The notes under the pieces: model-generated
What the model was told of the DNA's origin: nothing
Seen by the model: the letters and a program-made list of their open reading frames with translations, nothing else
Databases searched by the model: none
Shown here: positions 1 through 40,398 of the stretch, piece after piece
Layout: each line of letters opens with the position of its first letter
Numbering within the stretch: position 1 is the stretch's first letter
Source of the DNA: a virus
Virus genome (UHGV): UHGV-0331319
Strand: one strand, 5' to 3'
DNA length: 40,398 nucleotides
Made by a program: the position numbers and the translations under genes

Positions 1-104
1 CATTGGCAATATTCTCCCGTTGCATCACATCCATAATCCTCATCATACTCATTCCCATTGCGAAATGGGATAACTATGACATAAGGGCAATTATAAAAAT
101 CCAT
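1..104 (-). CDS. hypothetical protein, N-terminal fragment; the gene continues beyond the window start
   Basis: ATG at 104 preceded by GGAGAGAGG; reading frame open to position 1 (MDFYNCPYVIVIPFRNGNEYDEDYGCDATGEYCQ...). Confidence 0.3.
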   Translation of the reverse strand, partial: MDFYNCPYVIVIPFRNGNEYDEDYGCDATGEYCQ

Positions 105-142
105 ATACTATTCCTCTCTCCAGAACTCACGGAAACTTTAAA

Positions 143-298
143 TTACATCAATGCCCACAGAACAACCATACTTATAACCCACAGTATTGTGATCACATTT
201 AATGCTGTCTCGTCCCTAACTGGTGTCTTTAACCCTAAAGTAAAAACCATGACAGCCAATGCTAATGCCTGTGGGGTGCTGATATATTCTTTAATCAT
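143..298 (-). CDS. small hydrophobic protein, 51 aa, probably two transmembrane helices
   Basis: ATG preceded by GGAGGAAG; translation MIKEYISTPQALALAVMVFTLGLKTPVRDETALNVITILWVISMVVLWALM; lies directly downstream of the radical-SAM gene on the same strand. Confidence 0.35.
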   Translation of the reverse strand: MIKEYISTPQALALAVMVFTLGLKTPVRDETALNVITILWVISMVVLWALM

Positions 299-314
299 TT
301 TCTTCCTCCCAATT

Positions 315-1280
315 CTAATTTTCCCCCTTAAATCCCTTACGTTCGCAATAAGCCTCCCATGTTTCTGTTCGGTAACATCCACTATACATGTACCGCTGCT
401 GAAACTCCAACTGCGCCTTATTCGGCATAACTCCAAGCCGCTCATTGCGTTCCGCCTGAGCATATAAGTTGATTGCCTTATAGCCCTTTAATGCCTCCAC
501 TCTGTCCGCTGCGTCCTGAATATCAGCCGTAACCAAAATGTATATAAAAATCCGGTATGGCCTCACACCATACTTACCCAATAGCTCAATGGTGCGCCTG
601 ATTGGCTCGATCTGTACCTGTTGGTCGCAGGAAAAGCGAATGAACCTAATCCATTTCAGCCGCGCCAAAATGCTTGCAATCCGATCATCCACCAGCCGCG
701 TATCCATCCCCTGGTTGAGATCAATCTGGTATATGCTCCCGATCAGGGATTCCAACTGTTCTATGCCGTATTCGCAAGCCAATATATTGTTATCCATCAA
801 TACCAGCTTGTCCGTGTCCTGTCTCACAACATCCTGCCAGCGCCGGTATGGCCTGATAGTTCCTTCTTTGTTAGGCACCACGCACCATCGGCAGTGATTG
901 GGACAGCCGCGGGTCAGATACCCAATGGCATAATCGCAATCTGGATATATGGAGTAATCCGGGTACATGGAGTCAATTTCTGGTGGTAATGTCTGATCCA
1001 TAGGTAGATCACGATATCCGGTCCCGCCCCGGATCGTATCATCTGGAAGATGAGGATTGTCCGGCGTGAAGTCAAATACCTTACTGCTGTATACACGGTC
1101 ATAGTGCAGCACCGGCACCCACCACTCCACGGTATCTCTCTGCGCCTTATGCCAGGCTGATATTTTCATCAGCGCCAAATTAGGAAAATTCTTTCCATGC
1201 TTGAAATAATCTTTTTCCGCGTCATGTAATCCAACTATCATTTTTTTAAGGAGCCGGGATATCCCATCAACGGTGCGCAC
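315..1280 (-). CDS. radical SAM domain protein, 321 aa
   Basis: CPNHCRWC = canonical CxxxCxxC 4Fe-4S/SAM motif at about residue 125; GTG start with AAAGGAGG 8 nt upstream; last gene of the minus-strand replication array. Confidence 0.6.
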   Translation of the reverse strand: MRTVDGISRLLKKMIVGLHDAEKDYFKHGKNFPNLALMKISAWHKAQRDTVEWWVPVLHYDRVYSSKVFDFTPDNPHLPDDTIRGGTGYRDLPMDQTLPPEIDSMYPDYSIYPDCDYAIGYLTRGCPNHCRWCVVPNKEGTIRPYRRWQDVVRQDTDKLVLMDNNILACEYGIEQLESLIGSIYQIDLNQGMDTRLVDDRIASILARLKWIRFIRFSCDQQVQIEPIRRTIELLGKYGVRPYRIFIYILVTADIQDAADRVEALKGYKAINLYAQAERNERLGVMPNKAQLEFQQRYMYSGCYRTETWEAYCERKGFKGEN

Positions 1281-1317
1281 CGCTCCGGCCTCCTTTCTTA
1301 ATCACTCAAATATCGAT

Positions 1318-1491
1318 TTAGCCTACAATATACTTACAATCAAATAGCCATTTCATAGCTTTTAGAATAGACTGTTTTGTAATGCAATTATGGGTTTCTC
1401 TCTCCAGTACCATATGTATTGCAGTCAGTTTTTCCTGATCCGTATACTGCGGGTTTTCAATATCCTCAAATATCTTTAAATCTATTCCCAT
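1318..1491 (-). CDS. hypothetical small protein, 57 aa
   Basis: AAAGGAGGA + 7 nt + ATG (MGIDLKIF...); overlaps the end of the upstream gene, suggesting translational coupling. Confidence 0.4.
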   Translation of the reverse strand: MGIDLKIFEDIENPQYTDQEKLTAIHMVLERETHNCITKQSILKAMKWLFDCKYIVG

Positions 1492-1684
1492 GTTCATCCT
1501 CCTTTGCTTCATACAAGCGCTGAGCTAATTCTTCTTTTTCGGATAAGGTGATAGCCTCAATCATATAGGCAAACGAAATTTGACCGCGAATCCATGGCAA
1601 GACCGCTCTATAGATAGGCTCCTCTGAACACCAATGGTCAACAAGGTTAAAAATTGTTTCCCTGACACGCTTTTTATTCATCAT
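1466..1684 (-). CDS. hypothetical protein, 72 aa
   Basis: AGAGGAGGA upstream of ATGATG; minus-strand gene string. Confidence 0.45.
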   Translation of the reverse strand: MMNKKRVRETIFNLVDHWCSEEPIYRAVLPWIRGQISFAYMIEAITLSEKEELAQRLYEAKEDEHGNRFKDI

Positions 1685-1720
1685 GGCTGATCCTCCTCTA
1701 AATCTGTGTTTTGCTAATTA

Positions 1721-2293
1721 TCAATCACGGATATTTATTGGCAAAATGATTTTTAAATTCTCTCTTTCCCCTCTTCTTCCAGATTTGATGACAACTGGTT
1801 CATGCGGCTTATGCACTTCAATTTTAGCTATCTTTCTATTAGAATCATAGAAACTTATCGATTCCATGGCATCTTTAAGATATTTGGCATTTATACCAAG
1901 TGTAGTTACCAACTCTTCTTTCTTTATATCCTCCATAAACTTATCGACATTATAAAATTGTCCTTCCGGCTGCACATATCCAATTATGGACTCTCCGACT
2001 TGGGCGTAAAGACGGTTCTTATTTACCTCCAACTCAGCATAACTATCATATCTGGTGACCTTTGGTATCACTGGTCTTATGTAACATGTAAAAGATTCAT
2101 CTGCTTCAACCAGTCCGGCATATTCGATGGATACCCGATGGCCATCCAATGCGGTAGCTTTTATAAACATTTCCTCCGCATTAATCTCCAAATATATCCA
2201 AGACATTAATTCATTTAATGCATCTTTATTAACAAATCTCTTTGTGTTATCAATAATTCTCTTAAACTCATTGGCATCTAATTTTACTTTCAT
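1721..2293 (-). CDS. hypothetical protein, 190 aa
   Basis: AGGAGGCAGCGGA-ATG start (MKVKLDANEF...). The longer ORF in the track overlaps the upstream gene and lacks an RBS. Confidence 0.5.
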   Translation of the reverse strand: MKVKLDANEFKRIIDNTKRFVNKDALNELMSWIYLEINAEEMFIKATALDGHRVSIEYAGLVEADESFTCYIRPVIPKVTRYDSYAELEVNKNRLYAQVGESIIGYVQPEGQFYNVDKFMEDIKKEELVTTLGINAKYLKDAMESISFYDSNRKIAKIEVHKPHEPVVIKSGRRGERENLKIILPINIRD

Positions 2294-2345
2294 TCCGCTG
2301 CCTCCTCTGCTAAATCCGTGTCTTTTACTGTCATTCCGCTCTCCG

Positions 2346-2624
2346 TTATTCTGGCACTCCCTTTTCATATCGCTCCCGTTCCCTGGCCTCCAGTTCATCC
2401 ATAAACCAATTAACTATCGGCGCTGCTACCGGCTCCTCCTCCATGGTCGGGGCTGGTCCTTCCCACTTTCTGACCAGGTGGGTCCCATATCTGGCTTTGA
2501 TCGCGTCAGCCTCGCTTAGAAGGATATCCCACTGGTCTGAATCCCTGGGTGGAACATTATCGCGCCACTTTGTCCAGAACTTTTGAGCATCCTTTAAAAT
2601 TTTTGAAACATCTTTATTTGTCAT
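2346..2624 (-). CDS. hypothetical protein, 92 aa
   Basis: ORF directly downstream of the primase-helicase on the same strand. Confidence 0.5.
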   Translation of the reverse strand: MTNKDVSKILKDAQKFWTKWRDNVPPRDSDQWDILLSEADAIKARYGTHLVRKWEGPAPTMEEEPVAAPIVNWFMDELEARERERYEKGVPE

Positions 2625-2632
2625 ATCTCCGC

Positions 2633-4477
2633 CTATCCAAAATCTATGTAATCTTCCACAAATGGAGTATCCTCTGTGCGGGAAAATCCTCCATTACCTG
2701 TATTCCAACCAAGATCCCAATCAAATCCATTCTGGTCTTCTGAAATCCTTTTGGAACATTCCTGGTAGTAAAGCCCAATCCCATCCCGGTTGATTCTGCC
2801 TGTCAATCTGTTCTTGTGTACCGTTAACAGTCTGTCACACCAAGCCTGTTCACCATCTTTCTTTTTGGGCCTGGAATATTTCAGTACTACATCAACTAAA
2901 TTTGTGATATTGCTGCTTCCTGCTACATCATCATTTCCGAAGTCGTTTCCAGTTGATTTACGTGGGTGCGCAATTAGAAAAATAAGTACGTTATATTTCT
3001 TTGCCATTAGAGCAAGCGCCTTTACAAATTTTGTCTGTTGCCGGTATAGGTCTGATGCGATATCATCCGTGATCGCCGTCATGAGGTTATCAACAAACAG
3101 AACCCGACATCCGTACTGTATAATAGCTTTCTCCATGGTCTCCAACAGCCCTTCTTCCTCTTCTTCGTCCTGCGATATGATCCCATTGTCATATATGTAC
3201 GCCTTTCCCCTGTACCAGCGTTCTATCTGCGGAATACAGTTTCCGTCAATGCAGTATGATGTGTATCCAAAATTTGACATCATGGCATTGATATTTTCAC
3301 TCCCAGCCACTTGGAGGTCAAACCATGCGCGGAAATACCAGTCCATAAGTTCGCCAGAATAAAAAAATGTTGTATATCCTTCAGAAATAGCAAAGGTCCC
3401 GAATTGAGAAGCCAGCGTGGATTTTCCGTCTCCTCGCTCTCCTGTAATCAGGATGAGCTGTCCCAGATAAAATCCTCCTATGGTCTTATCTAAAGATGAT
3501 ATGCCACTTCGGATCTTCTCCAGTTTTGACAGGTCAACTCTCTGCACTTCTTCCATAGGCTTGATCCTTTTTGCCTTAATGGCCTGCGCGTTTTCCACGG
3601 CCATTCTGACAGCTTCTTTTCCGTGAGCCATAAGAAGTTCATTGGCATCCTTACAACCGCGATAATCGTCCATTCTGACGTGTTTCACGCATCCATGGAA
3701 ACGCTGCTGCATCTCATCCAGTAAAGTGATATTTCCATTTTCACAATCTCCAAACACGATTAGTGTTTTGAACTTAGACAAGAAATCCCAGCAGTAGGGG
3801 ATCCAGGTAAATCCCCTTGCTCCAGTTGGAACACTTACTGCATTCTCAATACCGGATTCCGCAACCGACAGGGAATCGATCTGCCCTTCCGTAAGAACCA
3901 ACGTTGAATTAACCGGATTGCAGTGGTTCATTCCAAACAAAATTGGTTTGCAATCACTCTCACACCATTCTTTATTTTTATCTATCCCTTTCCGGAACTT
4001 ACTGTTGCGGTATTTTATAAACTGGAGAATCTCATTTTCATCGTAGAACGGGAATACCAGAATCCCTTCATTGTCATTCCTAACAGTGATGTTATATCGG
4101 TTCGTGATCGCTTCTGATATGCCCCTGGATTCCATGTAAGTCACTGCCGCAGGCTTTACTACCGGCTTCTCTTTTCTGTGGATCTTACGAAAATGTTTCT
4201 TTCCGTTATAATATTCATCTACTTCCGTTCCAAGCGAGAAATCAAAATCCTTTGAGAGTGTGATCATGTTCCCATGGACCCCACAGCTTTCCCTCAGGCA
4301 TTTGAACTGGCCCGTCTTAAGATTGATGGAGAATGTTCCTCTATCCTTTCCGTTTCTCCCTCCAAGACAGTAAGGGCATTTTTCAAACTGCAATTCATCT
4401 CCCCGCCGCTTACTTACTGCTCCAATTTCTCCAGAGAAGCGAAGGGCGTCATCTTCCTGAAATTCATATATCCCCAT
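2633..4477 (-). CDS. bifunctional DNA primase/helicase (zinc-finger + TOPRIM primase, DnaB/T7 gp4-like helicase)
   Basis: N-terminal Cys cluster CPYC...C..C..H; TOPRIM-like LVLTEGQIDSL ... LIVFGDCENG; Walker A GERGDGKST; AGGAGGAG RBS before ATG (MGIYEF). Confidence 0.8.
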   Translation of the reverse strand: MGIYEFQEDDALRFSGEIGAVSKRRGDELQFEKCPYCLGGRNGKDRGTFSINLKTGQFKCLRESCGVHGNMITLSKDFDFSLGTEVDEYYNGKKHFRKIHRKEKPVVKPAAVTYMESRGISEAITNRYNITVRNDNEGILVFPFYDENEILQFIKYRNSKFRKGIDKNKEWCESDCKPILFGMNHCNPVNSTLVLTEGQIDSLSVAESGIENAVSVPTGARGFTWIPYCWDFLSKFKTLIVFGDCENGNITLLDEMQQRFHGCVKHVRMDDYRGCKDANELLMAHGKEAVRMAVENAQAIKAKRIKPMEEVQRVDLSKLEKIRSGISSLDKTIGGFYLGQLILITGERGDGKSTLASQFGTFAISEGYTTFFYSGELMDWYFRAWFDLQVAGSENINAMMSNFGYTSYCIDGNCIPQIERWYRGKAYIYDNGIISQDEEEEEGLLETMEKAIIQYGCRVLFVDNLMTAITDDIASDLYRQQTKFVKALALMAKKYNVLIFLIAHPRKSTGNDFGNDDVAGSSNITNLVDVVLKYSRPKKKDGEQAWCDRLLTVHKNRLTGRINRDGIGLYYQECSKRISEDQNGFDWDLGWNTGNGGFSRTEDTPFVEDYIDFG

Positions 4478-4488
4478 TTCTCCTCCTA

Positions 4489-5019
4489 TCAATCATCCCA
4501 CAGGTTGATTCCTTCCGTATCATCTTCGTCCAAAGAAAGCGCCGCAGGCTTTTTCTTTACTTCTTTATCATTCTTATATTCTTTATCATTCTTGTTAGTT
4601 GTCGGCTCTTTGTCAGGTCTTTGTCGGCTCTTTGTCGGCTCTTTGTCATCTCCCTTGCCACTGACAAGGTCACGGCTCTGATATTTCTCCCAGTTTACAA
4701 TGGTTATGAGTCTTCCTGTCTTTGTCGATGCGTTTGTCAAAAAACCAAGTTTTTCAAATCTCTCAAGCGCGGTTCGCACATTTCTGATTGAAACCCCATC
4801 TCCACATTCCCTAACTAAAGAATTTAGACTTGTAATCAATTGTCCAGGCATGCAAGTAAACTGTTCGCCTTTCCATTCCCACTTATTCTCTTCATGATTT
4901 GCCAATAACAGAATCGTAATAAGCACGACCTTCTGTTCTGGAGAAGAAAGCTGCCATATGGATTTCGATTTCAACTCCCGGTATAACTTCACCCATCCAC
5001 CATTAACCATACTCTCCAT
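4489..5019 (-). CDS. phage replisome organiser / DnaD-like replication initiator
   Basis: N-terminal GWVKLYRELKSKSIW...LLANHEENKWEWKG block typical of phage replisome-organiser N-terminal domains; Lys/Glu-rich repetitive C-terminus encoded by iterons; sits immediately upstream of the primase-helicase. Confidence 0.6.
   Translation of the reverse strand: MESMVNGGWVKLYRELKSKSIWQLSSPEQKVVLITILLLANHEENKWEWKGEQFTCMPGQLITSLNSLVRECGDGVSIRNVRTALERFEKLGFLTNASTKTGRLITIVNWEKYQSRDLVSGKGDDKEPTKSRQRPDKEPTTNKNDKEYKNDKEVKKKPAALSLDEDDTEGINLWDD
4561..4596. repeat. two AT-rich 15-bp direct repeats TTCTTTATCATTCTT adjacent to the iterons (candidate DNA-unwinding element)
   Basis: ttctttatcattctt at 4561-4575 and 4579-4593. 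Confidence 0.45.
4601..4644. repeat. four tandem 11-bp iterons GTC(G/A)G(C/G)TCTTT plus a partial fifth copy
   Basis: gtcggctcttt / gtcaggtcttt / gtcggctcttt / gtcggctcttt read directly; period of one helical turn; inside the replisome-organiser gene. Confidence 0.65.
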
Positions 5020-5539
5020 TCTCCAATCGCTCCTTCAAATCCCTGTACAGAATCTCCCGGATCAATCTGCCAGAAGTCTCTTCCTTACAGAAAACCACAT
5101 TCATGTTGTAGCGGACCATCCAAGCCATCGCAGATGCTGTAAATGCATTTGCATTGACTTTACTTCGATATTTTCCGTTTATGAGATTCTCCCAGCTGGC
5201 ATTTTCACACAGCAAATAAATCCTGCAGCCCTGGTCCATTGCGCGCTCAAATTCTCTCTGAAATCGCTGGCGGCCCTGTGCGAAGCACCTCGCCAGCTCA
5301 TCCAGATCCATTTTTCTCTCCACTGCACAGATTGGGTTTATAGTTGCAGAAACATCATAGATCTTTGATCCATTTGGAAGCGTGGCATTGTAGGCGTAAT
5401 CGCCATATGACAGGGTAGCCGGGGAGTATGGTACTTCAAATGATTCCATCCTCTTCCTGGATCGTTCCGTTGGCTGCTCTCTACGATCCACTAAGATCTC
5501 GAAAGACCTAAGCACTTCCTTTTGCTCAAATATCTCCAT
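5003..5539 (-). CDS. ERCC4 (XPF/Mus81/Hef)-type nuclease
   Basis: ILVDRRE ... GDY ... ERKxxxDL signature blocks of the ERCC4 nuclease domain; GAGGAG + 5 nt + ATG (MEIFEQ). Confidence 0.65.
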   Translation of the reverse strand: MEIFEQKEVLRSFEILVDRREQPTERSRKRMESFEVPYSPATLSYGDYAYNATLPNGSKIYDVSATINPICAVERKMDLDELARCFAQGRQRFQREFERAMDQGCRIYLLCENASWENLINGKYRSKVNANAFTASAMAWMVRYNMNVVFCKEETSGRLIREILYRDLKERLENGEYG

Positions 5540-5547
5540 CTTACTCC

Positions 5548-6144
5548 TCAATCAAACGGAAGCGAATCATCTTCCCTTTCTGGAATCTGCATGAAATCAT
5601 CATCCGCTACACCCTGTTTATTTACCTTATTATTTTGCAGAAGCTTATCTTTTGGTAACTTAAAAGTTTTTGATCTTATTTTCTCTACGGCACACATCTG
5701 AGCCAGATTGGTGGTCCTTTTTACAGTTCTATCATTTGCTTCATACTCTCGCTCATTAAATAGGCCGCCAACCAGTTTTCCTTTGAATTTCTTTTCATCC
5801 CAGTCAAAATGGTATCCTGGATTAGAATCTTCCAATGCCGCTATGACTGTTTTAAATCTTCTCTTAGTCCATCCGTCCTGTTCTGATCCATCGTCATTCG
5901 GAACGTTAAGTAAATAGTTGCAGTGCCATTTTTTGTCCTCTTGCTGCTGGTTTCTGTACTCATTGGCGTAAAAATCCTTATACTCCCCTTCTGCTATATC
6001 GCAACTGATCTTTATGTACTCTCCTTTGCTGTTTTCGCAGACCTCAGCCCCCATGATCCTAAGTACATAACCATCCTTCGGAAGCTGCTGGAAATCAGTG
6101 TACGCCTGAGTTTCGTTGTAATCATTAAATCTTTTAATTGCCAT
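5548..6144 (-). CDS. DUF669-like phage ssDNA-binding/annealing accessory protein (Sak4 partner)
   Basis: N-terminal pattern (FNDYNETQAYTDFQQLPKDGYVLRIMGAEV...ISCDIAEGEYK) and position directly after a Sak4-like ATPase; AAAAGGAGAAGG RBS. Confidence 0.5.
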   Translation of the reverse strand: MAIKRFNDYNETQAYTDFQQLPKDGYVLRIMGAEVCENSKGEYIKISCDIAEGEYKDFYANEYRNQQQEDKKWHCNYLLNVPNDDGSEQDGWTKRRFKTVIAALEDSNPGYHFDWDEKKFKGKLVGGLFNEREYEANDRTVKRTTNLAQMCAVEKIRSKTFKLPKDKLLQNNKVNKQGVADDDFMQIPEREDDSLPFD

Positions 6145-6162
6145 TTGCCTTCTCCTTTTACT

Positions 6163-6810
6163 TTAATATTCTTCCAATGCTTTGATTACAGTTGCAATAT
6201 CATTCGGGATCTCGTCCTCCTCAAAGGCTCCGATCGGCGTCTTAACAGAATTGCGATCAGAATGCGTATGAAAAATATACTGTCCATCCTTACACTCTGC
6301 TAAAAGTACCGTTGTCAGTTTTGACTCTAAGACAATCTTGTCCAGCTTTCGTCCATTCGTTTTGATTCTGGTAAATACAATCCCATTATCATCAGAGATG
6401 GTTTCCGAATGTGCAATAATGATCACAGTTAAGTCATCGCGCATAGTTAAAGCATAATCTATGATCTCCCAAATATATGATGCGAGATCCGTCCATTTAC
6501 CATATCCCTGAACCTTGACATTCCGCATTTCTTCCGCCACCATGATTCCATTGATCGTGTCAATCACAACTGTTTTGATATGTTTTGCTTTTTCTGATTC
6601 ATTGATATTGTGGAGCACCTTTAATACGATTGACGGAAGATTTGTCTGTTGAAAGTTATTTAGTCCATCGTTATACTGCTTTTTCCATCCTTTCCAATTC
6701 AGCCCCTTTTTATCGCAATCAAAATAGAAGGTTGTTGCTGGGTCGAGATTTCGGCAGCTGGCAGTCTTTCCGGCCCCGCTCTCACCCATAATACCGATTA
6801 CTTTTGCCAT
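6163..6810 (-). CDS. Sak4-like RecA-fold ATPase (AAA_24-type)
   Basis: Walker A GESGAGKT at residues 9-16, Walker B-like VVIDTI, about 215 aa, typical Sak4 size and context. Confidence 0.65.
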   Translation of the reverse strand: MAKVIGIMGESGAGKTASCRNLDPATTFYFDCDKKGLNWKGWKKQYNDGLNNFQQTNLPSIVLKVLHNINESEKAKHIKTVVIDTINGIMVAEEMRNVKVQGYGKWTDLASYIWEIIDYALTMRDDLTVIIIAHSETISDDNGIVFTRIKTNGRKLDKIVLESKLTTVLLAECKDGQYIFHTHSDRNSVKTPIGAFEEDEIPNDIATVIKALEEY

Positions 6811-6965
6811 GGTCCCTTTTCCTCCTTTTGTTCCATTGCCGGCAGATGCAGGATGGTCGCCTTAATCTGCTGGATTACAGAACGGCTCTTTACATCCAGA
6901 CACCCTGATTCAATCGCAATGATCTTGCCCATTAGTTCCGTTCGGTCGATCAATATCTGTTTCAT
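6798..6965 (-). CDS. hypothetical small protein, 55 aa
   Basis: ATG overlapping the upstream stop (ATGA); its 3' end carries the AAGGAGGAAAAGGG RBS of the Sak4 gene; below the ORF-track size cut-off. Confidence 0.3.
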   Translation of the reverse strand: MKQILIDRTELMGKIIAIESGCLDVKSRSVIQQIKATILHLPAMEQKEEKGPWQK

Positions 6966-7117
6966 TTTTCCAGAAACACCTCCGCTTCAAGGAATGCCAT
7001 GTCCTGGAGTATCTGATTATAATGATCCTGGATCTCTGTACTGACCGCATCCATCGCTCTCTTAGCCATCCGCTCCCTGAACAAAGTCCAGACCCGAAAA
7101 TAGTCTTCATAATCCAT
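6962..7117 (-). CDS. hypothetical small protein, 51 aa
   Basis: ATG-initiated frame MDYEDYFRVWTLFRERMAKR...; a better candidate than the TTG-initiated 73-aa ORF in another frame. Confidence 0.3.
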   Translation of the reverse strand: MDYEDYFRVWTLFRERMAKRAMDAVSTEIQDHYNQILQDMAFLEAEVFLEK

Positions 7118-7155
7118 TTGCGTTTCTCCAATCCATAATGTATAATTAGGGTGTG

Positions 7156-7293
7156 TTAGTTTTTATTTCGTTCTGGATCCTTCGCGGTTGCCGCCGCTGG
7201 GGTCCGTTTTTTATATGTACTGCACTGGTACATCCTGCTCCGTTCAGGACACTTGTTCCGTTTCTGGCATGTCCCGCATACATCCCTTTCCAT
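7156..7293 (-). CDS. small Cys-rich (zinc-ribbon-like) protein, 45 aa
   Basis: GAAGGGAGGTGAGG RBS + ATG; MERDVCGTCQKRNKCPERSRMYQCSTYKK... has a CxxC ... C ... C spacing. Confidence 0.35.
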   Translation of the reverse strand: MERDVCGTCQKRNKCPERSRMYQCSTYKKRTPAAATAKDPERNKN

Positions 7294-7308
7294 AGGCCTC
7301 ACCTCCCT

Positions 7309-7530
7309 TCATGCCCCCATTACTATCAGCACGACCAGCGCAAATACCATCCACATCCCAACTCCCCATATGACCATGGGCACCACCCACTTGGCCAGCC
7401 GCATCCATGGACCGTCACGCCAGTTCCGGCGCCGCTTGAATGTTATCAGCCGCCTGTGGCCCATTACACTGGTGAGTACTGCCGTGGCAGGTCCTGTAAT
7501 ATCCAGGCGCCATTCATCCTGTCTCTTCAA
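7309..7530 (-). CDS. small protein with C-terminal hydrophobic helix, 73 aa, TTG start
   Basis: GGAGAGGAGG 7 nt upstream of TTG; C-terminus MVIWGVGMWMVFALVVLIVMGA. Confidence 0.3.
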   Translation of the reverse strand: MKRQDEWRLDITGPATAVLTSVMGHRRLITFKRRRNWRDGPWMRLAKWVVPMVIWGVGMWMVFALVVLIVMGA

Positions 7531-7562
7531 GATTCGTCCTCCTCTCCCCTGACATGTTGTGG

Positions 7563-7757
7563 CTATCCCTCCTTTGTGTTTATCTCTGGGTAGCCTTCAA
7601 TAAACTCTTCCAGATCGCTCCCCCGGATCTTTGTCCGGCCCAGCTTAAGCGCACGCAGTTCCCTTTTTCTGATCAGGTCATACACGGTGTCTGTGTTTGT
7701 CAATAGCACGGTTGCTACTTCCTCCACTGTGTACAATGGCTTATAGGGTTCTACCAT
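7563..7757 (-). CDS. excisionase-family helix-turn-helix DNA-binding protein, 64 aa
   Basis: YTVEEVATVLLTNTDTVYDLIRKRELRALKLGRTKIRGSDLEEFI resembles MerR/excisionase-type HTH; AGGAGG + 9 nt + ATG (MVEPY). Confidence 0.55.
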   Translation of the reverse strand: MVEPYKPLYTVEEVATVLLTNTDTVYDLIRKRELRALKLGRTKIRGSDLEEFIEGYPEINTKEG

Positions 7758-7795
7758 TTTCCACATCCTCCTTCCTTTTTCCAGTTGCACACACA

Positions 7796-8533
7796 TCACG
7801 CCACTCCTAAGTTCATCTGCGCGTTGGCTGCCTCGATCAGTTCTACCAGATATGTAGGAGCCTCATAACAGTCGATCAAATCATGAGCATCTGCTATATA
7901 CTTCCGCTTCAGCGCCTTGTAGGATTTCGGTCTGCCACTGTCGTCATAGATACCAAACTCACGCTTGATCTGGTCGTAGATGTCCCGGTAGACCTTGGAG
8001 CGGATCTCTGTATCCTGGTACGCCTCGGACTGCTTGCCGCCCAGAACGGACACGCCCTTACGTTTCACATGGTTAGACAGTTCATCTGCTTCGGAACCGT
8101 ACAAGGGGATGTCAAACTCCAGCTTGTCCATGCGCTGCTCCATCTTAACCTGCTTCTGGTCAATCATCAGGATGGCTTTCATTTCTGTGGACATGTTCGG
8201 GTTTTCGTAATATCCATTCTGCCGGATGGACGGGAGCACATCATCAAACACCCAGGATTCAAAACGTTCTGCACTCTCTAATTTACTGTGGGTGATGAGA
8301 CGGTACATGTCGCCCTCGGGGATGACATTGACCTCTATTTGCTTATCAGGGTTCTGCGGGTGAGGTATTCCCTGTTTTAGGGTATACCGGCAATGCATTG
8401 CTACAGCATTGGCAGGTTTCTCGTATCCTAAAGCCCTTGCCACATCACTCGCCACAAAATAAATCTTCCCTTCAATCTCTACTGTCCTTACCTGTCCAAA
8501 TTCCTCGTTGTTGAAAATCTTTATATCGTTCAT
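7796..8533 (-). CDS. phage antirepressor (Bro-N domain plus C-terminal KilA-C/ORF6C-like domain)
   Basis: IFNNEEFGQVRTVEIEGKIYFVASDVARALGY is a textbook Bro-N/AntA N-terminus. Confidence 0.75.
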   Translation of the reverse strand: MNDIKIFNNEEFGQVRTVEIEGKIYFVASDVARALGYEKPANAVAMHCRYTLKQGIPHPQNPDKQIEVNVIPEGDMYRLITHSKLESAERFESWVFDDVLPSIRQNGYYENPNMSTEMKAILMIDQKQVKMEQRMDKLEFDIPLYGSEADELSNHVKRKGVSVLGGKQSEAYQDTEIRSKVYRDIYDQIKREFGIYDDSGRPKSYKALKRKYIADAHDLIDCYEAPTYLVELIEAANAQMNLGVA

Positions 8534-8733
8534 GCGTCCTCCTTCTTTTCATCTGCAAAGTACTCCACCGGAACGCCGAAATACTTTGCCAGGATTAACA
8601 ACTTGTCAAACTTTGGTTTACTACGGCCATTTTTCCAGTCAGATAGAACAGATTGAGCGATTCCTGTCTCTTTAGATACTTGATAAGACGTTTTGTTACT
8701 TTTCTCTAACAAATCAGCAAATTTTTTGTACAA
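8530..8733 (-). CDS. Cro-like XRE-family HTH regulator, 67 aa
   Basis: SYQVSKETGIAQSVLSDWKNGRSKPKFDKLLILAKYFGV; divergent from the CI-like gene across an operator region. Confidence 0.7.
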   Translation of the reverse strand: MYKKFADLLEKSNKTSYQVSKETGIAQSVLSDWKNGRSKPKFDKLLILAKYFGVPVEYFADEKKEDA

Positions 8734-8950
8734 AACTACACCGCCTTTCTTTAATATAACTGTTGAAAATACTACGGAAATGTGATATGCTTTGTTTACC
8801 AGACGAAGTAAATAACATTTCCGCAGCGTGCAAAGGTTTTGTAACGCAATTCCTTTGTATGCTCATACTATACTATGCATTTCCGATAATGTCAATAGTA
8901 TTTTTCGGTTTTTCATAGTATTGTCTGCGGTTTGTGAAAGGTGGACAATT
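8734..8950. promoter_or_regulatory. divergent lysogeny-switch control region between the cro-like and cI-like genes, with repeated operator-like half-sites
   Basis: ACATTTCCG at 8816-8824 and 8878-8886, with an inverted copy CGGAAATGT at 8771-8779; several ATAGTAT/ATACTAT copies; TTGAAA-17-TATGCT promoter-like element near 8756-8784. Confidence 0.5.
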
Positions 8951-9376
8951 ATGTATGAAATTTTTGAACAATTATTACAAAAGAATAGCGTAACGGCCTA
9001 CAAAGTGTCGAAAGAAACTGGAGTCACACAATCTACGCTTAGCGACTGGAAACGTGGACGAAGCACTCCAAAAAGTGACAATATGAAAAAAATAGCTGAT
9101 TATTTTGGTGTAAGCGTGGATTATCTCATGACTGGAAAAGACGAACCCAAGCAAAAAGCCCCTGAACTTAATGCACGGGATGAACGAGACATAGCAAAAG
9201 ACCTGAATAATATTATGCAAAAACTCACTTCTGGAGAGGCGGGGCCCGCCAGTTACGATGGTGAAGAGCTCGATCCTGAAGCTGCGGAGTTGTTCCGGGA
9301 CGAACTGGAGATAGCCCTTCGCCGTTTGAAAATCATAAATAAAGAAAAATATACTCCCAAGAAATACAAAAAGTAG
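8951..9376 (+). CDS. CI-like XRE-family HTH repressor, 141 aa
   Basis: AAGGTGG RBS + ATG; VTAYKVSKETGVTQSTLSDWKRGRSTPKSDNMKKIADYFGVSVDYL; immediately followed by an ImmA-type protease gene. Confidence 0.7.
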   Translation: MYEIFEQLLQKNSVTAYKVSKETGVTQSTLSDWKRGRSTPKSDNMKKIADYFGVSVDYLMTGKDEPKQKAPELNARDERDIAKDLNNIMQKLTSGEAGPASYDGEELDPEAAELFRDELEIALRRLKIINKEKYTPKKYKK

Positions 9377-9385
9377 GTGACGTTT

Positions 9386-9820
9386 ATGGGAGAAATCGAA
9401 CAAATAAAACGTCTTGTTGCGTATTACAAAGGAAATTATGCTACAAATGACCCTTTTGAAATTGCCGACCGCATAGGAGTCCTCTATCAGATAGGTAATT
9501 GTAAGCATGAGGGCTGTTACATGTTTCTGAAAAACCATCGGTATATATTTCTCAGCAACAAATTAAAAGGGATTGAACTAAAAGTTGTTATGGCTCACGA
9601 ATTAGCCCATGCCATTTTTGACAGAAAAGAAAACTGTTATTTTATTCGCAATAAAACTTTGTTGCTTAATTCTAAAACAGAACGTAGAGCAAATCGGTTC
9701 GCGGCGTATCTTTTGATTGATGATGATCTGTTAGAGTATTATGAGAATTACACAAAAGAACAGTTTTGCGACTGTACGGGATTCCCTAAAGAGTTAATTG
9801 AACTGAGGTTAAGACAATGA
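9386..9820 (+). CDS. ImmA/IrrE-family zinc metallopeptidase (anti-repressor protease)
   Basis: HEXXH motif (MAHELAHAIFD); ATG after AGGTGA; paired with the upstream XRE-HTH gene. Confidence 0.75.
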   Translation: MGEIEQIKRLVAYYKGNYATNDPFEIADRIGVLYQIGNCKHEGCYMFLKNHRYIFLSNKLKGIELKVVMAHELAHAIFDRKENCYFIRNKTLLLNSKTERRANRFAAYLLIDDDLLEYYENYTKEQFCDCTGFPKELIELRLRQ

Positions 9821-10887
9821 ACATTTTTACTTTTTTCAAGAACAGATGCAATAGCAATAAAAAAGACAATGTATTATCAGAGACATCAACCATTGATAGC
9901 TTTAATAATATTATAAAGCATAACTTGGAAGAACCTCTAGGTATCATTACAAACTATTCTCAAGACGGCTATGTATTAAGTAACATGGAGAATATTTTAG
10001 TTCCTCAAGCCATGGAAGAATGCCAAACAGATTTTATAAACACTCTGATTAAATTTAATTCTCCAGCTACGCTAAAATTAGTGCTTTTTGATAGTAGTTC
10101 TATTGTTTATAATATTTACAATCCAATTCCGCATATGTTAATTCCAGTTATGACGAACACAGATCTATGGGCTCGTGTGCTTGCTTTTGTATGCTCAGAA
10201 ATCCAAGATAGAACATACAAATTTTTAGAGGTGGAAGCCAAAAATGTTGATAACTATAATAAAATAATCCATTCTGCAGGTGGAGAACAGTTACCCAAAA
10301 TTGTAATTATTGTGAACGAAATTCATGATTTACCAAATACTGCCGAAGATAGTTTATTGCAACTGCTTTTGAAATCTAACCGTGTAGGAATATATTTAGT
10401 TTTATTTTCTAAATTTAGCATTAAAAATCTAGCACTTGGTATAAAAATGGATCTATTAAAAGTATACAGCGGCAGCCAGTTAAATCAGGTATTTAATTTG
10501 ACTAATCAATTATCCGATAATAAGCAAATTAATCTTTCATATGACAACATGGATGGTCATCAGTTCGAGTATTTTTGTGCAACTCTTCTCAAAAAAAATG
10601 GTTTTGTAAACGTCTCTGTTACCCAAGGAAGTGGCGACCACGGTATTGATATTCTAGCAGAGAAAGATGGAATAACTTATGCTATCCAATGTAAATGTTA
10701 CCAATCAGATATAGGAAATTCAGCTATACAGGAAGCTCATTCGGGAAAAGGCATATATAAAAGAGATATTGCCGTTGTTATGACTAACAGATATTTTACT
10801 AAGCAAGCTATAAATGATGCCAATGCTCTTGGCGTAAAATTATGGGATCGAACACAATTAGAAAAGTTTGTAAACAACTCTAAATAA
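9817..10887 (+). CDS. Mrr-type PD-(D/E)xK restriction-endonuclease-domain protein with an N-terminal degenerate FtsK/SpoIIIE-like domain, 356 aa
   Basis: C-terminal GHQFEYFCATLLKKNGF...GSGDHGIDILAEKDG...AIQCKCYQ matches the Mrr catalytic-domain pattern; central LPKIVIIVNEIHDL...LLQLLLKSNRVGIYLVLFSKFS resembles the Walker-B/arginine-finger/ATQRP blocks of FtsK-like ATPases, but no Walker A is visible; strongly AT-rich relative to neighbouring genes. Confidence 0.65.
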   Translation: MNIFTFFKNRCNSNKKDNVLSETSTIDSFNNIIKHNLEEPLGIITNYSQDGYVLSNMENILVPQAMEECQTDFINTLIKFNSPATLKLVLFDSSSIVYNIYNPIPHMLIPVMTNTDLWARVLAFVCSEIQDRTYKFLEVEAKNVDNYNKIIHSAGGEQLPKIVIIVNEIHDLPNTAEDSLLQLLLKSNRVGIYLVLFSKFSIKNLALGIKMDLLKVYSGSQLNQVFNLTNQLSDNKQINLSYDNMDGHQFEYFCATLLKKNGFVNVSVTQGSGDHGIDILAEKDGITYAIQCKCYQSDIGNSAIQEAHSGKGIYKRDIAVVMTNRYFTKQAINDANALGVKLWDRTQLEKFVNNSK

Positions 10888-10898
10888 CTCAGAAAGCA

Positions 10899-10937
10899 AA
10901 AAAGCCCCAGGAGCCGCAAACTCCCAAGGCTTTTCAC
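10899..10937 (+). terminator. candidate rho-independent terminator downstream of the Mrr-like gene
   Basis: aaaagcc ... ggctttt outer stem with an inner GGAG/CTCC stem, followed by a T-run. Confidence 0.35.
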
Positions 10938-11065
10938 ATAGATTTCTCTTACTGGGTACGCCCCAGAAGATACAGATTTGTTGGACAAACAAATTATATC
11001 ATTCCTGGAGCGTCCTGGCAAGAGGCGTATTTTTTATACTCATTTTGAGATAGGAGGAATGATAT

Positions 11066-12271
11066 ATGGGACAACTGAGAACACGCAAACGCGGATCCAC
11101 CTGGGAATGGTCCTTTGAAGGCGCCAGGATCAATGGTAAGCGCAACCCGATCAGCCAGGGAGGATATCGCACCAAAGGTGACGCGATCACTGCCGGCACC
11201 CAGGCTAAAGCCGAATACGATAACGCTGGGCGAAGGTTTACACCCTCAGACATCAGTGTTTCGGATTATTTGGATTATTGGTACGAAAATTACGTCAAAA
11301 CAAACCTGGCACACAACACCCAGGTAAGCTACGAGCGTTTACTTCGCGTCCACCTTAAACCTACTTTTGGGAAATACCGGCTTTCAGCGTTGGAAACCGA
11401 TGTTATTCAGAAATGGGTGGACGGCATGAAGCGCCAAGGCTATTCCAAGAGCATGGTCAAAAATACGCTGTCCTGCCTGTCTGGCGCCCTGGGGTACGCC
11501 GTATACCCCTGTAGATATATCAAGTATAATCCCTGCGATTATGCCAAACTCCCCAAAATTGCTGTGTCTGAGGAGACCAAGGCGCACACGGAATATATCT
11601 GTGGCAAAGAGGACTGGACTGCTATCATTGACCGGTTCGGCCCAGACAGCAATTTCTACCTTCCACTTATGACCGGGTATCACTGTGGTACCCGGCTTGG
11701 GGAGACCTATGGCATTGATCTGCTGCATGATGTGGACCTTGACAACCACGCCATAACCATCCGGCATCAGTTGTCCAATGAGGGCGGGAAATGGTACTAT
11801 AGGCCACCAAAATATAATTCCGTACGGACAATAAAGATCCTGCCAGAGTATGAAAGCATCCTGAGGGCTGAAATCCATGAACGCAAAAAGAACATGCTGC
11901 GGTATGGCCAGTACTTTACCCGATCCTACCAAATGGATGATGGTCTAATCTTCCAGGCTCCCGCCAATGTCCAGATTACAGGAACGGAGATTATGCCGAT
12001 CAGCACTAAGGAGAATGGCGAGTTGCTAACCCCCTACTCTTTTAAATACTGTGCCAAGGTCATCCATGAGGAATTGGAAAACCCATTATTCCACAGCCAC
12101 TGCCTACGCCACACACACGGCACGCTGTTGGCAGAGAATGGAGCCCAGCCCAAAACAGTCATGGAACGCCTGGGCCACAAGGACATCAAGACTACCATGA
12201 ACCGTTATGTATTCAACACGGAAAAGATGCAAAACAATGCCATGGTAATTCTGGCAGATGCCATATCGTAG
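11066..12271 (+). CDS. tyrosine-type site-specific integrase, 401 aa
   Basis: C-terminal HCLRHTHGTLLAENG ... LGHKDIKTTMNRYVF (R-H-R-Y catalytic signature); N-terminal arm-binding-like domain; GGAGGAATGATAT-ATG start. Confidence 0.85.
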   Translation: MGQLRTRKRGSTWEWSFEGARINGKRNPISQGGYRTKGDAITAGTQAKAEYDNAGRRFTPSDISVSDYLDYWYENYVKTNLAHNTQVSYERLLRVHLKPTFGKYRLSALETDVIQKWVDGMKRQGYSKSMVKNTLSCLSGALGYAVYPCRYIKYNPCDYAKLPKIAVSEETKAHTEYICGKEDWTAIIDRFGPDSNFYLPLMTGYHCGTRLGETYGIDLLHDVDLDNHAITIRHQLSNEGGKWYYRPPKYNSVRTIKILPEYESILRAEIHERKKNMLRYGQYFTRSYQMDDGLIFQAPANVQITGTEIMPISTKENGELLTPYSFKYCAKVIHEELENPLFHSHCLRHTHGTLLAENGAQPKTVMERLGHKDIKTTMNRYVFNTEKMQNNAMVILADAIS

Positions 12272-12618
12272 CGATCTTGCCTACCGTTTAAAAAAGGGTA
12301 GGCAAGGGGTAGGCAAGGCAACCACTCAGAGCGGATAAATGGCCCGTCACCCCTTGATTTTACGTGATAATTTCACAACAGTTTCCACATGATTCGTTTA
12401 TTGATATCCAACCACGTACTAGCATATTTTTGCGCATTTTGCCATAAAACACCCCCTGTTTTAAAGGATTTAAGAGAGACTTTTATACATATTGGCACAT
12501 ACACACACATGTTGGCATATATTAACACATGCGCAGGGTAGACAAATGGTAGACATTGCCTACCAAATAGCGAAAGGCGGGCCCGGTCACACATCACCGG
12601 TACCCGCCTCGTTACATT
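12272..12618. other. candidate attP: about 350 bp non-coding region with six arm-type repeats GGTAG(G/A)CA
   Basis: direct copies at 12297-12307, 12308-12318, 12537-12545 and 12548-12555; inverted copies at 12276-12285 and 12557-12564; A-tract and TTGGCA(C/T)AT repeats between them; immediately 3' of int. Confidence 0.45.
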
Positions 12619-12834
12619 TTAGTTTGACCGTGGACATGGACGCCTATTCCATCTCCCGTCTTCAAATCCTACTCTATAACCATCATTAAAACCTTCCCGA
12701 TATGCCCAACGCCTCTCATTGGCGCACGGGTCCCAATTGTTACCCCAGTTTCCGCCCCAGTTATTTCCTCCACCAGAACTGAACCACCACGGGCAGCAAC
12801 AGCAGCATCTACAGCAACATCTACAGCAACACAT
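12619..12834 (-). CDS. extremely Cys-rich small protein, 71 aa (MCCCRCCCRCCCCC... followed by a Gly/Asn/Trp-rich repeat)
   Basis: strong AGGAGGAG RBS 6 nt before ATG; 16 Cys in total, 11 in the first 14 residues; GGGNNWGGNWGNNW repeat. Confidence 0.55.
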   Translation of the reverse strand: MCCCRCCCRCCCCCPWWFSSGGGNNWGGNWGNNWDPCANERRWAYREGFNDGYRVGFEDGRWNRRPCPRSN

Positions 12835-12893
12835 TCTTTTCTCCTCCTCTAATATAGTTTGTACTATATTATATGGGACAGATAGACAAGGTG

Positions 12894-13040
12894 TTACTGC
12901 TTCCTTTCTTCCTGTATCCTCCTCCAGATTTCCTCAAACTCACCCGGATCCGGCTTCGGAATGACATCATCCGGGACGTGATCCCTGGCCCATTCATACT
13001 CTTTCAACAGTTCTTCATCAGATTCTTTCAGCTTCTCCAT
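12894..13040 (-). CDS. small acidic protein, 48 aa, upstream partner of the Cys-rich gene
   Basis: AGGATGGGAG RBS + ATG; MEKLKESDEELLKEYEWARDHVPDDVIPKPDPGEFEEIWRRIQEERKQ; same strand, about 60 bp upstream of the Cys-rich gene; below the ORF-track size cut-off. Confidence 0.4.
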   Translation of the reverse strand: MEKLKESDEELLKEYEWARDHVPDDVIPKPDPGEFEEIWRRIQEERKQ

Positions 13041-13107
13041 ATCTCCCATCCTTTCTTTTCTGTTTTATTTTAATAATATCACAGATTGGGGTCTAAAAAC
13101 AGAACCT

Positions 13108-13135
13108 TTGGTTATATTAATCCTACATCTATAAT
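13108..13135 (+). promoter_or_regulatory. sigma-A-like promoter (TTGGTT, 16-nt spacer, TATAAT) driving the plus-strand HTH gene
   Basis: -35 at 13108-13113, -10 at 13130-13135, start codon at 13163. Confidence 0.4.
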
Positions 13136-13162
13136 TGGATTATAAAGGTCAAGGGTGATGAA

Positions 13163-13369
13163 ATGATTAAATATGACAAGCTGTGGAAGACCATGAAAGA
13201 TAAAGGGATCACCCAGTATATGCTGGTGAAAGAGTATAATATCAGTAAATCATTGCTGCACAGATTAAGAAATAACCAAGGGGTAAACATGAATACCATT
13301 GATACCCTGTGTGACATACTGGATTGCGATATTGAAGATATAGCAACGCATTACAACAGCGAGGAATAA
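13163..13369 (+). CDS. XRE-family HTH transcriptional regulator, 68 aa
   Basis: ITQYMLVKEYNISKSLLHRLRNNQGVNMNTIDTLCDIL; AAGGGTGATGAA-ATG start; opposite orientation to the flanking genes. Confidence 0.6.
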   Translation: MIKYDKLWKTMKDKGITQYMLVKEYNISKSLLHRLRNNQGVNMNTIDTLCDILDCDIEDIATHYNSEE

Positions 13370-13390
13370 TCCCCGCTGTCTTTTTTATTA
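13352..13390. terminator. weak bidirectional terminator candidate between the convergent HTH and endolysin genes
   Basis: cagcg ... cgctg 5-bp stem followed by tctttttta. Confidence 0.3.
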
Positions 13391-14230
13391 CTCTCCCAGC
13401 CCCGGCCACCGCAGCGCCCCGTCCTGATCGGGTGTCAACACCACCGGATCCATGGACAACTTGCCGTCCTGGTCCAGATAATACCACTTTCCGCCACTGG
13501 CCTGCAGCCCCTTGACCATGGCTCCATCAGCCCCCAGGTAGTACCAGTCACCCTTGTACTGATACCAGGTGTTGATCACCATGCGACCGGCGCCGTCAAA
13601 CCAGTACCACTTACCGTCTGTATCCAGGTACCAGCTGTTGCGCACACAATCTCCTGTGTTGCCCAGGTAAAAGCTTCGGGATCCATCTTCATTCTGTCTC
13701 CATCCTGATAATTTAGGTTCCTCCGGCTCCGTCACTGCATCATCCTGTATGTATCGTTTTACAGCCACCAGGCCCTTACGCCAGCCCCCAGACGCCCAGG
13801 AGTTATACCGGCTCTTGCAGTAGGCCACCAGATCTTTGTAGGACGGTCTTCCGCTGCCATGTCCGCAGATAATACCATCTCCACAGTACATCTCCACATG
13901 GCCGATCCGCTTTGGCCTGCTGGCATCCGTACCGGCAAACAGCAGCATGTCCCCTGGTCGTAACCGGGACGTGTCAGGGATGCCCTGGGCTATATCCGCA
14001 TCCACTGTGGTCAGTTTGGTAGAGTTGTACATGCCTGCGGTGTTTGTGATCCCGAAGCCTTGCCCTGCCTGCTGATAAGCGTAGCAGATGGAGCTGCTGC
14101 AATCACTGTAATAGTTGCCGTCCTTGTATGCCTTATAGCAGTAATCCCGTAAGGACTGGCTGTATATGTTGCGGCCTATGATCTCTGCATACTTGTCGAT
14201 CACGGCCTGTCTCCTTAATAATGCTGTCAT
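13388..14230 (-). CDS. endolysin: NlpC/P60-type (Cys/His) peptidase domain plus C-terminal choline-binding-type cell-wall-binding repeats
   Basis: catalytic Cys (YSDCSSSICYAY) and His (IGHVEMY) blocks; C-terminal aromatic repeats GKWYWFDGAGRMV / GDWYYLGADGAMV / GKWYYLDQDGKL. Confidence 0.8.
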   Translation of the reverse strand: MTALLRRQAVIDKYAEIIGRNIYSQSLRDYCYKAYKDGNYYSDCSSSICYAYQQAGQGFGITNTAGMYNSTKLTTVDADIAQGIPDTSRLRPGDMLLFAGTDASRPKRIGHVEMYCGDGIICGHGSGRPSYKDLVAYCKSRYNSWASGGWRKGLVAVKRYIQDDAVTEPEEPKLSGWRQNEDGSRSFYLGNTGDCVRNSWYLDTDGKWYWFDGAGRMVINTWYQYKGDWYYLGADGAMVKGLQASGGKWYYLDQDGKLSMDPVVLTPDQDGALRWPGLGE

Positions 14231-17121
14231 GTCGTACCTCCATTTCTAATTTCGTCAATCTGTGCCATGATATCCACGATCACCGCCCTAGTATCCTGCA
14301 CATACTCCACCGCCACGTCTGGTTCCGGCCCTCCTGCGGTAATGGTGATGTGGGTGGTGCCGGTAAAGGTGGTAAGGGCGTTTAGGGCGGATTGGGTCGC
14401 GGCGGGGAGGGGTTCCCAGGTGGGGGCATCCAGGACAAACATTACGTATACATCATGGTCTGTTACATATTGTTTGATGGCTGTATTAACCTCGGCAAAT
14501 GTGGCGGTTGTCAGTACTCCAAGGGCTGTTATTGGCACCGTAATATATATCGCTCCGAGAGAATTGATTGTATAAATATTATCCCTGCCGCCTTTTGGTA
14601 TATTCCAATCGTTAACTATACCAGCTTGCGCTATGTTGCAATAGCCGGTTGCTTTAACCTCATTGCTATATATCCTAGCTTTATTCAAACCGTTATAGCG
14701 TTTTGAATATATGGCAGTGTACCTATTATCAATAATGCAATTGGGATAGGTGCTGGTCATGCTTCCGGCTGATGGTATTACCGTATCTTCGGTTAGTTTG
14801 CCTAACAAGATGTTTCGCTCCACGCCCCACTCTCCATCCTTACACAGGATTCTATCCCTGTACTCTCCAATGCCATATAGTGGGGCTGTCAGTTGGATGG
14901 TTGCGGTCTTGGACTGGTAGGGCTGCCAGGGGAGGGCTGTGCTGCCAGCATTAACCATTACCTTCTGAGTACCAGAGACTATTGCTTCTCCCGCCATACC
15001 ATAATATCCAAATTTGATATATAAGGTATTCATATCTGCTGCATTCGGGATCGATTCGGTTACTTTAGTTACTCCAGTCAGCTGTAGAGTTTTTACTGTT
15101 CCGTTTTTATCATAAAAATTAAAAAAGAAATATGGATAAACAGAGACATTAGAGTATACTGTAAATGTTCTTTCGCTTTTAATTAACGCCATTGTTTCTT
15201 CATGTGTTAGCGAAATTGTATTTCCAAAATTTTCCTGTAATGCACCGCTCCCAGCTACCGTAAAGCTCCCATCGCTATTATTGGTTACTGTAGCACCACC
15301 AGTGCTTTTGTTAGGTATCCTGCTGGCATCAAATAGCTGATCCCCCATCACCATCACATCCAACGGCTGCGGATACTCCTCTGATGGGCTGGGTTTGCCA
15401 CCGGTGTAGGGTTCCCAGGGGAGGGCTGTGCTTCCAGCATTAACCATTACTTTTTGAGTACCAGAGACAATAGACTCATCAGCACGACCATAATACCCAG
15501 TTTGGATATATAGGGTATTCATATCTGCTTCCGCTGGAAGTGACTTGGTAACGCTGGTCACATTTAACAGCAGCAGTCGCATGACCGCTCCGTTTTTGTC
15601 GTAAAATTCAAAGTAGAAATGTGGATACGTTGCAATGTTAGCAGCTGCTGTAAATACCCTATCGTTTCCGATCAATGTCATGGTTTCTTCGTGCGTTAAA
15701 GTACATCTGGTGTCAAGTGTACCTGTCATAGTCCCGGCACCACTAATTGTTATACTGCCATCAGCATTATTGACTATTGTTGCTCCACCCACACTTTTGT
15801 TTAACACTTTACTTGAATCAAACAGTTGCACCCCCGTTGTAACCGTCCCTGTGCTGATAATCGGCTGGGGATAGTCTGGGCTGGGGGAGGGCTGACCTCC
15901 GGTGTAAGGTTCCCAGGGTTTGGCTGTGGATCCGGTATTGATCATAGGATATACAACTGCGCTAAACCCTGACAATCCCTGATATAATTGTAAGAAGCAT
16001 TCGATTTTTGTCTCAGTTCCGTCTACTAAAAAAGATGCATCACTTACAACAGTCGAGGAATCACCATGCCATAGTTTAATCCTCACAAATATCTTGGAAT
16101 CACCTATAGGGGCACTTCCGCTTATGTAGTAAGTTCCGGGTGATAGGGCAACCGTAACAACAGCAGAGTTAGCGGCATTCTGTAATGTATTTCCTGTAAC
16201 TAAAATTCCGCCATCTTCCTCTACAGTAAATTTCACTTCATTATGCATTCGTTCTAATTTAGAACTGTCCAACAACTGCGCACCGGTCGTTGCCACCTGC
16301 TCACTCTCTCCGCTTATCCGCAGGTCAGGTATCGGCGCCTCCCACGCATCCCCCACTGTAACCCGCCCAGTACCGGATGCAGAGCCGATCAGGGCATTGG
16401 CGTACTTAAGATCAGTCTCTCGCTTGTTATAGCCCACAAATGTCTCTTTTTGGCTCTCCACGTAGTCCTTGTTTTCCTGTAACGCCTGTGCTGATGCATC
16501 CGCAGACTGTGCTGCTGCCGTGGCTGATCCCGCAGCCGCAGTCTTGCTGGCCTGGGCATCATTGGCGTATCCCTGGGCAGTGGATACCTTACTCTCCATC
16601 TGCTGTACAAACTGCTCATACCAGGACGGGTCCGGTTCCGGTATACCCCCGCCTATCTCCAGGCCGTCATGGATGGTGTATGTTGCCGGTAGGGTTTTCC
16701 AGATGGTCCGATCCCCCACACTGTTGGTGCCGGTTGCATAGATCATCATCTGGATTGATCCGGGCTCCTGTGTTGCCTGTCCCGGTATCATCCAACACAT
16801 CCTGACGTAATTGTCCGACCATGATACATTACAGGGTACGCCGTCACTGCCACCATAGACTGTCTGGTAGTGGATATACAGATTTTGCTTGGTCAAATCC
16901 ATGGCATCATCATACCGCGGCAGCTGGAAGCCCACAAACTGGGCGTTCTGCTCGCCTCGGACGGATACCTGGTCATTAAAATCTGCAATGCGCTTGTTGG
17001 TGACCGGGACATACTCCGGCTCCGCGTACATGGTGTAGGATGGATAGTTGTTATCCTTGGTCCATGTCTCATCCCCGGCTGCATAAGCCTGTCTTGTAAG
17101 GATCTCGTCTACTGTTGCCAT
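14227..17121 (-). CDS. large tail fibre / host-specificity protein, 964 aa, with an internally triplicated roughly 160-aa module
   Basis: protein repeats ...STA(K/L)PWEPYTGG(Q/K)PSPS(P/E)(D/E)YPQP...; Ala/Gln-rich coiled segment; position between holin and endolysin. Confidence 0.6.
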   Translation of the reverse strand: MATVDEILTRQAYAAGDETWTKDNNYPSYTMYAEPEYVPVTNKRIADFNDQVSVRGEQNAQFVGFQLPRYDDAMDLTKQNLYIHYQTVYGGSDGVPCNVSWSDNYVRMCWMIPGQATQEPGSIQMMIYATGTNSVGDRTIWKTLPATYTIHDGLEIGGGIPEPDPSWYEQFVQQMESKVSTAQGYANDAQASKTAAAGSATAAAQSADASAQALQENKDYVESQKETFVGYNKRETDLKYANALIGSASGTGRVTVGDAWEAPIPDLRISGESEQVATTGAQLLDSSKLERMHNEVKFTVEEDGGILVTGNTLQNAANSAVVTVALSPGTYYISGSAPIGDSKIFVRIKLWHGDSSTVVSDASFLVDGTETKIECFLQLYQGLSGFSAVVYPMINTGSTAKPWEPYTGGQPSPSPDYPQPIISTGTVTTGVQLFDSSKVLNKSVGGATIVNNADGSITISGAGTMTGTLDTRCTLTHEETMTLIGNDRVFTAAANIATYPHFYFEFYDKNGAVMRLLLLNVTSVTKSLPAEADMNTLYIQTGYYGRADESIVSGTQKVMVNAGSTALPWEPYTGGKPSPSEEYPQPLDVMVMGDQLFDASRIPNKSTGGATVTNNSDGSFTVAGSGALQENFGNTISLTHEETMALIKSERTFTVYSNVSVYPYFFFNFYDKNGTVKTLQLTGVTKVTESIPNAADMNTLYIKFGYYGMAGEAIVSGTQKVMVNAGSTALPWQPYQSKTATIQLTAPLYGIGEYRDRILCKDGEWGVERNILLGKLTEDTVIPSAGSMTSTYPNCIIDNRYTAIYSKRYNGLNKARIYSNEVKATGYCNIAQAGIVNDWNIPKGGRDNIYTINSLGAIYITVPITALGVLTTATFAEVNTAIKQYVTDHDVYVMFVLDAPTWEPLPAATQSALNALTTFTGTTHITITAGGPEPDVAVEYVQDTRAVIVDIMAQIDEIRNGGTT
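14924..14984. repeat. about 61-bp near-identical direct repeat (copy 1) inside the fibre gene
   Basis: tgccaggggagggctgtgctgccagcattaaccattaccttctgagtaccagagac is repeated at 15413-15473 with about 3 mismatches; a third degenerate copy lies near 15901. Confidence 0.6.
15413..15473. repeat. about 61-bp near-identical direct repeat (copy 2) inside the fibre gene
   Basis: see copy 1. Confidence 0.6.
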
Positions 17122-17452
17122 GCCTGTCCACTCCCTCTCTCTTGTTTGATCGTGATCAGATTGGTGGTAATCCGCTGCCCGTTCTCACGCTGACCGACTA
17201 CCCCGATTTTAAATTGATCATAAGCCGCCACCTCGTCCGGCACAATACAGGCCCCGTTCCTGATCAGCGTGGCTACTTCACGGTCCTGCAAGCGGGGATA
17301 AAAAGCTGCCACCCGGACCGTATCGTCCCAATCGGGGCCGAACTCAAACGCTACCTGAAGATAACCGGATGTCCCCGCAATTATGTTGCTAAAATCACAG
17401 CCAGGAGCCCTCGTCAACTCCTGGCCGGATACTCTAAATCTTAGTGTCCTCA
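17109..17452 (-). CDS. hypothetical tail-associated protein, 114 aa
   Basis: GAAAGG + 8 nt + ATG (MRTLRFRV...); its 3' end overlaps the fibre-gene start. Confidence 0.45.
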
Positions 17453-17472
17453 TAGCATTGCCTTTCTGCCGG

Positions 17473-17730
17473 TTACCGCTTAACTCCCGGTCCATGGTCC
17501 ACATCATCCATGATCCCACCGGCAGGTCCAGACGGCACTACTGTCACCGGTATCTCCTCATGCGCTGGAGGAGCCGGATTGTCGTCACGCTCATCAGCTT
17601 TACCGGTTGTTGGCCCAGTTGTTACATAGGTGATGTCCTGGGTGCCCTTGGGCCTGGCCTTCTGCGCTGCGTCATTTCTTCTCTGTTCCTCTGTCCTCTT
17701 GTCTGCTGCATTCTTCCTTAATACTGCCAT
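17473..17730 (-). CDS. hypothetical protein, 85 aa, Pro/Asp-rich
   Basis: AAGAAAGAGAGG upstream of ATG; immediately downstream of the holin. Confidence 0.4.
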   Translation of the reverse strand: MAVLRKNAADKRTEEQRRNDAAQKARPKGTQDITYVTTGPTTGKADERDDNPAPPAHEEIPVTVVPSGPAGGIMDDVDHGPGVKR

Positions 17731-17748
17731 GATCTTGTCCTCTCTTTC

Positions 17749-18207
17749 TTAGTTGACCTTCTCGGTCTCTGCGTTAATAAGTTTCTCTGTTACGGCCAGG
17801 CCCTTGATTAAAAAAGCTGGCACGTTGTAACCACATTCCACCAGGTTCTCCAGGATACTGCGGATCTCATTGACTAATAGACACGCCAGCGTGAACCATC
17901 CCAAAAGCAGCAGGAAATCCAGGTTAAGTCCCAGAATGTCATGCCCCAGGCCAATAAATAATTTCGGCATCAAAAAGGATACCAGGATGATCACCCAGTA
18001 GCCCAGTTTCTTTAGGATACCTTTTAATCCAGTCTTACTTGACTCTCGTCCCAGCTTCCTGGCCTTGTACCAGCCAGTCAGCCAGTCCAGGACATTGCAA
18101 AGCAGATACCCCGCAAATATGTACCAGTATGGCCCCAGTATGGCCACCAGGACCGTTACGGCTGCCCCATAGGCAGCATTACACTTATCTAAAAATCTCA
18201 TTTTCAT
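17749..18207 (-). CDS. holin-like four-helix membrane protein
   Basis: four predicted hydrophobic helices plus a charged C-terminal tail; AGGTGAGG + 3 nt + ATG (MKMRFLDK). Confidence 0.5.
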   Translation of the reverse strand: MKMRFLDKCNAAYGAAVTVLVAILGPYWYIFAGYLLCNVLDWLTGWYKARKLGRESSKTGLKGILKKLGYWVIILVSFLMPKLFIGLGHDILGLNLDFLLLLGWFTLACLLVNEIRSILENLVECGYNVPAFLIKGLAVTEKLINAETEKVN

Positions 18208-18366
18208 ATACCTCACCTTTCCTCTTCTTTGCCGTATACAATGGTTTAAATACGGCCTGTGTTATCATAAATTACTAACACTTTCATCTTACATTTTCCT
18301 TTCTTCATGATATAATGTGACTATGTAGGTCCCTTTGATTGGGATCTATTTTTCATCTCCTTATAA

Positions 18367-18397
18367 TTGGGGTTACAGGAAGTTGGGAAGGGTATGT
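18367..18397. repeat. 31-bp perfect inverted repeat, copy L: TTGGGGTTACAGGAAGTTGGGAAGGGTATGT
   Basis: identical to the reverse complement of 19287-19317. Confidence 0.9.
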
Positions 18398-18821
18398 ACC
18401 CGAATCAAAAGACCTGTATTATAAAGGGACCAATTCTGGCAATTTAAAATTCGGCACAGCCTTTACGTTTGTCTCGGGCGGATCTGTTATTTTTGATACG
18501 GCTCAAATGACATGCAAGGCTGATAACGGAGCGGCATTTAGATGCTGTTACTTATATCCCAGCGCATCACATAATTTAACTCCTTACAGTGCATTAAAGG
18601 TAGACTTTCGGGCTGGGACTGGAAAACTTACTGCCGACTCCAAGTTATACTACGGCACCAGTCTATCCGCAGTTACCACAGATTCGGTGGGGGGATCCTT
18701 AAGTGGCAATACCTTATCATTTAATATCAGTGCCATTAATGCAACGCGATATATCGCGCTTTATTTATACTGTAGTGGTGCTGGGGTTACATTTTATATT
18801 GACCGGGTCTATTTTGCATAG
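18367..18821 (+). CDS. silent alternative tail-fibre C-terminal cassette (variant B), inverted relative to the expressed fibre gene
   Basis: starts inside the 31-bp inverted repeat and encodes GVTGSWEGYV...DLYYKG..., the same junction peptide as residues about 107-125 of the minus-strand fibre protein, then a divergent roughly 130-aa domain; no ATG or RBS of its own at the junction. Confidence 0.55.
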
Positions 18822-18835
18822 CTATAAACTGGACG

Positions 18836-19585
18836 TTACGCTACTCTAATCCTGAAAACATTCCCGGTGAATGGTGTCCTGCTCCATGATGGATCACTGT
18901 CACTTCCATGAGCATCGTTATAATATTCGACCGATAAATAAATCTTTGGGGCAAAAGATCCTGCCAATGCGGTAATATCCGTAACAAGGTCAAGCGTTGA
19001 CTTCAGACCCATGTTGGTCCTAGATGTTTTTATCTTTGTTGACCCATTCCATAGCTCGATGACTGCAATGTAATAGTCAGCATCAGTATAATAATCAACA
19101 CCCGCTAAGTTGAAATTAACAATCAGCTTAGTGTAACCACTCCATGTAAATGCTTTGCCAGCGGTAAATTGGGGATAGGAGTATTTGGTTATTTGAATCC
19201 TGTCTGATCCAAAATACACAGCTGCATTATTGCCTGTGAAGCTATACGCATTATTCCCCTTGTAATATAAATCGGTGGCCGCAGCGACATACCCTTCCCA
19301 ACTTCCTGTAACCCCAAATATCGGCACACCCTTTTTGATATTGGCCGCTTTCAGATTGGGATCCCCTTTGATCGTTTGTGCACCGGTCAAAAACTGGTTG
19401 GCAGCAATGCTCTGGTTCGCCGTTCCTGGTGTATATGTAGCCGCTGCTTTTTCAGTCATGGTGCCAGTTAAGGGATTCCCATTTTTGTCTACGATCACTT
19501 TACCTTTTCTTATATCTGCTGCTGCGGCGGTCACTACATCAAGATCAACTCCGCCTCCGCCACAAGGTATCAAAATATCACTCAT
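18836..19585 (-). CDS. tail fibre / receptor-binding protein, 249 aa, with an exchangeable C-terminal domain (variant A currently in frame)
   Basis: constant N-terminus (about 1-106) then GVTGSWEGYV junction encoded by the inverted repeat, then a variable domain ending at 18836. Confidence 0.65.
   Translation of the reverse strand: MSDILIPCGGGGVDLDVVTAAAADIRKGKVIVDKNGNPLTGTMTEKAAATYTPGTANQSIAANQFLTGAQTIKGDPNLKAANIKKGVPIFGVTGSWEGYVAAATDLYYKGNNAYSFTGNNAAVYFGSDRIQITKYSYPQFTAGKAFTWSGYTKLIVNFNLAGVDYYTDADYYIAVIELWNGSTKIKTSRTNMGLKSTLDLVTDITALAGSFAPKIYLSVEYYNDAHGSDSDPSWSRTPFTGNVFRIRVA
19287..19317. repeat. 31-bp perfect inverted repeat, copy R
   Basis: reverse complement equals 18367-18397; lies inside the fibre gene at the constant/variable junction. 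Confidence 0.9.
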
Positions 19586-20033
19586 TCGCGCTCACCCCCA
19601 CTAACTTGATATTAAAATCTGACGTTGGTTTTTTCTTCGGGCAGTAAAATGTAGCCTCTCCATTCCCAGCAATACCCGCTTTAACCAGTGCCCCCATCTT
19701 ATCCCATGTATTTGCCGTGGCCACCGCAGTGGTAGACTTGATGGCGCTCATCATCTGCACCTTATCTGTCTCCTTTAGGCCGGGGACGCTAACCGTTTGA
19801 GCGTAAGGAGCAGTACTACTCCAGTTAGCTGCCAGTAAAGTCAGTTCCACTTCTCTGGTCATGCGGTTGATCTCTGTGGTGATGGCGTTGATATCTTCGG
19901 GCTTAAATAGATCCCCCTCCTGACTGTATGTAGTCACATCCACAATCTCGGATTTTCCCTGCGCATCCGTACTAATCTGATACTTACGGTTGCCTTCAAA
20001 GACATCTGCCTTATAATTTGTTTTCAGTGCCAT
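19578..20033 (-). CDS. hypothetical tail protein, 151 aa
   Basis: in tail gene string; start overlaps the downstream gene. Confidence 0.5.
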   Translation of the reverse strand: MALKTNYKADVFEGNRKYQISTDAQGKSEIVDVTTYSQEGDLFKPEDINAITTEINRMTREVELTLLAANWSSTAPYAQTVSVPGLKETDKVQMMSAIKSTTAVATANTWDKMGALVKAGIAGNGEATFYCPKKKPTSDFNIKLVGVSANE

Positions 20034-20035
20034 AT

Positions 20036-20449
20036 TTACCTCCTGTTTCCTATCGCTTTAGCCCCCAGCTTGAATGATAGGCGCTGCTGTCCGCTCACCA
20101 TGCTGTCGTACATATCTCCCAAATCCTTAAGTATCTGTTCGATATCATTCGCCTGATAGACGCTGCTGTATGTAATTTTTGCTGGGGTGACCGGCGTGCT
20201 GGTCTTTGTAAAATAAGCCGCCCGCAAGGCTTTTATGTTTCCCAATAAGCGGGCCATTTCTGTATCCGTCCGGAAGTCCTCCATCCCCCACTCTTTAGTC
20301 CGGATGTCAACATGCAGCAGTCCAGCCAGCAGAGCGCATGCCTGCTCCACACGGTTCAGGTCCGTATAGGCTATATATGCCCTATCCGTATCATTGGCCA
20401 GGTCATCCGCCGTCCTATCCGTTATCAGCGTATCTAATACCGTACTCAT
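20036..20449 (-). CDS. hypothetical tail protein, 137 aa
   Basis: in tail gene string. Confidence 0.5.
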   Translation of the reverse strand: MSTVLDTLITDRTADDLANDTDRAYIAYTDLNRVEQACALLAGLLHVDIRTKEWGMEDFRTDTEMARLLGNIKALRAAYFTKTSTPVTPAKITYSSVYQANDIEQILKDLGDMYDSMVSGQQRLSFKLGAKAIGNRR

Positions 20450-22542
20450 TTCACTGTCACCTCCGCTGTGATCTTGCGCCGGCTGAATTTAAAATCCAGC
20501 TTTGTGATGTTTCCTGTCATGGTTCCCTTGATCCCGGTGACTACATTCACACGGTTCCCTAGTTCCTGATCGTTTATGACAGCCCGGAAACTGATACTCT
20601 CATTGTTACTATAATAATCATAGACACGATCCAGGACTGCCTGGGCATTGCTACCAGTCACCAGCGTAGCCTCCTTGACCTCGGCAATGTTTTTGTTCTG
20701 GGTGATTTTCGGGTTTTCCTTTACCAAACTGACCATGCTGTGGTTATACTTAATCCCATTCAGTACCACTTCCCCGCCTGTGCCAGTAATGTATGCATAG
20801 TTGGCGCCGTGATCCCCAAGTGTCCCACCAGCGATTGACAGTCCGTGATACGGCTCCGAAAACTCTACTTTTGTGGTCCCGGTAAGGTTGCCTTTATACA
20901 ACTGAGCCGTTTCTGTCCCTGGATCATAGCTATGTGCATATAGCCGGATCCCGGTTATGATGTCGCTGTGCTCCAAGGTCAACCCCAAGAATATATCCCT
21001 GGCCGTAAATTCTCCTGTCACCTCTGTCTGCTGTGGATAGATGTACAACTGCCGGTCGTAACTGGTATCCACCAGGGCGCCAATGGCAAAGGCAAGCTGC
21101 TGCAGGGCCGCACGTTTAGTACATATTGGCAGGTATCCGCTTACCGTGGTGCTTGCATAGGCATCATCCAGAAAATAGGTGATCCCCTCCCCATCCATAA
21201 TGCCGTCCAGGATATCTGATACAAGAGTGTTGCTGTATATCCCACCCATGAATTGATTGTTATCCAAGATCCCTACTGCATCTTGGGTTTCCACAGAGTA
21301 CCGTTTCTCTCCCAACTGCTTGCCGTCCTTCAGGTAAAAAATACCCAGGATAGCCTCATCAAAATATAATGTCTGTTTCTGTTTTTTCTGAAATTCAAAT
21401 GCATATTCCGACTTGCTCCGGATCGTATAGTCCATGGTGTTGATGCTGACCTCTTCGGATATTGGATTCAGCTCCATCAGGCAGTTGATGTCTTCTATCT
21501 CATCATCCTTGAAAATACGGATAAGGCCCCAGGTAATCCCTGTGAGGAATACATTCCGGTATGGCTTGCTGGTCTCCAGGAATGTGATAACAACCTTGTT
21601 ATAATAATCCACGATTCCATAACAAAAATAATTGTATGTATCCGGATAGTAGTTCTGATTAGCCAGCAGCGTATCATCCCGATACCATTTGATGTTGACC
21701 TCGCTACAGTAATCCCCAGAATAATCATTAAATGTCAAGGTTATCCCCACACTGGAATGATTCTGCCCGAATACGAATGTCAATGCCGGAGGCGCCGTGA
21801 AGCGCCCCTCCGCATCCGATATGCTGTCACTGACATATCCCATATCATCCAAGGTATCCGGAGCATTACTATACCCTCCGTCCATTTTGGCGTATCGCGG
21901 CAGGCACAGGGCATAATCTGGGAACTCAACGCCCACCTTCAGGTCTTGCAAGTCAACATAGTAGTCCTTGTCATCCGTTGCTGCTGTATGATCATCTGCG
22001 GCTCCCAGAGCAATGTCGTCATAGACAATCTTAAGTCCGCCGGCATCCGTCATCCTCTGGTTTTTCAGTACGGACAGCCACAGATACCGGTATGGCCGGT
22101 TGGTCTCCAGGAATGTGATAACCAGCTGGTTAAACAACGGTACTTTGGCCCGGCAAAAGTACTCCACCCCATCTGGCGCAAACTCCTGCTCCTGGACCAG
22201 TTCCGTGTCCTTATACCAGGCTATTTTAAGCCTGCTGGCATAATCCCCGGATATCCGGTTAAACACCATGGACACGCCATTGCTGGTCTTAAGCCGGTCA
22301 AAGGTGACCGTTATCACTGGCGGTACCCCAAAGTCCCCATCCTGGCCACTCAGGGCCGTACTGATATACCCATTCTGCCCCTGCTCCAACACATCTGGCA
22401 CGTTACTGTATGTCCCCTCCATCTTAGCGTAGCGGGGCAGGCAGTAAGCGTAGGGGGGCATGTTCTGTTCATAGCTTGTTAGATCATCCACGGAGGAGTA
22501 CGGCTGCTGTCCATTGGTCTCTACCCTTATATCCCACTTCAA
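20446..22542 (-). CDS. distal tail / baseplate protein (Dit/Tal-like), 698 aa, with a tandemly duplicated roughly 170-aa N-terminal domain
   Basis: two consecutive copies of ...Y(A/L)(Y/L)CLPRYAKM(E/D)G(T/G)YSN(V/A)PD(V/T)L...ITFLET(N/S)(R/K)PYR...; located two genes after the tape measure. Confidence 0.55.
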   Translation of the reverse strand: MKWDIRVETNGQQPYSSVDDLTSYEQNMPPYAYCLPRYAKMEGTYSNVPDVLEQGQNGYISTALSGQDGDFGVPPVITVTFDRLKTSNGVSMVFNRISGDYASRLKIAWYKDTELVQEQEFAPDGVEYFCRAKVPLFNQLVITFLETNRPYRYLWLSVLKNQRMTDAGGLKIVYDDIALGAADDHTAATDDKDYYVDLQDLKVGVEFPDYALCLPRYAKMDGGYSNAPDTLDDMGYVSDSISDAEGRFTAPPALTFVFGQNHSSVGITLTFNDYSGDYCSEVNIKWYRDDTLLANQNYYPDTYNYFCYGIVDYYNKVVITFLETSKPYRNVFLTGITWGLIRIFKDDEIEDINCLMELNPISEEVSINTMDYTIRSKSEYAFEFQKKQKQTLYFDEAILGIFYLKDGKQLGEKRYSVETQDAVGILDNNQFMGGIYSNTLVSDILDGIMDGEGITYFLDDAYASTTVSGYLPICTKRAALQQLAFAIGALVDTSYDRQLYIYPQQTEVTGEFTARDIFLGLTLEHSDIITGIRLYAHSYDPGTETAQLYKGNLTGTTKVEFSEPYHGLSIAGGTLGDHGANYAYITGTGGEVVLNGIKYNHSMVSLVKENPKITQNKNIAEVKEATLVTGSNAQAVLDRVYDYYSNNESISFRAVINDQELGNRVNVVTGIKGTMTGNITKLDFKFSRRKITAEVTVK

Positions 22543-22545
22543 TCT

Positions 22546-22944
22546 TTACCGCCTCCTCTGTGGCTCCATGGCCGTAAAATTCAGGGACAGCCCATCCATG
22601 CCCCAGATGTTCTTCCCGTTCCGGATCCGTAGCTTATCCTTACCCTGGCTGACGTAAGCTTGGAAAGTCAGCGTTTCCTGGCCATAGGGAAATGTCATCT
22701 CATGGCTTGCATAGTTCGGATCGGATATGATGTTGTAAAACGCATCATAGGATGCCAGGTCGTCCGTCTTGGGGTAGATCTTCATTGTGTAGTTGTAGAA
22801 GGTCCCTATGATGTCCCTGTCCATGGTGTAGTCCATGGTACGTCCGGACTGCTCGGAATCCGTAACAGCAAAGCTGCGTTCCAGAGAATCCTTCTCCACC
22901 TCAACGTTATACGCCTTACCGTCCAATAAGAATACCTTATCCAT
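22546..22944 (-). CDS. small distal tail protein, 132 aa
   Basis: immediately follows the tape measure gene. Confidence 0.5.
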   Translation of the reverse strand: MDKVFLLDGKAYNVEVEKDSLERSFAVTDSEQSGRTMDYTMDRDIIGTFYNYTMKIYPKTDDLASYDAFYNIISDPNYASHEMTFPYGQETLTFQAYVSQGKDKLRIRNGKNIWGMDGLSLNFTAMEPQRRR

Positions 22945-22945
22945 A

Positions 22946-25900
22946 TCAACCTCCTACAATTACCAGGCTTACACCCTTGCGGGCTGCCTCTTTGTCAAGT
23001 TCTGGTTTAAGCACCCTGGCCAATGCAGCCAGGTTTCCGGTCAGGTTCATGACAATCTGTATTGGCCGGTTCCCTTCCGCCTGCAGGCGGCTTATCATCT
23101 CGTCCATTTTAGCCACCAGGTAGCCCAGTGTCTCTTCCTGGCCGTATCCTGCCGTGTTCCTCATGCTGGCGGACATTTCCCCAGCCCTTGGCGGCACAAC
23201 GGTTCCGCTGGCCATTCTGGGCAGATAGGATGCTGCGTTCGGGATGTTGATACCGATCGGCAACTGGATCTCCACACCGTCAAACACATCCAGGACGCCA
23301 TCCAGCCACTTCTGGACCGTGCTGCGGGATGATGCTGCCATAGCACTGATACCGTTATTAAATCCGCGCACTACATACTCTGCAATGCCATAAAACTCCT
23401 TAGACGGCGAGTTGATGTCAAACTCTTCCTCGGCCTCTTCCATGGCTTCTCTCGCCCACCTTTTAATGGCATCCTTTGCCATGTAAGCAAAGTCAGAGAT
23501 ACCATTGGCGAATCCCTCATTGATCCTCTTTGCCATGTCATAAAATGCTTTATACATCCCTCCGGTTCCTTCCTGGTCACTGTCGCCCCAGAACCATTCC
23601 TTTACATTCTTTGCCCAGGTCTCCATGGGTGACTGGGTTTCAGTATGGCTGCCATCAATCTTAGTCTTAAATGCCTGGATGATCGTATCGGCAAACTTAG
23701 TCCAGGACAATTCATTTACGCCTTGTATTTCATCTGCCCCTACAAACCACTTCCGGATATTCTCGGCCCATGTTTCCATGACACTCTGAGACTTTGTATA
23801 GTTCTTCGTGACACTAGTATTAAATCCAGACAGGATATTTGTGGCCCACTGTTTAGATTCCGTAGAATCACCGCTGCTGATACCAAACTTATCCTTAAAC
23901 CATGATGACACCCCGGTTGCCCAGGACTTGATCACACTCTGAGATGCCGTCTGCTCATTGGTCACGCCTTGGTTAAACCCGGCTACTGTGTTAGAGCCTA
24001 TGCCAGCCAAAACGGTTGACGGACTATGGATTCCCAGTAGCCCTTTAATTCCGTTCACAAATGGGTCTGTGATATGCTGCTTAATAAATGCACCAGGGTT
24101 AGAGAAAAATTCCTTGATGCCGTCACAGAATCCATCCCACAAATACTGCCCCATGCCTGCCATGACTGTGGATGGGCTGTGGATGCCGAAGGCACTTTTG
24201 AATGCATCCATGAATGGCTTGAAGACATTGTTCTGTATCCAGGTCCCCACAGCCTTCATGGCATCTATGATACCTTTGAAAATCCCGTCAACCACATTTC
24301 CGCCGCATTCCTCTATCTTGCCCTGGAAGTATTCCTTCGCGGCAACTACACCATCTGAAATCAGACCTCCTATGATGGCGCCGATACCACCCAACGCAGC
24401 TCCTATTACTGCAAAGAGTCTATTAGCAACCGTTGCCCAATCAATGTGCTCCAATGCTGTAGCCACGCCATCACCAAATGCCCACCAGTCCGTTTCTGTG
24501 ATAAACGTCACGAGGGCGTTTAAAATCCCTATCACAATGTCGCTGATGGCTGTTCCGGCGCCTGCCCAGTCAAAGGTCTGGAAAAATGTACTTAGGCTGG
24601 TTGCAAGCTGGGTACCAAATTCAATCCAATCGAACGTAGTTGCAAACTCCCCCAATAGAGCAAAGGCTGCATTGAGCCCGGCAGCAAAAAGATACCCCAG
24701 CTGTGCCCAGTCAATCTGGCCTGTAAGGCCCATGAGGCATGTTGCTATAGCAGTCCCTATCGCTCCCCAATCTACAGCCAGAACGAATCCAAGAAGACCA
24801 GATATTTTAGCCTGGAAGAAGGCGCCGATTGTGGCCCCAAACAGGTTCCAGTCAACCGTGTCGACCATCCCCATCAGACCTATTCCCAGTGCATTCCCCA
24901 GCATGAACCAGTCAATCTGGGTAAGTAACATAAAGAGTGTAGCAGCAAGTGTGTTGATTCCGGTACCAAACATAATCCCAATGGCGTACCAGTCAATGGT
25001 GGCTACCAGGCTGTTAAACAAGGTGGTGAATGCTGTTACAAAGGCTGTTATCTGCGCCCCTACGTTATCCCAACTAATAAACTGTGTAAAACTCTGCACG
25101 GCTTCATTGATCTTCTGTCCGATCAGCTGACCGATACCTTCCCAGTCTCCAGCTGCGAACATCTCTTTCAGTTTGTTGGCAAAGTCACTGATACCTTGAT
25201 CAATCCCAACTGTCTCAAACATGTCTGATGGACTGGCTCCTCCGCCACCGCCCCCAGAATCATCTGCGCTCTGCTGTTGTATCTGCACAAGGTCATCAAA
25301 TGGAGCCAGGGCTTTCTTGGCCTCTTTACCGGCTGCACTCGCAGCACCTCCCGTCTTTTTCAGGCTGGCTGCATAGTCTTCATTAGCCTTTTTTGCCCTT
25401 ACAAATGTAGAACCACCACCCAGCGCAGAAAAGAACTGATTTATGTATCCAACCGCTGTTGCCAACAGATTGATCAGTGTATTAAGTACCGGCGCCACAA
25501 TGGACAGGATCGGCGCAAATGCTGCTGCAAAGCTATTCTTGAGGTATGTCATATTGGTCATAAGACCAGACATGGCCTGGTTCGCACTGTCTGAATATTG
25601 CACCAGGTTCTGCATGCCCTCCTTTACGCCCTGAATGGCTGCCCTCATGGCCATACGGATGAGCATGAGTTTAAACATGTTGGCTAACTTAAAAACACAT
25701 TGGCTTGCCTTGTTTGATGACTTTCCCAATCCTTTGAGACTGGACACGGCCTGCTTTGCTTTGTTGTCCAGTCCTCTTCCCAGCATCTTTCCAAAACTGG
25801 TCACTGTCCGGGCGGCGGATGAAAATGCACTCTTTACAATTCCAGGCACCTTGGACAACTCCTTTTTGGCTACTGCCGGTATCTGGCTGAATGCCTGTGG

Positions 25901-26740
25901 TACAGTTTTAAATGCATTCAGGATCGACTCCTTAACCCCTACATACCCCTGGGCTTGCTCTGCACCTTGGTTGGACGCTTCCGACACAGCCTGTTCTGCT
26001 TCTGCTGCATTCTGTTGCAGTCCATTCATGGCCATGCTAGCCTGACCTCCATATTGTTCCACCGCTTCGGCCCAGTTGTGGATTTTGGAAGCTACCTCAC
26101 CAAATACTGCGGCCATCGCTCCGGGATCATAATTCATGGATTCCGGGCTTACCGGCACCGCAACTGCCTCCCTGGGGGTTGTCTGTACAGCTTCCATATC
26201 CTGCACTTTTAGCTGGTCCATCTGCTGTTTTAGGGCCTGTGCTTCCAGATCCATCTGGTTTAAGGCTGCGGCCCCCTGCTCACCATATCGCACAACTGCA
26301 TCGGCATAGTTCTGTATCTGCGCTGCCTCTTCCCCGAATACCGCCGCCATTGCTTTGGGGTCATAATTTAGTGATTCAGCAGGAGTTGCAACTGGAGCGG
26401 CAACCGGCGCGGAAGATGCAACGTCTGATGCATTGTCCTGCCAATCGTGGACACTGATCGCGTCCATCTGCTCTTGCAGGCTTTTAACCTGCGCTGCTGA
26501 CTTATCAGCCGCATCACCAATTGTCTCCACTGCATCCGATGTGCTCTCTGCGCTGCTGGCAGTCTCGGCCATTGCCTGTCCCGCTCCGTTAAATCGGTTC
26601 AGGATGTTGGTGGATAACCGGTCCACGGCCTTCGTCAACCGGTCCATTGCCTTTGAAAGGGTAGAAATGCCATCCTCGAATCCATCTATATTGATCGCTG
26701 TATCAAACCTTAAACTACCATCACTGCCGCCTGCTGCCAT
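22946..26740 (-). CDS. tail tape measure protein, 1264 aa
   Basis: size; Ala/Gln-rich coiled N-terminal region with a duplicated roughly 45-aa unit; a series of Gly/Ala-rich hydrophobic repeats each containing a DW...G motif; AGGAGGTGA RBS. Confidence 0.85.
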   Translation of the reverse strand: MAAGGSDGSLRFDTAINIDGFEDGISTLSKAMDRLTKAVDRLSTNILNRFNGAGQAMAETASSAESTSDAVETIGDAADKSAAQVKSLQEQMDAISVHDWQDNASDVASSAPVAAPVATPAESLNYDPKAMAAVFGEEAAQIQNYADAVVRYGEQGAAALNQMDLEAQALKQQMDQLKVQDMEAVQTTPREAVAVPVSPESMNYDPGAMAAVFGEVASKIHNWAEAVEQYGGQASMAMNGLQQNAAEAEQAVSEASNQGAEQAQGYVGVKESILNAFKTVPQAFSQIPAVAKKELSKVPGIVKSAFSSAARTVTSFGKMLGRGLDNKAKQAVSSLKGLGKSSNKASQCVFKLANMFKLMLIRMAMRAAIQGVKEGMQNLVQYSDSANQAMSGLMTNMTYLKNSFAAAFAPILSIVAPVLNTLINLLATAVGYINQFFSALGGGSTFVRAKKANEDYAASLKKTGGAASAAGKEAKKALAPFDDLVQIQQQSADDSGGGGGGASPSDMFETVGIDQGISDFANKLKEMFAAGDWEGIGQLIGQKINEAVQSFTQFISWDNVGAQITAFVTAFTTLFNSLVATIDWYAIGIMFGTGINTLAATLFMLLTQIDWFMLGNALGIGLMGMVDTVDWNLFGATIGAFFQAKISGLLGFVLAVDWGAIGTAIATCLMGLTGQIDWAQLGYLFAAGLNAAFALLGEFATTFDWIEFGTQLATSLSTFFQTFDWAGAGTAISDIVIGILNALVTFITETDWWAFGDGVATALEHIDWATVANRLFAVIGAALGGIGAIIGGLISDGVVAAKEYFQGKIEECGGNVVDGIFKGIIDAMKAVGTWIQNNVFKPFMDAFKSAFGIHSPSTVMAGMGQYLWDGFCDGIKEFFSNPGAFIKQHITDPFVNGIKGLLGIHSPSTVLAGIGSNTVAGFNQGVTNEQTASQSVIKSWATGVSSWFKDKFGISSGDSTESKQWATNILSGFNTSVTKNYTKSQSVMETWAENIRKWFVGADEIQGVNELSWTKFADTIIQAFKTKIDGSHTETQSPMETWAKNVKEWFWGDSDQEGTGGMYKAFYDMAKRINEGFANGISDFAYMAKDAIKRWAREAMEEAEEEFDINSPSKEFYGIAEYVVRGFNNGISAMAASSRSTVQKWLDGVLDVFDGVEIQLPIGINIPNAASYLPRMASGTVVPPRAGEMSASMRNTAGYGQEETLGYLVAKMDEMISRLQAEGNRPIQIVMNLTGNLAALARVLKPELDKEAARKGVSLVIVGG

Positions 26741-26788
26741 GTTATCACCTCCTGCCTGCGCATAAAAATAAGACGCTCATCCAGCGCC

Positions 26789-27352
26789 TTAACCCAACAA
26801 TTTATTCCAATACTCAATCTCCGCTTGTTCCTCTTCGGTATACCGTCTTTTGACGTCACAAAGCTTTTTGTTGTTCCGATAAAATTCCTGCTCCCACTTT
26901 TCCAGTTTCTTGCCTTTGGCCTTCTTTTGTCGGATGCCCAGGACTGTGGAAAAGGTTCCTTCCTCGATCTCCATAAAATACCCGGAAAAGGTCCACCAGT
27001 GGATGTACGGGACCGCCCTGGTCTCCATACCCGCCACTTTGTTGATAGCAGGGAATAGGATAGGCTCGTCCTGTTCCCAGTCCATCACCTTCCTGGCCGG
27101 CTTCTTATCGTCATCTTCCTGACCGCAGTCCACGAACCACTTAGCCCGCAGTATGGCTTCCTCCATGTGCTCCTGTGGTATATGGTAAAAACTATCCCGG
27201 TACAGCCGCTTCATCAGGATCTCAAGTTTTTCTGCCGCCGTGAAGTCTGGATCATTGCAAGCAGCCAGGAATACCAATATGTTCCGGTAATCCGTCTCTA
27301 TGGGATAACTGATGCCGCTTATATCAAGGCTGGTGGGTAGTACGCCAATCAT
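26789..27352 (-). CDS. tail assembly chaperone (second of a pair)
   Basis: position immediately upstream of the tape measure; start overlaps the stop of the preceding gene (ATGA). Confidence 0.5.
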   Translation of the reverse strand: MIGVLPTSLDISGISYPIETDYRNILVFLAACNDPDFTAAEKLEILMKRLYRDSFYHIPQEHMEEAILRAKWFVDCGQEDDDKKPARKVMDWEQDEPILFPAINKVAGMETRAVPYIHWWTFSGYFMEIEEGTFSTVLGIRQKKAKGKKLEKWEQEFYRNNKKLCDVKRRYTEEEQAEIEYWNKLLG

Positions 27353-27819
27353 TGCTTGATGTCCTTCAGATACTTGTTCATCTTTTCCCTGCTCTTTTTG
27401 TTGTATGCCTCAACCGCAGGCTTCATCAGCACAAGCAGGCTGTCCAGGACTTCCTCGTACAGATATTTCTGGCCAATGATACAAAGCGGAGACTGGCCGG
27501 CAAAGATCATATCATATACATCAGATAAAAATATACCATTAAAGGCTTTCCGCATCTCTGCTGTAAACTCCCCTATGTATGCTCCGCTCTTTTCCAAGTC
27601 TCCCTTGGGACTTCCATCCGGATTCAGTTCTATTTCTGCAGGAGGCTTATAATCTTTAAAATGTTTCTGCACATCCAACACTCGGTTGATGATTTCAGGG
27701 TCAGCCGGGTTAAACCGGATAATCCGCGTGGGATCGTCATTGATCGTAAAACTCTCGTATCCATCATTAAATGATAAGTTCTTCATTTTCGCCATCAGGC
27801 TCTGCCTCCTCATGATCAA
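27349..27819 (-). CDS. tail assembly chaperone (first of a pair)
   Basis: acidic protein between the major tail gene and the tape measure. Confidence 0.5.
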   Translation of the reverse strand: MIMRRQSLMAKMKNLSFNDGYESFTINDDPTRIIRFNPADPEIINRVLDVQKHFKDYKPPAEIELNPDGSPKGDLEKSGAYIGEFTAEMRKAFNGIFLSDVYDMIFAGQSPLCIIGQKYLYEEVLDSLLVLMKPAVEAYNKKSREKMNKYLKDIKQ

Positions 27820-27862
27820 TTAGATATACCGCAGGCGGATCTGCTGCCGCCCGCGCTTCTGT

Positions 27863-28369
27863 TCAGGTATCTGCTGTAAAAGTCTTTGTGGCAAGCACGA
27901 ACTTACCCTTGACCCTATTTCCGGTATGGTGCACATTGAACGGGATCTGATATCCGGTCGTATCACCGCCATAGCTGGATACCTCTATGATCGCATCCTC
28001 TTTATAGGCCACGTATGTGCCGTCCGCTGAATCAACCGGCTCCCACAGATGGACCTCCACTACGCTGGTTTTCAGATCATCCAGGGTCTGCTGTTCGTCT
28101 ACAATCCCCTGGAGACGCTCAAACAGTGGCTCTCCGATTTCGGCATAGTATGGCTCCACACTGGCCTGGGGCTGATAGCTGTCCAGTGTAACGGACGTCT
28201 CACCCCAGATATTATTCTTAGTTTCTACATTGGCGTTCATTTCTACAATGTACTCTTCCAGGTCTTTCCCCAAACGGACGTAGGATTCCTTGGATTCAGA
28301 CGGAAGGGCCGCATCAATGTAGTTGGCCATAAATTTACGTTTGATCTTTCCTGTGATCGTTTCTGGCAT
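27863..28369 (-). CDS. major tail (tube) protein
   Basis: 168 aa, position upstream of the chaperone pair. Confidence 0.5.
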   Translation of the reverse strand: MPETITGKIKRKFMANYIDAALPSESKESYVRLGKDLEEYIVEMNANVETKNNIWGETSVTLDSYQPQASVEPYYAEIGEPLFERLQGIVDEQQTLDDLKTSVVEVHLWEPVDSADGTYVAYKEDAIIEVSSYGGDTTGYQIPFNVHHTGNRVKGKFVLATKTFTADT

Positions 28370-28822
28370 TTAAAATTCCTCGCTTTCTATTTTGTAGGTC
28401 ACCTGTATCTGTATCTGGTACAGGATGCCATCGTTAACTGTCTCGCCCATGGGCTGCATAGACATTGCGTTAGATGTGATGGCTTTTATGAATCTTGCTT
28501 CAAGCTCCTGGTTTCCGATATTAGCTACAAGACCGCCCTCTTCAGGTAGTCGCTCCAGCCAGTAACCAAGTTCCAAGAGAAAATTGCTGTTGGCCAGCCG
28601 GCAGTAATCCGTGAAGGATGGCGCTACCGCATATATGGCAAAGTTATGACGCCGGGTCTGATTACCCAGCATGTCCTCCTTGACCAGGCTGTCTCCATTG
28701 CTGGACAGGCCATAACTGGAGCCCGGCTCCGTGAAGTCCACATGGATATCACTGTCTACCAGAAACTCCGATATCTTCGGATACTCTGTCAGTTTCTGCC
28801 TCATGTAATCTATGATCGTCAT
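28370..28822 (-). CDS. tail completion / tail terminator protein
   Basis: position in head-tail joining cluster. Confidence 0.45.
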   Translation of the reverse strand: MTIIDYMRQKLTEYPKISEFLVDSDIHVDFTEPGSSYGLSSNGDSLVKEDMLGNQTRRHNFAIYAVAPSFTDYCRLANSNFLLELGYWLERLPEEGGLVANIGNQELEARFIKAITSNAMSMQPMGETVNDGILYQIQIQVTYKIESEEF

Positions 28823-29253
28823 GTCTTCTCTCCTTTATCTATTAGGGCCTGGGCCGCCTGTAGTATGTCATCCCTGTGGTCGGCCTTCATGCGGTCGAAC
28901 CATTTCTTGCCGCGCATGGGTGCACCAGCATAGGTCAACTCCCGGTCCGTGGGAACCTTAATCTCATTCTCTTTGGCCCAAGCACTGCCCGTTGTCGGGG
29001 ACACGTATAAAATGCCCTCGTGCAGATAATGGGCATAAGGGCCTGGTATGTCGATCTGACCGGAGCCAATCACTGTGGCCATGATCATCATATGTTCCAG
29101 TTCTCCTGCCTGTCTGCGCGGCATGTAGTCACTCATGTACCGCATGGCCTCTGAATCAACCAGCTTTTGCACTGGACCGCCTTTCTGCAACCCATGATTC
29201 CTTTTGATAGTTTCTGCGGTGCTTATGTTAAGTTCCACCTTCATGCCCCTCAC
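28819..29253 (-). CDS. HK97 gp10-like neck / tail-component protein
   Basis: position and size. Confidence 0.45.
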   Translation of the reverse strand: MRGMKVELNISTAETIKRNHGLQKGGPVQKLVDSEAMRYMSDYMPRRQAGELEHMMIMATVIGSGQIDIPGPYAHYLHEGILYVSPTTGSAWAKENEIKVPTDRELTYAGAPMRGKKWFDRMKADHRDDILQAAQALIDKGEKT

Positions 29254-29256
29254 CCC

Positions 29257-29637
29257 CTACTTGCAGGCCAACTCATAATGTTGCACGGACTCGCTGCCAT
29301 ACAGCCGCTCATCTACCGTAACCACTGTCAGGAATCCATAGGCTGCCTTAAGGGCTGCCAGGGACTTTGACATAGCCTCCTGACTGCTACAGTCTATCTC
29401 GTCCTCAATAATGCCCTTGGCAGCCAAGTCCTTGCCCTGTGTCAGTTTTATGGGACCGTCCAGGCTTTCCAGCGGGATGACCAGGAGCACGGATGTACCG
29501 TCCCGCTGGCCGGTCTTAAGATAGGTGGATTGCCTTACATCCTCCCAGTACACATCCTCTATGGGCATCCTGGTGTACTTCTCGGCCTTCCCCTCTTTGC
29601 TGTATAAATACAGCGTCACATCTGCATTGGTATACAT
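29257..29637 (-). CDS. head closure / head-tail adaptor protein
   Basis: position and size. Confidence 0.45.
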   Translation of the reverse strand: MYTNADVTLYLYSKEGKAEKYTRMPIEDVYWEDVRQSTYLKTGQRDGTSVLLVIPLESLDGPIKLTQGKDLAAKGIIEDEIDCSSQEAMSKSLAALKAAYGFLTVVTVDERLYGSESVQHYELACK

Positions 29638-29638
29638 A

Positions 29639-30010
29639 TCACACCCCCTGATAACACAGGCCGGTATCTGCCAGCCACTTCATAACAATGCTGCGCTGTT
29701 CCTTGGCCGTGGCCTGTACTGACTCCTGAACGCTGGAAAAGCTGACCGAATAAGTACCGATCTTCTCCGATGCCTTTCCTCCGGATTCTTTCTGCCGTTT
29801 CTCCATACGGTACTCGGATTCCGCCAGTTCACAGCAGCACATCTGGACCTCATCGGGGATCTCTGCTACATCTTTCAATCGGTTGAATGTATAGCGGTCA
29901 ATGGCCTGGCTGGCAGACCTGGCATAAAATGGGAAGTCAGTTGTGATGACCGGCTTCCTCCCCTTCAGGTAGTCGTTAATATAGTACATCTCGTCAGTGT
30001 ATGCCTGCAT
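29639..30010 (-). CDS. head-tail connector (gp6-like) protein
   Basis: directly after the major capsid gene; 123 aa. Confidence 0.55.
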   Translation of the reverse strand: MQAYTDEMYYINDYLKGRKPVITTDFPFYARSASQAIDRYTFNRLKDVAEIPDEVQMCCCELAESEYRMEKRQKESGGKASEKIGTYSVSFSSVQESVQATAKEQRSIVMKWLADTGLCYQGV

Positions 30011-30023
30011 TATGCCTGCCTCC

Positions 30024-31214
30024 TTACTGCTTGATGAGGGTTACATCCTTTGTTACTGCCGCATCTGCTACAGTCACGGTCTCGGTAACCTGGCCGTAGC
30101 CTGACTTCTTAATCTTCGCCGGATATGTCCCTGCCCGCAGATTGAACTCCGCCGCGCCGGACGCGTCCGTCTTGACCCTGGAGCCATTCACATCCACAAT
30201 TGCCCCACTAATGGCTACTGGTGTTTCAGCATTGTCCTGAACCGTAAATGTTACCTTCTGAGTGGTTACTGCTGTTGCCGGTTCCAGATATGCAAACGGA
30301 CAGCCTACACGATCCTCGTCCATCCTGGTTGCCGGGTTAGGCAGTGCCCATCCCATCCGGAATACAATACGCAGGGCAACCATGTCCTGCTGTGCCAGGT
30401 TGTAGACGATTTCCTTCGTTATCGGGTCCTGGATGACACCCTGATCCAGGATCTTTACCGTCACATCCTGACGGATGGAATACACCGCCTGCTTGAAGTC
30501 ACCAACAATCAGCTGTGCAATGGTGTTGTCATAGGCGCCGTTCTGCGGAAAATACATCGGCGCCCCATCCAGCGCATAGTTGGTAGAACCCTGCATATCG
30601 GATTTGAAGATAAGACTGCCATCCGTTGCCCGGATCCCTCTCAGCTTCGCTCTCATGGTCATGGCAGCCAGCGCACCGGTGGCCATATATCCGTCTTCCT
30701 CAACCTTGGAAATGACTCCGCCCTCGCCCAGAAGCAGATTGTAATAATCGGGGCTGGAACCTACCGTCACATTGTTGCCCGCCTGCCTGGCCAGCGTAAT
30801 GATGTCATTCTGCCAGTTACGCGGACGATTCACGCCAAAAATGATGGCGCTGTCCACGCGCTGGCCAATTGCCTCGTTAACCCTCGGTGTAATCTCACCG
30901 AAGATGTCGAACTCCGCATCATCCAGCACTGCCTCGGAAATCGGCACAATGACTGCCAACTCCGCAGCCTCAATGAATACATTATCCCAAGCCTGTCTGG
31001 TTGTCTGCTTCATGCCAGTGTCTCCATCTACCCAATAGGCTGTGGGCAGGAAATCAAGCACCCTCATCCGGGTCTGGTTGCTAGTCATGTTTGGCAGCTT
31101 ACGTGCCATGCTCATAAACGTGGACTGCTTCGGAGCGTCCTGGAAAATAGTTGAAATAACCTGTTCGCGGATAATGGCCTCCGCATCGGCCCTGCTTGTA
31201 ATATTTACAGCCAT
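30024..31214 (-). CDS. major capsid protein (HK97 fold) with a C-terminal Ig-like decoration domain
   Basis: 396 aa; follows the scaffold gene; C-terminal about 90 residues have a Big-like beta-rich composition (TFTVQDNAETPVAISGAIVDVNGSRV...). Confidence 0.8.
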   Translation of the reverse strand: MAVNITSRADAEAIIREQVISTIFQDAPKQSTFMSMARKLPNMTSNQTRMRVLDFLPTAYWVDGDTGMKQTTRQAWDNVFIEAAELAVIVPISEAVLDDAEFDIFGEITPRVNEAIGQRVDSAIIFGVNRPRNWQNDIITLARQAGNNVTVGSSPDYYNLLLGEGGVISKVEEDGYMATGALAAMTMRAKLRGIRATDGSLIFKSDMQGSTNYALDGAPMYFPQNGAYDNTIAQLIVGDFKQAVYSIRQDVTVKILDQGVIQDPITKEIVYNLAQQDMVALRIVFRMGWALPNPATRMDEDRVGCPFAYLEPATAVTTQKVTFTVQDNAETPVAISGAIVDVNGSRVKTDASGAAEFNLRAGTYPAKIKKSGYGQVTETVTVADAAVTKDVTLIKQ

Positions 31215-31227
31215 ACTGTATTACCTC

Positions 31228-31761
31228 CTACTCTCTGCCTAAGATACTTCTTAAGGCATTGTTTGCTTGTGTCCTCGTGTCATCTGTCTTATCTCCCCCG
31301 GGGCCAGGAGTTGGTGCAACCACGCGGGGAATACTGACATCCTGAAACAAATATGCATTGTCTTTCTTTACAGCTTCCAGGGCCGTCTTAATATCTGTCT
31401 CCTGATTCTTACTGGCTTTCAGCTTCTCCACATCTAGGAAAGGCATGACCGCTTTCAGATCCCTGGGCTTAAACCCTTCTGCAGTGGTTTTCAACAGATC
31501 ATTGAAGTCCCGTTCCGCCAGCTGCTTCTGGTACTCGGCGTCCTTGTTGGCCAGATCCGTAGTCAGGGTCTGTATCTTCCCCTGAAGTTCCGATATGTTT
31601 ACGCCTTCAAAACTCTTAAGCGTGGCCTGTGCCGTGGAAAGCTGGGTCTTGTATGTATCCCTCTCCTGCTTGATCCCATTAATGTCCTTGCCGTACTCCG
31701 CCATGACATAATCAATCTGTTCCTGAGTTAACCCCTTTGCCTGTAAATCCTCTGTCTTCAT
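31228..31761 (-). CDS. scaffolding protein
   Basis: 177 aa, helical Lys/Glu/Gln-rich, immediately upstream of the major capsid gene. Confidence 0.55.
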   Translation of the reverse strand: MKTEDLQAKGLTQEQIDYVMAEYGKDINGIKQERDTYKTQLSTAQATLKSFEGVNISELQGKIQTLTTDLANKDAEYQKQLAERDFNDLLKTTAEGFKPRDLKAVMPFLDVEKLKASKNQETDIKTALEAVKKDNAYLFQDVSIPRVVAPTPGPGGDKTDDTRTQANNALRSILGRE

Positions 31762-31879
31762 TCTCTTTTCCTTTCTTGCCCGTCCTTAGGTTATTTATAG
31801 GTGTGTAACCATCCACCAACGGCTGACTATTTTAGGTCTTATCTTCTGACCGATTTTTGAACATAATAAAAGCACCTGA

Positions 31880-32044
31880 CTAATCAGATGCTTCACTCTC
31901 CCATTTATATTTATAATCCTTACATATATCCTCAGGCGGCTTTTGGGCCAATACGATTTCTCTTGGTATGCCTTGCGGACATACCCTGCATTTCATACCC
32001 TTTTCACAGTATTCACATTTTAGGCATATAGGGATTACAATCAC
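31880..32044 (-). CDS. small zinc-ribbon-like protein
   Basis: CLKCEYC...CRVCPQG (two CxxC pairs); GTG start overlapping the upstream stop, preceded by GGAGGA. Confidence 0.35.
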   Translation of the reverse strand: MIVIPICLKCEYCEKGMKCRVCPQGIPREIVLAQKPPEDICKDYKYKWESEASD

Positions 32045-32223
32045 TCTAATTCCTCCATCCTCTGTTTCCATAATGGCACATATAATCCTGGCCGCACCAG
32101 GTGATAGTTCTTTAAATAATATGTCCGTTCAGTTTCATACTCTTCCGGACTCATATCATCACGCCAGAAAGGCACCTCCTTCAATGTGGCCGATGCCCAG
32201 CCACTACTTTCGTCTACCGTCAT
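32041..32223 (-). CDS. hypothetical small protein, 60 aa
   Basis: ATG (MTVDESSGW...) in the minus-strand string between the MuF gene and the scaffold gene. Confidence 0.35.
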   Translation of the reverse strand: MTVDESSGWASATLKEVPFWRDDMSPEEYETERTYYLKNYHLVRPGLYVPLWKQRMEELE

Positions 32224-34003
32224 ATTCCACAAGCCCCCTTCCTTTTGTGTAATCCCTTAAAAGATTCTCTACAATTAATGATTCTCTACGTATACTTCGC
32301 TCCGACATAGGTATTGTTCCTGCTCTGACCTGTTGATTCAGTTCATTTAATTCTTTCTCATATAAATCATCAAATATCACCGATTTCAGGACATCACCGG
32401 AACGTTCCGCAACATATTTGACGCCATCGTTTCTTGCTGCTATCATAACAGGTATTTCTTTTGTTGTCAAAAGCGTCCTCATATCCGGTTCCGAAAAGGA
32501 ACTGTCTGTGTTATGGTTATGAACGAATGCATATTGTGCATCTGGGTTTTTGTCTAAATGCTTCCAGAATCGATACCCTACCTCATTCTCAGCCTGATTG
32601 GTCTCATAATATTCTATTGCTCCGGTTTTCAGATTTACCAAATGCATATGCTCATATCCGTCCATGCCTCCCTTTTGTGCAACATCCCTTATTGCTCCAG
32701 ATAACCCTTTATTTACTACGTCCGTATATCCATCAAGCTTTACACTGTAGTCATTATCAGGATGATATCCGACTTTCGTATTGGTATTTCTGATGGCCTC
32801 ATTTGCACCCGCCTCCAGTTTTGGTATCCGTAATCGTTCGCGCTGCTGCCGCAGACCCATTTCCTTGGAAAAATCCACATAGGTCTTATTGGTTAGCCGT
32901 AGCCGGCACTTAGCAGCTACTATCTCCTCCTTGTCCGCTTCACCGCTCACCAAAAGTTCCACGTCCTGCTTCTGTTTCCGGATGGTGCGTTCCAGTTTCC
33001 GCTGATGCTGCAAAGCCCCATATGTATCGTATTCCCGGCCTCTGTATACCTTTTTCTCATTTTCCCGCTTGTTCTGCTCCGCCAGCCATTCATCCGTGTA
33101 CTTGCGCTTGCTGATGCCCAGAAGGAAAGGAAACTTGATGTGATAGCAGTTAATCCCTGCAAACCCAAGCATTTCACCCTCACCACAGACTATCCGCATC
33201 TCCTCCGAAGAATATACACGTCCTTGCCATGACTGATGGTTTTTGTATCCGGTCCCAGTGTTCCTGGCGCCCATGTGCCAGTCTACTTCCCAGTGGTCCG
33301 TCCCCAGCTCCTCGGCGTTTTTGTCACTGACCTGTTTGGTCATCTGGGCCACACCTGTCATCACTGCACGTCTTGCTGCCACCTCGATCCGATCAGACTT
33401 GCCAGATGCAGACTTGTCTGACGCATAATCTACGGTACGGATGCCGCTGGCCGTCATCTCATCAATCACATCACCGATAGCCTGACTATATGTCTTGGTG
33501 CCCGTGGTAATCCCCAGCATGGCCTTATCCAGGCTGCGTTCCAGATACTCTGACAACGGAGTAAACACCTTTTTACCGCCGCCCATTGGCACGTTAAATC
33601 CGGTAGTCTGTGTGATGTTTTCCAGTGGCCTCAATGTATCCTTGGTCTGCCGCTTGGCTGCATCCACGACCTGCTGGAGCCATTGATTGTCCCTGTAAGG
33701 TAAATAATCCCTACCAGCAGCCTCGTAAATCTCCTTGTTGCGTATGTAATCAGACCGCGCTGCCTGCTCATAGATATCATCCACTTGCAGGTCAGTCTTT
33801 TCCAATGCCTTACCAATCAGTTGCTTAATCCGGATCCGGCTTGTCCCTATGGCGTCCATCCTGATCAGCAGCCAGTCAATAACTGGGGTAACCTGTGCGG
33901 TCTCCTTGATCCTCTGTATGATCTCATCCATAATGGACAGTTCCAGCGCCGTCATGGTGCGCTCTAATGGCTTTGGCAGCTTCTCCAGTTCCTCAGGTGT
34001 CAT
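32204..34003 (-). CDS. MuF / SPP1 gp7-type minor head protein fused to a C-terminal RadC/JAB (MPN)-like domain, 599 aa
   Basis: N-terminal about 330 aa consistent with a gp7/MuF head-morphogenesis domain directly after the portal; C-terminal YAFVHNHNTDSSFSEPDMRTLLTTKEI resembles the RadC/JAMM core (I-x-H-N-H-P-S-G ... S-x-x-D ... T..L) with candidate upstream Glu residues (EYYE). Confidence 0.7.
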   Translation of the reverse strand: MTPEELEKLPKPLERTMTALELSIMDEIIQRIKETAQVTPVIDWLLIRMDAIGTSRIRIKQLIGKALEKTDLQVDDIYEQAARSDYIRNKEIYEAAGRDYLPYRDNQWLQQVVDAAKRQTKDTLRPLENITQTTGFNVPMGGGKKVFTPLSEYLERSLDKAMLGITTGTKTYSQAIGDVIDEMTASGIRTVDYASDKSASGKSDRIEVAARRAVMTGVAQMTKQVSDKNAEELGTDHWEVDWHMGARNTGTGYKNHQSWQGRVYSSEEMRIVCGEGEMLGFAGINCYHIKFPFLLGISKRKYTDEWLAEQNKRENEKKVYRGREYDTYGALQHQRKLERTIRKQKQDVELLVSGEADKEEIVAAKCRLRLTNKTYVDFSKEMGLRQQRERLRIPKLEAGANEAIRNTNTKVGYHPDNDYSVKLDGYTDVVNKGLSGAIRDVAQKGGMDGYEHMHLVNLKTGAIEYYETNQAENEVGYRFWKHLDKNPDAQYAFVHNHNTDSSFSEPDMRTLLTTKEIPVMIAARNDGVKYVAERSGDVLKSVIFDDLYEKELNELNQQVRAGTIPMSERSIRRESLIVENLLRDYTKGRGLVEYDGRRK

Positions 34004-34262
34004 AAGGGCATTCCTTCGTACAAAACGTAGTCTTGGTCACACTCCCTGTGATATCTCTATGTTTTTCACTAGCCTCGTATGGACATATAAATTCAACTTC
34101 GCTTGGACGGCATACAAGCCTGGAAAACTTTGACACCCCCTTCGGTGTATTTGGTTCATTATACTCTATTACTGCTTTCCCGCACTCAATTGATAATTTA
34201 GTCATGTCATTTGATGATATTTCTATATTCCCTATCCTGACCCATAGATCTTTTAACTTCAT
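33993..34262 (-). CDS. hypothetical small protein between portal and MuF, 89 aa, several Cys
   Basis: ORF in string. Confidence 0.45.
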   Translation of the reverse strand: MKLKDLWVRIGNIEISSNDMTKLSIECGKAVIEYNEPNTPKGVSKFSRLVCRPSEVEFICPYEASEKHRDITGSVTKTTFCTKECPYDT

Positions 34263-34266
34263 ATCC

Positions 34267-35655
34267 TCACTCCTCCGTCAATGCTGGTTCCGGCAGGTTC
34301 TTGGCTGCCTCCTCCAGGGTTTCGCCATACCACTTGGCTCTGTACTCTGCCAGGGACATTACGCCCATTGCTACATCCGCCCGGTCAGTCTGACGCTCCA
34401 ATTCCGCATCTACGATCACGCTGTCGTCCCAATCAGATGACACCTCATAGTCGCTGCCAGCTGGAATTAAGCCATACAGTGCCGCCCAGAAACTCATGGC
34501 ATACACCAGGTCCTCCAGGGCATCCTGTAATGCCATCTGGGTATCGGACACCATCACATAGGAGCGCTGCCTGCTGGTCTTAATCTCAGTGGCGGTCTTA
34601 TCCACGCTCTGTGGATCTGACAGGGTGCCGTAGGCCAAGTTGCAGTTAAACTCCACCAGCTTCAGCTGGTTATTGAATCCATTAAATAAAGCTGTATCTC
34701 GAATCTCTGGGCTGAATGTATCAATGAATGGCTTATCTGTAGCACCGGTATTGTAATCAACGTTACGATATAGCCGCTCCTGGCCTCCTGGATATTCATA
34801 TTTATCCTGATCCTGGTTGTACTTAAGTAAGGATGTGGCTATGTGCACGGCCAGTTGTGTGCCCTCATACTCCCAGCATATGTTGGAATACCGCCTGTCT
34901 GCCTCTTTGATGAGCCCAATTGCCCTGGAGTATACCGACACCCCAAGCGGACTGTCCGAATCGTCCGCATTGGCCAATGGTACCTTGAAATATCCGAACA
35001 GTAACCGATCCGCGCCCTCAAGTAACAGTTCTGGTACCAACTCGGACCATCTGTCAATAGAGTTGACCGCCACCTCACTGCCAAGGTTATAATCATTTGT
35101 AGCCACAAAGGCTCGGTTGGTAATATGCACCCGGTTCCCCTGCAGCGTATGCACTTCCAGTCTGGTATATATCTTCTGCCCCTTACGGAACTGCTCCGTG
35201 AATACGCACTGCGTAAGCCGACCAGAACTATCGAAACCCAAGGGAAAGAAGCAATCTGCTTGTACGAACTGTACTTCAATTCCCTGCTTCGTGATATATG
35301 GCTTCATAATCAGGCCACCTTTTGCGCATCCGTACTCAACATACCGCCGCAGATCCTTGATCACTTTACGCTGATATTGCTCATTCAGGTAATCCGCCGC
35401 TGGCCCTCCAGTCACCTCAGACTTAAGTTCCAACGTTACCAAGCGCGCAATCTCTGAGGCAATAGCTGGCGCAAGGTTGGCGCTGAACACATCCTTATTA
35501 TTCACCCACGGTGACCTGTTTTCATACATCCTGGTCCAAAGTTCAATCATGTTTGCCATCTGGGACGTCATACACACATCCACCTGGGTGTCCGCATCCT
35601 TATTCAGGACATTCATGATCAAGTCTAACATCTTTGTGAATTTCGTCATCATCAC
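34267..35655 (-). CDS. portal protein
   Basis: 462 aa, immediately downstream of terL; SPP1-type module order. Confidence 0.8.
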   Translation of the reverse strand: MMMTKFTKMLDLIMNVLNKDADTQVDVCMTSQMANMIELWTRMYENRSPWVNNKDVFSANLAPAIASEIARLVTLELKSEVTGGPAADYLNEQYQRKVIKDLRRYVEYGCAKGGLIMKPYITKQGIEVQFVQADCFFPLGFDSSGRLTQCVFTEQFRKGQKIYTRLEVHTLQGNRVHITNRAFVATNDYNLGSEVAVNSIDRWSELVPELLLEGADRLLFGYFKVPLANADDSDSPLGVSVYSRAIGLIKEADRRYSNICWEYEGTQLAVHIATSLLKYNQDQDKYEYPGGQERLYRNVDYNTGATDKPFIDTFSPEIRDTALFNGFNNQLKLVEFNCNLAYGTLSDPQSVDKTATEIKTSRQRSYVMVSDTQMALQDALEDLVYAMSFWAALYGLIPAGSDYEVSSDWDDSVIVDAELERQTDRADVAMGVMSLAEYRAKWYGETLEEAAKNLPEPALTEE

Positions 35656-35658
35656 CTC

Positions 35659-37047
35659 CTATCCGTATTTGATCAGACGGCTGATCTGCCGTTCAAACGT
35701 GTATTCAAAGCTATCCAAGCTATCAATATCACTCGTACCATCATCCAGCCTGACGTTCTTGGTTAATTCCTTGGGATCCCATACGGCTGTGCTTAGAGCA
35801 TCCACAAGGCTCTGGCACTCACCCTGGATATAATAAAAACGCCCCTGTGCCATTAGAATAGCAGTGGCGTTGATCCTATCATTGATCTCAGTTTTTAGGG
35901 CATTTTCTACACGAACCCAGCCAAGACCGTGTTTGCGTAAGCTGGATCGGATCCCGGCTATCAGCGTCTGCTCTGCGTTGTCTGCATATACGGTTGTGAT
36001 AAACCCGTACCGGCTTATGATTTTCTGGCAGAAGTTACAGAACATGGTTCCCAGCATCTCCGGGTCAATTTCAATCTGGTTCCCTTTCTCATCCTTGCAG
36101 CCTATCCATTCTGATGCAAGAGCGATCACATTATGATATCCCCTGGTGATGGCCGTGGCCGTGAAAGAATGTCCGGATCCACTGCCACCGAAATCAATTC
36201 CAAGGATAATCTCCATGATGTCCTTTGGCTTGTCAGTCAGGCAGAAGGCGTATTGTTTGGTACTTGTATCATCAGCAAACCGGCGGTAGATAAGGCCATT
36301 GGCCACCACGCGCATCCCCTTGATGTCCCGCAGGTACCAGATACTGTTCTTGTCATACCGGCTTTCAACCTCCCGTAGACGTTCCGGAGTGATGTTGATG
36401 TTGTCGTAAATGGTACAGTGCATGTAGTTGTATCCACCTGGGAAGTCTCCCGCATCTGCCTGTCGCTGGTACTTGTCTATATACTCCGCGTAAATGGGCG
36501 CCCTTGGGTTATCCGGATTCAGATCCCAGAATACTTTTAGCCGCTGCGCGGCCAGCTGACGGTTGAAGGCCTCTTTGATGGTGTTGTCATGATGCAGGTT
36601 GATCTCTGTTGCGATCCACATACCATAGGAGTTGCCACGGATCTTTTTATAGCTGTCTTCCTTGGCAGCACCGGCAAATATTACAATCTTCTGCTTTCCC
36701 CTTGTGTCCGGCCCCTTGATAAACAGTGCTTCATTGTCCTTGTACTTCCCCCAGTGGCACTGCCCCCGGAAGATCCATTCAAGGCCAAAACCATTGGCAT
36801 CACCAATGTTAAGCTTGGCATTGGCCATTGTAGATCCAGTGGCCAGATGGATACGATCAGGCGTGGTCTTCAGTTCATGGGCAAAGGCAAACACATTGTC
36901 CACCGTCTTGCCGGCACGAACAGCACCCTCGGCCACGTTATACATGCAGGTCTCACATCTACGTATATACTCCTTGTGCTTTTCAGAAAAGTTAAAAGGG
37001 ATGGTCTTTTTCCGGGTGAACCTATTAGGCACTGCCATAGATATCAC
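35659..37047 (-). CDS. terminase large subunit
   Basis: Walker A AEGAVRAGKT near the N-terminus; C-terminal nuclease-type acidic residues; 462 aa. Confidence 0.85.
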   Translation of the reverse strand: MISMAVPNRFTRKKTIPFNFSEKHKEYIRRCETCMYNVAEGAVRAGKTVDNVFAFAHELKTTPDRIHLATGSTMANAKLNIGDANGFGLEWIFRGQCHWGKYKDNEALFIKGPDTRGKQKIVIFAGAAKEDSYKKIRGNSYGMWIATEINLHHDNTIKEAFNRQLAAQRLKVFWDLNPDNPRAPIYAEYIDKYQRQADAGDFPGGYNYMHCTIYDNINITPERLREVESRYDKNSIWYLRDIKGMRVVANGLIYRRFADDTSTKQYAFCLTDKPKDIMEIILGIDFGGSGSGHSFTATAITRGYHNVIALASEWIGCKDEKGNQIEIDPEMLGTMFCNFCQKIISRYGFITTVYADNAEQTLIAGIRSSLRKHGLGWVRVENALKTEINDRINATAILMAQGRFYYIQGECQSLVDALSTAVWDPKELTKNVRLDDGTSDIDSLDSFEYTFERQISRLIKYG

Positions 37048-37738
37048 CCTCTATCCCATCCATTTCCTCAATCTCCTGATTGTTACCTGTAAGCTTATCT
37101 GTCTGGGCCCGGAGTTGTGCGATCCGCGCTTTCTGTTCTTCGCTGGCCAGATCCCAACGCTTATGCAGCAACTCGTCATACTGCTTGATGAGCCCTTCCA
37201 GCGTCTTTTGGGCCCGGGCCTGCGCTTGCAGGAAATTGCCCTGCTTATCCCAGGCCTGCTGCACCTCCCAGCGTTCCTCCGTCACTGTATCGCCATCCTT
37301 ATGGCCTATCCTGGTGGTTGTCACGTCATCCCGATCTTTGACATACATGATGGACTGTGCCCGGATGATGGCAGCATAAGCAATCTGTACCTGGTCCCAG
37401 AGGATGTCAAGCGGATCCGTGGGCATCTCCTGGATAATAGAAACGGTCTCCTCAGGCAAGTACTTGCTGAAGAAACCGAATTTTTCTGCGTTTTTATTCT
37501 GTTCTGGGGCCGCGCCGCCTTTATTACCAAGGGCGTTCTTACTCCCTTTAGGCGGCCCCTTTTTATGCGAACGTTCGCTTTTCTTATCCGAGCGTTCGTT
37601 ATCCCACTTATGAGTACACTTCCAGCGGCGGACCGTCCCCTCTGGCAGATTCAGTTGATTTGCAATCTCAACTAATTTCCTACCTTCCCGATACATGGCC
37701 TCCGCCTGTTCTATCCTTGGATCTGGCGCCCTGGCCAT
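37025..37738 (-). CDS. terminase small subunit
   Basis: N-terminal HTH (GRKLVEIANQLNLPEGTVRRW); Lys/Arg-rich middle; overlaps the terL start; AGAGGTGA RBS + ATG (MARAPDP). Confidence 0.7.
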   Translation of the reverse strand: MARAPDPRIEQAEAMYREGRKLVEIANQLNLPEGTVRRWKCTHKWDNERSDKKSERSHKKGPPKGSKNALGNKGGAAPEQNKNAEKFGFFSKYLPEETVSIIQEMPTDPLDILWDQVQIAYAAIIRAQSIMYVKDRDDVTTTRIGHKDGDTVTEERWEVQQAWDKQGNFLQAQARAQKTLEGLIKQYDELLHKRWDLASEEQKARIAQLRAQTDKLTGNNQEIEEMDGIEGDIYGSA

Positions 37739-37776
37739 GCTGATCACCTCTTTTATGTTTGTTTTGTAAAACAATG

Positions 37777-37998
37777 CTACTCACCCAGTGTCTTGGTGGT
37801 CTTATCTAACGCCAGCAGCATATTGTAATTCATGACTATCTCTGTTGCCCAGATTACCATCAAACGATAGTCGGCCAGTGTCTTTGTCTCCTGCATTGTA
37901 CGTTCCCATATAGCCTTTGTAAGATCCATGTTCCGTTCTTCAATCACCAGCCATGCTGGCTTCACTCCTAATAACGGTTTCTTTGATAGTTCTCCCAT
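37777..37998 (-). CDS. hypothetical protein, 73 aa
   Basis: ORF upstream of terS. Confidence 0.4.
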   Translation of the reverse strand: MGELSKKPLLGVKPAWLVIEERNMDLTKAIWERTMQETKTLADYRLMVIWATEIVMNYNMLLALDKTTKTLGE

Positions 37999-38054
37999 GT
38001 TATCCTCCTTGTGTGCAATAAAATGGCACCCAACCTCGCGGATGAGTGCTTAAA

Positions 38055-38128
38055 TAGCGAAGGCAGGATTTGAACCTGCGACCTCCGGGTTATGGGCCCG
38101 GCGAGCTGCCAGACTGCTCTACCTCGTA
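38055..38128 (-). tRNA. tRNA-Met (CAU) with initiator-like features
   Basis: hand-folded cloverleaf: D stem GAGC/GCTC; anticodon stem CCGGG/CCCGG (three G-C pairs at 29-31:39-41); loop CCCAUAA; 5-nt variable loop; T arm GCAGG-TTCAAAT-CCTGC; acceptor 5/7 paired with a 1:72 mismatch; 74 nt; no encoded CCA. Confidence 0.6.
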
Positions 38129-38380
38129 TTAATGTGTACCTGCATCTAAGTACCCAGAATCTGGATACCCGATGCGCCAGTACAATGCGTTTTATGCCCA
38201 GGCATCGGCAAATGCACAGGGCTGAAAAAACAATACCCCACTACACCAATGCAGTAGGGAGAGTCAGCCGCCAGGCTGTGACACCTGACAGCCGTTGTAT
38301 AATGGGGGAGGATGCTTCTGCCCTCTGGCTTCTGCATGATAGCATCTTAGCATGATTCAGGCGAACATGACCGAACATTT

Positions 38381-38842
38381 TTAAATTTCCTCAAAAAATC
38401 TATTATTCCTCACTCTGCAACTATCCTCCGTGAACTTCACCCGCCGCTTTGGCAACATGCGGTTCATAGCCTGTGCCACTTTCCACCACGGTAGCCCATC
38501 TATGTAATACAGCCGGAACATGATCCGCATCTCACTCTTCGGGATGGTCTGGATATACTCCTCCGCCTGACAGGTTAACTCCAACAGTTCTGCCTCCTTG
38601 CGCTCCAGGATCTGTCTGTACCGTTCCCTCAAGGCTTGCTTCCGGTAATAATCCGGTACTGGATAGCCTGTAATCTTAATACTTCCAATCGTACCATCTG
38701 ATCGCGTTCCCTTGACGGTATCTGACACCTGATGAGGCTCCTCCAAGAATCTGTCCAGCTTCTTAATCCGCTGTCTTATGTCCTTTATCTCCTCTTTCAT
38801 CTCGCAATATTGTATCAGCACCTCCTTGTCCATCGGCATCAC
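38381..38842 (-). CDS. putative late-gene transcriptional activator (sigma-70 region-4-like; ArpU/RinA-type)
   Basis: C-terminal MRIMFRLYYIDGLPWWKVAQAMN resembles a sigma region-4 HTH; about 150 aa; location upstream of the packaging genes. Confidence 0.45.
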   Translation of the reverse strand: MMPMDKEVLIQYCEMKEEIKDIRQRIKKLDRFLEEPHQVSDTVKGTRSDGTIGSIKITGYPVPDYYRKQALRERYRQILERKEAELLELTCQAEEYIQTIPKSEMRIMFRLYYIDGLPWWKVAQAMNRMLPKRRVKFTEDSCRVRNNRFFEEI

Positions 38843-38848
38843 CTCCCA

Positions 38849-39181
38849 TCACCGCATGTCAATCTCAATGTCGCATTCATCTTTCAGCACCGCCCTGATA
38901 TCATCCAGCGTGTACAATCCTTTATCAAACTGCCGGTAAAACTCCAGGCAGTAGTCCACAAAGCGTTGTTCCCGGCTCTTACCATCCACCTCACGCCGGA
39001 TCAGCTGCCCGAAGTGATCCTTAAACATCAGCACCGGTATTCCAAGCATCAGAAGGAATGCTGTCTCTGCCGCATCATGGGTGGCCTCCTGTTTCATCCC
39101 CTGCATCTGGTCCCTGGAAAGATTGTATGTAGGCTGTTTTCTGTTCTGACGCTCTAAGCGGCGCCGTTCTGCTCGGGTCAT
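38849..39181 (-). CDS. hypothetical protein, 110 aa
   Basis: ORF with GGGAGTGAG RBS. Confidence 0.45.
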   Translation of the reverse strand: MTRAERRRLERQNRKQPTYNLSRDQMQGMKQEATHDAAETAFLLMLGIPVLMFKDHFGQLIRREVDGKSREQRFVDYCLEFYRQFDKGLYTLDDIRAVLKDECDIEIDMR

Positions 39182-39373
39182 AATATTGTCTCACTCCCTT
39201 CGGTGGCTCCCGCAGTCCCGGATCCGGGCAAGCCACTGTATATGTATAGGCCGGCATCCTGGCGGACCAAGTGTTTGGTGGCGGCTCCTTAATGGCTGAT
39301 TCCGCGGAAGCCGCTACAGCTGATAACCGTAATACCTTATTGGCCTTTACCTGTTTACTGTCTGCTTTCTTTT

Positions 39374-39631
39374 TCAATCAGGCACCTCCTCTATTGACCG
39401 CCACGCCACAACCTGGTCAAACGGTATCCTCCTGGCAGTATCCCGGTAATACCATTCCTCATCATCTGTTACAAAAAAACCTATTACCTCGTCCCCGCTC
39501 GCAAGCTGTATCTGGACATCTTCCGAACATCTCTTATAATGCGGAGACCTTAATGGCACATCTTCATCTATTGGAATCCATTCCTCCATGTTTCGCCATT
39601 CCTTTCGTATCGCAAATATCAGTTTAGGCAA
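39374..39631 (-). CDS. hypothetical protein, 85 aa
   Basis: ORF; start overlaps the upstream gene. Confidence 0.45.
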   Translation of the reverse strand: MPKLIFAIRKEWRNMEEWIPIDEDVPLRSPHYKRCSEDVQIQLASGDEVIGFFVTDDEEWYYRDTARRIPFDQVVAWRSIEEVPD

Positions 39632-40070
39632 GTAAGCGATACCACCGAGTTTTCATTTCAGCGGGTATCTCCTGCCCCTTGTTTCGCTCTCCTGTCCAGT
39701 GTGTTCCGCCAGCTTCTCCGTCACACAAAAAGCCGCTGGCCTTCAAACTGGTTCCCGGTTCACTCTGTAAAATATAGGTGATGATCTTCCGGTACCCCAT
39801 ATCCTTTGCGATCCGGCAGCATGCCCCATATAACATGCTGCAAGCATTGTATGTACCGTCAGTACATAATCTATTAATTTCACAGGTCAGACCATCATCC
39901 AGGTATCGGCTCACTGGCCTACCACATACGGCACAGCCTATTATCTGTTCTCCCTCATACAGCCCGACCGAAAACTTATGGCCGACTGTAGCATTATGAT
40001 GGCGGTGATACAAATTTATAAAGTCACTGGCCTGTCTGAATGTGATTGGTTTAATTTCCGTATCCCTCAC
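39624..40070 (-). CDS. hypothetical Cys/His-rich protein, 148 aa
   Basis: YHRHHNATVGHKFSVGLYEGEQIIGCAVCGRP...EINRLCT; no confident family assignment. Confidence 0.45.
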   Translation of the reverse strand: MRDTEIKPITFRQASDFINLYHRHHNATVGHKFSVGLYEGEQIIGCAVCGRPVSRYLDDGLTCEINRLCTDGTYNACSMLYGACCRIAKDMGYRKIITYILQSEPGTSLKASGFLCDGEAGGTHWTGERNKGQEIPAEMKTRWYRLLA

Positions 40071-40091
40071 TCCTTCCAGTTACGGAAAATG

Positions 40092-40316
40092 CTAATCTTC
40101 ATTGATTCTATAACATTTCAATTTTCTATCTGCAATGTTATATTCAAAATTCACTGCAACGCCATCACAATGCCAAACTCCGACCAAAAATGGCACACCT
40201 GCCCATGTTCCTATAGTTTCGCACTTTACAATTCCGTATGATTCAATTTCCGGGCAGTGTACAGGTTTTCCAGCCATTTCTTGTAATTCATGCTGAGTAA
40301 GCGGTTCCTTATTCAT
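40092..40316 (-). CDS. hypothetical protein, 74 aa
   Basis: GGAGGTGA + 8 nt + ATG (MNKEPL). Confidence 0.4.
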   Translation of the reverse strand: MNKEPLTQHELQEMAGKPVHCPEIESYGIVKCETIGTWAGVPFLVGVWHCDGVAVNFEYNIADRKLKCYRINED

Positions 40317-40398
40317 TATTCTTTTCACCTCCAAATGCTAATTCTCGTGCTTTCTAATTAGCTGTTCACATTCCTCCGCTGTTAATTTACACTGACAA

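Follow-up and report, generated by a model that had tools for sequence, protein, structure and literature searches.

Gene X, a 356-codon reading frame in the genome of a temperate phage whose host is Enterocloster, a gut bacterium, is a single-gene, AT-rich cargo cassette lodged in a polymorphic defence hotspot, the interval between the genes for the metalloprotease ImmA and the integrase. Judging from sequence, its product joins a catalytically dead FtsK-type domain to an Mrr-family PD-(D/E)xK nuclease domain whose catalytic residues are intact. We consider it probable that X is a lysogen-expressed, ATP-independent nuclease of this phage, acting in defence or superinfection exclusion. New in this analysis are a protein family with the architecture FtsK-gamma, pseudo-FtsK, Mrr_cat, the asymmetric divergence of its modules, the polymorphism of the ImmA-integrase hotspot and the edges of the cassette.

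A single-gene cassette in the ImmA-to-integrase slot

The window, i.e., the whole 40,398-nucleotide stretch of phage DNA that was analysed, contains the following features around gene X:

8763..8791 (+): promoter-like site TTGAAA-17-TATGCT with an upstream TG, 5' of the CI-ImmA-X operon (consensus scan only, weak)
8895-8867 (-): divergent promoter-like site TTGACA-17-TATAGT, facing the Cro-like gene (consensus scan only, weak)
8951..9376 (+): CI-like HTH repressor, first gene of the operon (Pfam HTH_3, E 8e-13; Phage_CI_repr, E 2e-5)
9377..9820 (+), likely start 9386: ImmA/IrrE-type M78 metalloprotease (Pfam Peptidase_M78, E 3.7e-11)
9805..9808 (+): GAGG Shine-Dalgarno-like motif, 8 nt 5' of the X ATG (read from the sequence)
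9817..10887 (+): gene X, 356-aa ORF that opens with ATG and encodes a fusion of pseudo-FtsK and Mrr_cat nuclease domains
10899..10935 (unstranded): GC-rich terminator-like hairpin, 12 nt past the X stop codon, at the right edge of the cassette (terminator scan, RNA fold)
11066..12271 (+): tyrosine integrase, right flank of the cargo slot (Pfam Phage_integrase, Phage_int_SAM_3)
12389..12397 (unstranded): approximate attP boundary, where the integrated copies L002 and L005 part from the window (blastn ends at 12397 and 12389)

The first-pass annotation of this DNA had placed X at exactly these coordinates and in this frame, within the order CI, ImmA, X, integrase, and ORF and Pfam calls recovered the same order. 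The four genes lie on the plus strand and are preceded, on the minus strand, by a Bro-N/ORF6C antirepressor and a Cro-like HTH protein. The CI-like gene is also called in six public contigs, and ImmA is 144 aa long in the gene calls of the public contigs, so that its true start is probably the ATG at 9386 rather than position 9377. The stop codon of ImmA (TGA) and the ATG of X overlap in an ATGA at 9817-9820, and this arrangement, which points to translational coupling, bears out the earlier assignment of X to the repressor operon. The operon structure is drawn from gene overlap and orientation only, because neither the promoter scan (15 sites found vs 11.7 expected by shuffle) nor the terminator scan returned more sites than the shuffle expectation. 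The hairpin past X folds at -13.3 kcal/mol (z -2.4) and looks more clearly like a terminator on the minus strand. The host gene past the attP boundary encodes a tRNA-U5-methyltransferase-like protein.

The cassette stands out in both composition and boundaries, in agreement with the earlier suggestion of an AT-rich, separately acquired gene. With a GC content of 0.317 (GC3 0.261), X is the lowest 1071-bp stretch in the whole window (mean 0.471, sd 0.045); the values for the flanking integrase and ImmA genes are 0.497 and 0.358, respectively. The breakpoints fall at ~9812 and ~10895, within 8 bp of the ORF ends. On the left, a related locus (L111) is 94% identical to the window up to 9811, where homology ends; on the right, homology returns at 10895-10928 in relatives with swapped cargo. 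In one of these (L192), which encodes an integrase 88% identical to that of the window, a PD-Lambda-1 homologue sits exactly in the place of X, and homology to the window ends at 9192, inside the CI gene, and resumes at 10895. A 100% identical X protein is present on 88 contigs.

The slot is polymorphic among related phages, some of which carry known defence genes there. Of 89 phage loci with ImmA, 7 have nothing in the interval, 8 have a member of the X family and 53 have other cargo. The 82 non-redundant ORFs of this other cargo include 7 PD-Lambda-1 homologues (E down to 7e-157), 5 of Uma2/PDC-S03, 3 of ThsB-TIR with SLATT/DUF4231 and 2 of AbiD; PDC-S22, PDC-S25, PDC-S48, PDC-M24, PBECR nucleases and HSDR_N were found in the slot as well. 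The name PD-Lambda-1 comes from a functional screen for anti-phage systems in E. coli (bioRxiv 10.1101/2022.05.12.491691). PD-Lambda-1 (DUF4041 + T5orf172) shares the ImmA-to-integrase slot with X, whereas the proteins are unrelated, so that the likeness is allelic and positional only. The presence of PD-Lambda-1, AbiD, ThsB-TIR and further defence genes in the same slot of related phages provides independent support for the defence reading of X. Whatever X itself does, these phages have a cargo hotspot with sharp boundaries that holds PD-Lambda-1, AbiD, Thoeris-like and many unannotated genes; it is thus a convenient site for the discovery of new systems and for work on how prophages make gut bacteria resistant to phages.

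A nuclease domain joined to a pseudo-FtsK domain

Within X, the following segments are distinguished (residue numbers are those of the protein):

9817..9933 (+), residues 1-39: N-terminal peptide MNIFTFFKNR, predicted to form a short helix, then a linker of low confidence and a helix (AF2)
9934..10506 (+), residues 40-230: RecA-like beta domain of the FtsK/SpoIIIE type that lacks the ATPase motifs (pseudo-FtsK)
10003..10029 (+), residues 63-71: Walker A position, PQAMEECQT (alignment columns)
10300..10320 (+), residues 162-168: Walker-B equivalent IVIIVNE, aligned to FtsK IVVVVDE
10507..10533 (+), residues 231-239: disordered inter-domain linker (AF2 pLDDT <50)
10543..10869 (+), residues 243-351: Mrr-family PD-(D/E)xK nuclease domain (Pfam Mrr_cat, E 5.6e-28)

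The C-terminal ~110 aa, previously described as an Mrr catalytic domain, indeed match Mrr_cat with a profile score above the curated cut-off and have the restriction-endonuclease-like fold. The signature residues of the Mrr family are F250-E251 (motif I), D274-x-G276-x-D278 (motif II) and Q291-x-K293 (motif III), and their alignment shows that the D/Q/K catalytic triad is retained: F250 and E251 are each conserved in 61/61 relatives; in motif II, G-D274-H-G276-I-D278, which aligns to KDTGVD of LlaBIII, D274 is present in 60/61 and G276 and D278 in all 61; and in motif III, Q291-C-K293, which aligns to IQAK of LlaBIII, Q291 is found in 60/61 and K293 in 61/61. The motifs known for this family are F-E, located in the first helix (E38 in LlaGI, E172 in Mrr), D-x-G-x-D with an extra Asp peculiar to the family (D74/D78 in LlaGI) and Q-x-K (Q92/K94), which stands where other enzymes have (D/E)-x-K, and cleavage by LlaGI is abolished by mutation of D74, D78 or K94 and reduced by mutation of E38 or Q92 (PMC2790908). 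The signature residues of X correspond to those on which LlaGI cleavage depends. Thus, the C-terminal domain is, by these criteria of sequence, an Mrr-family nuclease domain with intact catalytic residues. A weaker Pfam match, to NA-iREase1, raised the possibility of an inactive REase, which we ruled out given that the Mrr catalytic residues are retained in 60-61 of the 61 relatives. Neither Mrr_N nor any other reader domain (SRA, PUA, etc.) was detected in X with Pfam at E values up to 1.

The N-terminal region, in which the first-pass annotation had perceived a degenerate FtsK-like domain, is a genuine but catalytically dead FtsK-type domain. Pfam FtsK_SpoIIIE matches residues 69-164 (E 4.8e-10, above the gathering score), and a family profile built on residues 36-232 matches FtsK motor structures (E 1.3e-19), which identifies a RecA-like beta-domain fold homologous to the FtsK motor. 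The pseudo-FtsK domain also resembles the conjugative coupling protein TcpA. The Pfam match begins at profile position 55, just past Walker A, in line with the earlier failure to find that motif: the site reads VPQAMEECQT in X as opposed to AGATGSGKS in FtsK, with the glycines lost and the Lys replaced by Gln70. A Gln occupies this position in 54/61 aligned relatives, and the P-loop, G-x-x-G-x-GK[ST], is present in 0/61 of these and in none of the full-length profile matches. The Asp of the Walker B (DE) box is replaced by Asn167, as had been noticed from the sequence, and across the 61 family members this position is N in 35, S in 19 and D in 5, with the adjacent Glu168 invariant (61/61). Blocks proposed to represent the Walker-B, arginine-finger and ATQRP regions do align to FtsK, including LVLFSKFS of X with LILATQRPS, so that ATQRPS has become FSKFS; the 'arginine finger', however, is K199 in X and varies among R, Q and K across the family. 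Taken together, the lack of a P-loop, the Asn in Walker B and the lack of ATQRP and the arginine finger indicate that the pseudo-FtsK domain can in all likelihood neither bind or hydrolyse ATP nor pump DNA; profile searches thus speak against an intact ordinary domain in this region. No alpha domain, C-terminal gamma winged helix or membrane anchor was detected in X with Pfam; TM-like N-termini occur in 6/61 relatives. Residues 1-25 are modelled at AF2 pLDDT <50, and the strict N-terminal motif is common to 16/61 relatives, long forms included.

Could X be a pseudogene or a remnant in decay? We rejected this possibility because the protein is identical on 88 contigs and the P-loop-less module recurs in ~60 cluster representatives. 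In these representatives, the P-loop-less state is always combined with Mrr_cat, which speaks for selection on a role other than ATPase activity and against decay.

The family and its relation to known systems

Sequence comparison shows X to be the short, gamma-less form of a larger family, a relationship that the earlier description of the gene had missed. The usual layout in this family, whose hosts are Lachnospiraceae and Oscillospiraceae, is an FtsK-gamma wHTH followed by pseudo-FtsK and Mrr_cat; most relatives carry FtsK-gamma, which lies on the N-terminal side of the motor remnant. X lacks the gamma domain and the region before it, yet retains the N-terminal peptide of the family. The two modules evolve differently: the Mrr module is conserved (69% identity) whereas pseudo-FtsK diverges fast (36%), and in some relatives the latter is replaced by other N-termini.

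Other prophages, too, have homologues in the repressor-to-integrase slot, a recurrence that the first-pass annotation had proposed to check. In the window and in at least 6 other prophage types, the gene comes immediately after the repressor/ImmA genes and in their orientation; in the window it also overlaps ImmA. Overall, family members with 38-68% identity are spread over different prophages, whose integrases are of the tyrosine or the serine type and whose attachment sites differ, and some loci of the family encode S24-type self-cleaving repressors without ImmA or lie outside lysogeny modules altogether. One pseudo-FtsK relative (P0032) is located within a phage head-gene cluster, beside AntA/ANT, and some pseudo-FtsK members stand alone in chromosomes, so that expression in the lysogen is not implied for these. 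Another relative adjoins YoeB/YefM. No conserved partner gene was found next to family members in the loci examined, and the system is therefore taken to consist of a single gene. In a genome scan that used whole-protein alignment and whose matches were dominated by the nuclease module, a standalone nuclease module of ~150 aa was found in ~35 of the 80 loci kept (333 found), many of them flanked by Mem_trans and DUF885; therefore, the nuclease module is not exclusively mobile or defensive.

Among cultured phages, a near-identity DNA search with positions 8500-12300 of the window yielded no match, and a protein search yielded a single long-form homologue, in Bajarodcaudo virus 3, where it lies between the integrase and lysis genes, with no ImmA; the other matches were nuclease-only. 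In the cultured Roseburia phage Jekyll, a related Mrr module takes the position that X has in the window. When plasmids were searched with the N-terminal domain, only genuine FtsK genes matched.

In one relative (P0125), the N-terminus of ImmA (~80 residues, 61% identical to that of the window) is fused to a long-form X. We considered this fusion as 'Rosetta-stone' evidence of functional coupling between the two proteins and rejected it, given that only ~80 ImmA residues are kept and that the fusion looks like a deletion joining neighbours. It does show that the adjacency of ImmA and X is old.

Comparison with known systems agrees with the earlier impression that X is not a named one: no PADLOC-DB v2.0.0 model matched the whole protein. 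Partial matches, compared without the coverage thresholds of PADLOC itself, so that X is not counted as a member of any system, map to residues ~223-355 for ZorD (E 4e-21), PDC-S02 (6e-13) and LmuA (1e-8), which share the Mrr-type effector with X and have unrelated N-terminal parts; the SspH model gives a short match to residues 79-171. The C-terminal domain has the same fold and the same F-E, D-x-G-x-D and Q-x-K motifs as E. coli Mrr and the Type ISP enzymes LlaGI and LlaBIII. However, the Type IV enzyme Mrr has an Mrr_N winged-helix reader, in place of which X carries the dead FtsK module, whereas LlaGI/LlaBIII possess an SF2 motor, a methyltransferase and a target-recognition domain, all three missing from X. 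Compared to FtsK/SpoIIIE, X is fused to a nuclease and lacks the P-loop, Walker-B Asp, ATQRP/Arg finger, alpha domain, membrane anchor and gamma; furthermore, gamma follows the motor in FtsK/SpoIIIE but precedes the motor remnant in the long relatives of X. The degenerate ATPase domains of EssC/EccC (type VII secretion) invite comparison, but X has no P-loop at all and is nuclease-fused. DndH/DptH and SspH of phosphorothioate-dependent restriction are proteins of ~1700 residues with an active ATPase and partner proteins, in contrast to the 356-aa, ATP-dead X, which is encoded alone; likewise, HerA-DUF4297 and other nuclease-NTPase systems consist of two genes with an active ATPase, whereas X is one chain with an inactivated NTPase. 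Our searches of the literature on FtsK combined with Mrr, REase or defence turned up no description of the X architecture, the nearest being the analysis of DndH.

An analogy is offered by Shedu (SduA), a defence nuclease encoded by one gene, in which a conserved PD-(D/E)xK core is coupled to varied N-terminal domains for sensing or regulation (10.1101/2023.08.10.552793; 10.1101/2023.08.10.552762). The modular logic, a conserved nuclease with swappable N-termini, is that of the X family. The nucleases themselves differ, DUF4263 in Shedu and Mrr_cat in X, and the PADLOC Shedu models do not match X at E values up to 10.

Proposed function and rival explanations

We propose that X is made in the lysogen, as the product of the last gene of the CI, ImmA, X operon, and that its Mrr-family PD-(D/E)xK domain would serve as the effector that cuts DNA. 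FtsK beta-domains form rings around dsDNA. By virtue of its fold, the pseudo-FtsK domain, a descendant of the FtsK/SpoIIIE motor, could have been kept as a platform for oligomerisation and duplex-DNA binding, and it may be the specificity or sensor module that sets when and where the nuclease fires; a sensor role would explain why this module evolves ~2x faster than the nuclease and why N-termini are swapped in relatives. In the long-form relatives, the FtsK-gamma winged helix would add DNA binding. Incoming phage or other foreign DNA would then be cleaved without ATP, and host DNA could be spared through gating of the nuclease by assembly on the invader, or through a DNA feature that the host lacks. 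Against this scheme, no methylase or immunity gene for self-protection is visible by which the lysogen would tolerate a constitutively expressed nuclease.

A more specific scenario, which we put forward tentatively, is that the P-loop-less FtsK acts as an ATP-independent sensor, a passive ring or oligomer that assembles on a DNA feature of the invader (for instance, the free ends of a duplex, or DNA that comes in at the membrane) or on a phage protein and switches on the Mrr nuclease; X and its relatives, with their FtsK-gamma or other N-termini, would then form a family of modular one-protein immune systems, akin to Shedu, confined to gut Clostridia and spread via the repressor-to-integrase hotspot. 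If the defence reading is true, a single-gene defence family would be added from gut Lachnospiraceae and Oscillospiraceae, which are poorly covered by defence catalogues, mostly built on Proteobacteria and Bacilli. It would also mean that a DNA-pump domain has been re-used, with loss of the ATPase, as the scaffold or sensor of a nuclease, a counterpoint to the ATP-driven HerA/FtsK-nuclease systems.

Alternatively, X could be a nuclease that benefits the phage during lytic growth or competition, degrading host or competitor DNA, or conjugative or plasmid DNA whose transfer uses FtsK-like coupling proteins. The relative inside the head-morphogenesis cluster beside AntA/ANT, the ImmA-less long form between the integrase and lysis genes of Bajarodcaudo virus 3 and the resemblance of the N-terminal domain to TcpA are compatible with such a role; however, the gene lies in the lysogenic transcription unit, after repressor/ImmA, in the window and at least 6 other prophage types, and the other occupants of the slot are defence genes, which makes the phage-benefit role unlikely. 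The dispensability of the slot weighs against two readings that tie X to the prophage itself. As an addiction or toxin-like stabiliser, the nuclease would be restrained by CI, by ImmA or by the N-terminal domain of X and would kill upon loss or misregulation of the prophage. No immunity partner of the nuclease is visible, pairs of Xre and COG2856 (ImmA-type) proteins are annotated as toxin-antitoxin in Roseburia phage Jekyll, and one relative sits beside YoeB/YefM; but the slot is empty or holds unrelated genes in closely related, evidently viable phages, there is no conserved small neighbour gene, and CI and ImmA stand opposite a Cro-like gene and an antirepressor, as in a genuine phage switch, so that we find addiction hard to credit. 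Slightly less credible still is an accessory function in the lysogeny switch or in site-specific recombination, with X as a sensor of DNA damage or ends that feeds ImmA or an FtsK-like activator of the recombinase. FtsK-gamma activates XerD, and a gamma domain is present in relatives of X; the ImmA-integrase position recurs, and the P0125 fusion joins the ImmA N-terminus to a long-form X. This accessory role is nevertheless difficult to reconcile with a dispensable, polymorphic slot and with a family that accompanies both tyrosine and serine integrases, occurs with S24-type repressors without ImmA and extends beyond lysogeny modules. Moreover, the window protein lacks the gamma domain, of ImmA the fusion retains just the N-terminal ~80 residues, so that it looks like a deletion, not a designed enzyme, and a sensor or activator would not need conserved catalytic nuclease residues.

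Finally, X might be an ordinary, modification-dependent Type IV Mrr-like restriction enzyme, with the N-terminal region a structural remnant devoid of sensing. The full set of signature motifs in Mrr_cat fits this reading, as does the name 'restriction endonuclease' in public records. We nonetheless regard it as rather unlikely, between the phage-benefit and addiction roles in probability, given that no modification-reading domain (Mrr_N, SRA, PUA) was detected and that retention of the dead FtsK module in ~60 cluster representatives, with core positions including Glu168 conserved, argues for a function. A Type IV enzyme would produce the same outcome as the defence nuclease that we favour, namely, defence by DNA cleavage, and the trigger alone would differ.

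Gene X within the lysogeny switch

The first-pass annotation had placed gene X, a fusion of a degenerate FtsK-like (pseudo-FtsK) domain to an Mrr-type nuclease, at coordinates that the ORF call reproduces exactly: a plus-strand ORF of 356 aa at 9817..10887, with an ATG start. In a composition scan, X has the highest AT content of any 1071-bp stretch in the 40-kb window, with a GC of 0.317 and GC3 of 0.261, against a window mean GC of 0.471 (sd 0.045) and 0.497 in the adjoining integrase gene. The surrounding genes constitute a textbook lysogeny switch.

Genes of the lysogeny switch (gene calls and Pfam; X from the ORF call)
7796-8533, minus strand: Bro-N/ORF6C antirepressor
8530-8733, minus strand: Cro-like HTH protein
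8951-9376, plus strand: CI-like HTH protein
ending at 9820, plus strand: ImmA/IrrE M78 protease
9817-10887, plus strand: X, between ImmA and integrase
11066-12271, plus strand: tyrosine integrase

The ImmA stop overlaps the X start codon (ATGA), GAGG lies 8 nt 5′ of the X ATG, and a GC-rich hairpin is found 12 nt 3′ of the X stop. Given that promoter and terminator scans of the window returned no more sites than chance, it is from orientation and overlap that we infer co-transcription of CI, ImmA and X. A 187-aa ORF antisense to CI and ImmA (8975-9538, minus strand), which misled a simple longest-ORF gene caller, is almost certainly spurious, and no public contig has it among its gene calls.

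Integrated copies of the phage match the window only to 12397 (locus L002; region 12272-12400 versus L002 8456-8581) or 12389 (L005), beyond which they run into another mobile element or a host gene resembling a tRNA-U5-methyltransferase, whereas the window continues into phage lysis genes. The window is an excised or circular phage form rather than an integrated prophage and, since the integrated copies leave it at these points, attP lies ~120 bp past the end of int. Extending from the antirepressor to attP and including X (7194-12397), the lysogeny block is 99.4% identical in other prophages (L003, L004) with entirely different replication or recombination genes (DUF2800/PDDEXK_1 and Enc34-type, or Sipho_Gp157 and pRha), and is a mosaic module. 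Elsewhere, the window carries a tRNA-Met (CAT) gene (38055-38128, minus strand) and, between int and the lysis genes, a 71-aa ORF (12619-12834, minus strand) that starts with the Cys/Arg run MCCCRCCCRCCCCC followed by a Gly/Asn/Trp-rich stretch. This ORF matches none of the gene calls of L001, a 100%-identical contig, where the genes called nearby correspond to about 12373-12594 and 12894-13040 of the window.

A degenerate motor joined to a nuclease

Pfam assigns residues 243-351 of X to Mrr_cat (E 5.6e-28) and residues 69-164 to FtsK_SpoIIIE (E 4.8e-10, above the curated cut-off), the latter match starting just past the Walker-A portion of the profile. An N-domain profile made from 21 X relatives matches FtsK motor crystal structures (E 1.3e-19), EccC (1e-11) and the conjugative coupling protein TcpA (6e-8). 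By its motifs, the FtsK domain of X is catalytically dead, and the dead state is conserved across relatives. At the Walker-A site, X has VPQAMEECQT versus AGATGSGKS in FtsK, with no glycines and with Gln70 in place of the lysine; this position is Q in 54 of the 61 aligned relatives, all of which lack the P-loop. Walker B reads IVIIVNE, its Asp position being occupied by N in 35, S in 19 and D in 5 of the 61, with Glu168 invariant, and FSKFS replaces the ATQRPS motif with its arginine finger, the residue there varying among R, Q and K. A domain-profile search of 1.84 billion representative proteins yielded 56 matches below 1e-30, beyond which the matches merge into genuine FtsK/EssC proteins; among the matches listed, no full-length-module match has a P-loop and nearly all carry Mrr_cat, the exceptions being short or ending at the module.

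The C-terminal domain belongs to the Mrr nuclease family and looks active. Alignment to LlaBIII equates E251, D274, D278, Q291 and K293 of X with E38, D74, D78, Q92 and K94 of LlaGI, the enzyme in which the Mrr-family motifs were established by mutagenesis, with D74A, D78A and K94A abolishing cleavage (PMC2790908). Because these catalytic positions are intact in X and invariant or 60/61 in its family, a weaker match of X to an ‘inactive REase’ Pfam family is uninformative.

X is not an FtsK translocase, because three defining ATPase motifs are not retained, and for lack of a reader domain it is not a Type IV enzyme of the Mrr kind either. X matches no PADLOC system protein along its entire length, and the pseudo-FtsK and Mrr_cat architecture was nowhere described in the literature searched. 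In its logic, X resembles Shedu, with its conserved nuclease and variable N-terminal sensors; HerA-DUF4297 and other nuclease-NTPase systems; and DndH/SspH, where a single chain contains both an FtsK/HerA domain and an REase fold. Unlike all of these, X is small, consists of one chain and has an NTPase that is inactivated.

Diversity and spread of the X family

An identical X protein is encoded on 88 contigs, Enterocloster citroniae assemblies among them; most of the 40-50% identical relatives are longer (415-670 aa), running from a variable N-terminus, often coiled-coil, through an FtsK-gamma winged helix and pseudo-FtsK to Mrr_cat. Other layouts include pseudo-FtsK followed by Mrr_cat, as in the window, and a permuted order of Mrr_cat, gamma and pseudo-FtsK. 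Mean identity to X across the pseudo-FtsK sub-family is 69% in the nuclease and only 36% in the pseudo-FtsK domain. Given that X keeps the family N-terminal peptide (MNIFTFFKN; compare MNFMRKFFD and MAFIKKFID) and lacks both gamma and the region preceding it in long forms, X looks like an internal-deletion derivative. The peptide is seen at window 9817-9850 and in relatives P0006, P0013, P0026, P0042 and others, the strict pattern M-x-F-(I/M)-(K/R)-K-F-(F/L)-D occurring in short and long members (16/61); a further start, a strongly hydrophobic TM-like segment, is found in 6/61, and these N-termini may point to membrane association.

At least one Mrr_cat fusion, P0210, has an apparently intact motor (GTTGSGKT and IIDE) in the canonical beta-then-gamma order, which P0205 and P0237 share without a P-loop. 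The P-loops of the latter two are independently degenerate, and the three proteins hint that the dead form evolved stepwise from an active translocase-nuclease. P0210 also has a C-terminal flavodoxin-like region, which may be a mis-joined ORF.

The SGDHGIDIL and YAIQCKCY nuclease module occurs at 333 places in 185,579 species-representative genomes, nearly throughout in Lachnospiraceae or Oscillospiraceae and with widely varied N-termini. Many of these are standalone copies of ~150 aa (many loci of L058-L103; 55-60% identical; Acetatifactor and other Lachnospiraceae), often located on the chromosome between an upstream Mem_trans transporter and a downstream ~610-aa DUF885 protein, an arrangement that looks vertically inherited rather than mobile. 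Genomic-context comparison revealed no conserved partner gene beside pseudo-FtsK members.

Settings of pseudo-FtsK members
Enterocloster prophages: CI-ImmA-X-Int module, replication genes otherwise differing
P0067, another prophage: CI, ImmA, X, Uma2, tyrosine integrase; beside efp
P0048: CI, 156-aa ORF, X, serine integrase
P0125: CI, ImmA-fused X, tyrosine integrase
L026, Blautia: Cro, CI, ImmA, X, Uma2, serine recombinase
One member: chromosomal islet with YoeB/YefM and a serine recombinase
One member: chromosome, alone
One member: phage head-gene cluster

P0125 (660 aa; L104, and L105 4001-5983), present in two samples in a prophage beside a host gene of the same kind as that of the window phage, is 61% identical to the window ImmA over its first 80 residues, including HELGH, and continues as a long-form gamma, pseudo-FtsK and Mrr protein; a deletion probably fused adjoining genes to produce it. 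Multi-domain relatives with other N-termini hold the repressor-to-integrase position in ~18 further genomes and in the cultured temperate Roseburia phage Jekyll (L230, LR596902, 41216-45599), an experimentally tractable relative. Jekyll shares the layout, with an Xre-like repressor, a COG2856/ImmA-type gene that carries a toxin annotation, a 280-aa Mrr-module protein, an HslV-like protein and the integrase.

The ImmA-to-integrase interval and the proposed role of X

Anchored on homologs of the window integrase, from 39 contigs, and of the window ImmA, from 80 phage contigs at 54-99% identity, the interval is empty at 7 loci, holds the pseudo-FtsK-Mrr family at 8 and other cargo at 53, and runs off the contig at 21. 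The other cargo comprises 82 non-redundant ORFs, and the slot is a defense hotspot.

Cargo of the interval (ORFs out of 82, where counted)
PD-Lambda-1 homologs: 7, E down to 7e-157
Uma2/PDC-S03: 5
ThsB-type TIR: 3, with SLATT/DUF4231
AbiD: 2
PDC-S22, PDC-S25, PDC-S48 and PDC-M24
PBECR nucleases and HSDR_N

Two PD-Lambda-1 loci have sharp boundaries: L111, with a serine integrase, is 94% identical to window 8554-9811, ending six bases before the X ATG, and in L192, with an integrase 88% identical to that of the window, homology resumes at 10895, eight bases past the X stop. Given these boundaries, X is a precisely delimited single-gene cassette that is allelic with an established defense gene.

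The best-supported reading, which we consider probable, is that X is a defense or exclusion nuclease that would be expressed in the lysogen and cleave DNA. We propose that its dead motor acts as an oligomerization and dsDNA-binding platform and as a fast-evolving specificity or sensor module. Four other readings are less well supported. Use of X in the lytic cycle or against competitors is unlikely, although it ranks ahead of the remaining three. Next comes the reading of X as an ordinary Type IV enzyme whose N-domain is vestigial. An addiction module appears still more doubtful, and an accessory role in the switch or for the recombinase is the least probable of all. As a defense or exclusion nuclease, X is a well-supported candidate of predicted function that points to a useful hotspot.

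The interval in these gut Clostridia phages is rich in cargo and well suited to mining for new systems. At L110-L228 (IMG/VR loci), numerous ORFs of 130-520 aa in the interval have no Pfam or PADLOC match, and choline-binding-repeat, DUF5067, KilA-N and zinc-ribbon proteins occur there as well. A putative nuclease of the Uma2 family (PDC-S03; ~185 aa) often lies within it just 5′ of the integrase (L026, L106-L108, L124, L140, L148, L149, L154, L163), and in some cases (P0067, Blautia loci) it immediately follows the pseudo-FtsK-Mrr gene, an adjacency that suggests stacking of cargo or, possibly, a combination of two genes.

What the first reader, a model, noticed from the sequence alone, without database searches (positions are those of the whole stretch)
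12619..13369. attP-proximal moron: 71-aa poly-cysteine/Gly-Asn-Trp-repeat protein with an acidic 48-aa partner and a divergent HTH regulator
A gene with a strong RBS (AGGAGGAG) encodes MCCCRCCCRCCCCC PWWFSSGGGNNWGGNWGNNW.... It has 11 Cys in the first 14 residues and 16 in total, then a GNW repeat and an Arg/aromatic C-terminus. About 60 bp upstream on the same strand is a 48-aa highly acidic ORF that falls below the ORF-track cut-off. Facing them is a lone XRE-HTH gene with a near-consensus promoter. All three sit between the endolysin and attP, the usual cargo position. I cannot assign the Cys-rich protein to any family. Possibilities include a metal- or redox-active peptide, a modified-peptide precursor (a radical-SAM gene is present elsewhere in the phage), a bacteriocin-like product, or a spore/cell-envelope-associated protein.
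Basis: seen in the sequence. Interest (0 to 1): 0.65.

Follow-up and report, generated by a model that had tools for sequence, protein, structure and literature searches.

The report
Mobile poly-cysteine gene with sporulation promoter
A small, real but mostly unannotated poly-cysteine protein gene sits at the end of a gut Clostridia prophage behind a promoter that matches the late-sporulation (sigma-K) type, so the phage may be adding a cross-linkable protein to its host's spores.

Summary
The 71-aa ORF (12619-12834, minus) is a real gene. I found 95 loci encoding 45 distinct proteins, all in frame. Each has a hypervariable Cys-rich N-terminus, with (CCCR)n, (NS)n, (CGNN)n or (CCCHR)n repeats, and a conserved C-terminal Gx3G domain under purifying selection (pN/pS about 0.2). 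It matches no Pfam, NCBIfam, PHROG, PADLOC or PDB family, and gene callers usually skip it.

It travels as a self-contained promoter-gene-terminator cassette. It sits at prophage ends about 240 bp from attP, at an ICE end, beside an IS110, and at chromosomal sites in human-gut Lachnospiraceae.

The main new result concerns the promoter. The only conserved upstream DNA is GTAACA-N16-CATATAAT. This scores the maximum possible on a matrix built from TSS-mapped Clostridioides difficile sigma-K promoters. It is the top hit in the window by 5 bits and is kept in 92 of 93 loci.

My best explanation (confidence 0.45) is a protein made late in the mother cell that becomes a thiol-rich, cross-linkable spore-surface component, carried as a phage moron.

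The acidic partner is real but occurs only in the phage-borne clade (20/20; 0/70 elsewhere). The HTH gene is interchangeable. RiPP, toxin-antitoxin, attenuator and non-coding readings are not supported.

The parts
12619..12834 (-). Poly-Cys protein gene (71 aa). It has an N-terminal (CCCR)2-C5 tract, then PWWF, then G/N/W repeats. The conserved C-terminal domain is WDPCANERRWAYREGFNDGYRVGFEDGRWNRRPCPRSN, with Gly/Ala every fourth residue.
   Evidence: 95 loci give 45 alleles of 61 to about 105 aa, all in frame; the C-terminal 32 codons show pS 0.8-0.97 against pN 0.15-0.22.
12841..12848 (-). Shine-Dalgarno sequence AGGAGGAG, 6 nt upstream of the ATG.
   Evidence: It is kept as AGGAGG or GGAGG in all clades.
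12868..12897 (-). Conserved promoter GTAACA-N16-CATATAAT of the sigma-K (late mother-cell) type. The -35 hexamer contains the TAA stop codon of the acidic ORF. The inferred transcription start is near 12862.
   Evidence: Searches give the C. difficile sigma-K promoter list; 19.68 bits, the matrix maximum, with the next hit in the window at 14.83; kept in 92 of 93 loci; sigma-K 13.4-19.7 bits against sigma-E 7.6-11.5 bits; it also reads as a 10/12 sigma-70-type site with an 18-nt spacer.
12850..12871 (.). Perfect 9-bp inverted repeat TAATATAGT-ACAA-ACTATATTA overlapping the -10 box and the start site. It may be an operator. It occurs only in clade A.
   Evidence: The Rfam miRNA-like hit only reflects this hairpin.
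12565..12610 (-). Intrinsic terminator directly after the stop codon: a GC-rich hairpin followed by UUUCGCUAUUU.
   Evidence: -30.8 kcal/mol, z = -4.0. It is conserved in L001 and L003.
12894..13040 (-). Acidic 48-aa ORF (51 aa if started at 13049). Its conserved core is EELLKEYEWA..H.PD..IP...P.P.EFE.IWRRIQEE.KQ.
   Evidence: It always precedes the Cys gene in clade A1 (20/20) and is absent from the other clades. RefSeq names it a hypothetical protein of Enterocloster citroniae.
13163..13369 (+). Divergent XRE-type HTH_26 regulator gene (68 aa). It is not a conserved partner of the cassette.
   Evidence: E=4.8e-18. It is replaced by a 74-aa HTH_3 gene or by Spo0A_C plus a 67-aa ORF in other phages carrying the same cassette.
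12276..12565 (.). attP region. The crossover is near 12380. Arm-type repeats GGTAGGCAAG (12276-12320) and GGTAGACAA x2 (12535-12555) flank it.
   Evidence: homology with the integrated copy L002 ends at about 12380. One search gives the repeats.
13388..14230 (-). Endolysin (NlpC/P60 plus choline-binding repeats). It marks the end of the phage late region upstream of the moron block.
11066..12271 (+). Tyrosine integrase on the other side of attP.

Best explanation
The 71-aa ORF is a real gene of a previously undescribed family of small poly-cysteine proteins. It moves among gut Lachnospiraceae as a self-contained cassette of promoter, RBS, gene and terminator. Here it is cargo at the attP-proximal end of an Enterocloster citroniae prophage.

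Shown:
- The gene is under purifying selection in its C-terminal Gx3G domain.
- Its N-terminal Cys-rich repeat tract changes length constantly.
- The only conserved upstream DNA is a GTAACA-N16-CATAnnnT element. This is a consensus-grade match to experimentally mapped sigma-K promoters of C. difficile.

Inferred:
- In a sporulating lysogen the gene is transcribed by sigma-K RNA polymerase late in the mother cell.
- The protein self-associates through its amphipathic Gly/aromatic helix.
- It is deposited in the outer spore layers (coat or exosporium).
- Its thiol-dense tail stays reduced in the anaerobic mother cell. It forms disulfide or metal cross-links once the spore is released.
- This changes spore-surface properties such as oxidant tolerance, rigidity or adhesion.
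- Because the prophage travels inside that spore, the moron would pay for itself through spore survival and transmission.

The acidic 48-aa protein is an accessory found only in the phage-borne lineage. It may be a chaperone or charge-masking partner for the basic protein (pI 8.5). The neighbouring HTH gene is an independent, replaceable module.
For: The gene is real:
- 95 loci give 45 alleles, all in frame.
- In the C-terminal domain synonymous sites are near saturation (pS 0.8-0.97) while pN is 0.15-0.22.
- The RBS is conserved.

It is a cassette:
- Homology between contexts begins exactly at AGTAACAC and ends after the terminator.
- It is found in at least 4 phage backgrounds, at an ICE end, beside an IS110 and at chromosomal sites.

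The promoter:
- Saujet et al. [quoted passage not shown] Their Table S7 shows GTAACA(C) at cotE, cotA, CD1067, CD1891 and feoA, mostly with 16-nt spacing.
- A matrix built from those 25 promoters gives this site 19.68 bits, the maximum possible. The next hit in the 40-kb window, both strands, scores 14.83.
- 92 of 93 loci keep GT[AC]ACA-16/17-CATA[TC][AT][AG]T at 28-35 nt from the ATG.
- Of 102 hits at or above 15.5 bits in 586 kb of loci, 89 lie at this gene.
- The sigma-K score exceeds the sigma-E score in every clade.
- True sigma-K promoters themselves score 7-9 of 12 on the sigma-70 count, so the 9-10/12 sigma-70 reading does not argue against sigma-K.

Analogy and hosts:
- Cys-rich, repeat-bearing, self-assembling, redox-sensitive proteins are known outer-spore-layer components. 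One example is CdeC, with CCRQGKGK and NPC repeats and 37 Cys (PMC7677010).
- The named hosts are Enterocloster, Hungatella and Anaerostipes. These are endospore-forming Clostridia by my own knowledge.
Against: - There are no expression or localisation data.
- The promoter assignment rests on similarity to C. difficile promoters, not on promoters mapped in Lachnospiraceae.
- The same bases read as a usable sigma-A promoter (GTAACA-18-TATAAT, 10/12).
- There is no sequence homology to any known coat or exosporium family.
- The structure prediction was uninformative (pLDDT 49.5).
- No neighbouring gene in any context is a recognisable sporulation structural gene.
- Spore formation is rarely observed in some Enterocloster species (my own knowledge).
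Confidence: 0.45

Rival explanations
1. A thiol-rich metal- or redox-buffering protein, metallothionein-like in function. It would be made in vegetative lysogens from a sigma-A reading of the same promoter and would confer metal or oxidant tolerance as classical lysogenic conversion.
For: - Cys makes up 13-27% of the protein.
- The promoter also reads as a 10/12 sigma-70-type site.
- Its place as mobile-element cargo fits resistance traits.
- In clade B it lies divergent from a MerR-family regulator gene.
Against: - There is no match to any metallothionein family.
- It has 7 Trp plus several Phe and Tyr, and runs of 3-8 consecutive Cys. Metallothioneins instead show CxC/CxxC spacing and few aromatic residues (my own knowledge).
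- The -35 hexamer lacks two of the three key TTG bases in all 93 loci, and none has drifted toward TTGACA.
- The C of CATA, which a sigma-A promoter does not need, is kept in 92 of 93 loci.
- The adjacent regulators differ between contexts while the promoter stays the same.
Confidence: 0.2
2. A two-gene toxin-antitoxin or exclusion module. The basic Cys-rich protein would be the toxin or effector and the acidic upstream protein its neutraliser.
For: - The gene order is acidic first, basic second, with opposite charges (pI 4.5 and 8.5).
- The pair is strictly linked in clade A1, 20/20 loci.
- One UniRef entry labels an acidic-ORF relative 'Addiction module protein'.
Against: - 70 loci of the other clades carry the Cys gene with no acidic ORF.
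- The Cys gene has its own promoter, which begins at the acidic ORF's stop codon.
- Neither protein matches NCBIfam or PADLOC.
- The UniRef label is an automatic name on a single member.
Confidence: 0.08
3. A precursor of a modified peptide (RiPP) or a bacteriocin-like secreted product.
Against: - No modifying enzyme, protease or transporter lies next to the cassette in any of at least five contexts.
- The variable Cys region is N-terminal, starting at residue 2, and the conserved part is C-terminal. This is the reverse of the usual leader-core layout (my own knowledge).
- There is no signal peptide or double-glycine leader.
- I found no radical-SAM domain in the 10 ORFs scanned.
Confidence: 0.04
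4. A cysteine-sensing leader ORF (attenuator), or non-coding low-complexity DNA.
For: Polycysteine short ORFs act as cysteine-responsive attenuators in mycobacteria (bioRxiv 10.1101/834739).
Against: - A strong terminator follows directly, and here nothing lies downstream on that strand but attP and a convergent integrase.
- The downstream genes differ in every context.
- The ORF is 61 to about 105 aa, with a C-terminal domain under purifying selection.
Confidence: 0.02

Closest known systems
Cysteine-rich outer-spore-layer morphogenetic proteins (C. difficile CdeC and CdeM; Bacillus CotY/CotZ/ExsY)
   Same: - They are Cys-dense and carry short Cys-containing repeats (CdeC: CCRQGKGK, NPC; PMC7677010).
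- Their self-assembly is redox-sensitive.
- They are made late in the mother cell. The C. difficile sigma-K regulon includes coat and exosporium genes (PMC3789822).
- This gene has a consensus sigma-K-type promoter.
   Different: - There is no detectable sequence homology.
- This protein is much smaller: 61-105 aa, against 405 aa for CdeC by my own knowledge.
- It has uninterrupted poly-Cys runs and a Gx3G C-terminal domain.
- It is carried on phages, ICEs and IS-flanked sites rather than being a core sporulation gene.
- Its spore localisation is untested.
Phage morons / lysogenic-conversion cassettes, including sporulation-related prophage cargo such as sspC on SPbeta (my own knowledge)
   Same: - It is an autonomous promoter-gene-terminator unit between the lysis genes and attP.
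- It is present in unrelated phage backbones at near-100% nucleotide identity while its flanks differ.
   Different: - The promoter is of the mother-cell sigma-K type rather than a housekeeping type.
- The same cassette also sits outside phages.
Yae1/Lto1 deca-GX3 motif (Pfam PF09811 Yae1_N) and other Gx3G helix-packing repeats
   Same: The C-terminal AYREGFNDGYRVGFEDGR has a small residue every fourth position followed by an aromatic residue. The weak Pfam hit falls exactly on this stretch. In Yae1/Lto1 the motif mediates protein-protein association (my own knowledge).
   Different: - It has only 4-5 repeats, not about 10.
- The score is 15.3 bits against a 27.5-bit cutoff (E=0.017).
- It is bacterial or viral, not eukaryotic.
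- Weak hits to secreted bacterial proteins with repeated YR.GY..G...DGR motifs (P0019, P0020, P0022) suggest a generic motif rather than homology.
Polycysteine leader ORFs (mycobacterial cysteine-responsive attenuators)
   Same: Both have runs of consecutive Cys codons at the very start of an ORF.
   Different: Here there is a conserved 38-aa C-terminal domain, the gene's own terminator and no downstream operon.

Membership tests
Phage moron | Own promoter and own terminator, separate from the phage operons | tested here: met
   The promoter is at 12868-12897. The terminator hairpin folds at -30.8 kcal/mol, z = -4.0.
Phage moron | Present or absent, or swapped, between related phages, and located at a module boundary or genome end | tested here: met
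   It lies between the endolysin and attP. The same cassette occurs in at least 4 phage backbones with different neighbours.
Sigma-K (late mother-cell) regulon | Promoter with -35 AC (GTAACA-like), a 15-17 nt spacer and a CATAnnnT -10 box | tested here: met
   It scores 19.68 bits, the maximum of a matrix built from 25 TSS-mapped C. difficile sigma-K promoters. It is the top hit in the window and is conserved in 92/93 loci.
Sigma-K (late mother-cell) regulon | Transcription depends on sigK during sporulation | not testable with these tools
   This needs RNA-seq or a reporter in wild-type and sigK-mutant sporulating lysogens.
Cys-rich spore coat / exosporium proteins (CdeC, CdeM, CotY/Z) | Sequence homology to a known coat or exosporium family | tested here: not met
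   There is no Pfam, NCBIfam or PHROG match. Only its own family appears among 1.84 billion representatives. There is no PDB match.
Cys-rich spore coat / exosporium proteins (CdeC, CdeM, CotY/Z) | Physical presence in the outer spore layers, with disulfide-dependent assembly | not testable with these tools
   This needs spore proteomics or fusion-protein localisation.
Metallothionein | Match to a metallothionein family; CxC/CxxC/CC spacing with few aromatic residues | tested here: not met
   There is no Pfam match. The protein has 7 Trp plus Phe and Tyr, and poly-Cys runs of 3-8.
RiPP precursor | A modifying enzyme, protease or transporter encoded next to the precursor | tested here: not met
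   None is present in the prophage, ICE, IS or chromosomal contexts.
Type II toxin-antitoxin pair | The two genes are inherited together, and the toxin is never found without its antitoxin | tested here: not met
   The acidic ORF is present in 20/20 clade A1 loci but in 0 of 70 loci of clades A2, A3, B and C. One further locus, of clade A-other, also has it.
Polycysteine leader-peptide attenuator | A short ORF upstream of, and co-transcribed with, a regulated operon; the peptide sequence beyond the Cys run is unconstrained | tested here: not met
   A terminator follows directly. The downstream genes differ or are convergent. The C-terminal domain is under purifying selection.
Yae1_N (deca-GX3) | Score above the Pfam gathering threshold, with about ten GX3 repeats | tested here: not met
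   It scores 15.3 bits against a 27.5-bit cutoff, with 4-5 repeats.
Anti-phage defence protein | Match to a PADLOC model | tested here: not met
   The Cys protein and the acidic ORF have no hits.

The most novel reading that the evidence does not exclude
Temperate phages and ICEs of gut Clostridia spread a sigma-K-driven, length-hypervariable poly-cysteine protein that is built into the host's spore surface. This would be lysogenic conversion of the spore rather than of the vegetative cell. It would alter the oxygen or oxidant tolerance, adhesion or germination of the very particle in which the prophage is transmitted between hosts.
Probability: 0.35. Interest if true: 0.8.

Novelty: new variant of a known kind. 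Interest (0 to 1): 0.62.

Why it matters
Spores are how many strict anaerobes of the human gut survive oxygen and pass between people. Their surface proteins are known in detail only for C. difficile and Bacillus. If mobile elements trade a spore-surface protein, spore properties would become horizontally transferable and strain-variable, and phages would gain a direct stake in spore fitness.

The family is also a clear annotation blind spot. Gene callers skip it and assemblers break inside it. It is nearly absent from protein databases holding billions of sequences, yet it occurs in many human-gut metagenomes.

The hypothesis can be tested directly with one reporter fusion and one spore proteome.

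Tried and rejected
- Nucleotide search of the 1.1-kb region against GenBank phages found no match.
- tblastn of the C-terminal domain against phages and plasmids found no match.
- Pfam, NCBIfam, PHROGs and PADLOC gave no family for the Cys protein or the acidic ORF. The only hit was a sub-threshold Yae1_N match.
- A PDB profile search found nothing.
- phmmer of the C-terminal 46 aa against 1.84 billion representatives returned only P0001, an adapter chimera (P0002), a frameshifted copy (P0021), and repeat-driven or generic Gx3G hits.
- AlphaFold2 gave pLDDT 49.5, which is unusable, so I ran no fold search.
- Rfam returned only spurious miRNA hits on the promoter palindrome.
- tRNA scans of related loci found no tRNA att site.
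- Identifying the clade B host through a neighbouring NAD-kinase gene failed. The nearest named relative is a Coprococcus MAG at 65% identity.
- The apparent 42-bp duplication at the gene's 3' end in L002 is a scaffold gap of N's, not biology.
- I rejected the idea that a phage-specific late promoter class explains the motif. No other site in the window scores close to it, and the cassette also occurs outside phages.

Full report
**Observation**

The window carries a 71-aa ORF at 12619-12834 on the minus strand. Its translation is MCCCRCCCRCCCCCPWWFSSGGGNNWGGNWGNNWDPCANERRWAYREGFNDGYRVGFEDGRWNRRPCPRSN. An AGGAGGAG Shine-Dalgarno sequence lies 6 nt before the ATG.

- Eleven of the first 14 residues are Cys.
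- An acidic ORF ends 59 bp upstream on the same strand. It is 48 aa from its well-spaced second ATG, with pI 4.5.
- A 68-aa HTH_26 gene is transcribed divergently from that ORF (Pfam E=4.8e-18).
- The block lies between an NlpC/P60 + choline-binding endolysin and a tyrosine integrase.

An integrated copy of the same phage is 99.98% identical to the window. It is locus L002, in assembly GCA_003433945.1. It loses homology at about window 12380. Arm-type direct repeats flank that point. So the window shows the joined attP form, and the Cys gene ends about 240 bp from the crossover. The exact acidic ORF and the HTH protein are RefSeq or GenBank proteins of Enterocloster citroniae.

**Is the gene real?**

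Yes. Scans of genomes, viral contigs and metagenomes gave about 100 loci. Looking up the acidic ORF's relatives added more.

- The 95 complete copies encode 45 different proteins of 61 to about 105 aa, all in frame.
- The proteins share one architecture. It begins Met-Cys-Cys, followed by a Cys-rich low-complexity tract whose repeat type and number vary: (CCCR)n, (CCR)n, (CCCHR)n, (NS)n or (CGNN)n.
- Next comes a PWW(C/F) or Trp/Gly/Asn/Asp-rich linker.
- Last is a conserved C-terminal domain, WDPC..ERR.AYR.GFNDGY.VGFEDGR.N.RP.
- Between clades, the 32 C-terminal codons have near-saturated synonymous divergence (pS 0.8-0.97) but pN of only 0.15-0.22.

Gene callers missed the ORF in 11 of 12 loci retrieved through the acidic ORF. 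Two assemblies have N-gaps inside it. A search of 1.84 billion representative proteins returned only one intact relative.

**What travels together**

Alignment of the upstream regions from nine contexts shows that homology starts abruptly at AGTAACAC, 62-70 nt before the ATG. It ends after a strong terminator hairpin (-30.8 kcal/mol, z = -4.0). The unit is therefore promoter, RBS, gene and terminator.

It is found in these places:
- at the attP-proximal end of at least four different prophage backbones;
- at the end of a conjugative element next to a VirD4-like gene;
- beside an IS110 transposase;
- at chromosomal sites in Hungatella hathewayi and Enterocloster aldenensis, after a two-component system;
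- in an unnamed Lachnospiraceae-like lineage, between a MerR/GyrI-like regulator and a MATE transporter.

The acidic ORF is a real conserved gene. However, it accompanies the cassette only in the phage-borne clade A1 (20/20) and in none of 70 loci of clades A2, A3, B and C. The divergent regulator is HTH_26 here. Elsewhere it is a 74-aa HTH_3 protein, or a Spo0A_C protein plus a 67-aa ORF. So it is not a dedicated partner.

**The promoter**

The conserved element reads GTAACAC-CTTGTCTATCTGTCC-CATATAAT. The generic sigma-70 scan scores it 10/12 with an 18-nt spacer. It also matches what Saujet et al. 2013 (PMC3789822) describe for C. difficile sigma-K promoters, namely '-10 box (CATATAAT) and -35 box (AC)'. 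Their Table S7 of TSS-mapped sigma-K promoters shows GTAACA or GTAACAC at cotE, cotA, CD1067, CD1891, CD2144, CD3613 and feoA, usually 16 nt from CATA.

I seeded a two-block matrix only with the published AC / CATAnnnT statement and built it from the 25 listed promoters. The results were:
- The site at 12897-12868 (-) scores 19.68 bits, the maximum the matrix allows. The next best of about 240,000 position-spacer combinations in the window scores 14.83.
- Across 93 loci with enough upstream sequence, 92 keep GT[AC]ACA-16/17-CATA[TC][AT][AG]T at 28-35 nt from the ATG.
- The variable positions are the ones the sigma-K matrix leaves free.
- The G and the AC of the -35 hexamer and the C of CATA do not vary across those 92 loci.
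- In 586 kb of related loci, 89 of 102 hits at or above 15.5 bits are at this gene. In each locus it is the outlier.
- A sigma-E matrix built the same way scores 7.6-11.5 bits, against 13.4-19.7 bits for sigma-K.
- Genuine sigma-K promoters themselves reach 7-9 of 12 on the sigma-70 count. The sigma-70 reading is therefore what a sigma-K promoter would give anyway.

Two caveats apply. The matrix comes from C. difficile, not from Lachnospiraceae. Nothing here measures transcription.

**Mechanism**

I combine three lines of evidence:
- a late mother-cell promoter type;
- a small, basic, low-complexity, Cys-dense protein with rapidly varying repeat number;
- a C-terminal amphipathic Gx3G/aromatic stretch of the kind that mediates helix-helix association. 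The weak Yae1_N hit (E=0.017) falls exactly on this stretch.

From these I infer that the protein is made in the mother cell late in sporulation. I infer that it self-associates and is laid down in the coat or exosporium. There its thiols would cross-link on exposure to oxygen or metal.

Cys-rich, repeat-bearing, redox-sensitive, self-assembling proteins such as CdeC are established outer-layer morphogenetic proteins of C. difficile spores (PMC7677010). The prophage is inherited inside the spore, so a moron that improves spore survival benefits the phage.

All steps from transcription onward are inference, and I put this explanation at 0.45.

**Rivals**

- A vegetative metallothionein-like protein (0.2) is not excluded. 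The abundant aromatic residues, the consecutive-Cys runs, the absence of any family match and the conservation pattern of the promoter all count against it.
- A toxin-antitoxin pair (0.08) fails because most family members lack the acidic gene.
- A RiPP or bacteriocin precursor (0.04) fails on context and on domain order.
- A polycysteine attenuator of the mycobacterial kind or non-coding DNA (0.02) fails on the terminator, on the variable downstream genes and on purifying selection.

**Unexplained**

- A perfect 9-bp palindrome (12850-12871) overlaps the -10 box in clade A only.
- A conserved TTGTC(T/C)A lies in the promoter spacer. Its bottom strand reads GACAA, which is reminiscent of a SpoIIID core from memory (untested).
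- The role of the acidic protein is unknown.

**Verdict**

The finding is a real, essentially unannotated family. It is a new variant of a known kind: Cys-rich sporulation-stage structural proteins, or phage morons. It has an unusual and testable link between mobile elements and spore formation.

Noticed in passing
window 18363-19321: A 959-bp segment bounded by 72-nt inverted repeats (76% complementary; 18363-18434 and 19250-19321) is inverted in the integrated copy L002 relative to the window. ORFs 18339-18821 (+) and 18836-19585 (-) would exchange C-termini. This looks like a tail-fibre or host-range switch of the Mu G / P1 C type. No invertase was identified. The repeat ends also match another phage, L011.
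   Followed up: partly
window 9817-10887 (+): A 356-aa protein next to the integrase has an FtsK/SpoIIIE-like ATPase and an Mrr_cat nuclease domain. PADLOC hits fall on the Mrr-like nuclease part of ZorD (4e-21) and on PDC-S02. It is a candidate prophage-encoded defence gene.
   Followed up: partly
L002 8445-8460; L014 4250-4480: Assemblies contain runs of N inside the poly-Cys gene. Gene callers left the ORF uncalled in 11 of 12 loci retrieved via the acidic ORF. The family is under-represented in protein databases for technical reasons.
   Followed up: yes
window 12850-12871 and 12876-12891: A perfect palindrome TAATATAGT-ACAA-ACTATATTA overlaps the -10 box and start site (clade A only). A conserved TTGTC(T/C)A lies in the promoter spacer in all clades. 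Either could be a regulator binding site. Neither is assigned.
   Followed up: partly
L006 5331-5666 (-); L010 4929-5270 (-); L020-L025 3162-3503 (-): A stand-alone Spo0A_C-domain protein gene (111-113 aa; Pfam PF08769 in the precomputed calls) lies upstream of and divergent from the cassette in 21 loci. These are both phage and chromosomal. A link to sporulation control was not examined.
   Followed up: no
L001 10261-10527 (-); L014-L019: A DUF6809 gene (88 aa) lies directly downstream of the cassette in one prophage type. A related 88-aa ORF in L010 (1251-1517, -) ends in a similar GF.DGF..G motif (GFIDGFRLG).
   Followed up: no
window 39624-40070 (-); window 38055-38128 (-): There is a Mom-family protein gene (Pfam E=1.7e-7) and a phage-borne tRNA-Met gene.
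   Followed up: no
window 12487-12536: Three degenerate 20-nt direct repeats (ACATATTGGCACATACACAC-like) lie in the attP arm next to the GGTAGACAA repeats. They are probably integrase or accessory-factor sites. The second-best sigma-K matrix hit in the window (14.8 bits, + strand) falls here and is probably chance.
   Followed up: no

What the first reader, a model, noticed from the sequence alone, without database searches (positions are those of the whole stretch)
18367..19317. Candidate invertible tail-fibre C-terminus switch flanked by a perfect 31-bp inverted repeat, with no invertase in the window
A perfect 31-bp inverted repeat (TTGGGGTTACAGGAAGTTGGGAAGGGTATGT; 18367-18397 and, reversed, 19287-19317) brackets a 951-bp segment. 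Copy R lies inside the minus-strand fibre gene (18836-19585), exactly at the junction between its constant N-terminal part and its C-terminal domain, where it encodes FGVTGSWEGYV. Copy L begins a plus-strand ORF that has no start codon or RBS of its own. It encodes the same GVTGSWEGYV...DLYYKG junction followed by a different roughly 130-aa domain. Recombination between the repeats would put variant B in frame behind the constant N-terminus and silence variant A. That is the architecture of the Mu G / P1 C / Hin-type host-range switches and shufflons. No Gin/Hin-like serine recombinase (GYxRVSTxxQ-type N-terminus) is present in this 40 kb, so the invertase would have to be elsewhere in the phage, host-encoded, or the phage tyrosine integrase itself.
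Basis: seen in the sequence. Interest (0 to 1): 0.8.

Follow-up and report, generated by a model that had tools for sequence, protein, structure and literature searches.

The report
Invertible tail-fibre switch lacking own invertase
A gut-bacterium virus (a temperate phage of Enterocloster citroniae) flips a 951-base DNA segment to swap the tip of a tail protein between two unrelated receptor-binding domains, yet its complete genome encodes no dedicated flipping enzyme, so the host probably supplies it.

Summary
The perfect 31-bp inverted repeat (18367-18397 / 19287-19317) is real and not chance.

**The segment inverts in nature.**
- A metagenome contig is 100% identical to the window over 10.3 kb on one side and 99.9% over 5.7 kb on the other, but carries the segment flipped.
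- The in-silico inversion product equals an E. citroniae RefSeq protein residue for residue.
- Three N-terminal haplotypes each occur fused to cassette A and to cassette B.

**Context.**
- The window is the whole circular phage (40,398 bp).
- Its only recombinase is a tyrosine integrase, and its 17-bp att core is unrelated to the repeat.

**Crossover site.**
- The crossover maps to a 28-bp site of arm, 6-bp spacer and arm: TCTCCTTATAA-TTGGGG-TTACAGGAAGT.
- Related phages have the same site design with other spacers. One carries three cassettes. Another group carries a 35-bp stub that frameshifts the gene.
- The arms resemble the XerC arm of Firmicutes dif sites (10/11). They match a Gin gix half-site about equally well in sequence, but fit its site layout less well.

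**Most likely mechanism:** site-specific inversion by a recombinase acting in trans, probably a Xer-like tyrosine enzyme. The enzyme was not identified.

This is a new variant of a known kind.

The parts
18367..19317 (.). Invertible segment (951 bp), bounded by the two repeat copies
   Evidence: It is inverted relative to both flanks, with breakpoints inside the repeat, in L001, L002, L014, L017, L071 and L073-L077.
18356..18383 (+). Distal recombination site (holin side). Left arm TCTCCTTATAA (18356-18366), 6-bp spacer TTGGGG (18367-18372), right arm TTACAGGAAGT (18373-18383).
   Evidence: Site table. Identity with the partner site begins at the first spacer base. The left arm is non-coding, yet is similar in distant relatives: L015 TCTTGCTATAA, L161 TCTCACGATAA.
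19301..19328 (-). Gene-side recombination site. Left arm TGTGCCGATAT (19318-19328), spacer TTGGGG (19312-19317), right arm TTACAGGAAGT (19301-19311). It covers codons for V-P-I-F-G-V-T-G-S.
19318..19585 (-). Constant 5' part of the tail-protein gene (residues 1-89), outside the segment
   Evidence: This N-terminal module is conserved in 973 database homologues that carry many different C-termini.
18836..19317 (-). Cassette A, the expressed state in this window (residues 90-249): a beta-sandwich domain
   Evidence: AlphaFold pLDDT is above 90 over most of residues 101-249. Foldseek matches carbohydrate-binding modules CBM29/6/61/35 and phage tail proteins.
18367..18821 (+). Cassette B, silent and reversed. 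It encodes GVTGSWEGYVPESKD... followed by a 130-aa all-beta domain unrelated in sequence to A.
   Evidence: It is expressed as the C-terminus of 240-aa proteins P0150, P0149, P0138 and others. A and B share only the DLYYKG motif.
18325..18359 (+). Terminator-like hairpin plus T-run just outside the distal site, oriented to stop transcription entering the silent cassette
   Evidence: An equivalent hairpin plus T-run sits at the same place in L015 (read from the sequence). Its function is inferred.
11066..12271 (+). Tyrosine integrase, the only recombinase in the phage (candidate enzyme in a rival explanation)
   Evidence: Pfam Phage_integrase and SAM_3; PHROG 1 at E = 1.6e-60.
12381..12397 (+). 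attP core GTTTCCACATGATTCGT used by that integrase
   Evidence: The attL and attR junctions in integrated copies (L062-L069, L075-L077) bracket this 17-mer. It is not similar to the switch site.

Best explanation
This is a working two-state DNA inversion switch in the receptor-binding tail protein of a temperate siphovirus-type phage of Enterocloster citroniae.

**Layout.** The late operon, on the minus strand, transcribes a constant 89-codon N-terminal module. That module runs through a recombination site into cassette A. Cassette B lies reversed just downstream, behind a second copy of the site, and has no promoter or ribosome-binding site.

**Mechanism.** Conservative site-specific recombination between the two 28-bp sites (11-bp arm, 6-bp spacer TTGGGG, 11-bp arm TTACAGGAAGT) flips 951 bp. 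Cassette B is then fused in frame and cassette A is silenced. The two tips are unrelated beta-sandwich domains. Cassette A has a carbohydrate-binding-module fold, so the flip most likely changes which cell-surface glycan the virion binds.

**Enzyme.** The phage has no invertase of its own, so the recombinase must act in trans from the host or a co-resident element. The favoured sub-hypothesis is a Xer/RecV-like tyrosine recombinase recognising dif-like arms.

**Shown:** both orientations exist in isogenic genomes; inversion recurs in three lineages; the fusions are in frame; the crossover lies within about 26 bp; the complete phage genome has no invertase.

**Inferred:** the effect on host range; trans action; the recombinase family.
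For: **Inversion happens.**
- L074 is 10,299/10,299 identical to the window on one flank and has 5 mismatches in 5,741 on the other, with the segment flipped.
- The in-silico product equals P0150.
- E. citroniae DSM 19261 carries the B-on state.
- Haplotypes H1, H2 and H3 each occur with both A and B.

**Crossover position.**
- The codon just after the right arm (AGT with A, ACC with most B cassettes) travels with the cassette.
- The P/S codon 11 nt upstream stays with the flank.

**Site-specific rather than homology-driven.**
- In lineages H2 and H3 the two copies share only 15 perfect bases.
- Relatives L082-L107 recombine at a 16-bp core, which lies 25 nt further upstream in the gene (NIVYGK codons). 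They show every permutation of two cassettes and a 35-bp stub.
- L162 has three cassettes and three sites.
- Relatives without a switch encode the same FG(V/I)TG peptide with other codons.

**Site design.**
- The spacer is identical within a phage but differs between phages: TTGGGG, TATTGT, TAAAGA, TTGGAG.
- Repeat identity starts at spacer base 1.
- The layout ATAA-N6-TTAY with 11-bp arms matches dif architecture.
- The right arm, reverse-complemented, is ACTTCCTGTAA or ACTTCCCATAA, 10/11 to the S. aureus dif XerC arm ACTTCCTATAA. Distal left arms match at 8-9/11.

**No phage invertase.**
- The window closes on itself.
- All ORFs are otherwise assigned.
- The integrase att core is unrelated.

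**Fold.**
Against: - No recombinase was identified, and the E. citroniae genome could not be searched.
- No read-level data show both orientations within one clonal population. All evidence comes from assembled contigs of different samples and strains.
- An arm match with one mismatch or fewer is expected about 3.9 times per window by chance. The dif resemblance is therefore only about p = 0.002 for the repeat itself.
- The same bases also match a Gin gix half-site at 11/12.
- The right arm is not XerD-like, so this is not a true dif site.
- The cassette B model has low confidence (mean pLDDT 56).
- The receptor-binding role is inferred from gene position and fold only.
Confidence: 0.62

Rival explanations
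1. A Gin/Hin/Cin/Pin-type (Din-family) small serine invertase, encoded by the host or another prophage, inverts the segment at 26-bp gix-like sites. The crossover would be at a central dinucleotide: T-TG-GGGTTACAGGAA.
For: - The inner 12-mer, reverse-complemented, is TTCCTGTAACCC, 11/12 to the gixL/R and bix half-site TTCCTGTAAACC (Table 3 of PMC3241671; scan).
- The group L082-L107 half-site TTCCCATAAACA is 10/12 to the mix site TTCCCCTAAACC.
- Repeat identity starts 3 nt before that 12-mer.
- Din invertases are known to complement each other in trans (my own background knowledge, not checked here).
- Related gut phages do carry small serine recombinases (L054, L160).
Against: - The outer half-sites do not fit the Din consensus.
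- The three bases next to the proposed centre (GGG, TGT, AGA) vary between lineages, whereas Din sites are most conserved there (AAACC/GGTTT).
- In the L082-L107 group the centre would be the palindrome AT, which removes site polarity.
- No enhancer-bearing invertase gene lies in cis.
- The small serine recombinases found are not linked to any fibre switch.
- A one-mismatch hit is expected about 3.4 times per window by chance (estimated by hand from the hit counts).
Confidence: 0.15
2. The phage's own tyrosine integrase (11066-12271) also acts as the invertase.
For: - It is the only recombinase in the complete genome.
- Tyrosine recombinases do run shufflons: Rci of R64 (my own background knowledge) and Rin of bifidophages (PMC6109161).
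Against: - Its att core GTTTCCACATGATTCGT and flanks show no similarity to the switch arms or spacer.
- It is a lambda-type integrase with an arm-binding N-domain, and sits 7 kb from the switch.
- The same site design recurs in relatives whose genomes differ elsewhere; their integrases were not examined.
Confidence: 0.08
3. There is no dedicated enzyme. General homologous recombination between the 31-72-bp repeats occasionally flips the segment, using host RecA or the phage's own Sak4-like AAA_24 (6163-6810) and ERCC4 nuclease (5003-5551) module.
For: - In this window the repeat is 31 bp perfect and 72 bp at 76%.
- The repeat tract of cassette B has been homogenised to the cassette A sequence in the window lineage, which looks like gene conversion.
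- The phage encodes recombination functions.
Against: - Lineages H2 and H3 switch with only 15 perfect bases.
- The L082-L107 group recombines at 16-20-bp cores with exact register.
- The conserved motif TTAYRGGAA keeps its place relative to the crossover even where it encodes a different peptide.
- Genomes identical over 10 kb differ in orientation, so the inversion rate far exceeds the mutation rate.
Confidence: 0.1

Closest known systems
Phage Mu G segment / P1 C segment / e14 P segment (Gin, Cin, Pin; Din-family serine invertases)
   Same: - The constant N-terminal tail-fibre part lies outside the segment.
- Two alternative C-terminal cassettes face each other inside a segment flanked by inverted repeats.
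- The flip changes the receptor-binding tip.
- The inner 12 bp of the site is 11/12 to gix.
   Different: - There is no invertase gene next to the segment or anywhere in the phage.
- No tail-fibre assembly genes (U/U' type) lie inside the segment.
- The protein is unrelated to Mu S / P1 S: no Pfam or PHROG tail-fibre family matched, and there was no hit in 50,697 phage records.
- The host is a Gram-positive Lachnospiraceae species.
- The outer half-sites and centre do not fit the Din consensus.
Bifidobacterium prophage inversion systems (Mavrich et al. 2018, PMC6109161): the Rin shufflon, and the second, orphan inversion in 689b-1 / Bb423phi2
   Same: - Gut Gram-positive temperate siphophages that vary the C-terminus of a tail protein by inversion.
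- The orphan locus is a roughly 500-bp flip of a small reversed gene plus the 3' end of its neighbour, at a short sequence (CAGGGTTA). No recombinase flanks it, and the authors proposed an invertase acting in trans.
- That 8-mer shares GGGTTA with the spacer/right-arm junction here (TTGGGG-TTAC).
   Different: - Rin has its own adjacent tyrosine invertase and 11-bp rix sites.
- The orphan bifidophage case rested on two genomes and was not analysed further.
- Here the whole-genome absence of an invertase, recurrence across lineages, the site anatomy and the multi-cassette relatives are documented.
- Protein homology to the bifidophage genes was not tested.
R64 plasmid shufflon (Rci tyrosine recombinase, sfx sites) and p15B Min shufflon
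   Same: - Relatives of this locus are true shufflons: L162 has three cassettes, and L082-L107 have two cassettes plus a stub.
- The sites are asymmetric, with one well-conserved arm plus spacer and one poorly conserved arm, as in sfx (the sfx comparison rests on my own knowledge).
   Different: - This window has a single pair of sites.
- No rci-like or min-like gene is linked.
- The variable protein is a phage tail protein, not the PilV adhesin.
Xer/dif recombination and phages that exploit host XerCD (IMEX such as CTXphi)
   Same: - The site is 28 bp: 11-bp arms around a 6-bp central region with ATAA-N6-TTAY.
- The arms are 8-10/11 to the XerC arm of Firmicutes dif.
- A mobile element relying on a host tyrosine recombinase has precedent.
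   Different: - IMEX elements use Xer for integration, not inversion.
- Both arms here are XerC-like and none is XerD-like.
- The phage integrates with its own integrase at an unrelated site.
- Involvement of host Xer proteins is untested.

Membership tests
Din-type invertible tail-fibre segment (Mu G / P1 C / e14 P) | A segment flanked by inverted repeats carries alternative fibre C-termini in opposite orientation, with the constant N-terminus outside | tested here: met
Din-type invertible tail-fibre segment (Mu G / P1 C / e14 P) | Both orientations occur in natural populations | tested here: met
   The evidence is between genomes; heterogeneity within a clone was not tested.
Din-type invertible tail-fibre segment (Mu G / P1 C / e14 P) | A small serine invertase gene (gin/cin/pin) lies adjacent, with its enhancer in cis | tested here: not met
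   No resolvase-domain protein is present in the complete 40,398-bp circle.
Din-type invertible tail-fibre segment (Mu G / P1 C / e14 P) | 26-bp crossover sites fitting the Din consensus TTC----AAACC NA GGTTT----GAA | tested here: inconclusive
   The inner half is 11/12 to gix. The outer half, the centre-proximal bases and the centre (TG, AT, AA) do not fit.
Din-type invertible tail-fibre segment (Mu G / P1 C / e14 P) | The fibre protein is homologous to Mu S / P1 S / T4 gp37-type fibres | tested here: not met
   No Pfam or PHROG tail-fibre family matched, and tblastn found no hit in 50,697 phage records.
Tyrosine-recombinase shufflon (R64 Rci; bifidophage Rin) | A dedicated tyrosine invertase gene flanks the cassettes | tested here: not met
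   The only tyrosine recombinase is the integrase, 7 kb away, and its att core is unrelated.
Tyrosine-recombinase shufflon (R64 Rci; bifidophage Rin) | Three or more cassettes separated by short crossover sites | tested here: not met
   The window has two cassettes and two sites. Relatives L162 and L082-L107 have three or four sites.
Tyrosine-recombinase shufflon (R64 Rci; bifidophage Rin) | Core site of inverted arms around a 6-8-bp asymmetric spacer that must be identical between partner sites | tested here: met
   The spacer is identical within each phage, differs between phages, and is always asymmetric. Repeat identity begins at spacer base 1. The cleavage positions themselves cannot be tested with these tools.
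Orphan (trans-dependent) phage inversion locus (bifidophages 689b-1 / Bb423phi2) | [quoted passage not shown] | tested here: met
   description of the bifidophage locus.
Orphan (trans-dependent) phage inversion locus (bifidophages 689b-1 / Bb423phi2) | Homology of the proteins or sites to the bifidophage locus | not tested
Only the shared hexamer GGGTTA was noted.
Xer/dif-type site used by a host Xer recombinase | 28-bp site with 11-bp arms, a 6-bp central region and an ATAA-N6-TTAT inner palindrome | tested here: met
   compared.
Xer/dif-type site used by a host Xer recombinase | One XerC-type arm and one XerD-type arm (TTATGTAAACT) | tested here: not met
   The right arm TTACAGGAAGT is 6/11 to the XerD arm, counted by eye against the Firmicutes dif sequences. 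Both arms resemble the XerC arm instead.
Xer/dif-type site used by a host Xer recombinase | Recombination depends on host XerC/XerD (CodV/RipX) or a Xer-like paralogue | not testable with these tools
   This needs genetics or in-vitro assays.

The most novel reading that the evidence does not exclude
The phage has handed control of its receptor choice to a host-encoded Xer-family tyrosine recombinase. Its fibre gene carries pseudo-dif sites (two XerC-type arms around a 6-bp spacer), so the host's chromosome-maintenance or phase-variation machinery flips the phage's tail tip. This would be an IMEX-like hijack used for inversion rather than integration. It would be shared by a whole family of uncultured Clostridia phages, some of which also have a built-in frameshifting OFF state.
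Probability: 0.3. Interest if true: 0.8.

Novelty: new variant of a known kind. Interest (0 to 1): 0.62.

Why it matters
Invertible tail-fibre switches are textbook biology for Mu and P1, where the phage brings its own invertase.

- **What differs here.** A complete temperate phage of a common human-gut Lachnospiraceae species switches between two unrelated receptor-binding tips with no invertase of its own. The same design recurs across a large, uncharacterised family of gut-phage tail proteins: 973 homologues, and none in any cultured phage record.
- **If the enzyme is host-encoded.** Phage host range in the gut would then be partly set by the lysogen's recombinase repertoire. Phage-host predictions made from one assembled orientation would miss half of the receptor repertoire.
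- **Practical consequence.** Contigs of relatives often end inside or just after this gene, which may reflect assembly breaks at the switch (not tested).
- **Testability.** The defined 28-bp sites, with spacers that co-vary between phages, make the recombinase family directly testable.

Tried and rejected
**Searches for an invertase in the phage**
- tblastn with Hin and Gin against the window found nothing better than E = 0.4.
- Pfam and PHROG scans of every sizeable ORF found only the integrase.

**Integrase as invertase**
- I mapped attL and attR in integrated copies. The 17-bp core is unrelated to the switch site. The idea is kept only as a low-probability rival.

**Linked recombinases in relatives**
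- tblastn across 157 loci found a large serine integrase at a prophage end (L143).
- It also found small serine recombinases next to terminase or early genes (L054, L160, L044, L047). None lies near a fibre switch.

**Wider collections**
- Cultured phages: no homologue of the tail protein.
- JGI metagenome contigs searched by degenerate repeat pattern: only 3 loci, too few for an orientation census.
- Cluster sizes in the protein database cannot serve as a census, because active and silent ORFs cluster together.

**Other dead ends**
- The structure model of the B-on protein had too low confidence for a fold search.
- A literature search for Enterocloster or Lachnospiraceae invertons and phage tail invertons found nothing specific.
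- I first read the site as gix-like. I demoted that reading after comparing four lineages and dif sites.
Full report
**Observation.** The 31-mer TTGGGGTTACAGGAAGTTGGGAAGGGTATGT occurs at 18367-18397 (+) and 19287-19317 (-) and nowhere else, even with 3 mismatches. None of 100 shuffles gave a match. The repeat extends inward to 72 nt at 76%. Copy R lies in the minus-strand 249-aa gene 18836-19585 at codons F90-V100. Copy L opens a plus-strand frame that repeats GVTGSWEGYV..DLYYKG and continues into an unrelated domain ending at 18821.

**What the window is.** Two IMG/VR contigs (L024, L025) join window base 40398 directly to base 1, so the window is a complete circular genome of 40,398 bp.

The minus strand carries, in order:
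- small and large terminase, portal and capsid genes;
- a 1264-aa tape-measure protein;
- proteins of 132 aa and 698 aa, unassigned by Pfam and lying between the tape-measure gene and the switch gene, then 137-aa and 151-aa proteins;
- the 249-aa protein that carries the switch;
- holin, a 136-aa protein, a 964-aa protein, and an NlpC/P60 endolysin with choline-binding repeats.

After these come attP, a tyrosine integrase (11066-12271), an Mrr/FtsK-like fusion, an ImmA protease and a repressor. Divergent early and replication genes follow.

The host is Enterocloster citroniae.
- The type strain DSM 19261 holds a 94%-identical prophage.
- Many protein copies are annotated to that species.
- Integrated copies place the phage in the 3' end of a U5-methyltransferase-family (PF05958) gene, with a 17-bp core GTTTCCACATGATTCGT at 12381-12397.

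**The segment inverts.**
- An exact search for the 31-mer in IMG/VR returned three contigs. One is collinear with the window. Two have window 18363-19321 inverted relative to both flanks, with breakpoints in the repeat.
- In those two contigs the gene reads through into cassette B as an intact 240-aa ORF, and cassette A sits reversed beside the holin gene.
- Contig L074 is 10,299/10,299 identical to the window on the gene side and has 5 mismatches in 5,741 on the holin side, yet has the segment flipped.
- Inverting 18367-19317 in silico gives a protein identical to P0150, annotated as WP_207660568.1 of E. citroniae.
- Three N-terminal haplotypes can be told apart by several substitutions. Each occurs fused to A and to B:

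| Haplotype | A-on | B-on |
|---|---|---|
| H1 | the window | P0150 |
| H2 | P0125 (Clostridium sp. FS41) | P0003, P0136, P0138 |
| H3 | P0001, P0123 | P0007, P0149 |

Inversion is therefore recurrent, and fast relative to point mutation. Among loci found without reference to orientation, one is A-on and five are B-on. One more carries a third cassette type in the silent slot, L072.

**Where the crossover is.**
- The codon right after GGA (AGT = Ser with cassette A; ACC = Thr with most B cassettes) stays with its cassette, whether expressed or silent.
- The Pro/Ser codon 11 nt upstream stays with the flank.
- The two copies differ at the base immediately before TTGGGG.
- Exchange therefore happens within about 26 bp around TTGGGGTTACAGGAA.
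- In H2 and H3 the two copies share only those 15 perfect bases.
- In the window lineage, the repeat tract of cassette B has been converted to the cassette A version. That conversion is why the repeat is 31 bp perfect here.

**The protein.**
- The N-terminal roughly 100 residues define a large family: 973 database hits, with highly diverse C-termini of 130-150 aa.
- No cultured phage has a homologue.
- The A-on model is confident in the C-terminal domain. That domain is a beta-sandwich matching carbohydrate-binding modules (CBM29, 6, 61, 35). It also matches 'tail protein' entries from uncultured gut phages, lambda gpJ and tailspike tips.
- A and B share only the DLYYKG linker.
- The B model is all-beta but of low confidence.
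- A receptor-binding role is inferred from gene position and fold.

**The design recurs in relatives.**
- A Clostridium sp. MAG (L015, 61% identity in the N-terminal part) has its own 80-nt repeat with the same first 20 bases.
- Eight IMG/VR contigs within L082-L105 have both site copies on the contig and show the repeat. Six further contigs (L084, L088, L100, L106, L107 and others) carry the same site at one end only. Their repeat lies 25 nt further upstream in the gene, with a perfect core TATTGTTTATGGGAAG.
  - Their distal side carries two or more tandem sites 35 nt apart.
  - The contigs show every permutation expected from inversions between any opposed pair: cassette X on, cassette Y on, or the 35-bp stub first. 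Stub-first frameshifts and truncates the protein.
- L162 has three full cassettes and three sites.
- Relatives without a switch (L016, L018, L023) encode the same FG(V/I)TG peptide with different codons.
- Several relatives' contigs end 220-420 nt after the gene start. In one mouse-gut MAG, three contigs end at the motif. Assembly breaks at a heterogeneous locus would produce this pattern.

**Site anatomy.** All sites align as an 11-bp left arm, a 6-bp spacer and an 11-bp right arm:

| Lineage | Left arm(s) | Spacer | Right arm |
|---|---|---|---|
| Window | TCTCCTTATAA / TGTGCCGATAT | TTGGGG | TTACAGGAAGT |
| L082-L107 group | AATGCAAATAA / AAGAGCCATAA / TCTTGCGATAC | TATTGT | TTATGGGAAGN |
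| L158-L162 | TGTGTTTGGAA / TTCTTTTAGAA / TCTCACGATAA | TAAAGA | TTACAGGAAGY |

- The spacer is identical within a phage, differs between phages, and is always asymmetric. Repeat identity begins at its first base.
- The conserved right-arm motif TTAYRGGAAG keeps its position relative to the crossover even where it encodes a different peptide (VYGK instead of VTGS).
- This is the layout of tyrosine-recombinase core sites, specifically of dif: 11-6-11 with ATAA-N6-TTAT.
- Reverse-complemented, the right arms ACTTCCTGTAA and ACTTCCCATAA are 10/11 to the S. aureus dif XerC arm ACTTCCTATAA. They are 9/11 (ACTTCCTGTAA) and 8/11 (ACTTCCCATAA) to B. subtilis ACTTCCTAGAA. The non-coding distal left arms are 8-9/11.
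- The same bases are also 11/12 to the gix half-site.
- Either match alone is only about p = 0.002 for the repeat, because about 3-4 such hits are expected per window.
- The architecture favours the tyrosine reading. In the Din register, the variable bases fall where Din sites are most conserved, the outer halves do not fit, and one lineage would have a palindromic AT centre.

**Who does it.**
- The phage has no invertase.
- Its integrase recognises an unrelated core.
- Homologous recombination is unlikely given 15-16-bp cores and exact register, although gene conversion has clearly acted on the repeat.
- I conclude that a site-specific recombinase acts in trans, most likely a Xer/RecV-like tyrosine enzyme of the host. 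A Din-like serine invertase is the main alternative. This step is inference; the enzyme was not found.

**Comparison with known systems.**
- Functionally this works like Mu G or P1 C. It fails membership on the linked serine invertase, on the site consensus and on fibre homology.
- The closest precedent is in Bifidobacterium prophages (PMC6109161). These have the Rin shufflon, with its own tyrosine invertase, and a second, orphan inversion with no flanking recombinase. For the orphan case, an invertase in trans was proposed as unprecedented in phages.
- The present locus is a documented, recurrent example of that orphan type in Clostridia. It adds defined dif-like sites and shufflon relatives.

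**Caveats.**
- All orientation evidence comes from assemblies, not from reads within a clone.
- The host range change is untested.
- The dif resemblance is suggestive, not proof.

Noticed in passing
L082, L083, L085, L088, L091, L098, L100, L101, L104-L107 (IMG/VR relatives), gene positions +235 to +1060: These contigs form a three-element shufflon: two cassettes plus a 35-bp stub that carries its own site. In 6 of 14 contigs the stub is first, which frameshifts and truncates the tail protein. This may be a programmed OFF state or a dead-end product.
   Followed up: partly
L162:672-2377 (ENA ERZ28601413 scaffold_3475): A three-cassette version of the switch. Sites lie at 941(+), 1435(+) and 2327(-), and all have spacer TAAAGA. 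Two of the sites are direct repeats, so the enzyme must avoid deletion.
   Followed up: partly
window 14227-17121 (-): A 964-aa protein with no family match sits between the holin and endolysin genes. It has an internal repeat (14917-15040 vs 15406-15529, 84% identity). Its length varies among closely related phages: 964 aa, 649 aa (L008), or 428 + 207 aa (L014). It may be a second variable host-recognition protein inside the lysis cassette.
   Followed up: no
window 16189-16216 (-): A third site-like sequence, AGATGGCGGAA-TTTTAG-TTACAGGAAAT, lies inside the 964-aa gene (codons GGILVTGN). Its spacer differs from TTGGGG, so it should not recombine with the switch. It is conserved in all close relatives that span this region.
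   Followed up: partly
window 19301-19303 / 18381-18383 and homologues P0144, P0159, P0162: The codon right after the conserved GGA of the right arm is unusually variable among near-identical proteins: Ser, Thr, Asn, Arg or Ala. Asn, Arg and Ala cannot arise by mixing the AGT and ACC alleles. The cause is unknown; it could be real variation or assembly noise at a heterogeneous site.
   Followed up: no
window 18246-18287 (-): A 13-codon remnant (MKVLVIYDNTGRI*) of a 114-aa gene. That gene is intact just downstream of the switch in relatives L015 and L091.
   Followed up: no
window 18288-18359 (+): A promoter-like element with an extended -10 (CTTACA-17-TATAAT, preceded by TG) is followed within 10 nt by a terminator-like hairpin and T-run, directly outside the distal site. 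A similar hairpin plus T-run sits at the same place in L015.
   Followed up: partly
window 12381-12397; L064 and L070: The phage integrates at GTTTCCACATGATTCGT in the 3' end of a U5-methyltransferase-family (PF05958) gene and rebuilds that gene's end. In two contigs the same integrase gene abuts a different target, a large serine recombinase gene of another mobile element.
   Followed up: partly
window 9817-10887 (+): A low-GC (about 34%) gene encodes an FtsK/SpoIIIE-like P-loop fused to an Mrr restriction-endonuclease domain, between the ImmA protease and the integrase. It is probably a defence or moron gene. Related phages carry an FtsK-like gene as well (L054, L160).
   Followed up: no
window 12619-12834 (-): A small ORF with an extremely cysteine-rich N-terminus (MCCCRCCCRCCCCC...) and GNW repeats lies in the attP-proximal region. 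It has no family match.
   Followed up: no
window 39624-40070 (-) and 315-1280 (-), adjacent across the circle junction: A Mom-like protein and a radical-SAM-domain protein (PHROG 9298) lie close together across the junction, which suggests a DNA-modification module.
   Followed up: no
L016:9945-13193 (Logan SRR29048508): A more distant homologue sits in a different inverted-repeat layout. The repeat covers the ribosome-binding site, the start codon and the first codons of two convergent genes (327 aa and 450 aa). This suggests a switch that exchanges whole genes behind one translation start.
   Followed up: no
L021, L022, L023 (mouse-gut Bacilli MAG MGBC156923); L100, L106, L107, L108, L123: Many contigs end inside or just after the conserved N-terminal part of this gene family, 220-420 nt after the start. 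Assemblers breaking at a locus present in several orientations would produce this pattern.
   Followed up: no

Follow-up and report, generated by a model that had tools for sequence, protein, structure and literature searches.

The 599-aa minor head protein encoded by the phage genome UHGV-0331319 (hereafter the window, meaning the whole stretch of 40,398 nucleotides that was analysed) ends in a divergent RadC-like JAB domain, and its gene is followed and overlapped by a gene for a small acidic protein. On balance, we favour the reading that these two proteins are a capsid-targeted toxin/effector and its cognate immunity (inhibitor) protein, encoded by an obligate two-gene cassette, because the obligate small partner together with its orphan chromosomal copies fits the logic of MuF fusions (PMC5576092, PMC11699363). 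The features concerned are located as follows.

32204-34003, minus strand: MuF2-JAB fusion ORF of 599 aa, from the ORF call and family matches (stop codon 32204-32206)
32870-34003, minus strand: MuF-superfamily domain, residues 1-378 (Pfam PF06152, Phage_min_cap2, E = 2.4e-103)
32738-32869, minus strand: linker, residues 379-422, mostly of low confidence in AF2; the in-frame stop of related 'split' loci falls here
32207-32737, minus strand: divergent RadC-like JAB/MPN+ domain, residues 423-599
32651-32653, minus strand: codon of E451, the predicted catalytic Glu at the start of beta1
32483-32521, minus strand: H495-N-H497-x6-S504-x-x-D507, the predicted metal-binding/catalytic motif, aligned on the HNH and S..D of RadC
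32041-32223, minus strand: partner gene, encoding a 60-aa acidic helical protein (MTVDESSGWASATLKEVPFWRDDMSPEEYETERTYY...PLWKQ)
32442-32470, minus strand: sigma-70-like site inside the JAB coding region (TTGACA-17-TATGAT, 11/12, extended -10)
34267-35655, minus strand: portal gene
31869-31894, minus strand: terminator-like hairpin

The window contains integrase, anti-repressor, primase/helicase, tape measure and endolysin-like genes in addition to a head module, and is therefore essentially a complete temperate siphovirus. As assigned with PHROGs, the head module runs in the order small terminase, large terminase, portal, the 599-aa ORF, scaffold, major capsid/head protein and head-tail adaptor, with the portal gene just upstream of the MuF-JAB gene. 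PF06152 matched the 599-aa protein with 346 bits against a cut-off of 26.3 bits, and PHROG 581 ('minor head protein') also matched residues 1-378; PF06152 belongs to the MuF superfamily as 'MuF2' (Jamet et al. 2017, PMC5576092). The two family matches and the position in the head module confirm the assignment to MuF-family minor head proteins made in a preliminary description of this DNA. The extra C-terminal domain of ~250 aa described there exists, but the extension past the MuF domain is 221 aa long and consists of a ~44-aa low-confidence linker and a folded module of ~180-195 aa. The elements of the JAB domain follow the order alpha1, beta1, beta2, alpha2, beta3 (HNH), alpha3 (S..D), beta4, beta5 and a C-terminal helical hairpin. 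Note that the sole ORF between the portal and MuF-JAB genes, at 33993-34262 on the minus strand, encodes 89 aa and had no match in PHROG or PADLOC; a like-sized ORF occupies the same slot in locus L095.

Among cultured phages, the nearest relatives infect Mediterraneibacter gnavus and Acutalibacter muris; they have a short MuF protein and other genes in the slot after it, and the common part is MuF only, at 42% identity. The minor head protein of Ruminococcus phage RG-TP1 is 42% identical over the MuF part and is devoid of the C-terminal extension. The extension is found elsewhere: among 75 long relatives, PF06152 was present in 38, PF04233 (MuF) in 29 and VG15 in 3, and two were large polyvalent proteins (992 aa and 1167 aa), one with PBECR3 and one with ART-PolyVal, in which the JAB module lies at the extreme C-terminus. 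Many gut-phage proteins of 485-633 aa in BFVD have the same architecture and are labelled only 'Minor capsid protein'. One further, apparent fusion, of the JAB module to an F420-hydrogenase beta-subunit-like N-terminus (P0012, PF04432, 303 aa, from an ENA contig), was rejected as a chimeric assembly; its joint is a shared 'EEKFAF', and the intact hydrogenase-type proteins P0102, P0104, P0116 and P0137 continue differently.

A word-indexed search for relatives of the C-terminal module returned 13, and an exhaustive profile search returned 513 cluster representatives, 82 of them below 1e-30. The peptide quoted in the preliminary description, FVHNHNTDSSFSEPDMRTLLT, corresponds to residues 493-513, and the H-x-H-x(6-7)-S-x-x-D core read from it was present in its x6 form in every protein whose match covers the motif region (123/123), while the matches lacking it were fragments or frameshifted reads. 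The spacer of six residues between HxH and Ser is one residue shorter than the x7 of canonical JAMM/RadC proteins. Candidate Glu ligands had been suspected upstream, and in fact E451, a residue that played no part in sequence selection, was 100% conserved in a domain alignment of 112 cluster representatives with identities down to ~20%. H495, H497, S504 and D507 were also 100% conserved in this alignment, and G445 (97%), N496 (96%), G527 (91%) and E574 (89%) came close. Among 75 full-length proteins, E451, H495, H497, S504 and D507 were the sole invariant columns, so that the Glu/His/His/Ser/Asp set is complete and invariant in both alignments. H-N-H is 96-100% conserved in the family; the window protein reads HNHNTD, and the RadC signature, HNHPSG..S..D, occurs in distant members only. 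The motif is not due to chance, since it is invariant across relatives down to ~20% identity, and, as judged from sequence, the JAB-type active site is very probably intact.

We next placed the module among known families. On its own, it had no significant match in Pfam, NCBIfam, PHROGs, PADLOC or PDB sequences. The window protein did not match Pfam RadC (PF04002), for which relatives reached E = 0.0014 at best, nor Tox-JAB-1/Toxin-JAB1 (PF15659), which one of 24 relatives matched at E = 6e-4; individual relatives also matched Prok-JAB at E = 0.12, and all these RadC, Toxin-JAB1 and Prok-JAB matches were under the curated thresholds. The family profile placed HNH and S..D on those of the RadC structure 2qlc (E = 0.28) and likewise aligned them with those of E. 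coli YicR. Comparison by hhalign with a 30-sequence RadC alignment gave a probability of 50% and E = 1.6e-4 over no more than 38 columns surrounding the motif, where the MuF-linked JAB family has a one-residue deletion. The module answers to the JAB fold, and the agreement of its predicted ligands with a JAMM zinc site is one of secondary-structure positions only. The Foldseek search against PDB did not bear out the relationship at the level of structure, as it gave no significant match and the best hits (E of 0.14 at best) were only APOBEC/TadA deaminase-fold proteins. Given the complete invariant residue set and the alignment to RadC, the JAB/RadC-like domain claimed in the preliminary description holds, and we conclude from the sequence comparisons that the C-terminal module is a real JAB-superfamily domain, catalytically intact by motif, which forms a new clade nearest RadC.

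RadC is the best sequence-level relative of the MuF-linked family. Both share the H-N-H core and the S-x-x-D on the next helix, and the P-S-G that follows H-N-H in RadC proteins (PF04002; YicR, prophage YfjY/LfgB, 2qlc) occurs in distant members only. However, the MuF-linked family remains under the Pfam threshold, has an HxH-Ser loop one residue shorter, has one more helix at its N-terminus, and ends in a conserved helical hairpin (E574, G562); furthermore, it is always linked to MuF here and always accompanied by a small partner. RadC is frequent in prophages and polyvalent proteins (PMC5512222), and its biochemical function is still unsettled, a 2025 review naming metalloproteases as the only structural neighbours and giving no assigned function. 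Aravind's group predicted nuclease-like activity for RadC and Tox-JAB domains (PMC5512222, PMC3482391), and one preprint reported protease activity for the prophage RadC-like YfjY/LfgB. The chemistry of the JAB domain may accordingly be hydrolysis of either a peptide/isopeptide bond or nucleic acid. The Tox-JAB polymorphic toxins described in 2012 (PMC3482391) are, like the family here, divergent RadC-like JAB domains at the C-terminal tip of toxins with dedicated immunity, which is a prediction in the present case. Those toxins are delivered by RHS/T2SS/T6SS/T7SS and have Imm65 or NTF2-type immunity, whereas delivery here would be by MuF and the capsid, and the candidate for immunity, a helical protein of 60 aa, is unrelated to those types.

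The partner gene begins with an ATG at 32223, ~10 nt past the Shine-Dalgarno sequence GGAAGGGGG, and its first 20 nt coincide with the end of the JAB gene. Related loci were gathered from viral and genome collections with a degenerate DNA pattern for FAF[VIM]HNHN; pattern matches from outside Clostridia were mostly due to chance and were removed with the family HMM, only matches to which were kept. We added the loci of close (P0002, P0005) and distant (P0090, P0142, P0094) JAB relatives. In each of the 39 loci that include the 3' end of a JAB gene (33 unique pairs), this end is followed and overlapped by a homologous ORF of 53-66 aa; the loci span MuF1, MuF2 and polyvalent-protein architectures and include the HNHPSG clade from activated sludge and the 1167-aa polyvalent protein. 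With a pI of 4.3-5.5, the partner is acidic, and it has the conserved pattern W-A..L-K-E-x-P-F-W-R-D-x-M-x-P-E-E-Y-x-x-E-R-x-Y...Y-x-P-L-W-K-Q. Its subtypes track the JAB clades, a PFFRDGMT variant accompanying the HNHPSG clade. The partner had no Pfam or PHROG match, and a profile search returned 428 clusters, none of which was annotated. The AF2 model of the partner (pLDDT 84) comprises an extended N-terminal segment and three helices. We consider that the partner is probably an inhibitor, i.e., an immunity protein.

In some phages, a tandem-duplicated partner of 103-116 aa follows MuF-JAB, as at 5798-6107 in L026 (reverse-complement coordinates) and 5001-5351 in L105 (P0160). The sigma-70-like site is ~220 nt upstream of the partner gene and is a weak lead; similar sites occur at two fixed positions in relatives but lie inside conserved codons. 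A small Cys-rich ORF (CxxCxxC...CxxC; 31880-32071, minus strand) overlaps the end of the partner gene, with a likely GTG start at 32044 preceded by GGAGGA. It had no PHROG match and no homologue in any related locus, and for the latter reason was rejected as a member of the cassette. The terminator-like hairpin ends the block of MuF-JAB, partner and Cys-rich ORFs ahead of the scaffold gene.

Several loci seemed to carry a stand-alone JAB gene after MuF. These were rejected as clean separate genes because they are in-frame stop or frameshift variants: the 'split' loci have a single homologous frame running through MuF and the JAB module, broken by one in-frame stop. L001 has a lone in-frame TAG (5821-5823) between MuF and the linker plus JAB, and L004 (5950-5952), L005 and L006, which come from three samples, have a lone in-frame TAA in the linker; in L016, the interruption is a frameshift. 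Both the JAB gene and the partner stay intact in the split loci, which could reflect dosing by read-through, nonsense alleles or internal starts.

We also looked at partner copies away from JAB genes. The widespread partners P0189 (at least 300 contigs), P0183 and P0160 all sit after MuF2-JAB genes. However, P0162 (L102-L104, 5001-5318) is a 105-aa protein in which one partner domain of each subtype is joined, and in several contigs from Clostridia its gene is flanked by htpG on one side and asparaginase/aspS genes on the other, with neither JAB nor phage genes closer than 5 kb. L101 encodes three partner domains of two subtypes (4940-5555; P0163 and an extra copy) and no JAB gene, yet retains '...CMEVQT', a remnant of the C-terminal tip of JAB. 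The evidence for orphans thus comprises two independent locus types only (L101 and L102-L104), and these loci could be prophage remnants. In polymorphic toxin systems, orphan and mixed-type arrays are typical of the immunity genes (PMC3482391; PMC11699363). Note that a CRISPR-like array directly adjoins the orphan partners in L101 (6263-6700), with a period of ~68 and a 33-nt repeat, ATTTCAATCCACGCTTCCCG.GAGGGGAGCGAC.

MuF domains are head components thought to bring fused effectors into the next host (PMC5512222), and MuF toxins occur in temperate phages, usually with a small immunity ORF after them (PMC5576092). Apk2 and Bxa, the two characterised MuF toxins, are neutralised by adjacent small proteins (PMC11699363). 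The cassette described here has the layout of these polymorphic toxins (Jamet et al. 2017; Apk2, Bxa): a gene close behind that of the portal in a temperate phage encodes MuF1 or MuF2 at the N-terminus and a variable enzymatic domain at the C-terminus, and the small ORF directly downstream, which co-varies with the enzymatic domain, would be the immunity gene. Polyimmunity/orphan loci are known for MuF toxin systems, and toxin-less partner copies were found here too, in few examples (L101, L102-L104). On the other hand, a JAB-like hydrolase is not among the cargos listed for MuF in PMC5512222, PMC5576092 and PMC3482391, and neither JAB nor RadC is mentioned in the text or supplements of PMC5576092; the partner, having no Pfam or PHROG match, is a new family relative to known MuF immunity proteins.

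In the course of events that we infer, including packaging, ejection and partner binding, the MuF domain would dock the enzyme at the procapsid portal and thereby carry it with the DNA to the next cell, by analogy with MuF/SPP1 gp7 and the MuF toxins. The partner, given its strict co-occurrence and overlap with the JAB gene, would be translated by coupling to that gene and would keep the enzyme inactive in the producing cell, perhaps also in lysogens. In a recipient devoid of the partner, the JAB domain would hydrolyse a host target, presumably with toxic effect, and bacteria that keep orphan mixed-subtype tandem partners could neutralise incoming enzymes.

An unlikely alternative is that JAB is a morphogenetic or self-processing peptidase, which cuts the MuF linker or the polyvalent proteins in the procapsid or after ejection and whose activity is timed by the partner. 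JAB invariably comes last in the protein, also in the polyvalent proteins of 992 aa and 1167 aa, and is preceded by a long flexible linker (low confidence in AF2); in addition, releasing peptidases are common in polymorphic toxins (PMC3482391), and the protease activity reported in the preprint for YfjY/LfgB is in line with such a role. However, in most members MuF is the only part there to be released, and L001 has a separate S78-type prohead protease, so that JAB is not a general head protease. Orphan partners on host chromosomes are also hard to square with a purely internal assembly step.

We regard it as somewhat less probable still that the partner is no inhibitor and serves instead as a chaperone/adaptor for folding or loading MuF-JAB, or as a co-packaged cofactor of the enzyme. 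The strict 1:1 synteny and the overlap suggest co-translation, and tandem partner duplications occur within phages too (L026, L105), but the intact two-subtype orphans that lie on chromosomes outside a phage context (L102-L104) are arranged like polyimmunity loci.

The preliminary description proposed that a capsid-delivered JAB isopeptidase strips the ubiquitin-like modifications of Cap2-type CBASS or Bil-type defences, as a pre-emptive counter-defence. Peptidase activity, even that of a deconjugase, is possible for the JAB domain, but this particular role found no specific support and appears improbable. The domain bears the RadC-type H-N-H(-P-S-G) signature rather than a DUB-type one, and the PADLOC models of defence-system JAB proteins gave no match at E<=1. 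Cap3 (type II CBASS) and BilC, the JAB isopeptidases of these systems, have no sequence-level match to the module, and no Ubl, E1 or E2 gene lies nearby; the neighbours are head genes, MuF-JAB being part of a phage structural module. The partner was considered as a ubiquitin-like substrate and rejected, since its AF2 model is helical without strands and is not a beta-grasp. Finally, that the C-terminal region is a non-catalytic structural extension with a coincidental motif, as the absence of a significant Foldseek PDB match and of a curated family match might suggest, is hardly credible because, in relatives with as little as ~20% identity, the domain has diverged around five putative catalytic residues that do not vary.

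Returning to the effector and immunity reading, it can be extended to an arms race between phage and host, a speculation that we think unlikely as a whole. An injected RadC-like JAB protease would destroy some factor of the host, which might be a defence protein or an antitoxin, bacteria would answer with chromosomal mixed-subtype tandem 'anti-JAB' inhibitors, one of them beside a CRISPR array, and in some phages the enzyme dose per capsid might be set by read-through of the stop between MuF and JAB. If this were true, the pair would offer the first tractable handle on the role of RadC-type JAB domains. These domains abound in prophages, plasmids and polyvalent proteins, and for decades there has been no agreement on whether they act in DNA repair, as nucleases or as proteases. 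The pair, an enzyme and a 60-aa putative neutraliser, is genetically compact and abundant in phages of human and animal gut Clostridia, and it would add a new cargo type and a new candidate immunity family to the MuF capsid-delivery route. The annotation of a few hundred database proteins of this family, labelled 'minor capsid protein' or 'hypothetical' could now be improved.

Three further genes of the window were noted. A 964-aa ORF at 14227-17121 on the minus strand, between the tail genes and the endolysin-like gene, had no PHROG match at E<=1e-5 and may encode a receptor-binding or tail-fibre protein. On the plus strand, opposite to the structural genes, the gene at 9817-10887 specifies an FtsK/SpoIIIE-like protein and adjoins the integrase gene (11066-12271). 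The product of the ORF at 315-1280 on the minus strand is a protein with a radical SAM domain (phrog_9298, E = 2e-75).
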